DNA from: Zygnema circumcarinatum SAG 698-1b
Lineage: Eukaryota; Plantae; Zygnematophyceae
Assembly (NCBI GenBank): GCA_037447605.1
Contig: CM074810.1
Span: 62,001 to 126,000, forward strand
Reading direction: 5' to 3'
Length of the DNA: 64,000 bases
The notes under the pieces are model-generated. The model did not search any database. It worked only from the letters and a program-made list of their open reading frames with translations, and was not told where the DNA came from. The translations under genes were made by a program, and so were the position numbers. Positions 1-64,000 of the stretch are shown one piece after another; the stretch's first letter is position 1, and each line of letters begins with the position of its first letter.

Positions 1-128
1 CACTCACTGACCAGCATACTGAGCGTGATTCACAGCTTTAGGCATGCTGCGGCATTGTGCCCAAAGTTCTCTCAGAGGTGGTAGCCCTCACCTTGGGTTT
101 ACAATGCAATCTGCTGTACTTTTGGCAG

Positions 129-3100
129 CTGGATACTATTTTTTTTGAATTTGAGACGATGTACGCGATGCATGCGGGAGTTGTGGAGGTGACTGCCAAA
201 AAGATACTGGCGGCTCTGGAGGTGAGAGGACCCTTCATCGCCGTCTGCCGCCTGACTTCAAATCCTGCACATCCTTACAACTTCCTGGGGGCTAAGGGAC
301 GAATCGACCAAAAAAAAATTGTTGTCTACAGATGACACATGAAGAACAACGCACCGAAGTGTATATACAAAGCGTGGCATTCAAAAACAATCGTAAATAA
401 AGAACATGTCTCATTCTCTCGAATGCTATCGGAACGCAAGCGAGTGGGTTCAGCTCAGAGAGTGAATGGTTAAACCCTAAATAGCCTTTCTGCTAAAATT
501 CTGAAATCTCAAGCAGAGACTTACTGCAGACCTGCTTGGAAGCCCACAAAGATGGAGAGAGACGAGCTTTAGAGAACATTTTAGAGCCCCTCTTCCAGCT
601 CGTGCGCCCCTACGTGGAAGGAAAGCAGGGGTATATGAGCTTCATCGTGCAGTCTTTGTTTGAGGAATACCTCGCAGTGGAGGAGCAGTTCACCACGGCT
701 CCTGAGGTGTGTGGTGGGCTAATTTTAAGACATTAATCCTGTTTTCTTCGCAAGTTCGTTGTAGTGTATGCATGTCTTTTTCCTCTATTTGGTGTTGTAC
801 ATGGGCTCGGAGCATGTGCACCCATCCAATCTGAGGGAGGGGGTTGGGGCAAGTGCAGGCGGATGTGATTGAAGGGCTGCGCATTGCGCATAAGGCAGAG
901 CCTGCAGCCGTGCTGTTTGCGGTCCTTTCTCATCAGGTATCCTTTTTTTCATCTCCTTTTCCCCTCCTTCCTCCTTTCCCTTTGTGAAACCCCCCTCACA
1001 ATGTCTGCACAACATTTTCTGTGATACTGTTGTGAAACTGATGTTGGGGATGCCACAATAGCAGCAATTTGCCTTCGTTTTCTGCCGTATCTGCATCGAT
1101 GTCATGCTCTTGCCTTTCCTTTGAATTTGTACCTGCAAAACATCCTGTTGACACATCCAGTGATTCAGAAGCACTGAAAGCCGGGTATCTTTTGCCTGAA
1201 CACTCCACCACTGCGCTGTTCGTTAGTTCACCTCCAATGCAGCACCGCTTTCAAAGTAAAAACGCAATGGAAATAGAAGCCCTTAGTCCCTCCCTCCCTC
1301 CCTCCCTCCCTCGTGTGCGAGTCTCCCGCAGGGAGTGCGGCGGAAGAACCGTCTGCTCGCGCGGCTGATGGCCAATGGAGGGGTCGCCACCACCGCGAGG
1401 CATCATACGCACCTTCTGCGTCTCTCCGCGCTAAAGCACCACGACCATGCGGAGGTAGGTTGCCCGCCCTCCTCCTCCCCCCCCTCCTCCTCCTCCTCCT
1501 CCTCCTCCTCCTCCTCCCCTCCTCCTCCTCCTCCTCCTCCCCTCTCTCTCGTCTCTCTCTCTCCTCTCTCTTCTCTCATCTCCCTTCCTCTATTTCGCCA
1601 TTTCCCTCTGCCCATTCCGTTCGTCCCTTCCTCCGTTATCCCTCACTCTCCATCTCCCTCCCTTCCTCTCTTTCGCCACTTCCCTCTGCCCCTTTCGTTC
1701 GTCCCTTCCTCCGTTATCCCTCCCTCCCCATTTTATCTTACCCTTCGACTTCCACTTCCGCCTCTCTGCCTCGTCCTCTCACGCTTCCTCTCCTGCCCTC
1801 CCTCGTCCTTACTCTCTTTCCTTACGAAGTCACAAATCTTTCTCAGAATACTGAAGACCTCCCTCCTCTGTTAAAGTCTCTGGGCCTGAGCAGGTGATGT
1901 GTGAGGAATTTTTCTTGTTTATTTTTCCTGTTGGCCATCGTTGTGAGAGAGTTTGCAGGATGTTGATACTGTTCCCTCCCTTCCTCGTCGCGTGAAGTGC
2001 AGGTGGCAGTGCAGGCGAGCCTCCTACTGGAACAGACGAAACTGAGCGACATACAGGGCACCATAGTGCGAACTCTTTCCAGCCGAGATTTAACCACGAC
2101 GGTTAGTGATGACAGCAACCTATCAGATTTAAGCAGGGGCTACTCGGGGGTTCTACCTCTCGTTGCCAAGAAAGAAGAAAGCGAGAGTCCGCTCACATCC
2201 GTAGCGGAAGATTCGAAAGATGTTCGCCGACATGCAGAGTTTGACGAGAGGATAGAGATGCTGGTGGACTCGCCAATGGCCATAGAGGAGGCCCTTGTTG
2301 CTCTGTTTGCTCACGAGGACTCCAACATTCAGCATGGAACAGTAGAAGCATACATAAGGAGACTCTATCAGGTGGGCATTTCACAGTTTCCAAATGTGGC
2401 TTGTTTGTTTGTTTCAGATTAATGATTTGTTTCTGCATATTCTCAAGGCGATAAGGGTTTGATATGGCGTGCTGACACGCGCCTATGTACTCCTCCATCC
2501 TGCCTCCCTCTCGCAGCCTTATCTGGTGAAGGACTCAATCTCGCTGCAAGTCCACGCCAACCAGTCATTGGTCGCCAGGTGGCATTTCAGGGAGGAACAT
2601 CCGAACCCCATAGTTATCCCCTTTAAGGAATCCATTTCTCCTCCGTTAGAGGCAGTCGCTGAGAGGGTCAGTATGGGCCTTCTTGTGGTCGCCTCCGGGC
2701 GGGCCGGCTTGCTGGCCATAGTGAAGGAGGCTCTCTCAGGGGGGCTGGTTGAACGCACATCGCTAGAAGTAGCGGAAGGGAACGGCCATGGCGAGGGGGA
2801 TGAAAGCACGACTTCTTTAGACGGCCATTTGGGGGCTGGAAATATTTTTCATCTCGCACTTGTGGGACCCGGCAAATACTTGGAAGGAAAGGTCAAGAGG
2901 TGAGGATGCGAACCCATCCAAAACATTGGTGAAAGCAGACAAAATAGATATAGAAGGAAACACTGGGACTTGTAGAAGATTTTTGTAGGCGAACCGGCTT
3001 AATTTAGAACTTTGCTGAATTAGCATTGCGGAATGGAGATTCACGTTCTTTGGCTATGATATGATGTGGGTGTGGCTGGCAGGAAGGTAGTGGAAGGGGA

Positions 3101-3520
3101 AGAGTTGGAGGAGGAGGAGGCTGAAGTTGAAGCTCTATTCCTGAAGGGCGGCATCGGAGGAGCATTGCAGCAGGCAGGTTTCAGAACGGCGACCTGCCTC
3201 TTTCAGAGAGGCTCGGGGGGGGGCATTTTGCAGCGCTGCTTCCGTTGGGTGCACGGCACAAAAGCGTACGCTGAGCAACCTCTCCTGCGACACGTGGAGC
3301 CTCCTCCTCTCTCCAACTTATTTGAACTTGTGGGTTTCGACCATTTTATTACATGTCGCATGCTCGTTAGTCCTCTATCTGTGGTGCACATTTTTTCTGT
3401 ATCGCTCTCCTTACATTCTTGTTCGCCTCAGTTCTTCTCCCCTTCTCATCCCCATCTCCTCCCCTCCCCCATCCCCCCTCCCGCCTCCCCCTTCTCTCTC
3501 TCTCTCTCTCNNNNNNNNNN

Positions 3521-3576
<56 letters not shown>

Positions 3577-6500
3577 TCCATCCCTCTCCCTCTCCCTTTG
3601 TGTTTGCCAACTCTATGTGTCTGTATGGATTGACTCCGCCGCTGTTGTGCTTGCAGGATAAGCTGAGCAACATGGGAGTGCTGAGCTACTCTCTCTCTCG
3701 TGACAGGCAATGGCACGCCTACTCCTGCACAGAGCCCCCCCACGGCCTGCGCCGCCTCTTTCTGCGCACCATCATCCGCCATTCTCGCCCAAACGCAGAG
3801 TCATGGGGGGACCTGCCCTCTCTCGCCAACCTCTGCCCGCCTGCAGCAAACGGCATTCACAGCTCGGGGGGGGGGGCACTTGGGAGTGGTTCGGTGGCTA
3901 TGACTGTGGAGGTATTGGTGAGAGCGTTGGAGAGGGCAATGGAGGAGCTCGAACTTGCTTCTCACGACTCGAGAGGGAGAGCAGACCATGTCCATGTCTA
4001 CCTCGTGCTGTTGGGGGCTCTGCGTTTGGCCCTCCCTCGAGAGGGGGAACATGAAAGGTATTGAGATCAGCCCAACTATTGGCGATTCTTCTGTCATTCC
4101 CAATCTATTCTCAACCTCCCCACTTCCATTGTAAGCTGTACAAACCGTAACTCTCTGTGTTCATGTGTGTGTGTCTACGTGCTGTCTCCAGCCCTGCGGC
4201 GACAGTGCAACACGTGGCAGATTCCTTGCGTGCCATTGGCCGAGAAGTGGACCGGCGGCTTGGGCGGCACATGCAGCAGCGCGGAGTGGCCGTGTGGGAG
4301 GCGCGGTTGCGAGTGAAGGTGAGGGAGGAGCCGCTGGGGGCATGGCGGCTGCTGCTCGCAAATCCCAGCGGCTTTGCCTGCTCACTGGAGGTAATGACTA
4401 TGACTCACACCATGACTTATATATGACTATTATGTCATCTCTAGGACATTTTTTATGAATGGGTTTACGACCCTTCTTGTAAATTTGGATAATTTTCAAC
4501 AATTTATCAGAAAACAAGAGAGGAAAGTCAAGACTTTTGACGAATTACCGAGGAAGGTCAAATGGCTTGACTTCAAGCTTGTTCACGTCTTTGTGAACCC
4601 GTGGCATGTCCTATTGCAGAAGTCGTTGATGGCATTGTGATTGTGAAGCCACCATTCATAAGTGTTTGAAATTCAACCTCTCAGTCGGTTTTGCAAACTT
4701 GTAAATTTTGAAACCCCACTATCTTCATGAACCATGCCAGCTAATAGCCGTTGCTCATTTGAAACGTGTCAGGTGTACCGTGAGGCAGAAGATGAGAAAC
4801 AGCAGCAGGGAGTCTACTTCTCACCCGACCATCCCCCTCGAGGAGCCCTTCACGGGCTCCCCCTAACGGCTCCATATCCGAAGTTGTCACTACTCGACAG
4901 AAGACGCCTTGCTGCTCGGAGGAGCAGCACCACTTTCTGCCACGACTTCCCTTCTGTGAGTTAATCTTGAGGATAACAATGCCTGACGGCTTATGAAGCT
5001 GAAATCTGACATTCAAACTAAACAGAAAGCTCCTGATCAATCTACATCTTCCGTCTGTGGCTGCTTAGTCTCACTCCTCTCTTTCCTATCTCTCTTCTCC
5101 CACCTTTCTCTCTCTCTCCCCCACTTCCCCCTTCTCTCCTGTTCTCCGTCTCTGTGGTCCCCCTATCTCACACACACGTTTTTCACTGATTGCAGGTGTT
5201 CGAGGCTGCAGTGCAAGCCTCCTGGGAGAGAGCGGCTGCAGTGGACCTGCAGCTAAAGCCCCCAAAAGAAGAGGTGGGAAAGTCTCTTCTGGGAGTGAAG
5301 GAGTTGGTGTTTGCCGAGGGGGAGGGTGGTTGGAACACGCCATTGGTCGAGAGGTCCGAACAGACTCCTTTGGGCAGCTCCGTGGGAATGGCGGCATGGC
5401 GAATGCGAATGTGCACTCCAGAATGTCCGGACGGAAGGTCGATTTTTGTCATTGCAAACGATGTGACACATGGGGCCGGCGCATTCGGTCCGAGAGAGGA
5501 TGCCTTCTTCAAGGCTGTGACAGATCTTGCCTGCACTGAAAAGCTGCCACTTGTCTACTTGGCAGCGAATTCGGGAGCAAGAATTGGATTGGCAGAGGAG
5601 TTGCGAAGAAAGTTTCGAGTCGGATGGACGGATGAGACCGCACCCGAAAGGGGATTCTCTTATCTTTATTTGAGCGAGCAGGAGTATCAAGAGCTGAAGG
5701 AGTCCGTTGTTGCAGAGAGAGTGGTTATTAGTCGTGGCAGTGGAATGGAGGATGAAATTCGATGGGTCGTGACTGACATTATAGGGAAAGAAGATGGGTT
5801 AGGTGTAGAAAATCTGTCAGGATCAGGTGCTATAGCAGGAGCCTTTGCGAGGGCATATAGAGAAACGTTCACTCTTACATTTGTTACTGGCAGGACAGTG
5901 GGGATCGGTGCTTACTTGGCCAGGTTGGGAGTCAGATGCATTCAGCGAGTCGATCAGCCAATCATTTTGACAGGATTCTCTGCACTGAATAAGTTGCTGG
6001 GGAGAGAGGTCTACACTTCACACATGCAGCTTGGTGGCCCCAAAATCATGGCAGTGAATGGGGTCGTTCACTCCATTGTGAAAAACGATCTCGAAGGACT
6101 CTCTGCCATCCTCACATGGCTATCCTATGTGCCGCCCGTCCAGGGGGGGCCACTTCCTTTCATGCGACCCCTTGACCCCCCCGATAGACTGGTAGAATAC
6201 ATTCCAGAAACGTCATGTGACCCGAGGGCAGCCATTGAGGGAGTGCCCGCGGGCCCTATAGATCCTGAGCGCAATGGAGAGATGATGGATGGCAAGCGAT
6301 GGTTAGGTGGAATTTTTGACTGTGGAAGCTTCACTGAAGCTTTGGCCGGCTGGGCAGAGACTGTGGTAGTTGGTCGCGCTCGCTTGGGAGGAATTCCGGT
6401 CGGTGTGATTGCAGTGCAAACACAGACTCAAATGCGGTGCATTCCGGCAGATCCGGGGCAGCCCGATACGGCAGAAAGGGTCGTCCCTCAAGCAGGGCAA

Positions 6501-7833
6501 GTGTGGTTTCCAGACTCTGCAGGGAAGACGGCGCAAGCTTTGGCTGACTTCAACCGGGAAGGGTTGCCGCTGTTTGTGATCGCCAACTGGAGGGGCTTCT
6601 CCGGAGGGCAAAGAGACCTCTTTGAGGGGGTCCTGCAAGCAGGTTCCATGATAGTAGAGCATCTGCGCGTCTATGAAAAGCCTGTGTTTGTGTACGTGCC
6701 GCGAACTGGAGAGCTTCGAGGTGGTGCGTGGGTGGTTGTAGATAGCAAAATTAATCCAGAACGGGTAGAGATGTATGCTGATGAGACAGCACGAGGTGCG
6801 GTTCTTGAGCCAGAAGGCATGGTCGAAATCAAGTTCAGAAAGAAGGACCTTCTTGAATGCATGCACAGATTGGACCCCGTACTTGTAGATCTTGATGCAA
6901 AGCTCAAGGGTGTGGACCTTGGAACGGTGGCAGAGAAGAGCAAAACAAGAGACAAATCAGGGGACGAGGGGGAAGTGGTCATTTTCCGGGCCCAAAAAGA
7001 GGGAGAAGCAGCTGCTAGTGAATTGAAGCGCCTGATTGAAGCGAGGGAAACAGAAGTACTGCCGCTGTACACTCAAATAGCCATTCGTTTTGCTGAGCTG
7101 CATGACACGCCCAAAAGGATGTTGGCAAAAGGCGTCATCAAGCGCATTGTCCCCTGGAAAGAGGCGAGGTCGTTTTTCTATCGCAGGCTCGCTTTTCGAT
7201 TGGCACAGGAGGATTTGGTTAAGGCTGCTATGGCAGGCTGCGGGTCTGACTGCAGTCACCGGCAGGCAATGGCCCTCCTCTCTGGATGGGAAGCAGAGTT
7301 GCGACAGAGGTTCCCCCACTTGCAAGTTGACGGGGCTGGCGAGGCCGGCCTGCTGGTTTTGGCGTGGGCCAAAAGGAAGGGACTGCGGTGGTCCTGTGTG
7401 ACGCGCCCTCTTCAAGACGAGCATGCGGTGGGTGGTGGCGGCGGAGCAGCAAAAGCTTCTCCGGATGTGGACGCGGACGTGGATGCGGTTGCCAGTGAGT
7501 TGGAGAAGAAGCTGGAGCAGTTGCATGTTGCGTCGGTTGCTCGGAGAGTGGAGGCGCTCATGAGTGCGGGCAACTGGGTAGAGGGCCTTCGGCACGGACT
7601 TCAAAGTTGCCTTTTGAAGGTGAGTTGATGTTCCGTTAACAGCCAGTCAATCACGTGCGCGTGCGCCTTTTTTTCTAGTCATTCCGTGTTTTGTAGCACG
7701 GGCGGCTTCTCTATAATCTAACCGTCGAGGTGGACGACTTTTGATGCGATGTTGACAGGTGCCGCCCGAACATCGCAAGCAGGTTGCGTCAGATCTGAAG
7801 GAGGCGATAGACTCCGCTATTGGCGATACTTAG
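129..7833 (+). CDS. ACC1: Acetyl-CoA carboxylase, homomeric cytosolic type (5'-partial: central region plus carboxyltransferase domain)
   Basis: Phase-consistent GT-AG exons: 129-221, 530-706, 859-936, 1332-1454, 2003-2371, 2517-2899, 3083-3329, 3657-4057, 4192-4390, 4773-4955, 5196-7619, 7759-7833. Plant ACC motifs: SLFEEYLAVEE, VLSHQG, EAYIRRLYQPYLVKDS, RDRQWH, FGPREDAFF, LAANSGARIG, GVENLSGSGAIAG, GGPKIM, QAGQVWFPDSA, ANWRGFSGGQRDLFEG, GELRGGAWVV, FAELHDT. The track ORF ending LKVS* actually reads into a donor (AAG|GTGAGT at 7620). The last exon VPPEHRKQVASDLKEAIDSAIGDT* matches the short plant terminal exon. Confidence 0.96.
1466..1722 (+). repeat. (CCT)n/(CT)n tract followed by two copies of a ~60-nt unit (period ~78 nt) in an ACC intron
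   Basis: TTTCGCCAYTTCCCTCTGCCC...TTCGTCCCTTCCTCCGTTATCCCTC occurs at ~1590-1645 and ~1668-1722. Confidence 0.8.
3493..3571 (+). repeat. (CT)n microsatellite containing a 10-N assembly gap (3511-3520)
   Basis: Direct reading; lies in an ACC intron. Confidence 0.95.
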
Positions 7834-8523
7834 TGCGAATTCTTTCATCGTTCGTTTTCCATTCCTTTGCCAGAATTTGTTTTGCCCACGACCTGCCCAC
7901 CACCTGCTCGTACCCCATGGCATTAAGGTTGCCTAATTTTTTGGCCTTCTTTGGGCGATCCCTGCAGAGCTGCATAGCTAGAGAAGCTGAAATCCGACTG
8001 TGCACAGGACTTCCGTTTATTCTTGCGGGATAACCCTCTTGTTTGTGGACCCGTCATTGTTTTATTTATTTCAAAATTGCTGATTTTACCCGAGTCCCTC
8101 TTAGCCACAGAATGATGCTCACTGAAACGATTTGGCGTCCATGGAAGTAAGTCCCTCAGTGTTAAACATATGTGCTCACAAACAGCGGCAACTCTGCAGC
8201 AACAGAATTGGTCCTGCACTCTGGCTATTGTAATGTCAGCAATCTCCTTGATGTTGTAATGTTCAGAAAACAGTACAGAGCACATTTGTCCTTTCAGCGC
8301 ACGCATGATTACCTACGTTGTACACTCAGTTCGTTCCACTAAATAGAAAATTAGCAATGTTCGCAAATGTTGCCAAACAGCCATATTGTTCAGTGTAGAT
8401 GACTCCCAACTGCACTTGGAAAATTGCAGTATTGGCCACACAAGGCCCAGGGCCATGTGTGCGTTGGCTTTAAGTAGCATCTACAAGGCACGTTCAGCTC
8501 AACCATGACGTTAGCAGAGGGTG

Positions 8524-10544
8524 CTACTCCTCGGGCTCCTCGTCAGAACTGTTGTCTCGTAAGAACGACCCCAGCGTCTTCCGCAGATAATCGATTGACT
8601 TTTCCTGCACCGGCTTACAAAATAGCAGGAACGGGATGCCAATGTTACTGATTTGAAACGGCGTCCGTGTACACGAACAACTAGAAAATGACCAAGGCGG
8701 AGCTATTCCCTAGACTTGAACGCCTTGCTCAATTCCAGCTAAAAAGTCATAAAGTTGCAGTTCACATAATCTGCCATCTGACACTGAATTTTCCAGTCTG
8801 TCTGTTCACAAACCACGCGTACCGTGTATGTTACGGACATAAGAAATTTATCTCTCTGAACATTACCACTCCTGTCAACTTAACAGTTGTCAGCTTGTAA
8901 CTCAATATTCAATTGTCCGTCCCGTGAAAGCAGACCAAAGCTTCCAATAGTTGAAAGTAGTCAATAAGCTCGAACATGATAAAAAAAGAACAAGACACGA
9001 ATGACTGGATGAAGCATTCTCACCTCTTGCTTTCTTTTCTTTAACGATGACTCAGCTTCAGATATTTTTTGCGAGGTTACTTTGTGTAAATCTTCCAACG
9101 TTGCCTTGTCCCTCTTTTCTGCAAAGAGCAAACCTCTTTCATGACGTGAATGCTCATGGTCTGGAATTCTCCAGATTCGTTACTCCATTCTACAGCTAGG
9201 CCATGCCGCGAGACCAGGCCCCTAAGCCATTCTCAAAGCAAGAAGTCAGGAATGACAGTTAGACGAACGATCACTCTGAATTTTATTGAGTAACGAGCCT
9301 TGGCTACAAAAAAGGACAGGGGACCTTACTTTGTTGATCGAGCTTTACAAGAAGCTTTTCCTTCTGCTCCTCATACTTGTTATAAATATCTGCCGAGATC
9401 AAACAAGAGATGTACAGGTTAGAGGAATTTGCATGCAATCAGCTCGTTCCTAAGCTGGAAAAAAAAAAATAGAGAATTTGATCCGCCACCTTACCTTCGC
9501 AAGTTTGCATATGTGCTTTCAGATCAGCCGTGAACTTCTCATGTACCGCTTGGAACTTGTTAGCCTCGTGCTTCATGGACGCCTCAATGTCCTTGCAAAT
9601 CTTGGAGATTGCTTTGATAGATATTTGCCTGGAATCAAGCCAATGCAATATTTCCAACAAAGCTTCATTTCCTGATTGTTGGCCTATACAAACGATACAG
9701 GCCATAACATAGGCCATAGTCAGACTCTTACTAAAGGTCTCAAACAGCATTGCAATAGTGAAGCAACTAGGCTATGGAAAGAACTCTCATGCTGCTGAAT
9801 GATTCGCTTCAGCATGGCCGTCCTACCATTCCTTGTCCCCTTTTGTCTTAGCATCATCGAGGAGGTCCTTCAGCTCCCCGCTCAATCTGCAATCAGAAAA
9901 AAATGTTCAAAAAATGTCTAGCTAAGCACCTCGTGAAAGGTTTTTAAGTACCAGGACAAGGAGATTTTGCAACTGACGCCGTTGCCATAATCCTCCTGCA
10001 TAGCATGCTTTTGTAGCATTGCAGAACACGGATGCACAGCATTGAAATCATCTGCAGAGAAAAATAATGGAAAGTAGCTGGCAAAACCTCGAAATAATTG
10101 TTTCATTTTTGTTCTTCACGTCTGTTGTTGCTTTGTCCTTGAATTTCGCTATGGCTGAGATTATTCCCTTGATATCTCTGCAAGGAGACAAACAGACCGA
10201 TCAGTCCATAAAACAGTCCAGTCGAGGCCGGTCAAGAGTTCCGTGTAATGCCGCCCCGTCACAAAAAAAAATGAATCATCATTCGCGCCATCCAATGTCG
10301 AGCATGTCTTATCGACCATACGCAGATCAGCAGCATTACAAACGTGAAATACAGACGATATCGAAATATGGACTTTTTATACAGGCCACGTTCACACACT
10401 TGCCGAGAGGCCTATAGCTTGTACAAGCTTGAACTAAATCTTCACTCACTTCGAGAATTCAAGGTCCTCTGCCTCATTTGCAGTGGCCTTTGCAGGAACT
10501 TCATCCCCGAGCTTGACCTTCTTACTCGCCGTCACTGCCGCCAT
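8524..10544 (-). CDS. ASY4: Meiotic chromosome axis protein ASY4 orthologue (204 aa, coiled-coil)
   Basis: Minus-strand exons 10544-10450, 10177-10088, 9886-9827, 9628-9495, 9389-9330, 9118-9024, 8604-8524; all GT-AG, 615 nt, in phase. Protein: MAAVTASKKVKLGDEVPAK...DLEFSKDIKGIISAIAKFKDKA...MKHEANKFQAVHEKF...SSLKKRKQEEKSIDYLRKTLGSFLRDNSSDEEPEE*. It is collinear with Arabidopsis ASY4 as I recall it (SSDFKGIMSALQQFREKA...LKDEAAKFEELHKKF...ESLKKKK...LRKTLGSFL...SDEE). Confidence 0.88.
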
Positions 10545-10989
10545 CGCGTAAAATCCTGGAGGCAAGGGAAGCAGTCCAAGATCAATCACTCACAGGGCCA
10601 CGGCTGGGGCTGCAGCCTGCCTTCAGGGAGGGCGCTGCGCTGCAGTGCAGGGAGGAAGGGGACCGTCTTGCAAGCGGTGTCGTCTTGCAAGCGCTTGCGT
10701 TGCAGACCTACACTCTCCGCTACGGCGGCTTTTATGGGTCCCCGCGGGGCGGGAGCCGGCCAGCCAACGTTTCCATGCGGGGGTCCGGATCCGTTCGATG
10801 GCGTTCCATGCGTGACGTCATCCAACGGCTGGAAACGCTGCCGTACGCGGCGCAGCCATCCGACGGCTCTGAGAGCGAACCGGACGGGAGGGCGCACGCG
10901 AACAGTCAAGAGGGACCGAGGGGGGGGCTCGTCTTGATTCTCTTGAACCACAACGCAACTGAACGGAACGGAACGGAGGCGCGCGCCTT

Positions 10990-10998
10990 TTAGGGTTT
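10990..10998 (-). promoter_or_regulatory. Telo-box (AAACCCTAA) in the ASY4 / WW-gene divergent promoter
   Basis: TTAGGGTTT at 10990-10998 in a GC-rich intergenic region. Telo-boxes are typical of plant translation and RNA-processing gene promoters. Confidence 0.4.
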
Positions 10999-12109
10999 GC
11001 TCGCCGGGCGGGCAGGGCAGGGCAGGGCAGGGAACGCGGGAGGGAGGGAAGGAGGGAGGCCCGAGTACTGGCAGGCAGCGCAGCTCGCAGCTGCTGGCGG
11101 AGGCCGCGCACTCGCAGACGACGCCTTCCTGCGTGTGAGCCCCTCGCTGCCCTGGCCTCCTCCTCGCATTCACCTCCGCGTTCTCTACTTCTCCTCTACC
11201 CTCTTTCGATTTTCAAATTATTTCGCGAATTGAGCTGCATTCCCTTTTCGGGTTTCAAATGTGCGTACTCTGTTGTAGAGCGAGAGGCGTGTCAGTGTGT
11301 CAATCATTGTTTTTGTGTCTGTTACTTGACAATGGGGAGAGTGGGAGAAAATGGGAGGCGAAGTAGCGAGAAACAGCCTGACAGCGAACACTATGCTTGC
11401 GGGTCCCAGGTCTCGAGCGTTTCCAAGAGAGTTATCGATGGCATTCACATCATTTATTGAAGTTTTAATTTTGTGTTATGCTTTCAGTAACCTGTTTTAG
11501 TTATGAATAACAAGGTGATTGGTCTGTATGGCTCGGTTTGCAGGCTTTAGAGAGTAGTCCAGAAGGCGTGAATTGATTCTCAAAGTCATGCGACGATCCT
11601 TGTAGGAACTTCTGAAAAATTGATAGCAAAGTAACCTCCGACAAAGGTCCACCACATAGCAGCAACTCAGAGGGAACTCTTCTCAGACAGGCCACGTCCA
11701 TTACTTGTTTGGAGAACCGCTACCAGAAATTGAAAAAGGTCTGTCGGGGAACTCTTCCTGCTGACGCAACAGCAATCCAAACTCCTGCTGTCAAACCTTC
11801 ATCTTTTAGCTTTTCCCCAACCTTTTGTAGTCAGCTTTATCCTTCAGCCCGGCCAGAAGAGTGATTATTGCTTTAAAATGGACTCATTGTAGAAAAACAA
11901 TAGCAAGCTCAGCTAATATCAAAGGATTTAGATTCGCCAAGAGCTCTAAGGACGACTTTCCTTGAAGGGGAATTTACGTGGCTGTTTCTTGAGTCAAGAC
12001 GTATACTACATTTTTAAAGGTTCCTTAGTAATTCCCTTGACTTGCTTTGGTCGTCAGCTAAACTAGCTCCTTCTGCAAAATGACGGGCTATTTTTGTTCA
12101 CTGCCAGGG

Positions 12110-15100
12110 ATGAAGCCGGATCAATCCTCGGTGCCACGAAGTTCACCAATGTCAGGCGCTCCTGATTCATCAGCGCCTCCTGCTCAGTTTCAATCAGCGG
12201 GAAACGTGGCAGGCCCTCAAGATTACCCTCGTCCTCCCTTTCAGGGCGATCTACAAAGACCACACTTTGGAGCAGAACAGTCAGGCTCGCCCTGGAAGCG
12301 CTTCCAGGGCGAGCCTCAGGGCCCGCCCTTTCAAACCGATCAAAGGCCTCCGTTCATGGCCGACATGCAGGGACCCCCGTTTCATGGTGATCTACTTCGG
12401 CCTCCATTTCAGAGTGACCCTCAGAGGGCACCTTTTATTGGAGACTCGCAATGGCCTCCCTTTCAGGGAGATCTCCAAAAAAGATTTTTTAATCAAAGGC
12501 CTTTCTTTCCCGGTGACCAAGGAAGGCCACTTTTCCAAGCAGATCAGCCTGGGCCACCGTTTTTTGGAGAGCCATCTAGACCTCCTTCGCCTCCTATTCA
12601 ACAGCACGGGCGAGACCCATCTGCTGCACCACCCTTTCCTCCCAATTTCAGTCCTGGAAATCAGCCATTTGCTCACCTCAGACCACCTACAGGCGGAGGC
12701 CTCCCACCCTCTCTGCCTTTTTCAAATCCTCCTGTTTCTCAGCCTCATGCCCCATTTCGTCCAGGATTTGGATCAGCTCCTCCCAACGGCGGTCCTCCCC
12801 TGTGGACCCATACACCGGATGGACGGCCTGAACCAGGAAAGTGGATGCCTGACCAATCTGGGGATCAAACATTGGCAGCGGGACAATCGCAGCCACCTGG
12901 AAACCACCGCTTTCCACAACAAGAACAGCTATCTTTCCCTCCGGGGGGGCAATACCCAGGGACGGGTCCCCTGCCAGGAGGCCACCCCATGCAGCTGGGG
13001 GGGCCTCCAGGACAAAGGCAGCTGCCCTTTGGAAATCTGCCGGTGCCTCCTCCAGGCTTTCCAAGGGGCCCCCCAGTTCCGGGTCATGTCCAACAGCTGC
13101 CTCCACCTCCGCCGCCGCAGTATGCCATGTCAGGGCAGCCCCCTCCCTTCTCTACCCAGTTGCCCCCATCCCCTGGGCAATACCCAGGCCAGTTGCCCCC
13201 TCCTGGTTTTCAGATGGACAGTTTAGGTCAACAGCAGACGCATGATTCCTCCCAACAGCAGAAGGTCGATGGATTGAAGAAGAAAGAGCGGCGGAAGTCA
13301 AGATGGGAACCTGAGCCGGACGCTGAGGCTGAGGCAGCAAAGCAAAGTGGAAATTCAATGTTGAATGAGGGATCTCATCTGCAGCTAGGGCCTGGTGCAA
13401 GCAGGGGGGCAAACTCCAGTCAGAGTGACGATCACGGAATGGATGCTGAGCATTATCGCAGGGAAAACCAGGGGCCAATGGACCAGCAACATTCGTACCA
13501 TTCAGAGTTTTATCAGGGGCAGAGAAACTCTTTTGATCAAAATATGGTGCCTTACCAGAATCAAATGCCAGACCAGGTCCGCATTTTGAACCAACAAGGG
13601 CGGCAATGGCCCCCAATTGGGCCATTAGGTGACGTCATGCAGCATATGCCACAGGGCGGTCCTCCAGGCGCGGCAGGAGACTACGGTCGGATAGAGCAAG
13701 CTGTGCAGATGGCAGTTTTGCGTGAACAGGTAAGTGGAGCTCACTAACCACTTAATGCAGTTCACTTGAACTGATAGGACAGGAGAATAGTGATGATAGA
13801 TCATCTTTGTAGGAATGCGTATTCCTCGTTTTGTGCATGATGGTAACTGTTCTTGGGAATGGTTGCATTGACGTGTGGAGTGGTTCAGCAGGCTGTTTTG
13901 GGCAGAATCTGATATAGCACTGTGGTCGGGTTTGACAGGATGCAAGCTTGCAGCAAACCCTGGCAGCGCACAGGTATGTTCTCTAACCATGGCTTTAGCA
14001 GACCCCAACATATAAAACTTGTATAAAAACGTGTGCAATACTCAACGTTGAAAAATTGCTGAGATGGGCATAAGAACTTCAGTTTGTGTTTCACTCTGTC
14101 ACACTAGGGTCATTTCCAGAAAGGAGTGGGAAGTAAATTTGAAGTAGCTACTACTCCTCTCGACTCAATCGTGTCGCATGCCAATGGATTATTCGTTTTC
14201 ATTTGTAGAACGCGGACATTGTCAATAAACTGGAAACTTCACCTTGCTCCAATCGAGTCGAGAATGCTGTCAGGAAGTGTGGCTATGCAGACTGAACTTT
14301 GTTTCTCTGGTGATCCTTCAGGGGAGACAAGAGGACTTTTCTGACTATGGAGGGCGATGATCCGCTAGCTCAGCGGCATGATCCTTCTACGCTGAAGGTG
14401 GCCTCCTTATCCAACATTTTGCTCATGTCACGAAAGTCAGAACTATCTCGCAGTGGGATTGTGATAAGGCAAGGTCAGTGAGAGAGAGAGGGAGAGAGAT
14501 AGAGAGAGAGAGAGAGGGAGAGAGATAGAGAGAGAGAGAGAGGACGAGAGAGAGGGGGGGTGAGAAGGGCATAGTTTCCAATAAACTATGCGGCAATTGG
14601 ATTTGTTAGCAAACACGTATTGTTACGTTCAACTGTTTGTGTCGCGTAAATTTGAGAAATGTACGGAGCTACAGAGGCGCTGTTTGGGACTGGTACAAAT
14701 GCCGCGTTTGCAAGGATTTTACTCACTTTGATATTACTCATTTTGATATGTAACATTCTCGCGAGCTTCATGTCTTATGTTACGCGTAACATTGCATAAT
14801 GGCACGTCCTTCACGTCTAAGGAGAAAGGGACAAACAATTATTTCTCACTTTTGGCAATCAATGGTTGCAGGATAAGCTGCTACAGATGACATCGCAGCA
14901 TCGGGAGGAGGTGGCAGCAAAAAGAGGACGAATAGAAGAATTATCAGGTGTCAAAAATCAGCTCCAGAAGCATTTCTACCCCCCTTTGCAATGTCATATG
15001 GACTCAAATGCAGTAGGCAAAGGGGTAAACCATTTCATGTTTACTTTTTTAGCTACTCCGAAGATAGCCTTAACCCCTGTCGTCCCTGTTGACTGCTTGT

Positions 15101-18100
15101 GCAGAGAACCTAGACATCGGAAATGGCTACGGTGTGCCGGGTGGTGGTGCATATAGTACCGCAATGCGGCCACCTATGTTCTCTCTCGCAGCCACTCCCA
15201 TCCCCCCCTCCGCCGACAACCACGCCGGCAGCAGCAGGGGGCCCCCTCCCTCTTCGACCGGTCCTCGTCGACCGTTCGATGGTCCTGAAGGCGCAGCGAG
15301 GCAGAGGAATGAAGGGGGGGGAGGGGGCAGCCATGCAGACGAGTCGAAGAGGGAGACGGCTGAGGGAGGGGGCGAGCTTCCGGAGTATCTGAAACTGCGG
15401 CTCAAAGCAAGGGGAATCTTGAAGGAGAAGAGCGAGAATGGGCTTATGGAGTCTGCAACTGCGGTAAGAGACTAAGCCAAGTTATTCGTTTGAAAGTGCG
15501 GTTCATACAAGGATTTTTTGAACTTCCAATTAGGGAATGGGATACTAGCATTTAAACTGACCAGTTTAACAGCAGCAGCGATTTTATTTGAAGCGTGCAG
15601 TGGTATCCTTTGAACTGCTGCTCCGTTTCAGTCTGTTACAGATTTTAAAGAGTCATCTTTACAAGCTAACTTACCTTTTTGTGGAGTCAGGGACCTTTGC
15701 AGTCAAATGCCAATCCTTCAACTTCAGAATCTGGTTCGAGGGGGGGAGAGCCGTTGCCAGCTGGCTGGGTGAGAATTAGCCTGCCGTTGCTTGAAGCGTA
15801 GCCGTCCTGTTGGGCCGATTTATTATCACCCTCAGACTGCTAGGCCATGTCTTCAAACACTTACTAGCCCCATTTTGATGTGATACCTGCACTCTCGTCA
15901 ACCAGTGCTAATGGGTTTTCAAATAATTGCACTCTGAATCAAAAGTATAAGTTGCAGAGGAGGAAAAGGTATTTAACAATATCAAACATTTGCTTACCTG
16001 GCGATAGTTTGTAAAGTCTAGTTGTGATAGATGGGATATCCCCTCTGCTTGCTGGTGGTCTCTGGCAGGTGCAAGGGTTAGACCCCCAGAGTTCTCATGT
16101 GTACTATTACTATGAGCCCACGGGGACGAGCCAATGGGAACGTCCGGTCACTGGAGGGAGGAAGGTGGTCCCACCTCCCCCGCCGCCGCCCCCTCAATTG
16201 TCTCCTCTCCCTCCCAACTGGGAGGAAGCGACGGATGCTACTACCGGTGAGGATACTTATGGTTGGTAGGTCAGAAATTTGACATGGCCTTCTGCATATA
16301 TGGAGGATGCAGACGTCTCTGATTTTATATGCCAATTCGGACGATCCTAAGTAGGACATCCTTTCTGCTGCCGCCATGAGTCATGTGCAGGCCAAAAGTA
16401 TTACTACAACGTAAAGACTAATGAAACAAGGTGGGAGCGCCCAAAAGGAGCCTCGAAAACGTCAAGTTTGAAGGATTCCAATAAAGAAAGTGCGTCGGAA
16501 AGTAGCAAACCTGCTGAAGGGGAGATGGCCAATGGAGCGACTCCCAAATTCAAGAAGTGTGCCGGATGTGGAGGGTGGGGGCGGGGCCTCGTTCAATCTT
16601 GGGGCTATTGTCACCACTGTACTCGGTATGTACAACAAAGTAAATTGAAACCCCTTGTCCAGCGGATCGTCAAACACCGTTCGGCAGGCTGCAGGATTGT
16701 TTGACTGAAGTGTTTGAGTGCTATGGATGAATGCTCACCTGGCAATCATGCGTGGTTGCACATGTATGATGATAATAGGGAACTGAAAATTGAAGTGCCG
16801 CCGGATAAGCAATCTGCAAGCCTTCGTCGCACTGGCAGCAGCGGAATTCCTGCACCTGCTGCGGCTACTCCGCCCAGCGAGTCATCTGCAGGAGAATTCA
16901 AGCACAAGTGGCAGGCAGATATTGCTGCAGCTGTTGCTGCAGAGAAACCAGCAGGCAGGTCAGTAAGCGGGAGACCACGTATGGCTACAGTTGTTTCTTA
17001 TTTGTCGGTTATTTTCTTGTTACGGCTTCAGAAGGGCAGATGGAAGACTTCAACGGCGACCTTCTTGATTGACAAATGACGAAATCTTATAGGAGTTAAG
17101 ACTTTTGCGATAAGGAGAGGCAGAGCTGTTGGTGGTTTGAGGATTCTTTACGTCGTAGGACAATGCTGGGAGCTCACTCTTCTTCGCAGAGTGGGGATAA
17201 TCGTAGCTTGTTGTCAGTTTTGAATGCACCATGGCTTTGTTTCAGCAAAGAACTGTCATGCTTGACTAAATTGATATTGCAATTTGAAATGTATGTATGC
17301 ATTAAGGAAGGGCCATTCTGGGGAACAGCAGAGCCGTATCTGGGAAGCCTGGCCTTCCGCCGGCTCGCAAAGTTCAGCGAAAAAGGGTTGCGGACGATAG
17401 CGATTCGTTGGACCCAATGGACCCGTCATCTTACTCTGATGCTCCACGTGGCGGCTGGTAAGCTGTTGAATCGAACAGCGTGCTTTCCATCGTCAGTTGG
17501 TTCTGAAATTTATGTGATCTGAGCTATGGCACGCATTCCACTTAGTTGGTGCGCAACCTGCGGCTGCAGATATCAGTAGTGTTGCAACCTAAACTTGGTA
17601 AACAGTGAAGAGCGGTGAGCTTGTTGGGTTTGGTTGAGAAGCAGGTACACCCGGCACTTAATTTTCCATGAGAACAGAAGTAACCTTCAAACTTAATGTG
17701 GATTTGGCTATTTACTTATGATCTTTCCTTTACACATGCAAATGCAGGGGTGTCGGTCTCAAAGGCGTCCAGCCACGAGCAGCAGACACCACTGCTTCGG
17801 TGAGGATACTGCTGTTTTCTTTCTTTTTGTTACTTGCAACTTGAAGTCGAGTCCAGAAGAGTTGTGAAGTGCTTTGGGAAAGGGGGGTTCCGGATCGAAT
17901 TAGGGCAGTTTTGGCTTCCATTACCCATGAGGAGATAACCATGAATCGTTTAATGAGGTCATGTTTCGATTTCACTCTAACAAACATCGGTCAATGAATG
18001 CTAGTTCATGTCGTGCAATGGTCTGGTGAGGGCTGCTGCACGGTCAGCATGCCTGCCAACTTGGAAACTTGCTCAGAAAGACACCCTTTCACCTGTCCCC

Positions 18101-18487
18101 TTCTCTCTATAGGCCATGTCTGCGCCCTCCCCCTTACCCTCCATCCTTCATTTCTGCACTGTGGACCTTTTCCTTTCGTCCTTGTCTTTCACAAGTAAGA
18201 CAAGGACGAAAGGACAAGGACAAGGACAAGGATGTCTTTTCCTTGTCTTGTCTTGTTTTCCTTGTCTTTGTTGTCTTTGCTCCTCCTTTCTGAGCGTGGG
18301 GCTGTGCAATCGCGGAGGGCAGGGTCCTCTGTTCCAGCAAAGGCCGTACCCCTCCCCCGGGGCAGTGCTGCGGCGGAACGCAGAGCTCGCCGGGGCGGCG
18401 GCAGGTGGAGGAGGGGGCAGGCCGGCGGGGCTGACGTCCATTATGAAGCGCGGCGATGGCAGCGACGGCCTGGGGGATGCCGACTGA
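12110..18487 (+). CDS. WW-domain, PQBP1-like splicing-associated protein (~1060 aa) with a long Pro/Gln/Phe-rich N-terminal extension
   Basis: Exons 12110-13729, 13939-13973, 14322-14397, 14872-14947, 15105-15463, 15691-15768, 16069-16246, 16391-16625, 16779-16958, 17329-17457, 17748-17799, 18323-18487 (3183 nt, in phase). Motifs: GNGYGVPGG, ELPEYLKLRLKARGIL, two WW domains (LPAGW..YYY..TG.SQWERP; LPPNWEE..TGQKYYYN..TRWERP), [65 protein letters not shown] and terminal RGDGSDGLGDAD. The start could lie further upstream, since an acceptor at 12106-12107 implies an upstream exon. Confidence 0.92.
14478..14555 (+). repeat. Interrupted (GA)n microsatellite in a WW-gene intron
   Basis: Direct reading. 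Confidence 0.9.
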
Positions 18488-18513
18488 CTGACTGACTGAC
18501 TGACTGACTGACT
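18482..18513 (+). repeat. (GACT)n tetranucleotide repeat overlapping the WW-gene stop codon
   Basis: GCC GAC TGA CTGACTGACTG...; about 8 units. Confidence 0.9.
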
Positions 18514-19390
18514 GGTCTGTGACTAGCGTTAGCTGGCAAGATAAGATGCGACTCGAGATGCACATGCATTGTAGTTTGAGGTATAACAGAGAGGTCGGCG
18601 CTTTTCTGTCTGCACTCTCTGTGTGGGGGGGAGAATCCTAGGAAGGCTAGCCGGAGTCCTCTGCTCTGCTTTGCTGTTCCTGGAATGGCCTCTTTCGGCC
18701 AGCCGCCGTGTGTGAGTGTAGACTCCCCTGCTGCTCCTGCGGGCTTGTGTCAACGAGTCGGGTGCTGCAAAAACTGCAGCACCCATGCAGATTTTCCTGC
18801 TTCCAGTCATCCTTCTCTAACATAGCAGCATCTATAAAAGGACGTAGCAACTGCGGCTTAATTCATGTCGGCCTTGGAGTCTTTTGGAAGGAGAGCCTTC
18901 CTGTTCTAGGGTTGACCCCTTGACATTTCCTCATTAATGTGACGTGTCACGAAGCACAGGCCCATGCATACTGTCCCGCGACTTTGTCGGGTCGACCTCA
19001 TAGCTGCAGACCTGCCGCATTCTCATCAAGTCAGTGCTGACGGGCGTCGCTGGAGGAGCAAGCAGCAAGGAGGCGTGTCACTGTGGACAGTTCTTGGTGT
19101 GCTCCAGTTGAAAAATATGGAAAAATGTGACTACCCTTTATACACAAGTGCACCACAATGCGATGTGCCATCGCCTTCCACTGTCCGCAAAGCAAATGGC
19201 GGTTTGGAGGTCTCCAGTGCAGGGAGCACTATGGCTTGTCACGGAAGAGCACGTTTGTGATGGGCATCGCTTGAAATAAAATAAATTCCAGGCCATTGGA
19301 TTACATGCCGTCATTTGAGTGCTCAAGTTTTGGTCTCCAGCTTATCTAATAGATGTAAATCCAAAAAATAACAAGGTCAAAAGTTGACCT

Positions 19391-20970
19391 TTAGAACAGT
19401 AATACTCCTTTTAAGTAAAAAGTACCAATGAGGAACCAGCATGTCAAGAGAAGGGCAAACGAAGCCCAAAAAACAAGAAAGCTCCATCCCACCAGGAACA
19501 CACCTAAAGTCATTATGATGAGCCAAGGTGCAAATGCGTAGAAGACGGAGAGCGTGCTCACCCATTGCCCTTCTAACAGGACCATGAGCACAAGATCGAC
19601 CATGTTCCACTTGCTGTGCCCCTTGTAGGCCATAGTGTTGAGACACCGTGCAACAAACGAATGGCAATTACTTGTGAAAATGTTGTAAGAAACGTGTTGA
19701 AATTGTCGCATTACTACCTTCAAAGCATCATCCCACGATTTTCCGGTGTGAACATGAGACTCCGGATTTTGGCAGCTGTGATCCGTGAGGTGGCGGACAA
19801 AGCAAGACTGCATCACCAAAATCAAGGTGACGCGTCAACCAATAAATAAGTCCACAAATGCAAAGCGTGGAGTGCGACCACATCAAAGATGCAGTTGCGC
19901 CATCGAGTTGCCATCACGAGCAGCACTGCCTCTACAAACGTCACGGCTAAAGAAGCGAAATCGTAAGAATTATCCTGAACATACCTTGCAGCCTCAGTCA
20001 TGCAAAGGAAGATAACAAGCCTTGCAAGAAATTTGAACAGGGTCGACATAAGAGAAAGGACAACCTTCGACTTGATTAAAGAGCCTTTAACGTTCCCCGA
20101 CATGCTAGTAAGCATGCTAGTAAAAACAACGGTTACTTGACATCGCCGCAAGGATAGTGCAGCTTCATGAGTTTGGTTTGACAAATATCTACACCTGCTT
20201 AAGAGACGTACGTGAATTGAATGACGAAACTTCTTTTGACTGGAAAACGGAGGAAGAATTGCCGTTCTTATGACAGGTAAAGTAAAGCTAGAAGCTTGTA
20301 CTCTTCGTGTCAGGAAATTTGTCCCTCTCACGCCCAACAGAAAGAAAATATCGTAGAAAATACCAGAAAATTTAGTACAAGCAAAGTACGAACAATAGAT
20401 CACTAGAAGAAGCTTCTTGCATGTAGAACCCGCTTTAAGCTCATTCCACTTAAGCCTGAGCTCTTTCGCAGGCTGTGCTCATACTCATCCCTGTTAAAAT
20501 TTCGATATCGACCGAATTTCGCAATTTCACTTTATTTTTTGGACCAATCGTTTGAGCCGACACTCTGCTCTTGAACGAAGCAAGCAAGCATAAAATTTGA
20601 AGGACAACTGCAACCGACGGAATCGTCCTAAATTCCCACAATTCACCTGCCTTTTCCCATTTCTGTCTCCTTTGGGGCCATGGCGTACCTGATCGGGCCG
20701 CAGGCGGACATAGCGCGATGTGGCCCCAAACGCAAAGCCGTCCACATTGACGAAGTAGGAGCCTGCAAAGTCCAGAATGACGCCGTCCTCCGTGCAGATC
20801 CCCAGGTGGCCCACGAACGGCACCATCCAGGCCACCACGGGGAGCGGCGTCCACACCACGCAGCACGGGAAGCGCGCCCGCGCGGGGTCCACGGGAGGCA
20901 GAAGCGCCATGCCCCCGCCCCCGCCCTCCCTCGGCCCTTGCCCCCCCGCCTCCACGTCGCAGGAAGCCAT
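19391..20970 (-). CDS. RTE1: REVERSION-TO-ETHYLENE SENSITIVITY1 / RTH family membrane protein (TMEM222/DUF778), 232 aa
   Basis: Exons 20970-20689 and 19807-19391, phase 0. Motifs [62 protein letters not shown] and C-terminal TM helices. RTE1 versus RTH orthology is not resolved. Confidence 0.93.
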
Positions 20971-21406
20971 GGCAGACAGCGCTTGCAACACCTCCGCCCT
21001 TATGAGAGGGCAAGAAATCAGGCACCCGAAGGGTCAATAGTGGAACTCACAAAGTGGATCTCAATCTGCCGGTAGATCAACCTTTCTCAATAGGGTATTT
21101 TGCTTTTCCGTACATCTTTCAGTACCGCAAGCAAGTAACCTCGCGGAGTGGATCCCGAGTCTACGGTTGCCTCCCCCCCCCCTGTGCCTCTCGAGCCGTG
21201 CAGGAAAGGCTTGTTCTCTCCTGCTCCGCTCTGCGCCATAGTCAGTCCCTCGCTGCCGCACTGCTGGACTGCTGCCCGCGCCTCCGCTCGCTTGTGCTGT
21301 GCTTGTGCCGCAGCCTCGCTCCTTTCCTCGGCCCTTTCTATACCACTATTGCACCGTCTTTCTTTCTCTCTCTTTTTTGGCTTCAAGTTTCCCGCTTCCG
21401 GCAGCC

Positions 21407-22288
21407 ATGTTCCGCAACCAGTACGATACGGACGTGACGACATGGAGCCCGGCAGGGCGCCTGCATCAGGTGGAGTACGCCATGGAGGCGGTCAAGCAGG
21501 GCAGCGCTGCTGTGGGTCTCCGCTCTAGCACGCATGTTGCTCTGGCGACACTCAAGCGAGCGCCCTCCGAGCTCTCTTCATATCAGAAGAAAATTTTCAA
21601 GATTGACTCGCACATAGGCATCGCTATCGCTGGGCTGAATGCAGATGGCCGCGTGTTGTGTCGGTACATGCGCTCTGAATGCATAAACCACACGTTCATT
21701 TACGAAAGCCCGTTGCCCACAGCGAGACTTATCTCTCAAGTGGCTGACAAGTCGCAAGTCTGCACTGCGAGGTCATGGCGAAGGCCGTACGGTGTAGGTT
21801 TGTTAGTGGCCGGCTATGATGCTGCAACCGGCGCACATTTGTATCAAACCTGTCCGTCTGGAAATTATTTTGAATTTCACGCCATGGCAATCGGAAGTAG
21901 ATCGCAAGCGGCAAAAACTTATCTCGACAGAAAGTTTGAGACGTTCAAGGATGCTGCAAGAGAGGAGCTGATACGGCACGCGCTTTTCGCCGTCAAGGAG
22001 TGTTTGCAGGAGGGAGAATTGACAAGCAAGAATTGCAGCTTGGCTATTGTGGGGAAGGGAGAAGATTTCATCATTTTGGAGGATGAGGATGTGCAGCCAT
22101 ACATTGACATGCTCGATGTGGATGCTATCGCTGTTGAGGGTGGCGATGATGCTCAGAAGGAGGGTCTGGACGAGGAAGGGAAGCAGGATGCAACGGTTGT
22201 GGACGAAGTCGGAAGTGCTGCTCCCACAGAAGGGGCGGGAGCACAGGATGGAGGGGATGGCCCGGCGCCCATGGATGACGAGAGCTGA
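21407..22288 (+). CDS. PAF1: 20S proteasome subunit alpha type-1 (alpha-6/PAF), 293 aa, intronless CDS
   Basis: [61 protein letters not shown], and an acidic tail ending PMDDES. Confidence 0.97.
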
Positions 22289-23660
22289 TGAGGTGAGGAT
22301 GCAAGAATTGAATGGACCTTGACGTGCTGCATTCTGTTCAAAAAAGATAAAGTTGCATACGTTATCCGGGACTTCTGGACATTCGGTATCTGTAAACCGA
22401 GTTCATCACAGAGGAAACGAAAGCGATGGAGAGAGAGAGTTATGTATCGATATTTAGAGGGGTCATGTAGGTGTGAGTGACCATCATATGCCACTTTAGG
22501 AGCAGGTAGGTCCAAACGGACAATGGATGTCAGCAACTTTAAACAATATTAACCAGCCTTGCCGCAGACGTGACCGCGGGGAGGCCGACCGTTTCACGGT
22601 CACTTTTTCCTCGGGAAAGCTATTGAAATGAAAGTCGTTTGTAGCTTTAGGTTTTTCTGCACGCACGTCGGTAGGTCAATTTTCTTGGTCGGTGCGCTTT
22701 TAGAGAAAGCTGGGTGGCTTCTAGTTCGAACTCCTTTTCCGTAAGCAAAGTGTGAAAGGTCGGAGTATATTCACCAGAAATATTACTTCATACCACGCGG
22801 AATTGACAAAGTTAAATCGTGAAACGTGAAGTTTTCGAAAAATCTCTCGTTAGCAGGGCCGATGGAGGCTTCTGGAATGCTTGGATGCACTCAAGAACGG
22901 CTATTCTATAGTTTTGAGTTTGTGGTTGCTCAGATGATGATTGTAGCACTGATTTTTCAGTGAGGTGGTGTTGTCGAAGTGTCTGAACTTTTTCGCCATA
23001 GTTGGAAAGCTAGAACAACTGAAATATATGATGGGTAGCTCGAGATTTAGTCGAGAATATGTTTCAGTAGGGCACAGGTGGCAGCTTCCATTGCTTCCAC
23101 CTTCCGTTTGGTGAGGCTGAGCCTCAGGGTTCGAGTGTGAAAGTTGTGTTACTTATTCATGACAGGGGAAGCTAGAAAGGTCATGCAGCCGCTTCCCTTT
23201 CCTTTGCACTCATTCAACAGAAATAGATTGTGGGACATCAAACGAAATGGATTGTGAGTGCAGTTCATTTGCTCGTAGTAGTGCCGCTCCTTGCATTGAC
23301 TCTCCTTTATCATTCTCACTCGATTTGTTATAAACAGATTTTTAGACTTCAGAAGACTCATGCGCATGGACTGTCGTCCTAAAGTTTCTGTTTCAGTTGT
23401 GACTGAGTGGCAGGATGATAGAAGGGTCGCAAAGCAGGGCATAGTCATTTACTTGGAGTTGGCACCATGGAGTTGGCAGGCTTTTGGGCGGATAAGTCGT
23501 CTAATCATACTAATACGCCTATTGCCCTCACTGCGCAGGAAGTGGACCAATGGAGCTCGGGGCAGTGTTGGCTGGTGGAGAAACACTTCTCGATTTTCCA
23601 AAAGCGGCGCCTCGCGCTTTGCGCCTGCAGTAACAAATTCAGTCTGGCGATTTTTGGCCT

Positions 23661-23779
23661 GCAGTGAAGTGCAGTGCAGTGAAGTGCAGTGCAGTGAAGT
23701 GCAGTGCAGTGAAGTGCAGTGCAGTGAAGTGCAGTGCAGTGAAGTGCAGTGCAGTGAAGTGCAGTGCAGTGCAGTGCAG
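23661..23779 (+). repeat. 15-bp tandem repeat (GCAGTGAAGTGCAGT) built from GCAGT/GAAGT pentamers
   Basis: About 7 higher-order units followed by several GCAGT. Confidence 0.95.
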
Positions 23780-24058
23780 GCATTGGAAGAGCATTGGCCA
23801 TACTTGTGAATAGCGCCCATGTCCTGCAGCCGGCTCCTCCAACTGGCACGAGATTTGGGGTCCGTCCGTCCAAGCGGTAGAAGCTTCACGCTGTGGAAGG
23901 CTGTCAGCGCCTCGCGCTGAGCGGAGCGGGCGGGACCTCTCAAGTGATGATGTGAGAGTCAGTCATGTAGTGAGCGAGACTCGGTGGATACACGTTGAAG
24001 CGAAAAGTTGAAATATCTCGTCCCCATGTCTGTTGTGGATGAGTGGACGCTTGCATGC

Positions 24059-24384
24059 ATGTATGTATGTATGTATGTATGTATGTATGTATGTATGTAT
24101 GTATGTATGTATGTATGTATGTATGTATGTATGTATGTATGTATGTATGTATGTATGTATGTATGTATGTATGTATGTATGTATGTATGTATGTATGTAT
24201 GTATGTATGTATGTATGTATGTATGTATGTATGTATGTATGTATGTATGTATGTATGTATGTATGTATGTATGTATGTATGTATGTATGTATGTATGTAT
24301 GCATGTATGTATGTATGTATGTATGTATGTATGTATGTATGTATGTATGTATGTATGTATGTATTTAATGTATGTATGTATGTA
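24059..24384 (+). repeat. Long (TGTA)n microsatellite, ~80 units
   Basis: Direct reading; interrupted at ~24301 and ~24364. Confidence 0.97.
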
Positions 24385-25168
24385 CGCATGTTCGGTCTGC
24401 TCGACAGAGTGATGGTAGGGCGGCATTTCGCGCCCATCGTTTCGTCAAGAGAGGCATGCATGCGTTTCAATGGCATGCACATCGCATGGGCACGCGTGCA
24501 TGTATGTGCGTGGCCTACGCTTGTGGCCATAACGGCAGCCACCGCGCCGTCGTTGCGCTGGTACGCGCACACCCGTCACTCGCGCACACTTCAAATCTGA
24601 ACCGAGTTCGTACACGCCCGCCACGTGTTAGAAGGAACACGTGGCTCGCCCTGATTGACCGACGGCAGCGCGACCCCCTCGCACCCGGGAGCCGGCGGCC
24701 GCGCGCCGTCCGATCGGCCGCAACGGATCGCGTGGCGCGCACGCCCCGATCCGCCCGCGTGCAGGGAGGAAGCCGGATCGGGCGCACTCACACGTGCGAG
24801 ACGACGACGAGGGCGCACGCGTTCACACTGGCAGGCGGGGCCGGGCCGGGAGCCGGGAGGGAGGGCGGGAAGGAGGCGCAGGAAGGATTAGGGCTGGGGC
24901 TGGACAGCCGGCAGAGGGAGGGAAGGAGGGAAGGCGCAAGGGGAGAGGAGAGGGGAGGGCCGGCCGGATGTCACACTACTGCTGCTGCACCGCGCGTCGA
25001 TTAGCCGTCTTTTATGTCGGAAATAGCCTGCGGAATAACGACCAGCGAGATCAATATTGACAGGAATCTCGTTACGCAGGGAGAGCCTCGCAGTATTGGG
25101 CATTGTAGCTTTTAAACGTTTGAGTGTCGCTGTTGAAGTGTGAATTTCCGTCTACTCAAATGCCTTCC

Positions 25169-26823
25169 ATGGCAGACGAAGGACCGGCAGGAGAGTTCAG
25201 CGTGCGGAGCCAAACTCCGAAGCCGTCGTTGCAAGCGTCGTTCCTTCCGCAGGCCCGACATAACAACATCAGGCAGGCCACGAGCGACGACGAGTTGAAA
25301 AAGTTCATCATGGAAGCAAATGAAGCTAAGCGTCCTGTACGTTTTCACTATCAATTCTTTAACTTATCTTTGAGTCTATTCTGCTCGTCTGATTTGCTAA
25401 TAGACTTTGCAGCTAGGGATGTAAGGTACACGGACCATTTCTTTATCCTAAAAGGCCCAATATTGTTATTCTGAAATAACCGCCTACGTATTTCCAGAGC
25501 AGCATACGCGTTTGCAAACAATTTTTCCATCTTACTGGCACAATTTTAGGGGGCATTCTATTCACAAATATTTACAGAAAAATGCTGGCTTAAGGTATCT
25601 TTGTATCGGACTGGGTGTTTCCGCCATCGACGGAATTGGCGGGATGCCAGACCCTTTTCTGTAGTACTCCTGCCCCTCCTTTTCTCCAATCCTCTACCAT
25701 CCCGTGATGCACTGGTGAGGCGCGAGCCCGCCGTCTGCACTTTATTCTGTTTACGTATCCTTTCGCGTTAGCTATCCCTCATCTGTTTCTTTGACTCCAC
25801 TCCACAATAAGGAACGGCACTTGAGATTCCTTTCTGAACTTGAGTAAAGGAATCAAACTAAAACCACTCCTTGGACTTGAAGTGGAGTTGTAGAAATCTC
25901 CAACTACTCTGGAAACAAGTCTCGTCAGCTCTGTGTTTACTTCTGTATTTGCTTAAGCTGCAGTTATTTTAAGTGGGTCCGTTCGCCAGCTCTCTGCACA
26001 GTGCATTTGACGATCAAGTTAGATGCACTGTGCTAGTTTAGGTCTTTCGTTACGTCTTTATGGTTCCTCCACGCAACGTCCACATGCTCGAAGCCAGCAG
26101 GGCGCTTGTCTGTCGAGTTAAGTATTGCTTTTCGAGTGGCAGACAGGTGCGTGTTCTTCACATTGTGCAGGGGTCTGTTTACGCTGTTTTGGGTTTGAGA
26201 ACTCAGTCACTTATGGACTGATGCCTGACAGCCATAGTTGGATAAATAATCCCTTGAACCAATTATGGGAGGGCCGTCCATAGAACAATGTATTGGAATC
26301 CTGTTGCCAGTGGAAGTAACGCTTTCAGTTGCCGTCGACCTTGCAGGTGGTGGTGAACTATGGTGCTGCATGGTAAGTTTTCACCAATGCTCTGGGATGA
26401 TGAACGCTCAATTCTGAATGCACTGTCAACGAAGTCTTTGACTGAGTATTGATCTGTTGCTGCATTGCGCAATTTGAGAAAGTACACTTCACTCTCTATT
26501 TGTAAGGGTCGTAGTAAGTATGTTTGTCATTTATCGATTATTGTGAGGATGCCTCTATTCTTGATCTCAATTGATATCGCTGAATTGCGTACATCATTTG
26601 CAGGTGCCATGCCTGCAAAAAGATGTTACCAACGTTCTACAACCTCAGCAATGAGTACAGCAGTCCTATCTTCATCTACGCTGATGTGGACAAATGCACA
26701 GACTCCACAAAAGACGTCCGTTTCACCCCCACATTCCGCTTTTTTCGAGACGGGGAAAAGGTGGATGAGTTCTACGGTGCTGGAGCCCAGAGGTTACGAG
26801 ACAGAGTATGGATGCAGGCTTGA
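25169..26823 (+). CDS. Thioredoxin-like protein (thioredoxin-like 3-3 type) with WCHAC active site, ~137 aa
   Basis: Exons 25169-25336, 26347-26372, 26604-26823, in phase. Reads VVVNYGAAW|CHACKKMLPTF...FIYADVDKC...VRFTPTFRFFRDGEKVDEFYGAGAQRLRDRVWMQA*, matching the plant TRX-like 3-3 family. An in-frame ATG at 25160 is an alternative start. Confidence 0.9.
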
Positions 26824-28500
26824 AGGAAGGCTTCATTAAAGCACTGATGTCGTGAAATCCATGTGCCCAACAGAGCGGCACGTGGCTGCCGGCCACTTCC
26901 TGCACGCGAGAAATGCAGTAAGAGGAAAGAGTCTCTTGCAAACGACTGTAGTAGTTTCTTCTATGTCCAGCCAGACCCTTGCTGTCCACCGCTAGTTGAC
27001 AGGAGGGGATTATCTCGACCAGCCTTGCCTCATGTTGTTACATTAAGCCCCATTACTCATCAGAGAGCGTACGTATGCAGCCACGTCCTAATTAGATGGT
27101 GCACGCCGCCTTGCAATATCCAGCCGAGCGCAGGACTCGGAGTCATCTATAGTAGTTGTGATAGTGTAGAGAGCACGGTTGCAAGGCCTGTAAGCGAACA
27201 GTGCTGGCTGTTTTGCAGTCTCAGGATGTGTAGTCTGTCTTGTCGCTTGCTCCCGCGGTGCTGTTCACTTGTTCACATAGTTTACTCAAAAGTTACATCA
27301 GCAGTTCTGTGTTTTGTTCAAGTGACTTTCACCCGTGCATGGAAGTGGGGCACTTGGGTATTCTTTCCAAGCTCTGTTTTTTGGAGACGCGTGCACATGA
27401 GACACACGTCGACATGTGACGACTCGTAAGCCTCTGGCGCAGCTACTACGCTTCAGCGGTCGGTAAAAATTGTCAGACCGCTCTTCGGTCTCTGAGGTCA
27501 TTGGCGCTGCCGAGCATATGCACAGGAGAGCCTGAAAGGACGTTCCTCGCCCCGTGCTCAGAGGTGGCCAGCACGAGAAGCAGCGGGGGCCTGACTAGAG
27601 GCGCAAACGTTCCAAGAGCCGCCACCAAGTCTCCCTTATCTTCTTCCATCAAAAGAGGCCAGAAGGAGCACAGCAGGAGAGAAAGGAGAAATAAAAAGAA
27701 AGGACAGGACAGGACTTCCTTTGGCTCAGTCTCCGAGTCACGTCGTCAGCGGGAGGGGACTCTAACACGGCCGGACAACAAGGTGCTCGAATGTTTGACA
27801 CGGACATCACCACCTACGGGGCAGACAGATTCAGTGCCGTACCAACAGCATATGTGTAGACACTACATCATCGGTGACGCATAAGTCCAACAGTGACAAA
27901 GATGTTTGGAGACGAACGTTGGAAGTCCACAGAGGACAATCGTCCACACCGTCCAGAATAGTGAAAGCGATTAATAAAAACGAGAGGTAAAACTGAAGCA
28001 ATGAGAACCATAGGTCCTCTTATCACCGGCAATATACAAGTTTGAGGGCAAATGGTTGGACGAGTAATCATAAATGTCTACTTAAAACGAAGAAAGGGTC
28101 CTATATGAATTTTATTTTTTATTTTATTTATCTATTACAGAAGATTTCACGACAGTTAGTGAAAAAAATGTGGATCACAAAGTAGGTAGGTGGGAATATC
28201 TCCACTCTCCACGTGCGTTGATTGAAAGAACGAAATGCGTAAAATAAGCATCGTGGTAAGCTTCAATATTTGTGTTCTCTGTTAGAAATGAATAGTCCTG
28301 CAAGCAAAAAGACCAAGCAATGCTCCTCAGACTCAAGGGACTTGGGCTTTGACCCGCAACAATGAACGCAACTTTCCAACAACATGTATGCGTAAGCTTC
28401 GAAATGCGGAAAATCAATGACTGCCACCAAATCTTGTTCCTGCAACATATTTTTTTTTTAGTAAGTGACTCGACCTACCAAAAATTAGAGTGCTTATTGT

Positions 28501-28824
28501 TTAGTTCTTGGCAGTCTTCTTTCGACCGTCCTGCCCACCTCCACCATCAGCAGCTTGCGCGGCCTTCCTCGCAGCTTTCTCCTGAAGGGCCTTTGCATCC
28601 CTGCCAAAACAATTCTCGCAATAGCCACACGATTGAGCTTCGAGAAACAGCCTCGCCCACACTCCACACCTCTACACCATATGTGGGACCAACCCAGCAA
28701 CAAGGGGCCATCCGGCCCTGTCAGTACACCCACCTCTCGCTCTCCGCTCAGGCGTCAGACCATCGCCTTCCCAGCAGCAGCGTGCGCTCTTTCACGATCC
28801 TCTCCTCTCTAATTTCCACGTCAC
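28501..28824 (-). pseudogene. Decayed SERF/4F5 (small EDRK-rich factor) gene copy
   Basis: The last exon 28600-28501 is intact (DAKALQEKAARKAAQAADGGGGQDGRKKTAKN*). The upstream exon (~28824-28734) reads RGN*R..DRERAHAAAGK and then, after a frameshift, GDGLTPE. It has TAG (28811-28809) at the conserved Gln and GTG in place of ATG. The GT-AG intron 28733-28601 is retained. Confidence 0.78.
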
Positions 28825-29571
28825 GGGAAAGAAAGGGATACGAAGGCCCATAGAGAATACTCAGCAAAGAACTCCACATACCAATACTCCGAATATCTTC
28901 ATCTCTTCTCTAGCCTTCTACAAAGGCCATACCTTTCCCTCCTCTGTTCTGGCGTGAGGCCGTCACTTCGATTCTTAAGCTGCCCTGCCTTCTGAGCCCT
29001 GGCCTGGGCCCGCTCACGGTCCCTGTCACGCTGGCTCCCGCTTGGAAAATCCGTCAAGGCGACCACATAATGCCAATGTGCTCAAAACAGCGCGGAGCCA
29101 TCATTTACGGAAGTAGAGGCTACACAGCAAACCATGACATGACCAAATGCACATCGACAACGTGAGTGCTGAGAAGGATATGAGACATGGCTGCTCTGCT
29201 CCGGCCCAAGAGTCACGGAAAACTTATTGCACGAGAGAGAGGGCCTTTTTCTGAGATTCCAGCAAGGCAGCGCTCCCCACCCCCCAGCTTACACGCTCCG
29301 TCCTGCTGCACTTCCCTCCCCTCTCCCACAGCCACCCGCCATGGCTGCCTGCCTGCCTGCCGGAGTGCCCTTCTGGAAGCGCCCAAACGTACGGCCGCGT
29401 GACGCTCGTAGTACGGCACCGACCGTACCGATAAGGGCACTTCCCATCCACCGTACCGTACGAAGAGAGGCGGTTCGAACACAGCGCTGAGGCCCGGGGC
29501 ACACCGCAGCGGACCTGTACCGATACTGTACCGACACCGAGCGAAGCTGCTGCTGCCCTGCGACGCACCCG

Positions 29572-29620
29572 CCTGCTTGCCTGCCTGCCTGCTTGCCTGC
29601 CTGCCTGCTTGCCTGCCTGT

Positions 29621-29651
<31 letters not shown>

Positions 29652-29655
29652 CTTG
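29572..29655 (+). repeat. (CCTG)n tetranucleotide repeat upstream of COPE
   Basis: Direct reading with occasional CTTG variants. Confidence 0.92.
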
Positions 29656-29777
29656 CTTGCAGACACTTGCTGGCTGGCTTACAGTTCGAGTGGGGAAGGA
29701 AGACACCAGCAAGCGCGCAGGATAAAAGGGCTGCTGCGCAGTGTATGCTTTGAGTTTCACCGCTTAGAGGCGTCAGA

Positions 29778-32700
29778 ATGAGTGCCCCGGATGCGCTCTT
29801 CACACTGCGGAATAACTTCTATCTGGGCGCTTACCAGGCTGCCATAAACGATAGTGACGTAGCTGGCCTCACCGACAATGAGACCGTTGAGAAGGACTGT
29901 TTGGTGTATAGATCTTACATTGCGCTGGGCAGTTATCAGGTACGAAGCATCTATTGCTCCTCCTTTTCGAAAATTTTAATTTTTGGTCGCTGCTATCCAC
30001 TTCAAGGCGCCTTGTCAAGTTGAAATATAACTGATGCATTGCATTCAATGCTGGAGCCCCTCGCCGATGCGATAGGGAGGAGGCCTACATTTGGGTCATT
30101 GGCGTGGTGAGGAGAAGCATTTGTAGGAAATTGTTGGATTTCGGTTGGGATTTTAAGGCTGAGCTCCCTTCCACGGTTGTGGCTGAAGTCCCGGGACCGA
30201 GGTGATGAACTGTGGCAGAGTTGGATGTGGCAAGTGGTAGATCAGGAGACTATGAAGTTCTTCTCCAGAAACCATGGTCACATCATAGTAACAATGTAAT
30301 AGGCTAGAGATCGCAAACTCGTTAAAACACAACTTGACTCTTTGCTAGAACATCAAAATAGATTTCTACCGTATCCATGTATCTGCTTTTGCCAACACAT
30401 GACTATTGCAACGCAATGTAAGAGAGTTATCCATAGTCTAGTTCGGCATTTTCGTTGGGTTGGACCTGCACGTTATGATACGATGAGTTCCCCCTTGAAG
30501 TCTCCCGTGGAACTAGAGCTAATTCAAGAGGTTTGGGGACTTGCAGCTAGTTATAGATGAGATTACGGACTCGTCAGCAACAGCACTGCAAACTGTAAAG
30601 CTGCTTGCGCAGTATTTGGCGGGGCATCCCAAGGTGTGTGTCGCTTCTTTTACTGAGAAATGCAATGTTGCACACATGCAGCCGCATATCGAGATAACTG
30701 TTGAAATCTCACCTGCAAAGGCAACTCGCTCACTTGTATATATGGGTCCTTCCTTCGTCCTCAAACAGATACTATTCAACAACAATGCTGGTCTGCTTTG
30801 AGCTGGAGGGATTGGTATCCTGCTTTTTACTTGATTAGAATATTAAAATTTCCGGATTGGCCATGGGGTGAACAGGAGCAAGTCATTGCCAGTCTGCAAG
30901 ATTGGCTAGCGGATCCTGTGATCGGCAGCAATCCTGTTCTGCTGCTTATGGCGGGGACTATATATGCATACGAACAGAATTACAACGATGCACTGAAGTA
31001 CACGCATTCCGGTGCAACACTGGAGCTGTATGTTCGACTTGCCTTGCTTTTTACTTTCTCTAGCTGTTGCTGGCTGAATGTCCATGCTTTAGAAAAGCCA
31101 TTCAGCAATCGACTTTTTTTTTCCTTTTCTTGGCTTCTTGAGTGATGTCGATTATCTCTCCAAACCTTCTTGAATTGCTACAATCTCTCCTTGTAGAGAG
31201 AGTACCTTATCACCCAACCCTAATACCTTCGCAATTGACTGGGTATGTGTCATCCCTCGTCAGCAGGGTGTTTTTAAATAGACGAATCTGCATTAGGTTG
31301 GCAGGGCCTATTGCCGGCATTTTTTTTCATCTCTAAAGCAGGCTTTCCTTAAAAAGTGTTTTACGCTTGTTGCTCTATGCAGGATGGCTTTGAATGTCCA
31401 AATTTTTTTGAAGATGGATCGCGCCGACTATGCAGAGAAGCAGTTGAAGTCCATGCAGCAAGTGGACGAAGATGCAACCCTAACTCAGCTTGCCAACGCG
31501 TGGGTCAACCTTGGCTTGGTATGTATGAAAAGCATCAGCACTTTCTTCCCATACCTATATTTACACTGAATCACTATTCTGTGTTTACTGTTCTTGGTCT
31601 CTCCATCCTGCAGGGTTTTGCTATCGAAGAATGTGTTGTATCTGAAGGGCCTTTGGCGTTTTCGGTTGACAGAGAGAGGATGAAATCGTGAAGTATTGTG
31701 TCATAGTGAAGCTGTGGCTGCCAATGTGCAGGGGGGTCCAAAGTTCCAAGAGGCTCTTGACATCTTCCAGGAGCAATGCGAAAAGTTCCAATGGACTGTT
31801 CCTCTCATGAACGGCAGCGCCATCTGTCACATGCACTTGGGCCACTTCGATGATGCTGAAACGATCCTATTGGAGGCACTGAACAAGGTGAGAACTACAT
31901 ACAGCACATGCCGTGAAATGCACGCGTGTACTTTCTGGCTGCTCTTTTCCGCCATCTCATTTTTAAGACATGCGTATCTAACCCTAAACATCCTACCCAA
32001 TAAGCCCACCTGTCTCACAAGTCTTCTGAGAGCAAATGGAAAGGGGACGTTGAGATCAATGACTTCAAGTGCAGTTAAAGCTTGTTGTCAGCTGAATCAT
32101 TTCCTTAAACGGGGCTTCCTTGTTCTGTATCACACGTGAGATATGTGAAAATAATGCTGTTTTGCTGAAAGTTCTATGACCTAGCAGTCGTCTGAATTTC
32201 AAAAAGCTTTAGGTTGTTGGTTTTTGTTTCTGCTGTATAGCATGCTCCATACACAGGTTGGAGGGGCTTTTCTAATGTGCACACCGGTTTTTGGAACTGG
32301 TTTGAATGGGAGCAGGATGCCAAGGATACCAACACTCTCGCTAACTTGACTGTGTGCTCGCTGCACCGCGGAAAGCTGTCTTCCCGTTACCTCAAGTATG
32401 TCCTTTCAAACCGATCGGTTTCTTCCTGGTTCTATGCACGTCAGCTCAAATACTTATTGATGTTTTGCTTTCGAAATTAATAGCATTGTGCGAATGGATA
32501 CAGTTGCACACAAGGCGCACTGACATTCAGTGCATGGAACCAACACAAAATCCAAAAATAACCACATTTCTTGCATCCAAAAATGCCCACATGGTCATCG
32601 AAGGTCCATAGCGAGGTGTTGCATAGGCACGTTAAGAACATGAGGAGCTTGAGGCATTGATGCAGAGGGCTGTGGAGGGAGACCGTCCAATAGGGGTTGT

Positions 32701-32866
32701 TGGTTGGCGATTCGCTTCTTTTATGGCTGTGACTGACATTGTCCTCTGCGGGGTTGTGCCGATGCGCTGCAGTCAGCTGCGTCTGCTGTCTCCAAACCAC
32801 TCGCTCATCAAGCGAATCGATTCTGCGGCTGAAGCGTTTGACCAGGCGCTGGTGGGGTTCGCCTAG
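29778..32866 (+). CDS. COPE: Coatomer subunit epsilon, 288 aa
   Basis: Exons 29778-29939, 30547-30633, 30876-31027, 31383-31518, 31732-31887, 32316-32395, 32773-32866 (867 nt). Motifs [79 protein letters not shown]. Confidence 0.96.
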
Positions 32867-33423
32867 AGCACAGAGATAGCCCGAGTGACTGCTGGTTTTG
32901 GGGGGTGGGGGCTCCTATATAGAGTGGACATTTAAAATTCAGTATTCATTGCGGAATCCAGCATTGTGCAGTTTTGACCACCGCATGTTGGGAGCATGTA
33001 TGTAAGGTCCACGCCAATGTGAAGGCGCTCTGCGTGTCTGTACGCAATCATAGTCACAAGGGAGTGCAAAGCACTGCCATATCCTGCATTGGCTTTATCC
33101 GCACGAGCACTTGTGGCGATTGCAGGGCAGTGCGTACTTTGGCAAACACCACCTTTGGATGACGTTTTGGGAAGCTCGGCAAGGTCTGATTTTGGTTATT
33201 CAGGGCGAGCATGGGGATGGATGAATCATGGGGGGGGGGGGGGGGTAATGCTGAGGGGGGCGTGCAACCGTGCAGAAAGTGTCTGTCCGAATTCATGCGA
33301 CACTCCGTGATATAACGCAACGGCATACTGTTCGAGTAAATTTTTTAGAATAATAATAGCAGTTTACTAAATGTATGTAACAATTTTATTTTATATTGTA
33401 ATTTATCATTTATTTGACATCTC

Positions 33424-33497
33424 GGCCTATTAGCTCAGCTGGTTAGAGCGTGGTGCTAATAACGCCAAGGTCACAGGTTCGAGACCTGTATGGGCCA
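33424..33497 (+). tRNA. tRNA-Ile(AAT): tRNA-Ile (anticodon AAT)
   Basis: GGCCTATTAGCTCAGCTGGTTAGAGCGTGGTGCTAATAACGCCAAGGTCACAGGTTCGAGACCTGTATGGGCCA. The acceptor stem GGCCTAT/ATGGGCC, D-arm, anticodon loop CTAATAA and GGTTCGA T-loop are present; no intron. Confidence 0.97.
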
Positions 33498-33512
33498 CGT
33501 CTATCATCCTTC

Positions 33513-33518
33513 TTTTTT
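33513..33518 (+). terminator. RNA polymerase III T-run terminator of tRNA-Ile
   Basis: TTTTTT about 15 nt downstream of the tRNA 3' end. Confidence 0.7.
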
Positions 33519-34639
33519 CGCGCTCACGATCACGCGAGCGAGGACGAGTCGTGGATTTTCTTGTTTTGTCCAGCGCCGCTCGCCGTAACGTATCGTATAG
33601 CGCTTGGCTGTTGAGGGCGATACTGACTGTGGCCGTACGGCAGGCCCGTCACGGGATCGATACCGAAACTGCATCTCTCAAAGCAGGGAGAAGACAAGAG
33701 AGGCCTGCACGCTGCTGCGGCCGGCTGGGACACATCCGAAACTCACCATGCCACGACCTAATCTGCCGCCTTGTCCATTCCCGCGTTGCAAGTGCAGCCC
33801 GGCACGCGTCACCCACGCAAGGTGCTTCATGCGTCAAGTCTAGTCTGGCGTGCAAGCGGGAGCGATTTCGAGGTCAGCAGCTTAACCAGAACAAGCATAG
33901 ATAAATTGCCAGCAAACGGCGGGATCCCCTAGCTGCAGTTGGGTCTGTTCGTATGTCACGCCGGAACTTCGACCCGCCGAAAAAATTCAGATCGAAAAAG
34001 CAAAGTAGGCACATCCTCAAATGCTCGCTGAATCCCTGCTGCTTTGGGACCCGTTACCCTCACAACTTCTGAAATGCAGGAGCTTTGCTTGTTAGGATCC
34101 GCTGTTTTCGAGAGACCATGGGAAGAAACATGTCCACGGGAAGAATCCATTGCCGCAATTATAATGAAAGTGCATCCTGCACTATTATCACTACAATGGC
34201 AGAAGGGCTTCATGCTACCATGTAAACAATAAGGTCACTCAGACACGGAACAGTTCCAGGCTACAACCGACTCTTCCTACAAAGGCCCATGATGGTCTTA
34301 AGCTCAAAACTATGTTGACGCAATAACACAGCGCATGTGCGCACCACCTCTACAATTGACACGAGACACTTTTAATGCAAAGCCTACGCAGGCTGCAGCA
34401 CGTCAAACGGCGCAGATCAGACCTACAGACATGCAACTACTGTGCCAGAAAGAAACTTATTATGACTACCTTCCAATAAAAGAGAGGGCAAGTCGTCCTT
34501 TTCAGGAGCAATGGATTTAAGTTACATCCCAGCAGTACCAATGATACTGCTGTCGAAGGTTTGCGAAGACTGGCCATCCTACAGTCGAGCTCTCTTCCCC
34601 TCCTCATGAGAATTTCTGCTTGCTATGGCAGCAAAGTCA

Positions 34640-36120
34640 CTACGCCGCCACCGCGGTTCCAACCAGAGACCTCCAGTCCCCTCCCCTCCGCGGCTTCTCC
34701 GAGGCCATGGAGGGCACCATGGGGAAGCGCCGCCCGGCTGCTGCGCAGGTGGCGATGCGCTCCTCCCGCAGAATCTCCTTCTGGCGGCAGTCCTGACTGC
34801 AGAACGCTTTCTCGCCCCTGCAGGAGAGGAGGCAGCCGTGCAGATGTCAGCTCCGGATCACTGGAAGAATAGCTGACCGACTTGTTGACTACATGGAAAA
34901 ACGTGTTTAGACCGCTTGAGGGACATTACAGGGCTGCAACACCTTTTGAAAGGAAAAGAGGGTTTTGACCAGAGATCCTGCAGTGGATTGTGGTACTTAT
35001 GGCAGCAAAAACCACAAAAGGGATGAACAGAGCATAACATGACAGAAAACGGAGGACTGGAGAAAAAAGATGAACAATTCCAATTCACTCGAATTCGTTG
35101 TACAGAAACAATTATTAGCACGGATGCATGGTCAGTCATTAAGTAAGAGACCCCCATCAATGGAATCCCACTACTGGCAGCCTGTCATTTACCCCAAATG
35201 TCGAAAACTGAAGATCGTGCGACAACCCTAACGGCCTTCAAAGACGCTACCAGCGCATGTTACTGCTTTCTGATCTCTTTACGCATGACAGCAAGAGTGG
35301 AGACCATGAAGCATCACGCAGGAGCACACCTGTACATGAAGATGTCGTGCTTGTCCAGACTGACTCTGCAGAAGTTGCAGACCGCCAAGAAGTCGAGCCC
35401 CACGTGGTGCACTCGAGCATGCGCGGGAGGCACCCAGCCATCCGCCTCCCCATCCACCTCATCGTTCCACGGAGAGGGAGGCAGCCCAATCGACATCCAT
35501 GGCCACGGCTCTGCCTGCTTCTGCCCGCTCCTGCTTTCCACACCTCTCCAAATTTTCACCTCCGGAAGCCTCTCTTCCTGCATCTGTTGCTGAGTCCGCT
35601 GTGAATATTGCATTTCCTTCTGGATGACTGCGTCTCCTTGCGCTAGCAGACAAGCTCCTCCCACATGCATGACATGGTTCCTGTGAAGATCCCACGGCCA
35701 TGGCCCGCCATCCATCGCCACATTCCCTCCTCCATGGATCCCGGCTATGGGCGACGAAAAAAGAGAAGAGAATCCCGACGTTCTCTCCGCGGAAGAACTA
35801 TCACCGGATGAAAACGAGCCGAGGCTGGAAGCCGAGACATCGTCACCGAGCGATTGCCAATTTCCGGACGGCTCTATCCTCCTGGAGCTCTCGCACTCCC
35901 TCGCGGTCCTGCCCCACTGCCCCACTTCCCCGTCCACGTGCATGGAATTGCAGGGGGGCGCGAGCTCTACCGCCATCCTTCTGCCAGCTCGTGCATCCAC
36001 TTCGGCCGGCAGCGACTCCGCAGCCGCTGCCCCTACGCCCTCGCTCCTCCCGCAGGCGCCCCCCCCGAGAAGCGACATGCTCGAGGTCCTGTGCATGGCC
36101 CGCGGCCTCTTCCCTGGCAT
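34640..36120 (-). CDS. FLZ: FCS-like zinc finger (FLZ / DUF581) protein, ~322 aa
   Basis: Exons 36120-35330 and 34817-34640, joined at the family-typical phase-2 intron in DIFMYR|G. Domain: DFLAVCNFCRVSLDKHDIFMYRGEKAFCSQDCRQKEI. The N-terminus MPGKRPRAMHRTSSMS resembles land-plant FLZ N-termini. Confidence 0.92.
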
Positions 36121-37104
36121 CCTGCCGTCCCACCTGTCTCTCTCCGCTTCCGCAGTCCTGCACCGCTCCCCCCTCAGATCCACTGTCTTTCTACACTGAC
36201 TGCTCATGCGCGAGATCTTCCAGATTTGAACCAACTGCACAGTCTGCAGAACTATGCCTGGGAGAATTCAGAAGAGGGCCGTTGGAAGCATCTGCTACTG
36301 CGGAAGCAGAGGGGAGAAGGAGAGAGTGCTGGAGCTAGAGGGCGGCCATGGCGGCAGAGGATTGCGAGCCGTGGAGCCTGAGGCTGCCTTCGCGGCCCCC
36401 TCCCAGGTCGTGGGAGAACGGGCGGTCTGCGCGCGCCCCGGCAGCCATGGCCTCCCGCTCCGCTCGTGTCCCCCACTTGCCGGGGCAGCCAGAGCGGGAC
36501 TAGCCGCCAGAACGCGTATTCCGCAACCTGCTCGAGCAGTAAATTTCTGGTATCACAATATTTCCACCGAGTACGCCTTCGTGTTTCCGGCAGGCAGCGC
36601 CATTTTGAAAGTGGCAGTGGGACAGTTGAGTGGACCGGCGCGGCGCGGACGAACCAGATGTACGGACTGTACGAACCGTACGAATTCGTACAGTGAGGGC
36701 TTGGCCCTTCGGCCGGCGAGAGCTGTACGGATCCCCCGATGCGACGGCAGCGAATCGGCGGTGCAGATCGCGCGGGCAGACTTTTGGACGGTCGCGATCC
36801 GATCTGCGCCGCGCGGTGCGCTGCGGCGGGCGGGCGGGCGGGCGGCGGAGGGCGCCTCCCTCGGCGGACGCAGCGCGAAGGGGCGCCGCTCCGTGCTCGC
36901 AGTCGGCAGTCGTACCGTCAGAACGGCGCTGGTAAACTAACGACACATAGAACGGGGCGGCCGTTGGCAACGCTGCAACTTGACTGTCCACAACAGGCGA
37001 ACAAGCAACAGAGACTAGTTGCAACCATCGGTTGGCACACGTCGCCAACCATTGCAAATGGCCGCGGACCATTGGTCAACCAACCATTGGCAGAGCATAC
37101 AGTG

Positions 37105-37468
37105 ATGTTCACAGATCCATGGTTCGTAGTGTGGTGGCGGTACCTGCTGCCTGGGCCTCCGGGTGGCGATTGGCCAGGAAGACTTGCCTTTCTCCCCGGC
37201 ACGCTTCCTTCACCGGAGGAGGAGCACATCACGGGCGGAATCGCCAATCGTAACAAGAATAAAAGGGAAAATGGCATTGATCTCAGGATGGCGAGGCCAC
37301 CAAATGTACATGGACAAAAGCAACATAGGGAACCACGAGGAACTGGTCGCAAAGGACCTTACAACAAGAATACGTTGAGAATGGCTGTCCGCATGTGGCG
37401 ATATTCGACTGCCGACCAACGCCGTATTAACAGTCGAGATGGTCTTCATGTAAGTACGCCTCCATTGT

Positions 37469-37499
<31 letters not shown>

Positions 37500-37509
37500 N
37501 NNNNNNNNN

Positions 37510-37545
<36 letters not shown>

Positions 37546-37632
37546 AAATCTCAGGAAACAGCGAGATACCATGGCGCATGGCAGGTGCATGCAGTCAGCA
37601 CAAGTCTATTCACACACTTTATTCCACCATAA
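37105..37632 (+). other. Copy A of a dispersed repeat; possible two-exon orphan transcript (37105-37449, 37555-37632)
   Basis: Nucleotide similarity to the reverse complement of ~59484-59800. Strong donor CAT|GTAAGT at 37450, poly-T tract with a 10-N gap (37500-37509), acceptor TCTCAG at 37554; the spliced frame is open for 140 aa. No known domain recognised. Confidence 0.45.
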
Positions 37633-37700
37633 TAAATAGTTCTTGAAACATTTTCTCGGGCTTCGGCGCTTGATTACCGGTGCTTGTACTATTCTATTTT

Positions 37701-39133
37701 TTACGAGGGAGTTTCCGTGAGCAGCCTTTCCAGTTGTGCTAACGGCTCGGGTAAGTGCACCACTCCAAAGGCCACCAGTACAAGCCCGAGCCAAAGGGGA
37801 AACATTCCGAACAAAACCAGCAACCCAGCACCTGCATGTGAAACGCCCCACGCCTTGGTCAAAATTAAGGAAACGAAAGAGAGGGGGGTGGGGGGGAACA
37901 TTAATCGCCTATCAAGCATATGCATATAGCAAGATTAGTAACTACGCTAAGGGTGCAGGAAAAGGCGAGTCCAATGAAGTGAAGGGGACGTGAAAACCCA
38001 TAGGAATGAGAACAGTCTTTTCAACTATTGGAACGTACGGTCAACTATGCCGTGCTGGTGCTGCGGAGTATGCCCTCCTAAGCAATGCAACACCTCACTC
38101 CCTCATGACTCTCCCTCCTACTCCCTTCTCCGGGCATTTCCTCCCTCCCGTTCTTCCAACCACACCCCAGCTCTTTCCAATGGTAATCGCCCAATATGCA
38201 CAGGCGAGTGGGCCGAGTGACATACACAAGCAAACCTTACTCTCCAGCTCGACCTCGGTAACATTGGAGGCAGAAAAACAATTACTTGAGTGGTCATCGT
38301 TTTCAAGACGACCTACCATAATACTCCTCCTTTATTGTCGTCTTCTTCTCCAACCACTCCCCAGCACTCTGAAGCTTTTGCGCTATGGGAAGGTTGTCGA
38401 GTGCTGGAAAGCTGAAGTCCAACTGCGACTCGACCTCATCCAGCATCGACCATTCACTCCCATCTGCTTTCCTGGTCACTCCGTATCCCAGGCCGACAAA
38501 ACGAGCTCAGCCTGCTTCCGTGCATTCATCATACTCGTTCTCACGGACTGCATGAGCAAATTCCTGAAGCTAGACGAACCCAGTAAGGTGAATCTTCGTT
38601 CAGCCTGCCTAACTCGTCTTTCCTCTTTCACAACAGTCTCCGATCGTTTACTCAACTCCCCCCAACCGTCCTTCATGCCTGTTCTCCATCTGTTAATGAA
38701 TCTTCCTTTCTCTCCCGCACTCTCTCCATCGCCGTTTCCCTACACCTCCAATTCAAATCCTCCTTGAGACCTACCAAAATTTTCAGCTCTCGCCATACCT
38801 CGGCCGTTTCCCATCGTCCTCGCCTTTCTCGGCCATGTCCGCCTTTTTCTTGCTCTTGGCCGCGTCGCCTGCTGCATCAATTCCCAGCAGCTCGCGCTCC
38901 AGCTCCGTCAGACTCTTTCGCCGCCAAACGTCGTCCTCCGCATCCCTGCCCTTCGCCTGCACCCTCACCCTCCCTCTCTCCGCCATAGCTGCCCCGCTCC
39001 TCCTTTCAGGCGCAGCCTGACGAACCGCAAGCCTCGCAGCCCTGCTCGTATTCTCAAGGCTCCCGGAAGCCCGGAGTCCTCCGCCGCCATCCGCGCCTCT
39101 GCAGAGGGAAAGCGCGCCCCCGGCCATGGCCAT
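37701..39133 (-). CDS. Conserved plastid-targeted membrane protein of unknown function, ~206 aa
   Basis: Exons 39133-38799, 38471-38317, 37831-37701 (621 nt, phases 2 and 1). Ala/Arg/Ser-rich transit-peptide-like N-terminus. The C-terminus KLQSAGEWLEKKT...GAGLLVLFGMFPLWLGLVLVAFGVVHLP resembles, from memory, the AGEWL...LPIW..LLVA.GVIKLP tail of Arabidopsis At1g50020-type proteins. Confidence 0.72.
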
Positions 39134-39218
39134 GGCCCCTTAGCGCCAGCAACTCCCTCCTGCCCTCGCCTGTTCCTCCCTAGAGTCTTCAGGGTTTCTA
39201 GGGCACGTACGCCGGAGG

Positions 39219-39254
39219 CCATGCCCATGCCATGCCATGCCATGCCATGCCATG
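39219..39254 (+). repeat. (CCATG)n pentamer array in the divergent promoter of the plastid protein gene and the Mpv17 gene
   Basis: About 7 units. Confidence 0.85.
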
Positions 39255-40338
39255 GCTGTGTCAGCCCTAAGTCCCTAACCCTAATCTTGTCCGACGGTCC
39301 CGTACAGTACCTGTTGACCCGTACTGTAATGTACAACACTTTGTCCGTATGCGTTTACGGATTGGAAATCCATGGAAACGGGCAAACCCGCGAGTTGGAC
39401 GGTATATCGATATCGACTGACCAGTTAAAATACGATACGGCTGCCGGCGGCCCTGCGATCGATCCGTCCTGGACCCTCTCGCAGCGACCAGGAGGGAGGC
39501 GGCCGGGCCGACTGCTGCCCAGCACCAATCTGTACGGGACCGTCGGCTGTGCTTGTGGGAGCGCTACCAGTGGGGGAGGGGAGGAGGGGGTCTGCGGAGC
39601 CATGGCGGCGGACGTGCGATCCCTGCAGCCGGCTGTGGCAGGCGCTGCTCGCTGCTGGCGCCGCTCCCGTCCACTTGCTTGCCGGCTTTTTTGGTGAGAT
39701 GCCGCTTGCTTCGTCTTCAGAGGAATGGCAGCGTTTACGTTTGCATATAGTTTTACCCATTTTAGTGGACGAGGATATCTTTCATCCTCTTCTTCTCTCC
39801 CTTGTGTACCTTGTCTCTACTCGCTCCTTCCTTTATCGTTTCTCCTAAGGTAATCATTCCTAGGCCTCCCGGCCAATTTATTCATGTAGTTTTCTGTTAG
39901 TATAGGGCGTCTTCTTCTTCTTTCTGGCAGACAAAGCAAATTGAGGGGGGCTGCAGACCTTTTCTCAAAGGTCTCTCTGTTGGCCCTTTTTACTGCGGAG
40001 GTTTTCTCTGCAGTCCTCGGCTTTTCTGCCAAATATGAATCACGTGGCATCATAGTACAGCACGAAACTTTTCTCCTCGTTGCTGTCTCCAACACCCACA
40101 ACATCTATCACCTTCATAAAGGATCATTTGTCGTCTAATTATTGCTTCCCAGTGCTGTAATGCACAGCTATGGGGGAATGTGCTGCGAAAGTCGGTGACT
40201 AAGCTTGTCTGGTCGTCGCTTGTTACGACTTTCCTAGTTTTTGAAAATGTTTCTGTTTCATGTTGCGATTCAGGTGATCACGTCCTTCCAGGAAATTTCT
40301 GAAGGTCGTCACCGTAATTTGCCGCGTTCCATGTGGCA

Positions 40339-41510
40339 ATGCCGCTATTCTCAGGGCCTCTCCTCCCCCCTGCTTTTCGAGGCCCTTCTCACCTGCTCGG
40401 CAAGCTCCAGTCATGGCGACGAATAAGGAGGGCCGCTTCCATTGGAAGTCCTTTCCTTGTTCCTCTTTCGCTGTGGCCTCTTCGAGCCTCCCTCACATCT
40501 GCAACGCTGCTTACTCTGAGTGACGCTGCAGCGCAGCGAATTGAAGGGTGGCAGAGACGCAGGAAGGTTCGATCCACTCATTCGTGTCATTCGCCAGAGG
40601 GAGATCCTTGTTCTTCTGACGAAGGAAAGGAAGAAAAAACTAATCAAGATACTCGGGCTTTTCCAGAAATTGAATCCTTTTCAAATAATCAGTGTGATAA
40701 AGCTCAGCGTTCTCCTGTGTCTCAATTAACCGCTGAAAAGAGTAGCCACCTCCTCGCCGATGAACCAGGACCTCTCTGTGAACCTCAGCAATTCGAGAAT
40801 CCTCTCAGCGGAGCACATGATGTCAGAAGGACAGCTAGGATGGCTGCATATGGTTTCGTTGTGTATGGCCCCGTTTTACAGTTGTGGTTCCAGCGGCTCG
40901 ACCACCTTTTTCCAATAAGGAATGCGCAGACGAGCGTTTACAAAGTGGCCATGTCGCAGTCGCTCCTCAACCCTGCACTGCTCGCATTCGTATTTGCGTA
41001 CAACTACACTCTGATGGGACGTACACAAGAGCTCCCAGGTGGGCAGTGATGATCGGATGAATCTTTTGGTGGACTTTTCTACTACCAATGTCACTCACTA
41101 CCCAGAAGATTGTTTCTTTTGCTATGTTCCGTTCTGTTCTGTCATCCTGTTCTCCAAAGGTGTTTCAATTAGGGCAAGAAATGGACGGCGTACAGATGCC
41201 AAGCTGCACTTGGACGGGGCTTCCCCTGATGAACCGAAGCATGTTCTTTTGTCAGCCCATGGTTCAGTGCCGCATGATCTTCTTTACCAAAGTGTGGAGG
41301 ATAGGCATGCATGTGCTGAAGTGGTCGGCTGCTGCGTGTGCAGAGAAGTACCGGCGGGACCTGCTCCCGACCATGCAGAGAGGGTGGACCTTTTGGATCC
41401 CCGCGAGCTTCACCAACTTCGCCCTCGTCCCTCTCCGCCACCGCGTGCTGTTCTCCTCCGCCTGCTCGCTGCTCTGGAACTGCCACGTGTCCATGGCAAG
41501 CGCCAAATGA
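40339..41510 (+). CDS. Mpv17/PMP22 family membrane protein, ~288 aa, divergent
   Basis: Exons 40339-41038 and 41344-41510, phase 1. Motifs LTSATL..LSDAAAQ, HDVRRTARMAAYG..YGP....WF..LDHLFP, KVAMSQ..LNP, RDLLPTMQRGWTFWIPASFTNFALVP. The true 5' end is uncertain. Confidence 0.82.
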
Positions 41511-42410
41511 ACAGGCGGAGGGTCCCATGTGACTGGCAGCGCTCATGGCTGCTCTCGGGTGGAGCCACGCCAAAAATAAATCTTGCAGAGTGCCTTCTGA
41601 TAGACGAGTACATTGAAATTAGGGCGTAGTCGATTCATTCCTTGTATTGTAAATATATCTGTAAATAGATCATTTGATATTTGAAGTTATTCAATGTGAG
41701 GACTTTGCCGTCTCTCGATTGTCCCACTTGAATCTGTTTGTGAACACTGCGGAGAAATAAACACCCATTTCTTGGAGCAAGCATCACTTCGGCAAGAGGG
41801 GTTCTGCCAGTAGCGTCTCCTACGTTAGAAACTAATTCTAAATTGAAAGCTGAACTGCCATGGATCTCACGATGAATTCGACGCCTCATACAATTGTCTC
41901 TTCCAAGTACAGCCGCCAAAGCGACCCCAACATTGGTAATTCACAACCTCCTAGGGCCGAACAATGTTCATGCACGTTCTCGACTCATGGACACCCCCCA
42001 GTTCACAAAAATCCGTCCAACAACGGAACCCGAAATCCGTTCCACGAGCCGTTAAAATGCTCACAGCCATCCCCTTGTCACGTCACGCCGAATCCCATCT
42101 CCGAGTGTCTCCCCTCCCCGCGATCCACCGCACGTGCGAGGTGCGGCCCAGCGTGGGCCCATCGGACGGCGGAGGAGGGCGCATCCATCGCCTCGCGGCA
42201 ATCCCGGCGGCGCTGCGATTGGCTGCGGGCGCCCCCCCCCCCGCGGCGCGGCTTAGCGCCTTATCCATCCGCGCGAGGGCGCCGGTTGCAGAGGACTTTT
42301 ACGCGCCCCGCCCGCTGCCACTGCGCTCCCTCCCTCTCTCTCTCTCTTCCTCTCTCTCCCTCCTGCCTCTCTCCTCCCTCTCTGCAGCAGCAGCAGCACA
42401 CAGAATCGCA

Positions 42411-43180
42411 ATGGCCGCAGTCACCGCCGCCATGTCCCTGTCCGCGTCCGCCCTCGCGGCGCCTGCTTGCCGCATCGGCGAGAAGAGCAGCATCTCCGGC
42501 GCGAGGCTCTCCCTGGCCGTGCCCGCCCGCTGCAGAGTGGTCATGAGGTGCGCGCTCGCTTCAACCTTATGGTAGCTGGAATCTGGGCGAGGGCGGAGTA
42601 GGGAGGCCTGGGTACTACCTTGGGTGGATTTGTAGCAGGAAAAGTAGCTTTAGATCCTTGCCAAGGCAGCTCGCAGCATAGCTACAAAACCACCGAACCG
42701 CCTCCCCTGCTCGCTGCTCATTTTTTGCTCGTAAGCAACAGGTCGAGTGCGCCAGGCGTGCGCTCCTAGAGCTCCTCAGGAACGATGCTCGTACCTACAT
42801 CGTCGCAGTCCTCGCAATCTTAGCAGCTGAGCAGGGCAGGGGATCTGCGTGCTTCTTGAGTGGAGTCTATGTGTCCAGTGTGCTTGCCCTGTGTGTGCCA
42901 GAAAGCAGCAGCAGCAGATGTGGGGGATTGTCTGACTGGCGTGTAAGGGGGGTGGGTTTGTGGGTGCAGCGCGGAGAAGAAAGAGAACCTCGCCCTGCCC
43001 ACGACGATCGCCCTGGTGGCGGCGGCGGTGTTGCCCGAGATCGCAGAGGCCGCGTCGCCGGGCGTGTCCCCGTCGCTGAAGAACCTCCTCCTGTCAGTGG
43101 TTGCGGGCGGCGTGGTGCTCAGCGCCATCGGCGTGGCGGTCGCGGGCGTGTCCGTCTTCGACCCCGTGAAGAGGAAGTGA
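42411..43180 (+). CDS. PSBX: Photosystem II subunit PsbX precursor (nuclear-encoded), 115 aa
   Basis: Exons 42411-42547 and 42970-43180, phase 2. Bipartite transit peptide ending AEA; mature part [20 protein letters not shown]...[10 protein letters not shown]. Confidence 0.95.
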
Positions 43181-44642
43181 GCGCGCTGCTCCGTGCAGAG
43201 GCCCATTCTTTGTAAATTGCTTAGCCCTCTCAGCCCGACCTAAAGCTCAGCGCAGCTGCGGCATGCTCCACGCGTCTGCCTCGTTTGGCGCAAATAGAAT
43301 GATCAACGTGTCTTAGGTAGTCAATTTTGCAAAGATGCTAAGGAGGTGGCGTGGACTGTGTGGCTTAGTCAACCGGTTTCCTATTAAGTCCTTATCGAGT
43401 ATCAATTACATCAAAAAGCTTTCCCTTTGCCAAATCACTTTCCGTGCACTTTTCGTGATGTCTCTCCTCCTTTCTCTGCTTCGTCTGCTGCTCTTGGGGC
43501 GGATGCTTAGCTGCAACTAGCCGCACTGTGACGGATGTGATCACCTTGTCGGCCTGGATGTTTACCTGTGGGTCTACGCGATGTTCTGAACCCATGCTCG
43601 TATTTGAGGGTATGTTTTGTTCCGTTGGAAGGCCATGAGTGCTCTTGGACTCCCGGCTCTATTTTGTGAATGTGGTGGGATTCCAATTTCGTGAAAATGC
43701 TTCTCCAACAGCTGGGCATCTTCTGGCCTGTGTCTGTTATCATGCGAGGGAACTGTGCTGTTAAAAATGAATAAAGGATACGTGAGAGCTTGGGAATTCA
43801 ATTGAAAATCTTTCAACAGAATGTCGACAGAAGAATTCAGGTATATACCCAACAGTGAGTACGTATCTGAATATCAGAAAGTTGGATGTCTCAACTCCTG
43901 CAAGCATTAATCTGGAGTACGAGAAAAGAATCTGACAACTGTCCTGAAATTGCGCCATGCAAGCGCTCGTCACTCTGCATAACACACTCAGTCAGCATGC
44001 TTTGAACATGCGAGACAGCAAATTTCCGGATGGCGTAAGTGTTCTGGCTAAGGCGTGAGCATGACACGTCACATTTCCCTCTCAGGAAGGATCTTGGATT
44101 GTGAAATATCTTACTTACATTAACCCATCTCAGTCATGTGCCTCCGCTGTTATTGCTCTGAAAGGGCCGACTCCGCCAGTCGTAAAATAGTCCACTTATC
44201 ATCTCTATTCCTGGGCATCCGGCGCTTCCAGGTTTGATTCAGAAAATCAAACTGCTCGTAGGGCCATCCGCTCTTGAGCAATATGTCACACTCTAAGCAG
44301 ACAGGGAGTAGATGTTCCCAAACCCAAGAACAAAGTATAGCCACTCCGCTGTGTCCATTATTGGCCCAACACCCAGAACGCATCACATGACAATTTACCA
44401 TCGTTCCTTAGAGAAACGGTCATGCCCTCATCACTCGAGCAAGTGTCAGTGCGGCTCATCTGCCATACCATGTCCTACTAGTCGACCGACCGACCAAACC
44501 CTTTCCGCCTATGGCAGTGCCCACACACGAGGAGCACCCCTTCTTGAGAGAACACGTGTGCGATCGAGCAGCCTCCTCCCTGCTATGAATACCACCCCTT
44601 AACGCCTTGCCTGCACTGCAGACTAGACTGCCCCCTAAGCCC

Positions 44643-47600
44643 TCACTCGGGTGTGCTTGACTGAATATCGTACCCTAAGTAGTCAGCAATCACTCTTGAG
44701 GCGAGCCTGGAAGCGCTAATACCCTCCTCCTTGGCAGCGCCCTGCAGCCTGTCCGCCAGCAGCCTGTCCACCACAAGGCGAGGAAGGGCAGGGCGGCGAG
44801 GGCTTGCAGCCTTCGCAAAGGCCTGACGGGGGGTCTTGTAAGAGGAAGTGAACTCTCGGAGGGCGTCAAACCCCTGTACACACATCGAACATCAAATTCT
44901 CCTTTAAAACCTAAGCTGCGGCCTTCCGATAAAGCTTGGGTGTCATGGGCAAAATGAAAAGAAAGAAGGCGATCAATAAATTGGTGCCAGGTTTGCTTTC
45001 TAGAACGGCATTCTGAGCTCAGACTCATGTCAGTTAGATTGAAGAACACTTCTCCCCTGCTGCAGATTCCCTCAAAGGAGTGGGTCATGACGTACCACAC
45101 GAGTCGCAAAGTCTCCGAAGCTTTCGCCCTTGGAGCGTTGCAATCTCCACATGCAAAAGAGGGGTTCCAGTGTTGTCTCCATATCCTGAATCTTCATCTT
45201 TTCCATATACACTTCAGCCAGACGGGTCTGGTTTGCAGAGCCTCCTATCCACAACTGCCACAAACCAGCAAAGTATCGAGCAAAAATACAAGATTGAGTA
45301 CAAAAGTTGGAAACTTTCTGGATGCAATGATAGACTATGGAGTTTCGCGCAATAAGCTGTCAGCAACTTGCCGCCTGCAAATTCTTCGAGGTACTTTGGA
45401 CACAGAATTTAGCGCTTTATGTGCAGATGAGAAATCTCAACAGCCACCACTGAAGTGACTGTCCACGGAGCCCCATTCCGTGGACCTGCTGCAGTTTGCA
45501 TTTACAGTCAAGCACCGTGGCGATTGCCCAGAGTATATTTCTCTACTCATGTAACAGACCCCGATAAGTATCATTAGAATTCACTAGAGGCAGTATTGTA
45601 CCTGATAGCTGTTCGCACCATCGCCAACAAAGCCAAGCTCTGCCATGTATGGACGCGCGCAGCCATTTGGGCATCCTGTCATTCTCACAACAATTGTTTC
45701 TGAAGACTTCCGAAGTCCCACCTGCAGGGTAACCAGCCAGTCCAGTCAATCACTATTGATCAGTCACACAGTGAGGCAGATACACTTGTTATTTACTGGA
45801 TGAATTGCAAAAACAGTCACATGTACACCCAAAGCCATCTTCTTTCCTACGTGCATTAGCTGCTTCTCGAAAATCTCAATAGCACAGCTTCAGGGCAGAA
45901 ATGCCAAAGTTGAACGACGCACTCGTTGTAATGTTACGATCAACAAAAAAGAATGCCGGTATGACTTTAGTGAAGAACTCTACATTGCCAAATTAAACTA
46001 TCGGTTCAAGAGACAGAGGAGTGGAAAAATGGAATGTATGTTCACCTTCTCCATGACTCCCCGAATGCGCTTCAGCACATTGGGCATAGTCCTTTCTGCC
46101 TCCGTGATTGCGAGTCCACAGAGCGGCAGAGCAGGACAAGCCATGCCGGTGATGTTCAGAGGGTCGACATACTGTGCCCCCTGTCAATAAGACAAAGAGG
46201 GAGCCAAGAAAAGGAAAACACATTACGCTTCCTGCTAAACAGTTATCTACTCGGGTATGAAACACGACACAGAGTATACATTGCTCTGCTCAATAAACAG
46301 CAAGAAAAACAACTTCAAAGTCCCACTTTCAACAGACTAACAAGATAAGAAATTCTGGGAATGCAAAAATTCGGTGACCTTCTCATGTGATGTACACAAA
46401 ACACGTGCTTCTAGGTGTAGTTCATTCTGGCTTAGTAAAGAAAACCGCTAGTCAACGCATCTGGGCCGAAATGCCCTTTAACCTTATGCATCATTTCCTT
46501 TTTTCAAACCAGCCAATCCGTCCCACCTCCCTCCCCCCTGGTGAAAATTAGCTATATTTTCTCAGAAAATGAAAGGGAGCAGCGGGAAAGATGTGGCTGG
46601 AAGCGCACGGGTAAACGAGATCCCACCAAAATGCCGACAGGAGCAAGGGTCTTCGTGATCCGAGACCGCCACGCACGTCTAATGTCGCAAAGAACTAAAT
46701 TCTGGTTAGCTGAAATCCTGACCGGAAGGTTGTACTTCTCAATGACCTCTCTCAACGCCTTCTTCACATCCCCCTTAATCCGACCATTGTCTATATGCAA
46801 CCCATAAAACAACTTCCCATCACCCTGTTCGCCCCATCCCACATACGGCTTAAACTCCCAAGGGGGCAGCTCCTTGAATTCCTCAAACTTCTTCCCGTAA
46901 TACTCTTCCGTCACCGTGCGAAACTTTTCGAGGCCCCATTCATGGATGAGGTACTTCATGCGAGCCTGCTCATAGAACGAGCCAAAGAAGCAAGAAAAGT
47001 ACAAGGCCAACACCCAAGAAGGGGAAGGGAGGAAAGACAAAAATTCAATGAGTGACAAACAAGAAAGAAAGTCACAGGCCCTGAACTCAAATTCTGAATG
47101 CGAAAACGACCAGCGAATCAACTCCTATTCGGTCCTTCGCACAACGCTTGAAGATGCAAACAAAAACCAAATCGATAGATAGATCCTTGTCCTTGCAATT
47201 CAACTGTGTCCAGTTCTCCGCTACGCAACCGCTTGACGCCCAACAGTCTTCCTACTTCCTCCTCCATTGGTTTGACTCCACTGCCTTGAAGTCAATGACA
47301 ATCAGTGAGCTGTTGTGGCCCTCTAGTATATTTGTAAACTGCGTCCTTACAAATTCGCCTAACTGCTCAGTTGTAATGATGCAAAAAAAAAAATCAATTG
47401 CACCCCTTCCCCCTCCCTCCTCTCCCCTTCCCCCTTCCCCCCATCCCCTCTCATCTCCGCTTCCTGCTACCGCTTCTGCAAGTCCAAGCCATTAGGAGCA
47501 GCAAAGCTCACCTGCCTACGGTCATCGCGACGACCATAGTCGCGCTGCGTGGCCACAATGGCCTTTACAGCATAAAGAATATCATCCTTGGGTACATATC

Positions 47601-50600
47601 CAAAGGGCTGAGCCACGGCTGCAAATGTGGTTTCATTCCGATGCGTACGACCCATGCCACCTCCCACCTGAGCCAAGCAGCAAAGCTGTCTGTTAGGACG
47701 AGCTGCCGACATGCAGGGTGGGTCAGACCAATGTTGAGATACGACAAACGTAAAGTCAGGCCAAGTAGTAGTAAGTAGTAGTAGTAGTCCAAAACATTAC
47801 TCCCTTGGGGGCCCCCAGATAGTTTGAGTGGTAGTTCAACAAAAGCACACGATAACTACGAATAGAGAAAAGTGAACTCAATATGGGACGAGGTAGGAAA
47901 ATGTCAATGGGGATCCGGCAGGCAGACAGAGCTAACATGAGAAGCGGGAGCGGGGGGTGGCAAGGGGGCAGTGAGAAAAACTCACATAGATGTTAAACCC
48001 TTCCAGTTCTCCTGACTCGTTGCACATAACCACAAGTCCGACATCATTTGTGAGAAGGTCAACTGAATTGTCCCCGGGAACAGTGATCGCCATCTTGAAT
48101 TTTCGGGGAAGATATTGGGTACCGTAAATGGGTTCCGGAGACCCTTCAAAATTGGTCCCAAATCTGTTGTCCATGCGGGCTTCAGTCACATCCTTTGGCT
48201 CTGCACTCATCACCTGAACCACTAGCAAAAAATTGCTAAATGAAGGTCAATTTTCTACTTTCAGGCAAAATTGCCACCAACCTTCCTTCAGATTGAAACA
48301 TAGTCACTCTTTCTCTCAGTAAAAGAGGTCCCACCATTCATGTGGAATGTAATGCGACAAGTTTCTCTCCCAGACACCCGTACACCTACGACTGTAACTC
48401 ATTTGTTACCAACGGCAATCCACGTCGCCCACAGCAGCCACACATTTGGGCCTCCAGGTGGACTAAGTGTACATTCATCTTCTACCACACGCATAGCCCT
48501 CCATCCTTCTCGCATCAGATCTTCATCGAATGACCTAATAAACTGAAAATTGTGAACAATTTCAATAGCCACTTACCCGCTCACCATCAAGCCACACGTC
48601 ATAGTAAGCTCCGGCTTGTGGAGCTAACAGTTCGGCAATTTTATCCGCGTACTCCTGGGCATAATTGTATTCCGGCTTATTTGTGAAGGGTGCAACCGGT
48701 GCCAGGATGTTTCGATTAAGGTCTCCGCATGCTCCCAAAGTAGAGCCCATATTACGAATTACCGTACTAAAGACTGTCTTCATGTTGCCCTTCAGAATTC
48801 CATGCAACTGAGACAAAACACAAAAAAACGAACAATAAAATGACAATGAATAACTATCCAGCGGGCTGCCCATCTAAGCTTGCGTTCATTCGAGTAGTTG
48901 ATCAATTCACAGGAAACATTCTATCTCCAGAACTTGCAGGCCTCATGCGCTTCGCTGGCAGGAACGCTACCTGAAACGTCTGTCGCGTTGTGAGGCGAAG
49001 AGTTCCATTTCCATATTTGTCCGCCAAATCATCCATGGTCTTGTAGAGCTGATTGTCCACTTTCCCTCCCGGCTGCCATACAAGGATAGGACATTGACAG
49101 TAAAAGTGAAAGAGAGATACGAGAGAGAAAGAGCGAGAGGGTGAGACACCGATAATCATCGTGCCAATTATACGAAAGCTCATGAAGAACAGGTATCGCG
49201 ATAAAGAATAGAAGTAAACATGTCGAAATCGCGATAGGTTTATCACATGAGCTGGCCGTCTATGTTGTGTGATAGTTAACGTAGTTCAAGATTGCAAATT
49301 CTCTGAACTGAATGTCAAGAAAAGAAAATGGCCGTGATCTATGTGCATACCTGTCTTGTCCTCATCATAAACTGGTATGCTCTCTGTCCTGGTTTGCGCT
49401 CCTCGCGATCCTCCTGCTGATAACTACCGTGGAACTTGATAAGCTGCAACCGCACCTCCAAGGATACGTCAGTTTGAATCAATAAAAGGGCCAGTACAAC
49501 ACCAGCTTATCCTTCATTAGCAAACATAAAAGTGGTTTTTCAAAGCCACTGTAGCAAAATGACATAACGATCGCGGGAGAGAGGAAGCTATGAGACAATC
49601 ATCAATACAGCATTGTTATATGGAAAAAATAAGCTAGAGATTAGGTAAAAGGAGTGGGAAATTATACATGAGCAGCGTCAGCAAGCAATAGGTAAGCAAT
49701 GATCGACAAAACGAACAAAGTTCTCAGCATGCTTCATTATGAAATAAGCTGACACGGTGGATCAAAATACCAAAATGGTCATGCTTACAGGCGTACAGGC
49801 CAAAGACAGCTAATACACGATGGGCACGCTACCAATCTAAAGTGAATTTAAATCCGCAAAAAACACTGAATAAGGGCCTTCACAAGAACGAACAAACAGA
49901 GAGGTAAACTTGTATTTCGAGTCCCTAAATGAGCTCCTGAATGCAGCGGCTCTCGTCACCTGTTCTGCTGCCGCATTGACGTTGTCAGCAGGGCTTGCAA
50001 GCTCCTCCATGAGGGGAAAACGCAGGAAGTTGCTCTCCTCTTTAAAGACCTCCACTCTGCTGCGCTTGGCGGGCACAGTTATGGGGGGGCGGACGGGCTG
50101 CTTCAAAACAACGGTCCATTGTCAGCACTCGGCGTCGAGCATCATCAGCGCGCCGCGTGACAACTCGACCGTGACAAAACCTTAGATTTATGAATTTTTT
50201 TTAGGACGTTTAAGGACAGATAGCAAGGCCAAGCCTTTTCAAGTTCAGCTTCCAGCGACTGTAAAGAGCAAGCGAGGTTCGGCTTCGAATCTAGCTTGAT
50301 CCACTTGAATTGTATCGGAGAACATAAATTGTTATCGTGGTTGTCCATGTTTGAACAAAAGAGCATACTATTTTAATGGTTTCCAATAAGCCAGAAGCGA
50401 CAACCGCTACCGAAATTCGTGCGTGTACTATAGAGCTCGGAGAATAAGTACACAGCACAAACGAAATATTTTCGCTTGCTAACACGTGCAAAAGCGAGAA
50501 GGTGAATAATTCAGGCCATTTGAGCCAGAAATCAATGTTTGGATCAACATGGATACTAATTTGCAGAGCCTATATGACACTTTACAGCTGGGATACTCTG

Positions 50601-50843
50601 AGCTCAAAGGCAACTCAGCCGGCAACACCATAGAAGAGTAAGCAGGCGAAAAAAAAGCAGTACCGTTGAAACAGCTTGAACCGGGATGACGCTTCGAGCC
50701 AAGGACGACGAGCACAGCATCGCCTCCGAGGACAGGAAGGTGGCTTTTCCGAAAAACTCAGAGTCAGAAGGAAGGCCCCCGCCGCCGCGCAGGCCCTGGA
50801 CGGCGTTTAGCCGCGCAGTTGCCGCGTGCATGGCCATGGCCAT
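44643..50843 (-). CDS. SIR: Ferredoxin-dependent sulfite reductase, plastid, ~703 aa, with a C-terminal extension
   Basis: Exons 50843-50664, 50097-49960, 49443-49351, 49072-48971, 48807-48577, 48213-47986, 47667-47512, 46965-46627, 46180-46046, 45721-45602, 45254-45096, 44873-44643 (all phase 0, 2112 nt). Motifs [62 protein letters not shown], and siroheme/4Fe-4S ligands MACPALPLC and [10 protein letters not shown]. Confidence 0.97.
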
Positions 50844-51278
50844 GGCTGCTGCTGCTGCACCCGCCCGGCCTTCCCCCCTCGCAGCAGGCAGGCAGGCAGG
50901 CAGCCCTAAGCTCCTCCCTCACTCCCTCCTTGCAGGCAGGCCGGCACGCGCGCGATAAGGCCGCCCGTCGTTCCAGCCTGAACCCCGCCGTACCGTTCTC
51001 GCACGAGCGGCCTTGTTGTACGGCATTCAACCGTACGTATCCGCAGTTCCGCACCGTTCGATGAGGGCCACGCCGTGCGAATCCGTACAATGAATTCGCC
51101 GCAGTACGGGCGGGGCGGGGCGGGGCGAAGAAGGAGAGGAAGCGGAAGAAGACGAAGCTTCCGTCCTTCCTTCCATCCGCCCGGCGCCATGCGCCATGCG
51201 CCATGAGCCCCATGGCCTATGGCGGGAAAGATATCCAACGGCAGATTTTATTGTAGGTCGGTTCTCTGTCGGCTGTCA

Positions 51279-51488
51279 GCATGGCATGGCATGGCATGGC
51301 ATAGCATGGCATGGCATGGCATGGCATAGCATGGCATGGCATGGCATGGCATAGCATGGCATAGCATGGCATGGCATGGCATGGCATAGCATGGCATAGC
51401 ATGGCATGGCATGGCATAGCATGGCATGGCATGGCATGGCATAGCATGGCATGGCATGGCATGGCATAGCATGGCATGGCATGGCATG
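51279..51488 (+). repeat. (GCATG/GCATA)n pentamer array upstream of SiR
   Basis: About 42 units; reads (CCATG)n on the SiR sense strand. Confidence 0.95.
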
Positions 51489-51984
51489 CCCTAGTTGTGT
51501 CCCGCCTGATCCAGAATCCCATGCAAGGAACATCGCTCCATCGATCGCGACCCTCGCTCTCCCAAGATCATGCCTGCCACTAGGGCGTGTCAGACTTCAC
51601 AAGATGTTACAAATATCGAGTTTTTAGTAGTGCTAAAACCGAGGTTGCTACGTACTCAAACTCATCGCCTTCCCGAAGCTAAACCGAACCGAACTGAAGT
51701 CAACTGTGCTAAGTCAGCGGGTCAATGTTGCGAAGATTGACCCCCGGGGCTTACTGAAAACGGCACTTCTTCGCACGATTTTTCTGGCACCCAAACGAGG
51801 CGCCGAAGAGGGCGTGCGACGAGCAGAAGCGTCATTTGTGGATCTTTTACGAACACGTGGCAAGCCGTGGTCGGCGCATGTAGAAATTAAAATTAACCGG
51901 ACCACAATCGGAACTCGGCCATCAATTTTATTTTGTCGCGGCGCGGTGGCAGCGTCGCGGCGCCGTTTTGCTTTGCTTTGGCCA

Positions 51985-52014
51985 TGACGTGACGTGACGT
52001 GACGTGACGTGACG
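51985..52014 (+). promoter_or_regulatory. Tandem (GACGT)n array giving five overlapping TGACGTG ACGT-core elements
   Basis: TGACGTGACGTGACGTGACGTGACGTGACG in the SiR/DGD1 divergent promoter. A regulatory role is inference. Confidence 0.5.
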
Positions 52015-52258
52015 CGCAACACGTCTCGGTCGGAGGGCCCCGCGCGCGGGCGGAGGGGCGGCGACGGCGACCGAGACGGAGGAGCGCGGACGGGCCCGAC
52101 CGCGACGGACGGATTGCTGCGAACGAACACGCCACGCGACGCGAGGGAATTTCCGGTTGTACTGACGTTGACTCCAGATGGTACGAATATCGAATTTAGA
52201 TTTTTTGAAGTCTGACACGCCCTCCTGCCAGGAAGCGAGCTGGCGATGCTCGTACGAT

Positions 52259-52525
52259 GGCCATGCCATGCCATGCCGTGCCATGCCATGCCGTGCCGTG
52301 CCATGCCATGCCATGCCATGCCGTGCCATGCCATGCCGTGCCATGCCGTGCGGTGCCATGCCGTGCCATGCCGTGCGGTGCCATGCCGTGCCATGCCGTG
52401 CGGTGCCATGCCGTGCCATGCCGTGCGGTGCCATGCCGTGCCATGCCGTGCCATGCCGTGCGGTGCCATGGCGTGCCATGGCGTGCCGAGCCGTGCCATG
52501 CCGTGCCATGCCATGCCATGCCATG
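52259..52525 (+). repeat. (CCATG/CCGTG)n pentamer array upstream of DGD1
   Basis: About 53 units with CGGTG variants; inverted relative to the 51279-51488 array. Confidence 0.95.
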
Positions 52526-52923
52526 CGTTCCCCCGCAGCCCAGATCCGTGAGATCTTCGGATCCCGCACTCGCGGCGGGCAGGCCCCCCGCGGGCCCGCC
52601 CTGCCTCCCGCACGTGCGAGGAATGCCCCCGATTCGCGCAGGCCGCGCGGCTTCATATCGCGCCGCGTGTCCCGCCACGCGTGCGAGGCCGCGGAGGAGG
52701 GCGCCGGGGAGAGGACGCCTGCCCCTCTTTCTGCTCACACGGCTGCGACGGACACGCGGCGGACGGGCAAGAGGGCGAGGACTAGGGCTGCACCCGATCT
52801 CTCCCGCTCCTGCAGACGGGCCCTTGCTGCTCCTGCAAGTGGTGAGAGAGAGGACGGGGGGAAGGGAGGGATAGGCGGGTTGGGAGAGGGAAGGGGGAAG
52901 AAAAGGGAAGTTGGGAGGGGGGG

Positions 52924-55900
52924 ATGGTGGGCAGCATCCACAGTCAGTCGGCGGATGTGGCCACCCGTTGCTCCGCAGCAGCAGACAGCCATGGGGCGCT
53001 GGGCTTCCTCTCGAGGTCGCTGCTGGAGGTGCAGCGCAGCGCGGAGGACGACTGGAGGACTATGAGCGCGCGGGCTGCGAGCTTGAAGGACCTTGCGCAG
53101 CGCGTCGAGGACTGGGAGAAGGCTCTTGGGAGGAACCCTAAAGTCTTGAGCAGCATCCGGTTGCCGGAGTGGGGCCCAAGGGAGGAGGCTTCCGCGGGAG
53201 GGCTGCTGCTGCAGCGCCTCCGGGACACGAGCAAGGCGCTAGCGGGGCTGGAGGAGATTCAGGTCATCCGCGCGCTCAAGGAGAAGGGTCTGCCTGCGTG
53301 GCAGCTGCAGCTGCAGCAGCAGGAGTTTTTGCAGCTTCTTCAGCAACAGCAGCTGCAGCCAAAGCAGCAGAGAAAGCGTCACCTTCAGCCAGGAAAGCAG
53401 CAATCACAGCAGCAACAGGAGCAGAATCAGCAGCAGCAGGGAAAGCAGAAAAGGCCAGGAGGAAGCTTCGGGAAATCAGTGCGGTCAAGGCAGGCAGAGG
53501 CCGCAAGGAGAGAGAAGCCATGGCTGCTGCTTGAAAGTGAGCAGTTTGCAGGGAGGGCGCTTGTCCGGCTGGACGAGTGGCAGGCGGCGCAGGCGACGAA
53601 GCAACCCTGGCAGCCATTGCAGAAGGTCAAGGAGGGACTCAAAGAGCTTGAGAGTAAAGCCGCTTCTGGGGGACCTGCATCCCAATTCTTCCACAAAGTT
53701 TCGAAAAGTCTGGTGAGTATTCGCTATTCTCTGAATCTATTGATGAAGTTAGAGGAAAGGGCAGAGAAAGAGAGGGAGTAAGAAAAGTGCCATAGAGAGG
53801 TGTGAGCGAGCAAGGAAAGTGGAGTTGAAGGGAGTGCAGAGAAGGTGACAGAGGGAGAGAGGGGCAGACAAGGAGGGACGAAAGGGAGGAGCATGGCGCT
53901 GTTAGTGGCAGCGATATAATGAAATAATGTGACATACTCCCCTGGGAAAGAAACTGGATATGTTGGATGAATGGGGGGAGGAGACTGGGAGTTCAAGAGG
54001 AGATGGGGAACATTCGATGGAAGAATTTGAAGGGCTGAAAGATAGGAAAAGAAGCTGGAAAGGAGTGAAACAGAAAAGTTGGAGAGATGAAGGGGGAGAG
54101 ATACCTGGGAGAGCGGAACAGGGAAAAGACAGACAGGGCAGAGAGAGAAAAGTGGAACACGGAGAAAAAGTACTGAGGCAGGCAGAAAGTAATGAGTGGT
54201 GCGGGAGGAGCGGAACAGAAAAACACTTGGGGCGCAATGGAGGAGTAAGTGAGGGGAGGGAGACGGGAGTTAGTGCGAGGGAAGGGGATTAGAGGGCAGG
54301 ACACTGGAAAGAAGCGAGAGGGTGATAGGACGAGAGGGAGGAAGATGGAAAGAAAGGGCGAAGCAAAGTAATTATTCGACTGGGGCAAGGACAGAGAAGC
54401 GAGGAAGAAGGGATAATGGAGAAAAGAGGAGGAAAGGGAAGGGATGCAGAGGGAGGAGTAACACGCAAAGGGAGTAGAGAATGGGAGGAGGGGGGTGGGA
54501 GGAGTGAAACGGAAGTGACACATGCATTAGAGACGGATGAGGACGGGGGGAAGGGAAGGTTGGAATGGTAAGGGGAGGGATGAATAGCTCATTGCAATAT
54601 TGAAATATGTAGATTCGTGAGTCTGCGAGTCTTCAATTGTTACTTATTGTCTTGCGGGATTTGGTTACTGGTGTATCAGGGCGATGTTTTGGCCATTGTG
54701 AGCTTACTTTGGCTACTGTTGGATGCAGAAATTGGACGACAAAAGATCTCCACTAGAGGTACATTCGCAACCTGCTTACAAACTGGGAAATGAAGATTTT
54801 TTTCTTATTCTGGATGGTATCTGTGCAACAAATGTATATTGCTGGACTGCAGGATAGCTAAGTTGTAGTTGCCAGATGATCTCTCTTGCGTCAGTGTTGC
54901 GGTGTTTACTCCATGATTGGGATTGGGATCCAATTATGGTGAAATACTATATAACCTGAGATGGAAAGGCATGATAACCAGTAAAATGTGCGGCATTTGA
55001 ACGGAGCAGCTGGTGATGGAAGTGCAGGCAGAGGCCGTGCCTCCATTAGACGTGCCGGAGCTACTGGAGAGTCTCGTCAGACAGTCAGAGCCCATTTTGG
55101 ATCACTTTGGAGTGGACAGAGGTGCCCACGCCTCTCCCTTTCTCTCTCTCTCTCTCCTCTCTCTTTCTCTCTCTCTTCCCAAATCTCCCTCTCACTATCT
55201 CTCTCCCTCTTCGTCACCTCTCCTGCTGCCGCCAGTCCCCATACTGCATACTGTTGTTTTGAAGGAGGGGAGAAACGTTTGTCCAACTAGCTGTAATCTG
55301 AGACTTGTCTCTTTGGAACGACGGAAATGTTCTGCCTGCAGAAGTGTCAACGAAAGTTCGAAGCCTCATTCGGAGCTGCAAAAGGAGCCTTTCCTTCTCT
55401 TCCCTCTCAACCATGGCTGCTACCGCATCTGCGGATTCGGCCACCTATGCATTGAGGGAGGCCCCTGAAGAGGAGCTGGATTTTAGAATAGCGAGGGTTC
55501 AGGAGAGCACGGGGTACAAGCACAGGGAGAGGCCGGGAGGAGACCTGAACGGCGGAATGGGCCCGGGGAAAAAGCGTAACATTGCGATATTCACAACTGC
55601 AAGCCTACCGTGGATGACAGGGACGGCTGTGAACCCACTCCTCAGAGCTGCGTATTTAGCGCAGTCGGGGGAGCAGAATGTGACGTTGCTCGTGCCGTGG
55701 CTGTCCAAGTACGACCAGGAAAAGGTGTACCCCAATCAGATCACGTTTGACTCGCCGGCTGAACAGGAGCAGTATGTTCGCAACTGGCTGCACTCCAGGA
55801 TCGGATTTTCAGCTGACTTTAAGATTGCCTTCTACCCGGGAACGGTGAGTTTTGAATTGTCGAATGGACCTTTCTCAACTTTACTTCCTTTTTCTTTCAC

Positions 55901-58611
55901 TCTCTCTCACTCTTTCTCTCTGTAAATGAATAAACCTACCTCCTCCACATCTCTCTCTCTCTCCCACTCTCACCGCGAACGATGAACTCTACGTTGTCCC
56001 TTCTCTCTCTCCCTTCACCGCTACCCTCGCTCTCTTCCTCTCTCACGGCAATTGTAGGGTCCTCCCTTCTCACCCTCTCTCACTGCAATTGTAGGGTCCT
56101 CCCTTCTCACCCTCTCTCACTGCAATTGTAGGGTCCTCCCTTCTCTCCCTCTCTCACTGCCATTGTAGGGTCCTCCCTTCTCTCCCTCTCTCACTGCAAT
56201 TGTAGGGTCCTCCCTTCTCTCCCTCACTCACTGCAACTGCAGGGTCCTCCCTTCTCATCCCTCTCTCACTGCAATTGTAGGGTCCTCCCTTCTCACCCTC
56301 TCTCACTGCAATTGTAGGGTCCTCCCTTCTCTCCCTCTCTCACTGCAATTGTAGGGTCCTCCCTTCTCACCCTCTCTCACTGCAATTGTAGGGTCCTCCC
56401 TTCTCACCCTCTCTCACTGCAATTGTAGGGTCCTCCCTTCTCTCCCTCTCTCACTGCAATTGTAGGGTCCTCCCTTCTCTCCCTCACTCACTGCAACTGC
56501 AGGGTCCTCCCTTCTCTCCCTCTCTCCCTCACCCTTCTCTCTGCAACTGTTGCTGCTCTGTTTCAGTTCTCAGTAGAGAAGCGAAGCATTCTGGCGGTGG
56601 GTGACATCTCGGCTGTGGTGGCGGAACGCGACGCTGACGTGGCGGTCCTGGAAGAGCCGGAACATCTGACGTGGTACTACCACGGGCGGCGGTGGGCGGA
56701 CAAGTTCCGGTCCGTTGTGGGCGTAGTCCACACCAACTACCTCGAGTACGTGCGCCGAGAGCGTGGGGGGCGCCTGCAGGCGCTGCTGCTCGAACAGCTC
56801 AACAACTGGTTGGTGCGCTGCTACTGCCACAAGGTAAGCGCTGGAAGCACACCGGAACTCTCTACTCGGGAGGGAAGGGGAGGGGAAGGGGGGGGAGGGA
56901 GAGAAGGCAAGACGTGCGGACGAGTAGAGGCATGGCGGAGGGAGGGCGAGGACGAGGAGAAGGAGGTTGACAGGCGTTAAAGGGAGGGAGGGGGGGAGGG
57001 AGGGAGGGAGGAGGGAGGGAGGGAGGAGGGAGGGAGGGTGGGAGGGAGAGAGAGGGGGAGAGAGACGTGTGCGTGTGCATGGACGAAAGGAGTCTTTGAA
57101 ACTCCCTGTTCATGTAGAGCCGATTGACAGGGTTGTTTTCAAATTGGAATCTATTAACTGTCTGGAGACTATCGTCCTTTAATTATGTATACTAAGCAGG
57201 GACTCAACTTCTTCTTTCGATGGTTCGATTCTCAAATATATTTTGAGGTAACGATAAGGTAATGTCTCGTCTATTCATGCAAACCCTGAGCTTGCGAGTG
57301 ACAATCCGCCCTGAACCCTCTGCAGGTGATTCGGCTCTCCGCAGCGACCCAAGAGCTCCCTCGTTCCATTGTCTGCAACGTGCACGGAGTCGGCATCAAG
57401 TTTTTGGAAATCGGTTCGAAAATGGCGGAGTTTCAGAAAGCAGGGAAGACCCCGTTTTCCAAGGGGGCCTACTACCTTGGAAAAATGGTGTGGAGCAAAG
57501 GGTATAGGGAGTTGGTAGATCTGCTAGCAGAGAATAAGAGTGTGCTGGGCTCCCTGAAGGTGGATGTGTACGGATCGGGAGAGGATGCGGGAGCAGTGCA
57601 GGAGGTAGCCAAAGAGAGAGGGCTGAAAATGAAGTTTCACAAGGGGAGGGACCATGCCGATGTTTCCATCCAACAGTAAGTGCAGACTGTCCAACATTGG
57701 CTGTAAGGATTGTCGCATAGATTGCTATGAGTTTTGAACTTGGATATTGGCTTCCTGTTGCTTATAAGTATGTCATTTGATGTTATCTGACTTTCTATGT
57801 GTTCTGTGTTTTGTATTTCTGAATGCAGCTATAAAGTGTTTATCAATCCCAGCCTCAGTGATGTTGTATGCACCACAACAGCAGAGGCTCTGGCTATGGG
57901 GAAAATAGTTGTGTGCGCCGACCACCCGTCCAATGAGTTTTTCCGGGGTTTCCCGAACTGTTTGACCTACAAATCGAGGGAGGTGAGGATCGATTTACTC
58001 TTGAAACATCAATAAGCTGCCTTTGGATGCTGAGATGTCCTTAAGTGGGAATGAAACGTGAAGGGCATCTGAAATGTCTTCAGATACTGAACAAGAAAAT
58101 CCTATTCATCGTGTGATCTTCTCACCGTCATCCCTCGCTTACTTCGATTACCCACACACTGACATTCCTCTCCACCCATCTGCAGGAGTTTGTGGCGAGA
58201 GTGCAGCAAGCTCTGGCCATGGAGCCTGAACCCCTCTCCGACGAGCACCGCCATCTGCTTTCATGGGAAGCTGCCACAGAACGCTTTCTCGACTGTGCAG
58301 GTTTAGACAGACCGCAGGACCAGTCTGCGGCAGCTGAAGTAATGCCCATCACCCGCAATGGCCGCCAATATTGGTTTGAGGGGAAGAGAAGCTCACCGCT
58401 GAAGAAGACGCTCTCCCTGTCCATGTCCATGCCGGACATGAGCAGTGCGGTGGACAGGGGCCTCTTCTACGCGCACTACATGCTGTCGGGTGTGGAGCTA
58501 GTCAGGAGGATTTCGGGAGCTCCTCGTGACTCAATGCATGTCTCGGCGACCATGGCCAAGGAGATGGGGCTGCCTCCCCCGCACGTGGAGAGGCCGGTGT
58601 ACGGATGGTGA
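52924..58611 (+). CDS. DGD1: Digalactosyldiacylglycerol synthase 1 (with N-terminal extension), ~866 aa
   Basis: Exons 52924-53712, 55010-55121, 55342-55844, 56567-56833, 57326-57675, 57829-57982, 58186-58611 (2601 nt). Motifs [115 protein letters not shown] and terminal [12 protein letters not shown]. Confidence 0.96.
56038..56530 (+). repeat. 37-bp minisatellite, ~13 copies, in DGD1 intron 3
   Basis: Unit CTCTCTCACTGCAATTGTAGGGTCCTCCCTTCTCWCC; the CAATTG core recurs at 56049, 56086, 56123 and onward to ~56494. Confidence 0.95.
56982..57052 (+). repeat. (GGGA)n G-rich tract in DGD1 intron 4 (G-quadruplex-forming potential)
   Basis: More than ten GGG runs in ~70 nt. Confidence 0.8.
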
Positions 58612-59483
58612 AGTTTAGGCGTCCCAAAGCGTGAGGGTGCTCTCGTAAAGTCTATGGGGGATGGCGTGTTTGTGTGCAGGGGGGGTGGGGAGGGGAGTCT
58701 GCTTCATTTGCGCTTTCGGAGTTAGAAGGGTGTGAAGTTGTGTGACTGATGAGTGACTGATGGTCTGCGGATGGTCGCACGGATGAGGGTGGTGTGGCGT
58801 GAGGCTGTCTGAAGATTTGTGTTGTGTAAAGGCTTTTTGTGAACGAGCAAACCCATGACCGTTGCAATAATAGCTTTTACTGCGAGTCGTTGGTTAGTAG
58901 ATTTGTATTTTCATACGGGAATGCAGTGGCGAGGTAATGGTCTAGAGTGGTCTTGAATATCACTATTGATTGTAAATTGACTTTGGAAAGTGTGAATGAG
59001 AAGAATATTTTCGTTCAAGCTTCGGACACGGCTGCCGCGTTGATCAAAGCTGCCATCTGACTGCTGTGCTTGTTACTTTATTTACACCATTTTTTGGAAA
59101 TACATTGATCGCATCATCCAATGCAACCTCCCAGCGTGTGATGAAGTGCCTGCTTGGCCCCTCTACCATCGAGTGTGCGCGAAATGGCCAAAGTAGCATT
59201 TACGCGCACTCGAGCACTAGGCCCAGACCCGCCCAACCGAAATCGTGGTTTCGTGGTTTCGTGGTTTCGTGGTTTCCCCGCCTGCCAATGGTCTCAAAAA
59301 TTTTGACTTACGAACGAACGAACCGGGAGTTCAGTGTGACCGCACGACCACTGAACTTGAACGAATGCTACTGTAGGTTGAATTGCGCTCGCATTGACCG
59401 TACGTTTATGCCGCGTGATCGTACATTCGTACAATTGTCCGGCCATTCTAAAAGTGTTTTATAAAACGGCATTAATTTCACAC

Positions 59484-59800
59484 ATCGGTGACCGTCGCGG
59501 CTGCTTCGAGGGAGGGCTGCGTTGTTGTTGTTGCGGTGTAGTTTTTCCGCTCCAAGCTTTTTTCTTTTGTCCTTAGGTCCTTTGTGCCCAGTTCTTCGTG
59601 GTTCCTTCCCCATGCTGATGTTGTCCATGTACATTTGATGGCATCGCCAGCGTGAGATCAATGCAAATCTCTCCCTGACTTCTCGAATTTTTTATTGGAA
59701 TTCTAAAACACGCCACAGGAAGTGAAAATAACACGCCACTGGTAGTGAAAATATGATCCCTCGTTCTAATAATCGCCATCCCCGGCAGGCGGCAGGCTGC
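59484..59800 (-). other. Copy B of the dispersed repeat seen at ~37140-37450
   Basis: The reverse complement contains GCATTGATCTCACGCTGGCGATGCCATCAAATGTACATGGACAA...GAACCACGAAGAACTGGGCACAAAGGACCT. Copy A has GCATTGATCTCAGGATGGCGAGGCCACCAAATGTACATGGACAA...GAACCACGAGGAACTGGTCGCAAAGGACCT. Confidence 0.75.
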
Positions 59801-60245
59801 TACTTTGTTTGTACATGTCTTCTCTACGGTTTTTCCCAAACCCGATTGAAGGGGCAAACCCTTCCCTTCCCTTAAGGCCTGTTCGTTCATTTGGCCCTCA
59901 GCGAATCTGTACCAGCAGATCCGATTCTGCTGACGTGGCACCAGCACTTCATGCCACGTGGCAGGAATCGTTTTAAGTCGCCGTTTTTTCCCGACGTCGA
60001 ATCTTGTGTCGACCAATCACGAGCGCCCAATTCCGAAACCAGTTACGATTTTTTTCCCCAAAGCAGAGACTACTTACATTTTTGGGCCCCCCTTTGCCCC
60101 CTTCCTTCCGGAAGCTCGCCGCCGATTTCCCGCCTCAATAAAGCTGTCTGCCCTCATCAGTTCTTCCCTTCTCTCTCCCCACTCCCGCCTCCCTCCCGCT
60201 TCTTTCTCTCCCCTCTCGCCCCTCACACGCGCGGGAGCAGGCGCC

Positions 60246-63487
<3,242 letters not shown>

Positions 63488-64000
63488 GTGGGGAATGGAA
63501 TCTCTTTCCTTGGAGTGTTAAGGGATTTGGAAGCCTGAAAGGCAGCTTTGTGGAGTTGGGAAACGTGGATGGACATATAGAGAGTGAGAGAAGTGTGGGC
63601 GGGGGAGGAGAGGGTAGCGTTTGGTCGGGAGGTGGTGGGAAGGGAGGGGGGGGGGGTGAAAGGGTAAAAGGCGAGGAAAGGACAGAGGAGACGGGCTCAG
63701 AAGGGAGTAGGAGGAGGTATGGGACGGGTGAGGGAGATGGAGTTATGGAGAGATGACAAGGGAAGGGATAAAGAAAGGGATGCTTCGGAGAGATGGACAG
63801 ATGTCTAGAGGTGTGAGGGAGGCTGAAAAGAGGGATGTAGGAAGCAAGAAGGGATAAGTACGTATGGAGAAGGAACTTGCAGAGAGGGACATCGAAAAGA
63901 AACTCAAATTCAATAACGTTACACTGATTTCCTTTTCCCCATTCTCCCACCCTGTTTCCTCCTCCCTCCTCCCTCCGTCCTTTCTTCAAACTCCCACAGT

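Follow-up and report, generated by a model that had tools for sequence, protein, structure and literature searches.

A probable ribbon-helix-helix module of cyanobacterial descent at the C-terminus of the plastid sulfite reductase of Zygnema circumcarinatum

Ribbon-helix-helix modules in regulators and in enzymes

In ribbon-helix-helix (RHH) proteins, two chains intertwine, and the strands at their N-termini pair into an antiparallel sheet that inserts into the major groove of DNA, where alternate strand residues contact the bases. A G-x-S/T/N turn between the two helices is typical of these structures. Members that stand alone (CopG, Arc, ORF56, AvtR, ParG and MazE/CopA) are small autonomous dimers that act on sequence-specific operators. 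The C-terminal tail of the sulfite reductase (SiR) described here has the order strand-helix-turn-helix in common with them, together with the hydrophobic pattern and the G-x-S turn, but in this case the module forms the end of a 70-kDa enzyme, and its strand has atypical residues on the outward-facing side. In PutA, too, a metabolic redox enzyme is joined to a DNA-binding RHH module, which is the best structural match to the tail. However, the PutA module lies at the N-terminus and acts as a transcriptional repressor on defined put operators, to which it binds, and its identity to the tail is ~20%.

The closest described counterpart is found in SiR itself. A conserved 'C-terminally encoded peptide' (CEP) of ~50 aa was reported in nucleoid-type SiRs, predicted to form a bacterial RHH motif and homology-modelled on CopG (1B01) (Kobayashi et al., 2016; Genome Biol Evol 8:1459; PMC4898807). 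The peptide occurs in SiRs of plants other than grasses and brassicas, was also detected in cyanobacterial and red-algal SiRs, and was proposed to have arrived with the gene of the endosymbiont. When the bean CEP was placed on the tail-less Arabidopsis enzyme (AtSiR+PvCEP), SiR moved from the stroma to nucleoids, the peptide thus being sufficient for targeting. The same paper cites the presence of SiR in chloroplast nucleoids of Physcomitrella. However, cyanobacterial SiR and the SiR of Cyanidioschyzon are not nucleoid-associated, despite the CEPs detected among cyanobacterial and red-algal SiRs, and maize SiR is of the non-nucleoid type, without the tail (PMC4898807). Maize had been listed with pea and soybean in an earlier note on this locus, made from the sequence alone, among the species whose SiR doubles as a nucleoid protein; by this classification of maize SiR, that grouping is inexact. 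The statement that Arabidopsis SiR ends right after the catalytic domain agrees with the published primers, whose translation gives …TYKGVSQ for the end of AtSiR and PSRHNLK for the start of the bean tail.

The tail of Zygnema resembles the CEP in belonging to the same enzyme, in its position after the catalytic domain, in its length of ~50 aa and in its predicted RHH fold. This likeness to land-plant CEPs rests on the description in the paper, and sequence homology was measured against cyanobacterial tails. The architecture, the RHH reading, the CopG template, the sufficiency for nucleoid targeting and the cyanobacterial origin were already published in 2016, and the suspicion in the earlier note that such a tail might not be wholly new was well founded, the CEP having been described in plant SiRs. 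Streptophyte algae are not covered in the text of PMC4898807, charophyte SiR is not discussed in a companion paper on nucleoid evolution, and a full-text search for 'sulfite reductase' together with 'ribbon-helix-helix' returned PMC4898807 as the sole paper on the subject. What the present locus contributes is an expressed example from one more genome, with strand residues that deviate from those of its relatives.

The sulfite reductase gene and its last exon

The gene lies on the minus strand of the window, the whole 64-kb stretch of DNA that was analysed and to which all coordinates refer. Its coding sequence (50843..44643) comprises 12 exons and encodes 703 aa. In the order of transcription, the exons occupy 50664-50843, 49960-50097, 49351-49443, 48971-49072, 48577-48807, 47986-48213, 47512-47667, 46627-46965, 46046-46180, 45602-45721, 45096-45254 and 44643-44873, the last one with a TGA stop codon at 44645-44643. 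Joined, they give 2112 nt with zero internal stops. Ten introns were set by spliced transcript contigs from four runs, with skipped lengths of 163-546 nt, and the first intron by the loose end of a contig at 50098, which maps to 50665. All introns are of the GT..AG kind (CT..AC on the plus strand), and 11/11 are in phase 0.

The product begins with a Ser/Ala-rich leader, similar to a plastid transit peptide, and both siroheme/4Fe-4S Cys motifs, CPALPLC and CPNGC, are found in the spliced protein. Four exons match the NCBIfam model for ferredoxin-dependent SiR (TIGR02042) at 64-162 bits each, with CysI and NirA always lower, and exon 11 ends at position 569 of the 581 in this model. Compared with the PDB, exon 8 matches maize SiR (5h8v) at 1.9e-47 and nitrite reductases at ~1e-6 (NiR, 2.4e-6). 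The gene is a nuclear gene for the plastid ferredoxin-dependent sulfite reductase. A second SiR copy was looked for within the window and none was found.

The last intron (44874..45095, minus strand) has 222 nt, runs from GT to AG in phase 0 and ends in the acceptor ...tgtgtgtacag, followed at 44873 by the opening of the last exon, GGGTTTGAC. It precedes the last 12 codons of the catalytic domain instead of marking the domain boundary. Given this position inside the domain, the tail is not a separately shuffled exon. The last exon specifies the final 12 residues of the catalytic domain and then 64 more, namely a linker of 17 residues, a module of 37 and 10 C-terminal residues.

Use of this exon was followed in transcript contigs over 44300-50200 from four public runs (X1, X2, X3 and X7; three studies with the same organism label). 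The joint between 44873 and 45096 is present in spliced contigs of all four runs, at a depth of 556-1072, and the same contigs pass the stop codon into a 3' UTR of at least 800 nt (43825..44642, minus strand, with an approximate far end, as the contigs continue for ~475-600 nt beyond 44300). Contigs retaining the last intron have a depth of 5 or less at this place. The deep joint in every run and the rarity of these contigs place the tail in the main mRNA. The alternative, that the exon lies outside this mRNA through mis-annotation or an alternative 3' end, found no support in the data and has a practically negligible chance of being correct, being contradicted by the joint in 4/4 runs, by its depth and by the contigs that run through the stop codon. 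The earlier note had made its case depend on the appearance of the exon 44873-44643 in RNA-seq, and the exon is used in all four runs.

Within the exon, residues are numbered here from its first codon, and all elements are on the minus strand. The final 12 catalytic residues (44838..44873) are conserved in cyanobacterial SiRs, with G1 nearly invariant and Y12 invariant. They are followed by the basic, Pro/Ala-rich linker of 17 residues (44787..44837), which varies in length and sequence among cyanobacterial tails and is modelled with a pLDDT of ~71. Its basic residues are K13, R16, K21, R26 and R27, of which R26 and R27 stand just upstream of the strand. The predicted RHH ribbon strand, LPRLVVD (44766..44786), has an extended conformation, without helix, in the model built on the alignment. 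Helix A, with 14 residues (44724..44765), corresponds to a modelled helix at 37-50 with a pLDDT of 89-96 and aligns to helix A of RHH chains. The inter-helix turn, G51-I52-S53 (44715..44723), was read from the sequence. Helix B (44658..44714) has 13 residues and is extended to residue 72 by the model (helix 54-72), and the reading frame closes with the last four codons, STPE, and the TGA (44643..44657). The earlier note had put the module at 44676-44786; this interval is exactly codons L30-L66 of the last exon, and its sequence had been transcribed correctly.

Homology and fold of the tail

Bacterial relatives of SiR were fetched with the conserved exon 47986-48213 as query. Of the cyanobacterial SiR ORFs, 63 are complete at the 3' end, and 47 of these have a homologous tail, which sits directly after the same GF(D/E)ALR.F..Y motif as in Zygnema, while SiR homologues from other bacterial phyla have the tail in 0/11 cases. 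That the tail is common in cyanobacteria, though not universal, and absent in the 11 other bacterial homologues adds to the 2016 account. In an alignment of 33 sequences (the Zygnema tail plus 32 cyanobacterial tails), the Zygnema tail is gap-free across the module and shares R32, L43, L66 and the G-x-S turn, with a top identity to a cyanobacterial tail of 15/37 residues (41%). R32 is invariant (33/33). The turn columns of the cyanobacterial tails hold Gly in 23/32 and Ser in 21/32, and Y65 and L66 in helix B agree with the consensus YL of these tails. An HMM built from the cyanobacterial tails alone gives the Zygnema last-exon ORF 18.6 bits (E 2.4e-4). As controls, 2000 shuffled versions of the tail reached at most 8.8 bits, and the remaining 960 stop-to-stop segments of the window at most 5.7 bits. 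Judged on sequence, the resemblance to cyanobacterial SiR tails exceeds chance.

In broader searches the tail stands apart. The 76-aa Zygnema tail gave 0 matches at E <= 0.001 among 1.84 billion representative proteins, a search that is weak on absence, the query being short, the library huge and the representatives possibly tail-less. This result indicates that the sequence is divergent. A word-index search with the same 76 aa returned four candidates, none of them significant, under a length filter that leaves out full-length SiRs, and an exact look-up of the 80-aa last-exon ORF returned no record.

The distribution of the tail also bears on the age of the fusion. The homologous tails in 47/63 cyanobacterial SiRs place the fusion of SiR and tail before plastids and not only before land plants, and the published account agrees (PMC4898807). 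The earlier note had dated the fusion to before land plants, which is correct but understated. The source, a streptophyte alga, provides an expected intermediate that links cyanobacteria or red algae with land plants.

The assignment of the tail to the RHH class is indirect at the level of sequence. Alone, the Zygnema tail scores 13-14 bits against Pfam RHH_5, the curated cutoff being 26, and phmmer of the lone tail against the PDB found no match. Among the 33 aligned tails, however, 19 match Pfam RHH_1 (best E 1e-6) and 18 match RHH_5 (best E 1.7e-8), and there are additional matches to RHH_3, ParG, FitA-like and antitoxin RHH families. Compared with the PDB, the joint profile of the alignment matches mainly RHH proteins, with AvtR (5e-5), ORF56 (1e-3) and ParG (1.8e-3), as well as 56B, CopG-family regulators, CopG, E73, the PutA RHH domain and omega; the few matches outside the class are designed proteins and weak rows. 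Membership of the Zygnema tail is therefore a matter of transitive homology, as the lone tail is below the Pfam cutoff and its relatives match RHH families.

Structure prediction points the same way. From the single sequence, AlphaFold predicts helices at 32-50 and 54-66 with a pLDDT of 85-93, the strand being run into helix A, and a Foldseek search with this model already has RHH proteins heading the list, at E >2. The alignment-based monomer has a pLDDT of 83 and comprises an extended segment (21-36) and helices at 37-50 and 54-72 (pLDDT 84-96). The resulting order of strand, helix A, tight turn and helix B is the RHH topology, in a model of the monomer only, in which the strand cannot pair. 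With this model the top of the Foldseek list consists almost entirely of RHH proteins; the E-values are 0.25 or higher, and the TM-scores normalised to the target are ~0.7-0.8 for ORF56, CopG, most Arc chains, PutA and StnY. VIA-align lists 50 rows, almost every one an RHH protein (Z 3.3-5.2), and its top alignments span the complete RHH domain, led by PutA (Z 5.2, 48/48) and CopA_SO (Z 5.1, rmsd 1.6, 45/45). Modest values of Foldseek E and of Z are expected for a domain of 45 residues, and a Z below 8 can mean a common arrangement; weight was accordingly put on the uniformity of the list and on the coverage of full domains. In a language-model comparison, the tail has as neighbours the HicB and RHH_1 clusters and one largely cyanobacterial RHH_5 cluster.

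With regard to both identity and fold, we are highly confident that the tail is the ~45-residue RHH module of the SiR CEP, and the evidence from profiles, homology and fold supports the proposal in the earlier note of a CopG-like RHH tail on SiR. The RHH likeness could otherwise be a chance pattern in a low-complexity, Ala/Arg/Leu-rich extension without a defined fold, as the sub-threshold Pfam match of the lone tail and the empty representative and word searches might suggest. Such a pattern is very improbable, however. In position and by profile the tail is homologous to cyanobacterial tails, which in their own right give significant RHH matches; the shuffles fall well short of the observed score; and two helices are confidently predicted even without an alignment.

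Possible nucleoid association and the deviating strand

Overall, the best explanation of the locus, and a likely one, is a plastid SiR with the known CEP as an RHH module of cyanobacterial descent. The ~45-residue module would have come down, along with the enzyme, from the cyanobacterium that gave rise to plastids. Two SiR tails may pair through their N-terminal LPRLVV strands and place a two-stranded sheet in the DNA major groove, and a SiR dimer mediated by the tails could then hold the enzyme on plastid DNA, with the basic linker before the strand helping. By extension from the AtSiR+PvCEP experiment, the tail would tether SiR to plastid nucleoids. A metabolic enzyme with a prokaryotic DNA-binding module able to tether it to plastid DNA would be a moonlighting architecture, recovered here from raw sequence. 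We see about even chances that the tail mediates nucleoid association in Zygnema. The presence of a tail does not establish a nucleoid role, given the tail-bearing cyanobacterial and Cyanidioschyzon lineages in which SiR is not nucleoid-associated, and the description of the Zygnema enzyme in the earlier note as both enzyme and nucleoid protein is plausible.

Alternatively, the RHH tail may not anchor the enzyme to nucleoids here and may instead be a dimerisation module or a sequence-specific regulator similar to PutA, with bulk nucleoid association in some land plants being a later use of the same module. Besides the lineages just named, this rather unlikely possibility is favoured by the PutA RHH domain as best structural match and by the loss of one of two conserved strand arginines in the Zygnema tail. 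However, we know of no operator, target or regulatory phenotype for any SiR, and plastid sulfur-assimilation genes are nuclear, leaving a loop like that of PutA without an obvious target. The bean tail is moreover sufficient for relocalisation to nucleoids, and SiR is found in the chloroplast nucleoids of Physcomitrella (PMC4898807).

The strand and both helices of the Zygnema tail differ from those of its cyanobacterial relatives at otherwise conserved positions. The strand reads LPRLVV in Zygnema, RHNLK in the bean CEP (from the primer) and RHR[VI]x[VL] in cyanobacteria. Of the RxR strand motif, Zygnema has lost the first Arg, a residue shared by 30/32 cyanobacterial tails, and has Leu (L30) instead; the second strand position, His or Tyr in cyanobacterial tails, is Pro. 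In helix A, a position that is Tyr or Phe in 32/32 cyanobacterial tails is Ala, and in helix B a position that is Ala in 31/32 is Val. These substitutions may weaken or re-tune DNA binding. Besides L30 and the invariant R32, the next outward positions of the strand would be V34 and D36. If R32 corresponds to Arc Q9, the outward positions would be R-V-D, which are poor for base contacts.

The loss of the first RxR arginine and of the helix-A aromatic, with the RHH fold kept, could also mean that the Zygnema tail is intermediate or altered in form and acts in dimerisation or regulation more than as a DNA clamp, although we regard this as unlikely. If true, nucleoid anchoring in land plants would have been acquired or re-tuned later, and the ancestral role in cyanobacteria might have been similar to that of PutA.

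Tail loss and replacement among bacterial sulfite reductases

The ribbon-helix-helix (RHH) tail that follows the catalytic domain of the Zygnema ferredoxin-dependent sulfite reductase (SiR) has no RHH-like counterpart in 15 cyanobacterial SiR genes, found in Chamaesiphon and in a group of MAGs belonging to the Synechococcales (loci L004, L005, L007-L010, L033, L037, L039-L041, L059, L061, L062 and L065). In most of these proteins the chain stops where the catalytic domain does, with ...IRAAVGY or ...IREVCKH as the last residues. The tail has therefore been lost within cyanobacteria too. In one cyanobacterium-like MAG (L006:4144-4500), the RHH module is replaced by a different tail of 119 residues, which is rich in Gln, Ala and Lys and resembles a coiled coil. 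Outside cyanobacteria, the RHH tail was found in none of the 11 SiR homologues from other bacteria (L070-L080), whose sources were Leptospiraceae, Myxococcota, Acidobacteriota, Planctomycetota, Binataceae and Betaproteobacteria.

Introns of the Zygnema SiR gene

The introns of the 12-exon SiR gene are unusually uniform in phase, all 11 (window 44874-50663) being in phase 0. Contigs from the public RNA runs also cover intron sequence, including 45255-45601, 46181-46626 and 46966-47511 among others, but these contigs have a depth of only 2-40, compared with roughly 200-2300 in most spliced exon bins. Such low-depth coverage is consistent with a small quantity of unspliced precursor, or of DNA, within the RNA libraries.

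Repeat arrays upstream of the gene

Two related repeat arrays lie upstream of the SiR start: a long array of the pentanucleotide (GCATG)n, with 42 copies (window 51279-51488), and an array of the GCCATGCCAT type, with ~27 copies (window 52260-52526). The 'MAWHG' open reading frames seen on both strands in this upstream region are spurious, being a product of these arrays.
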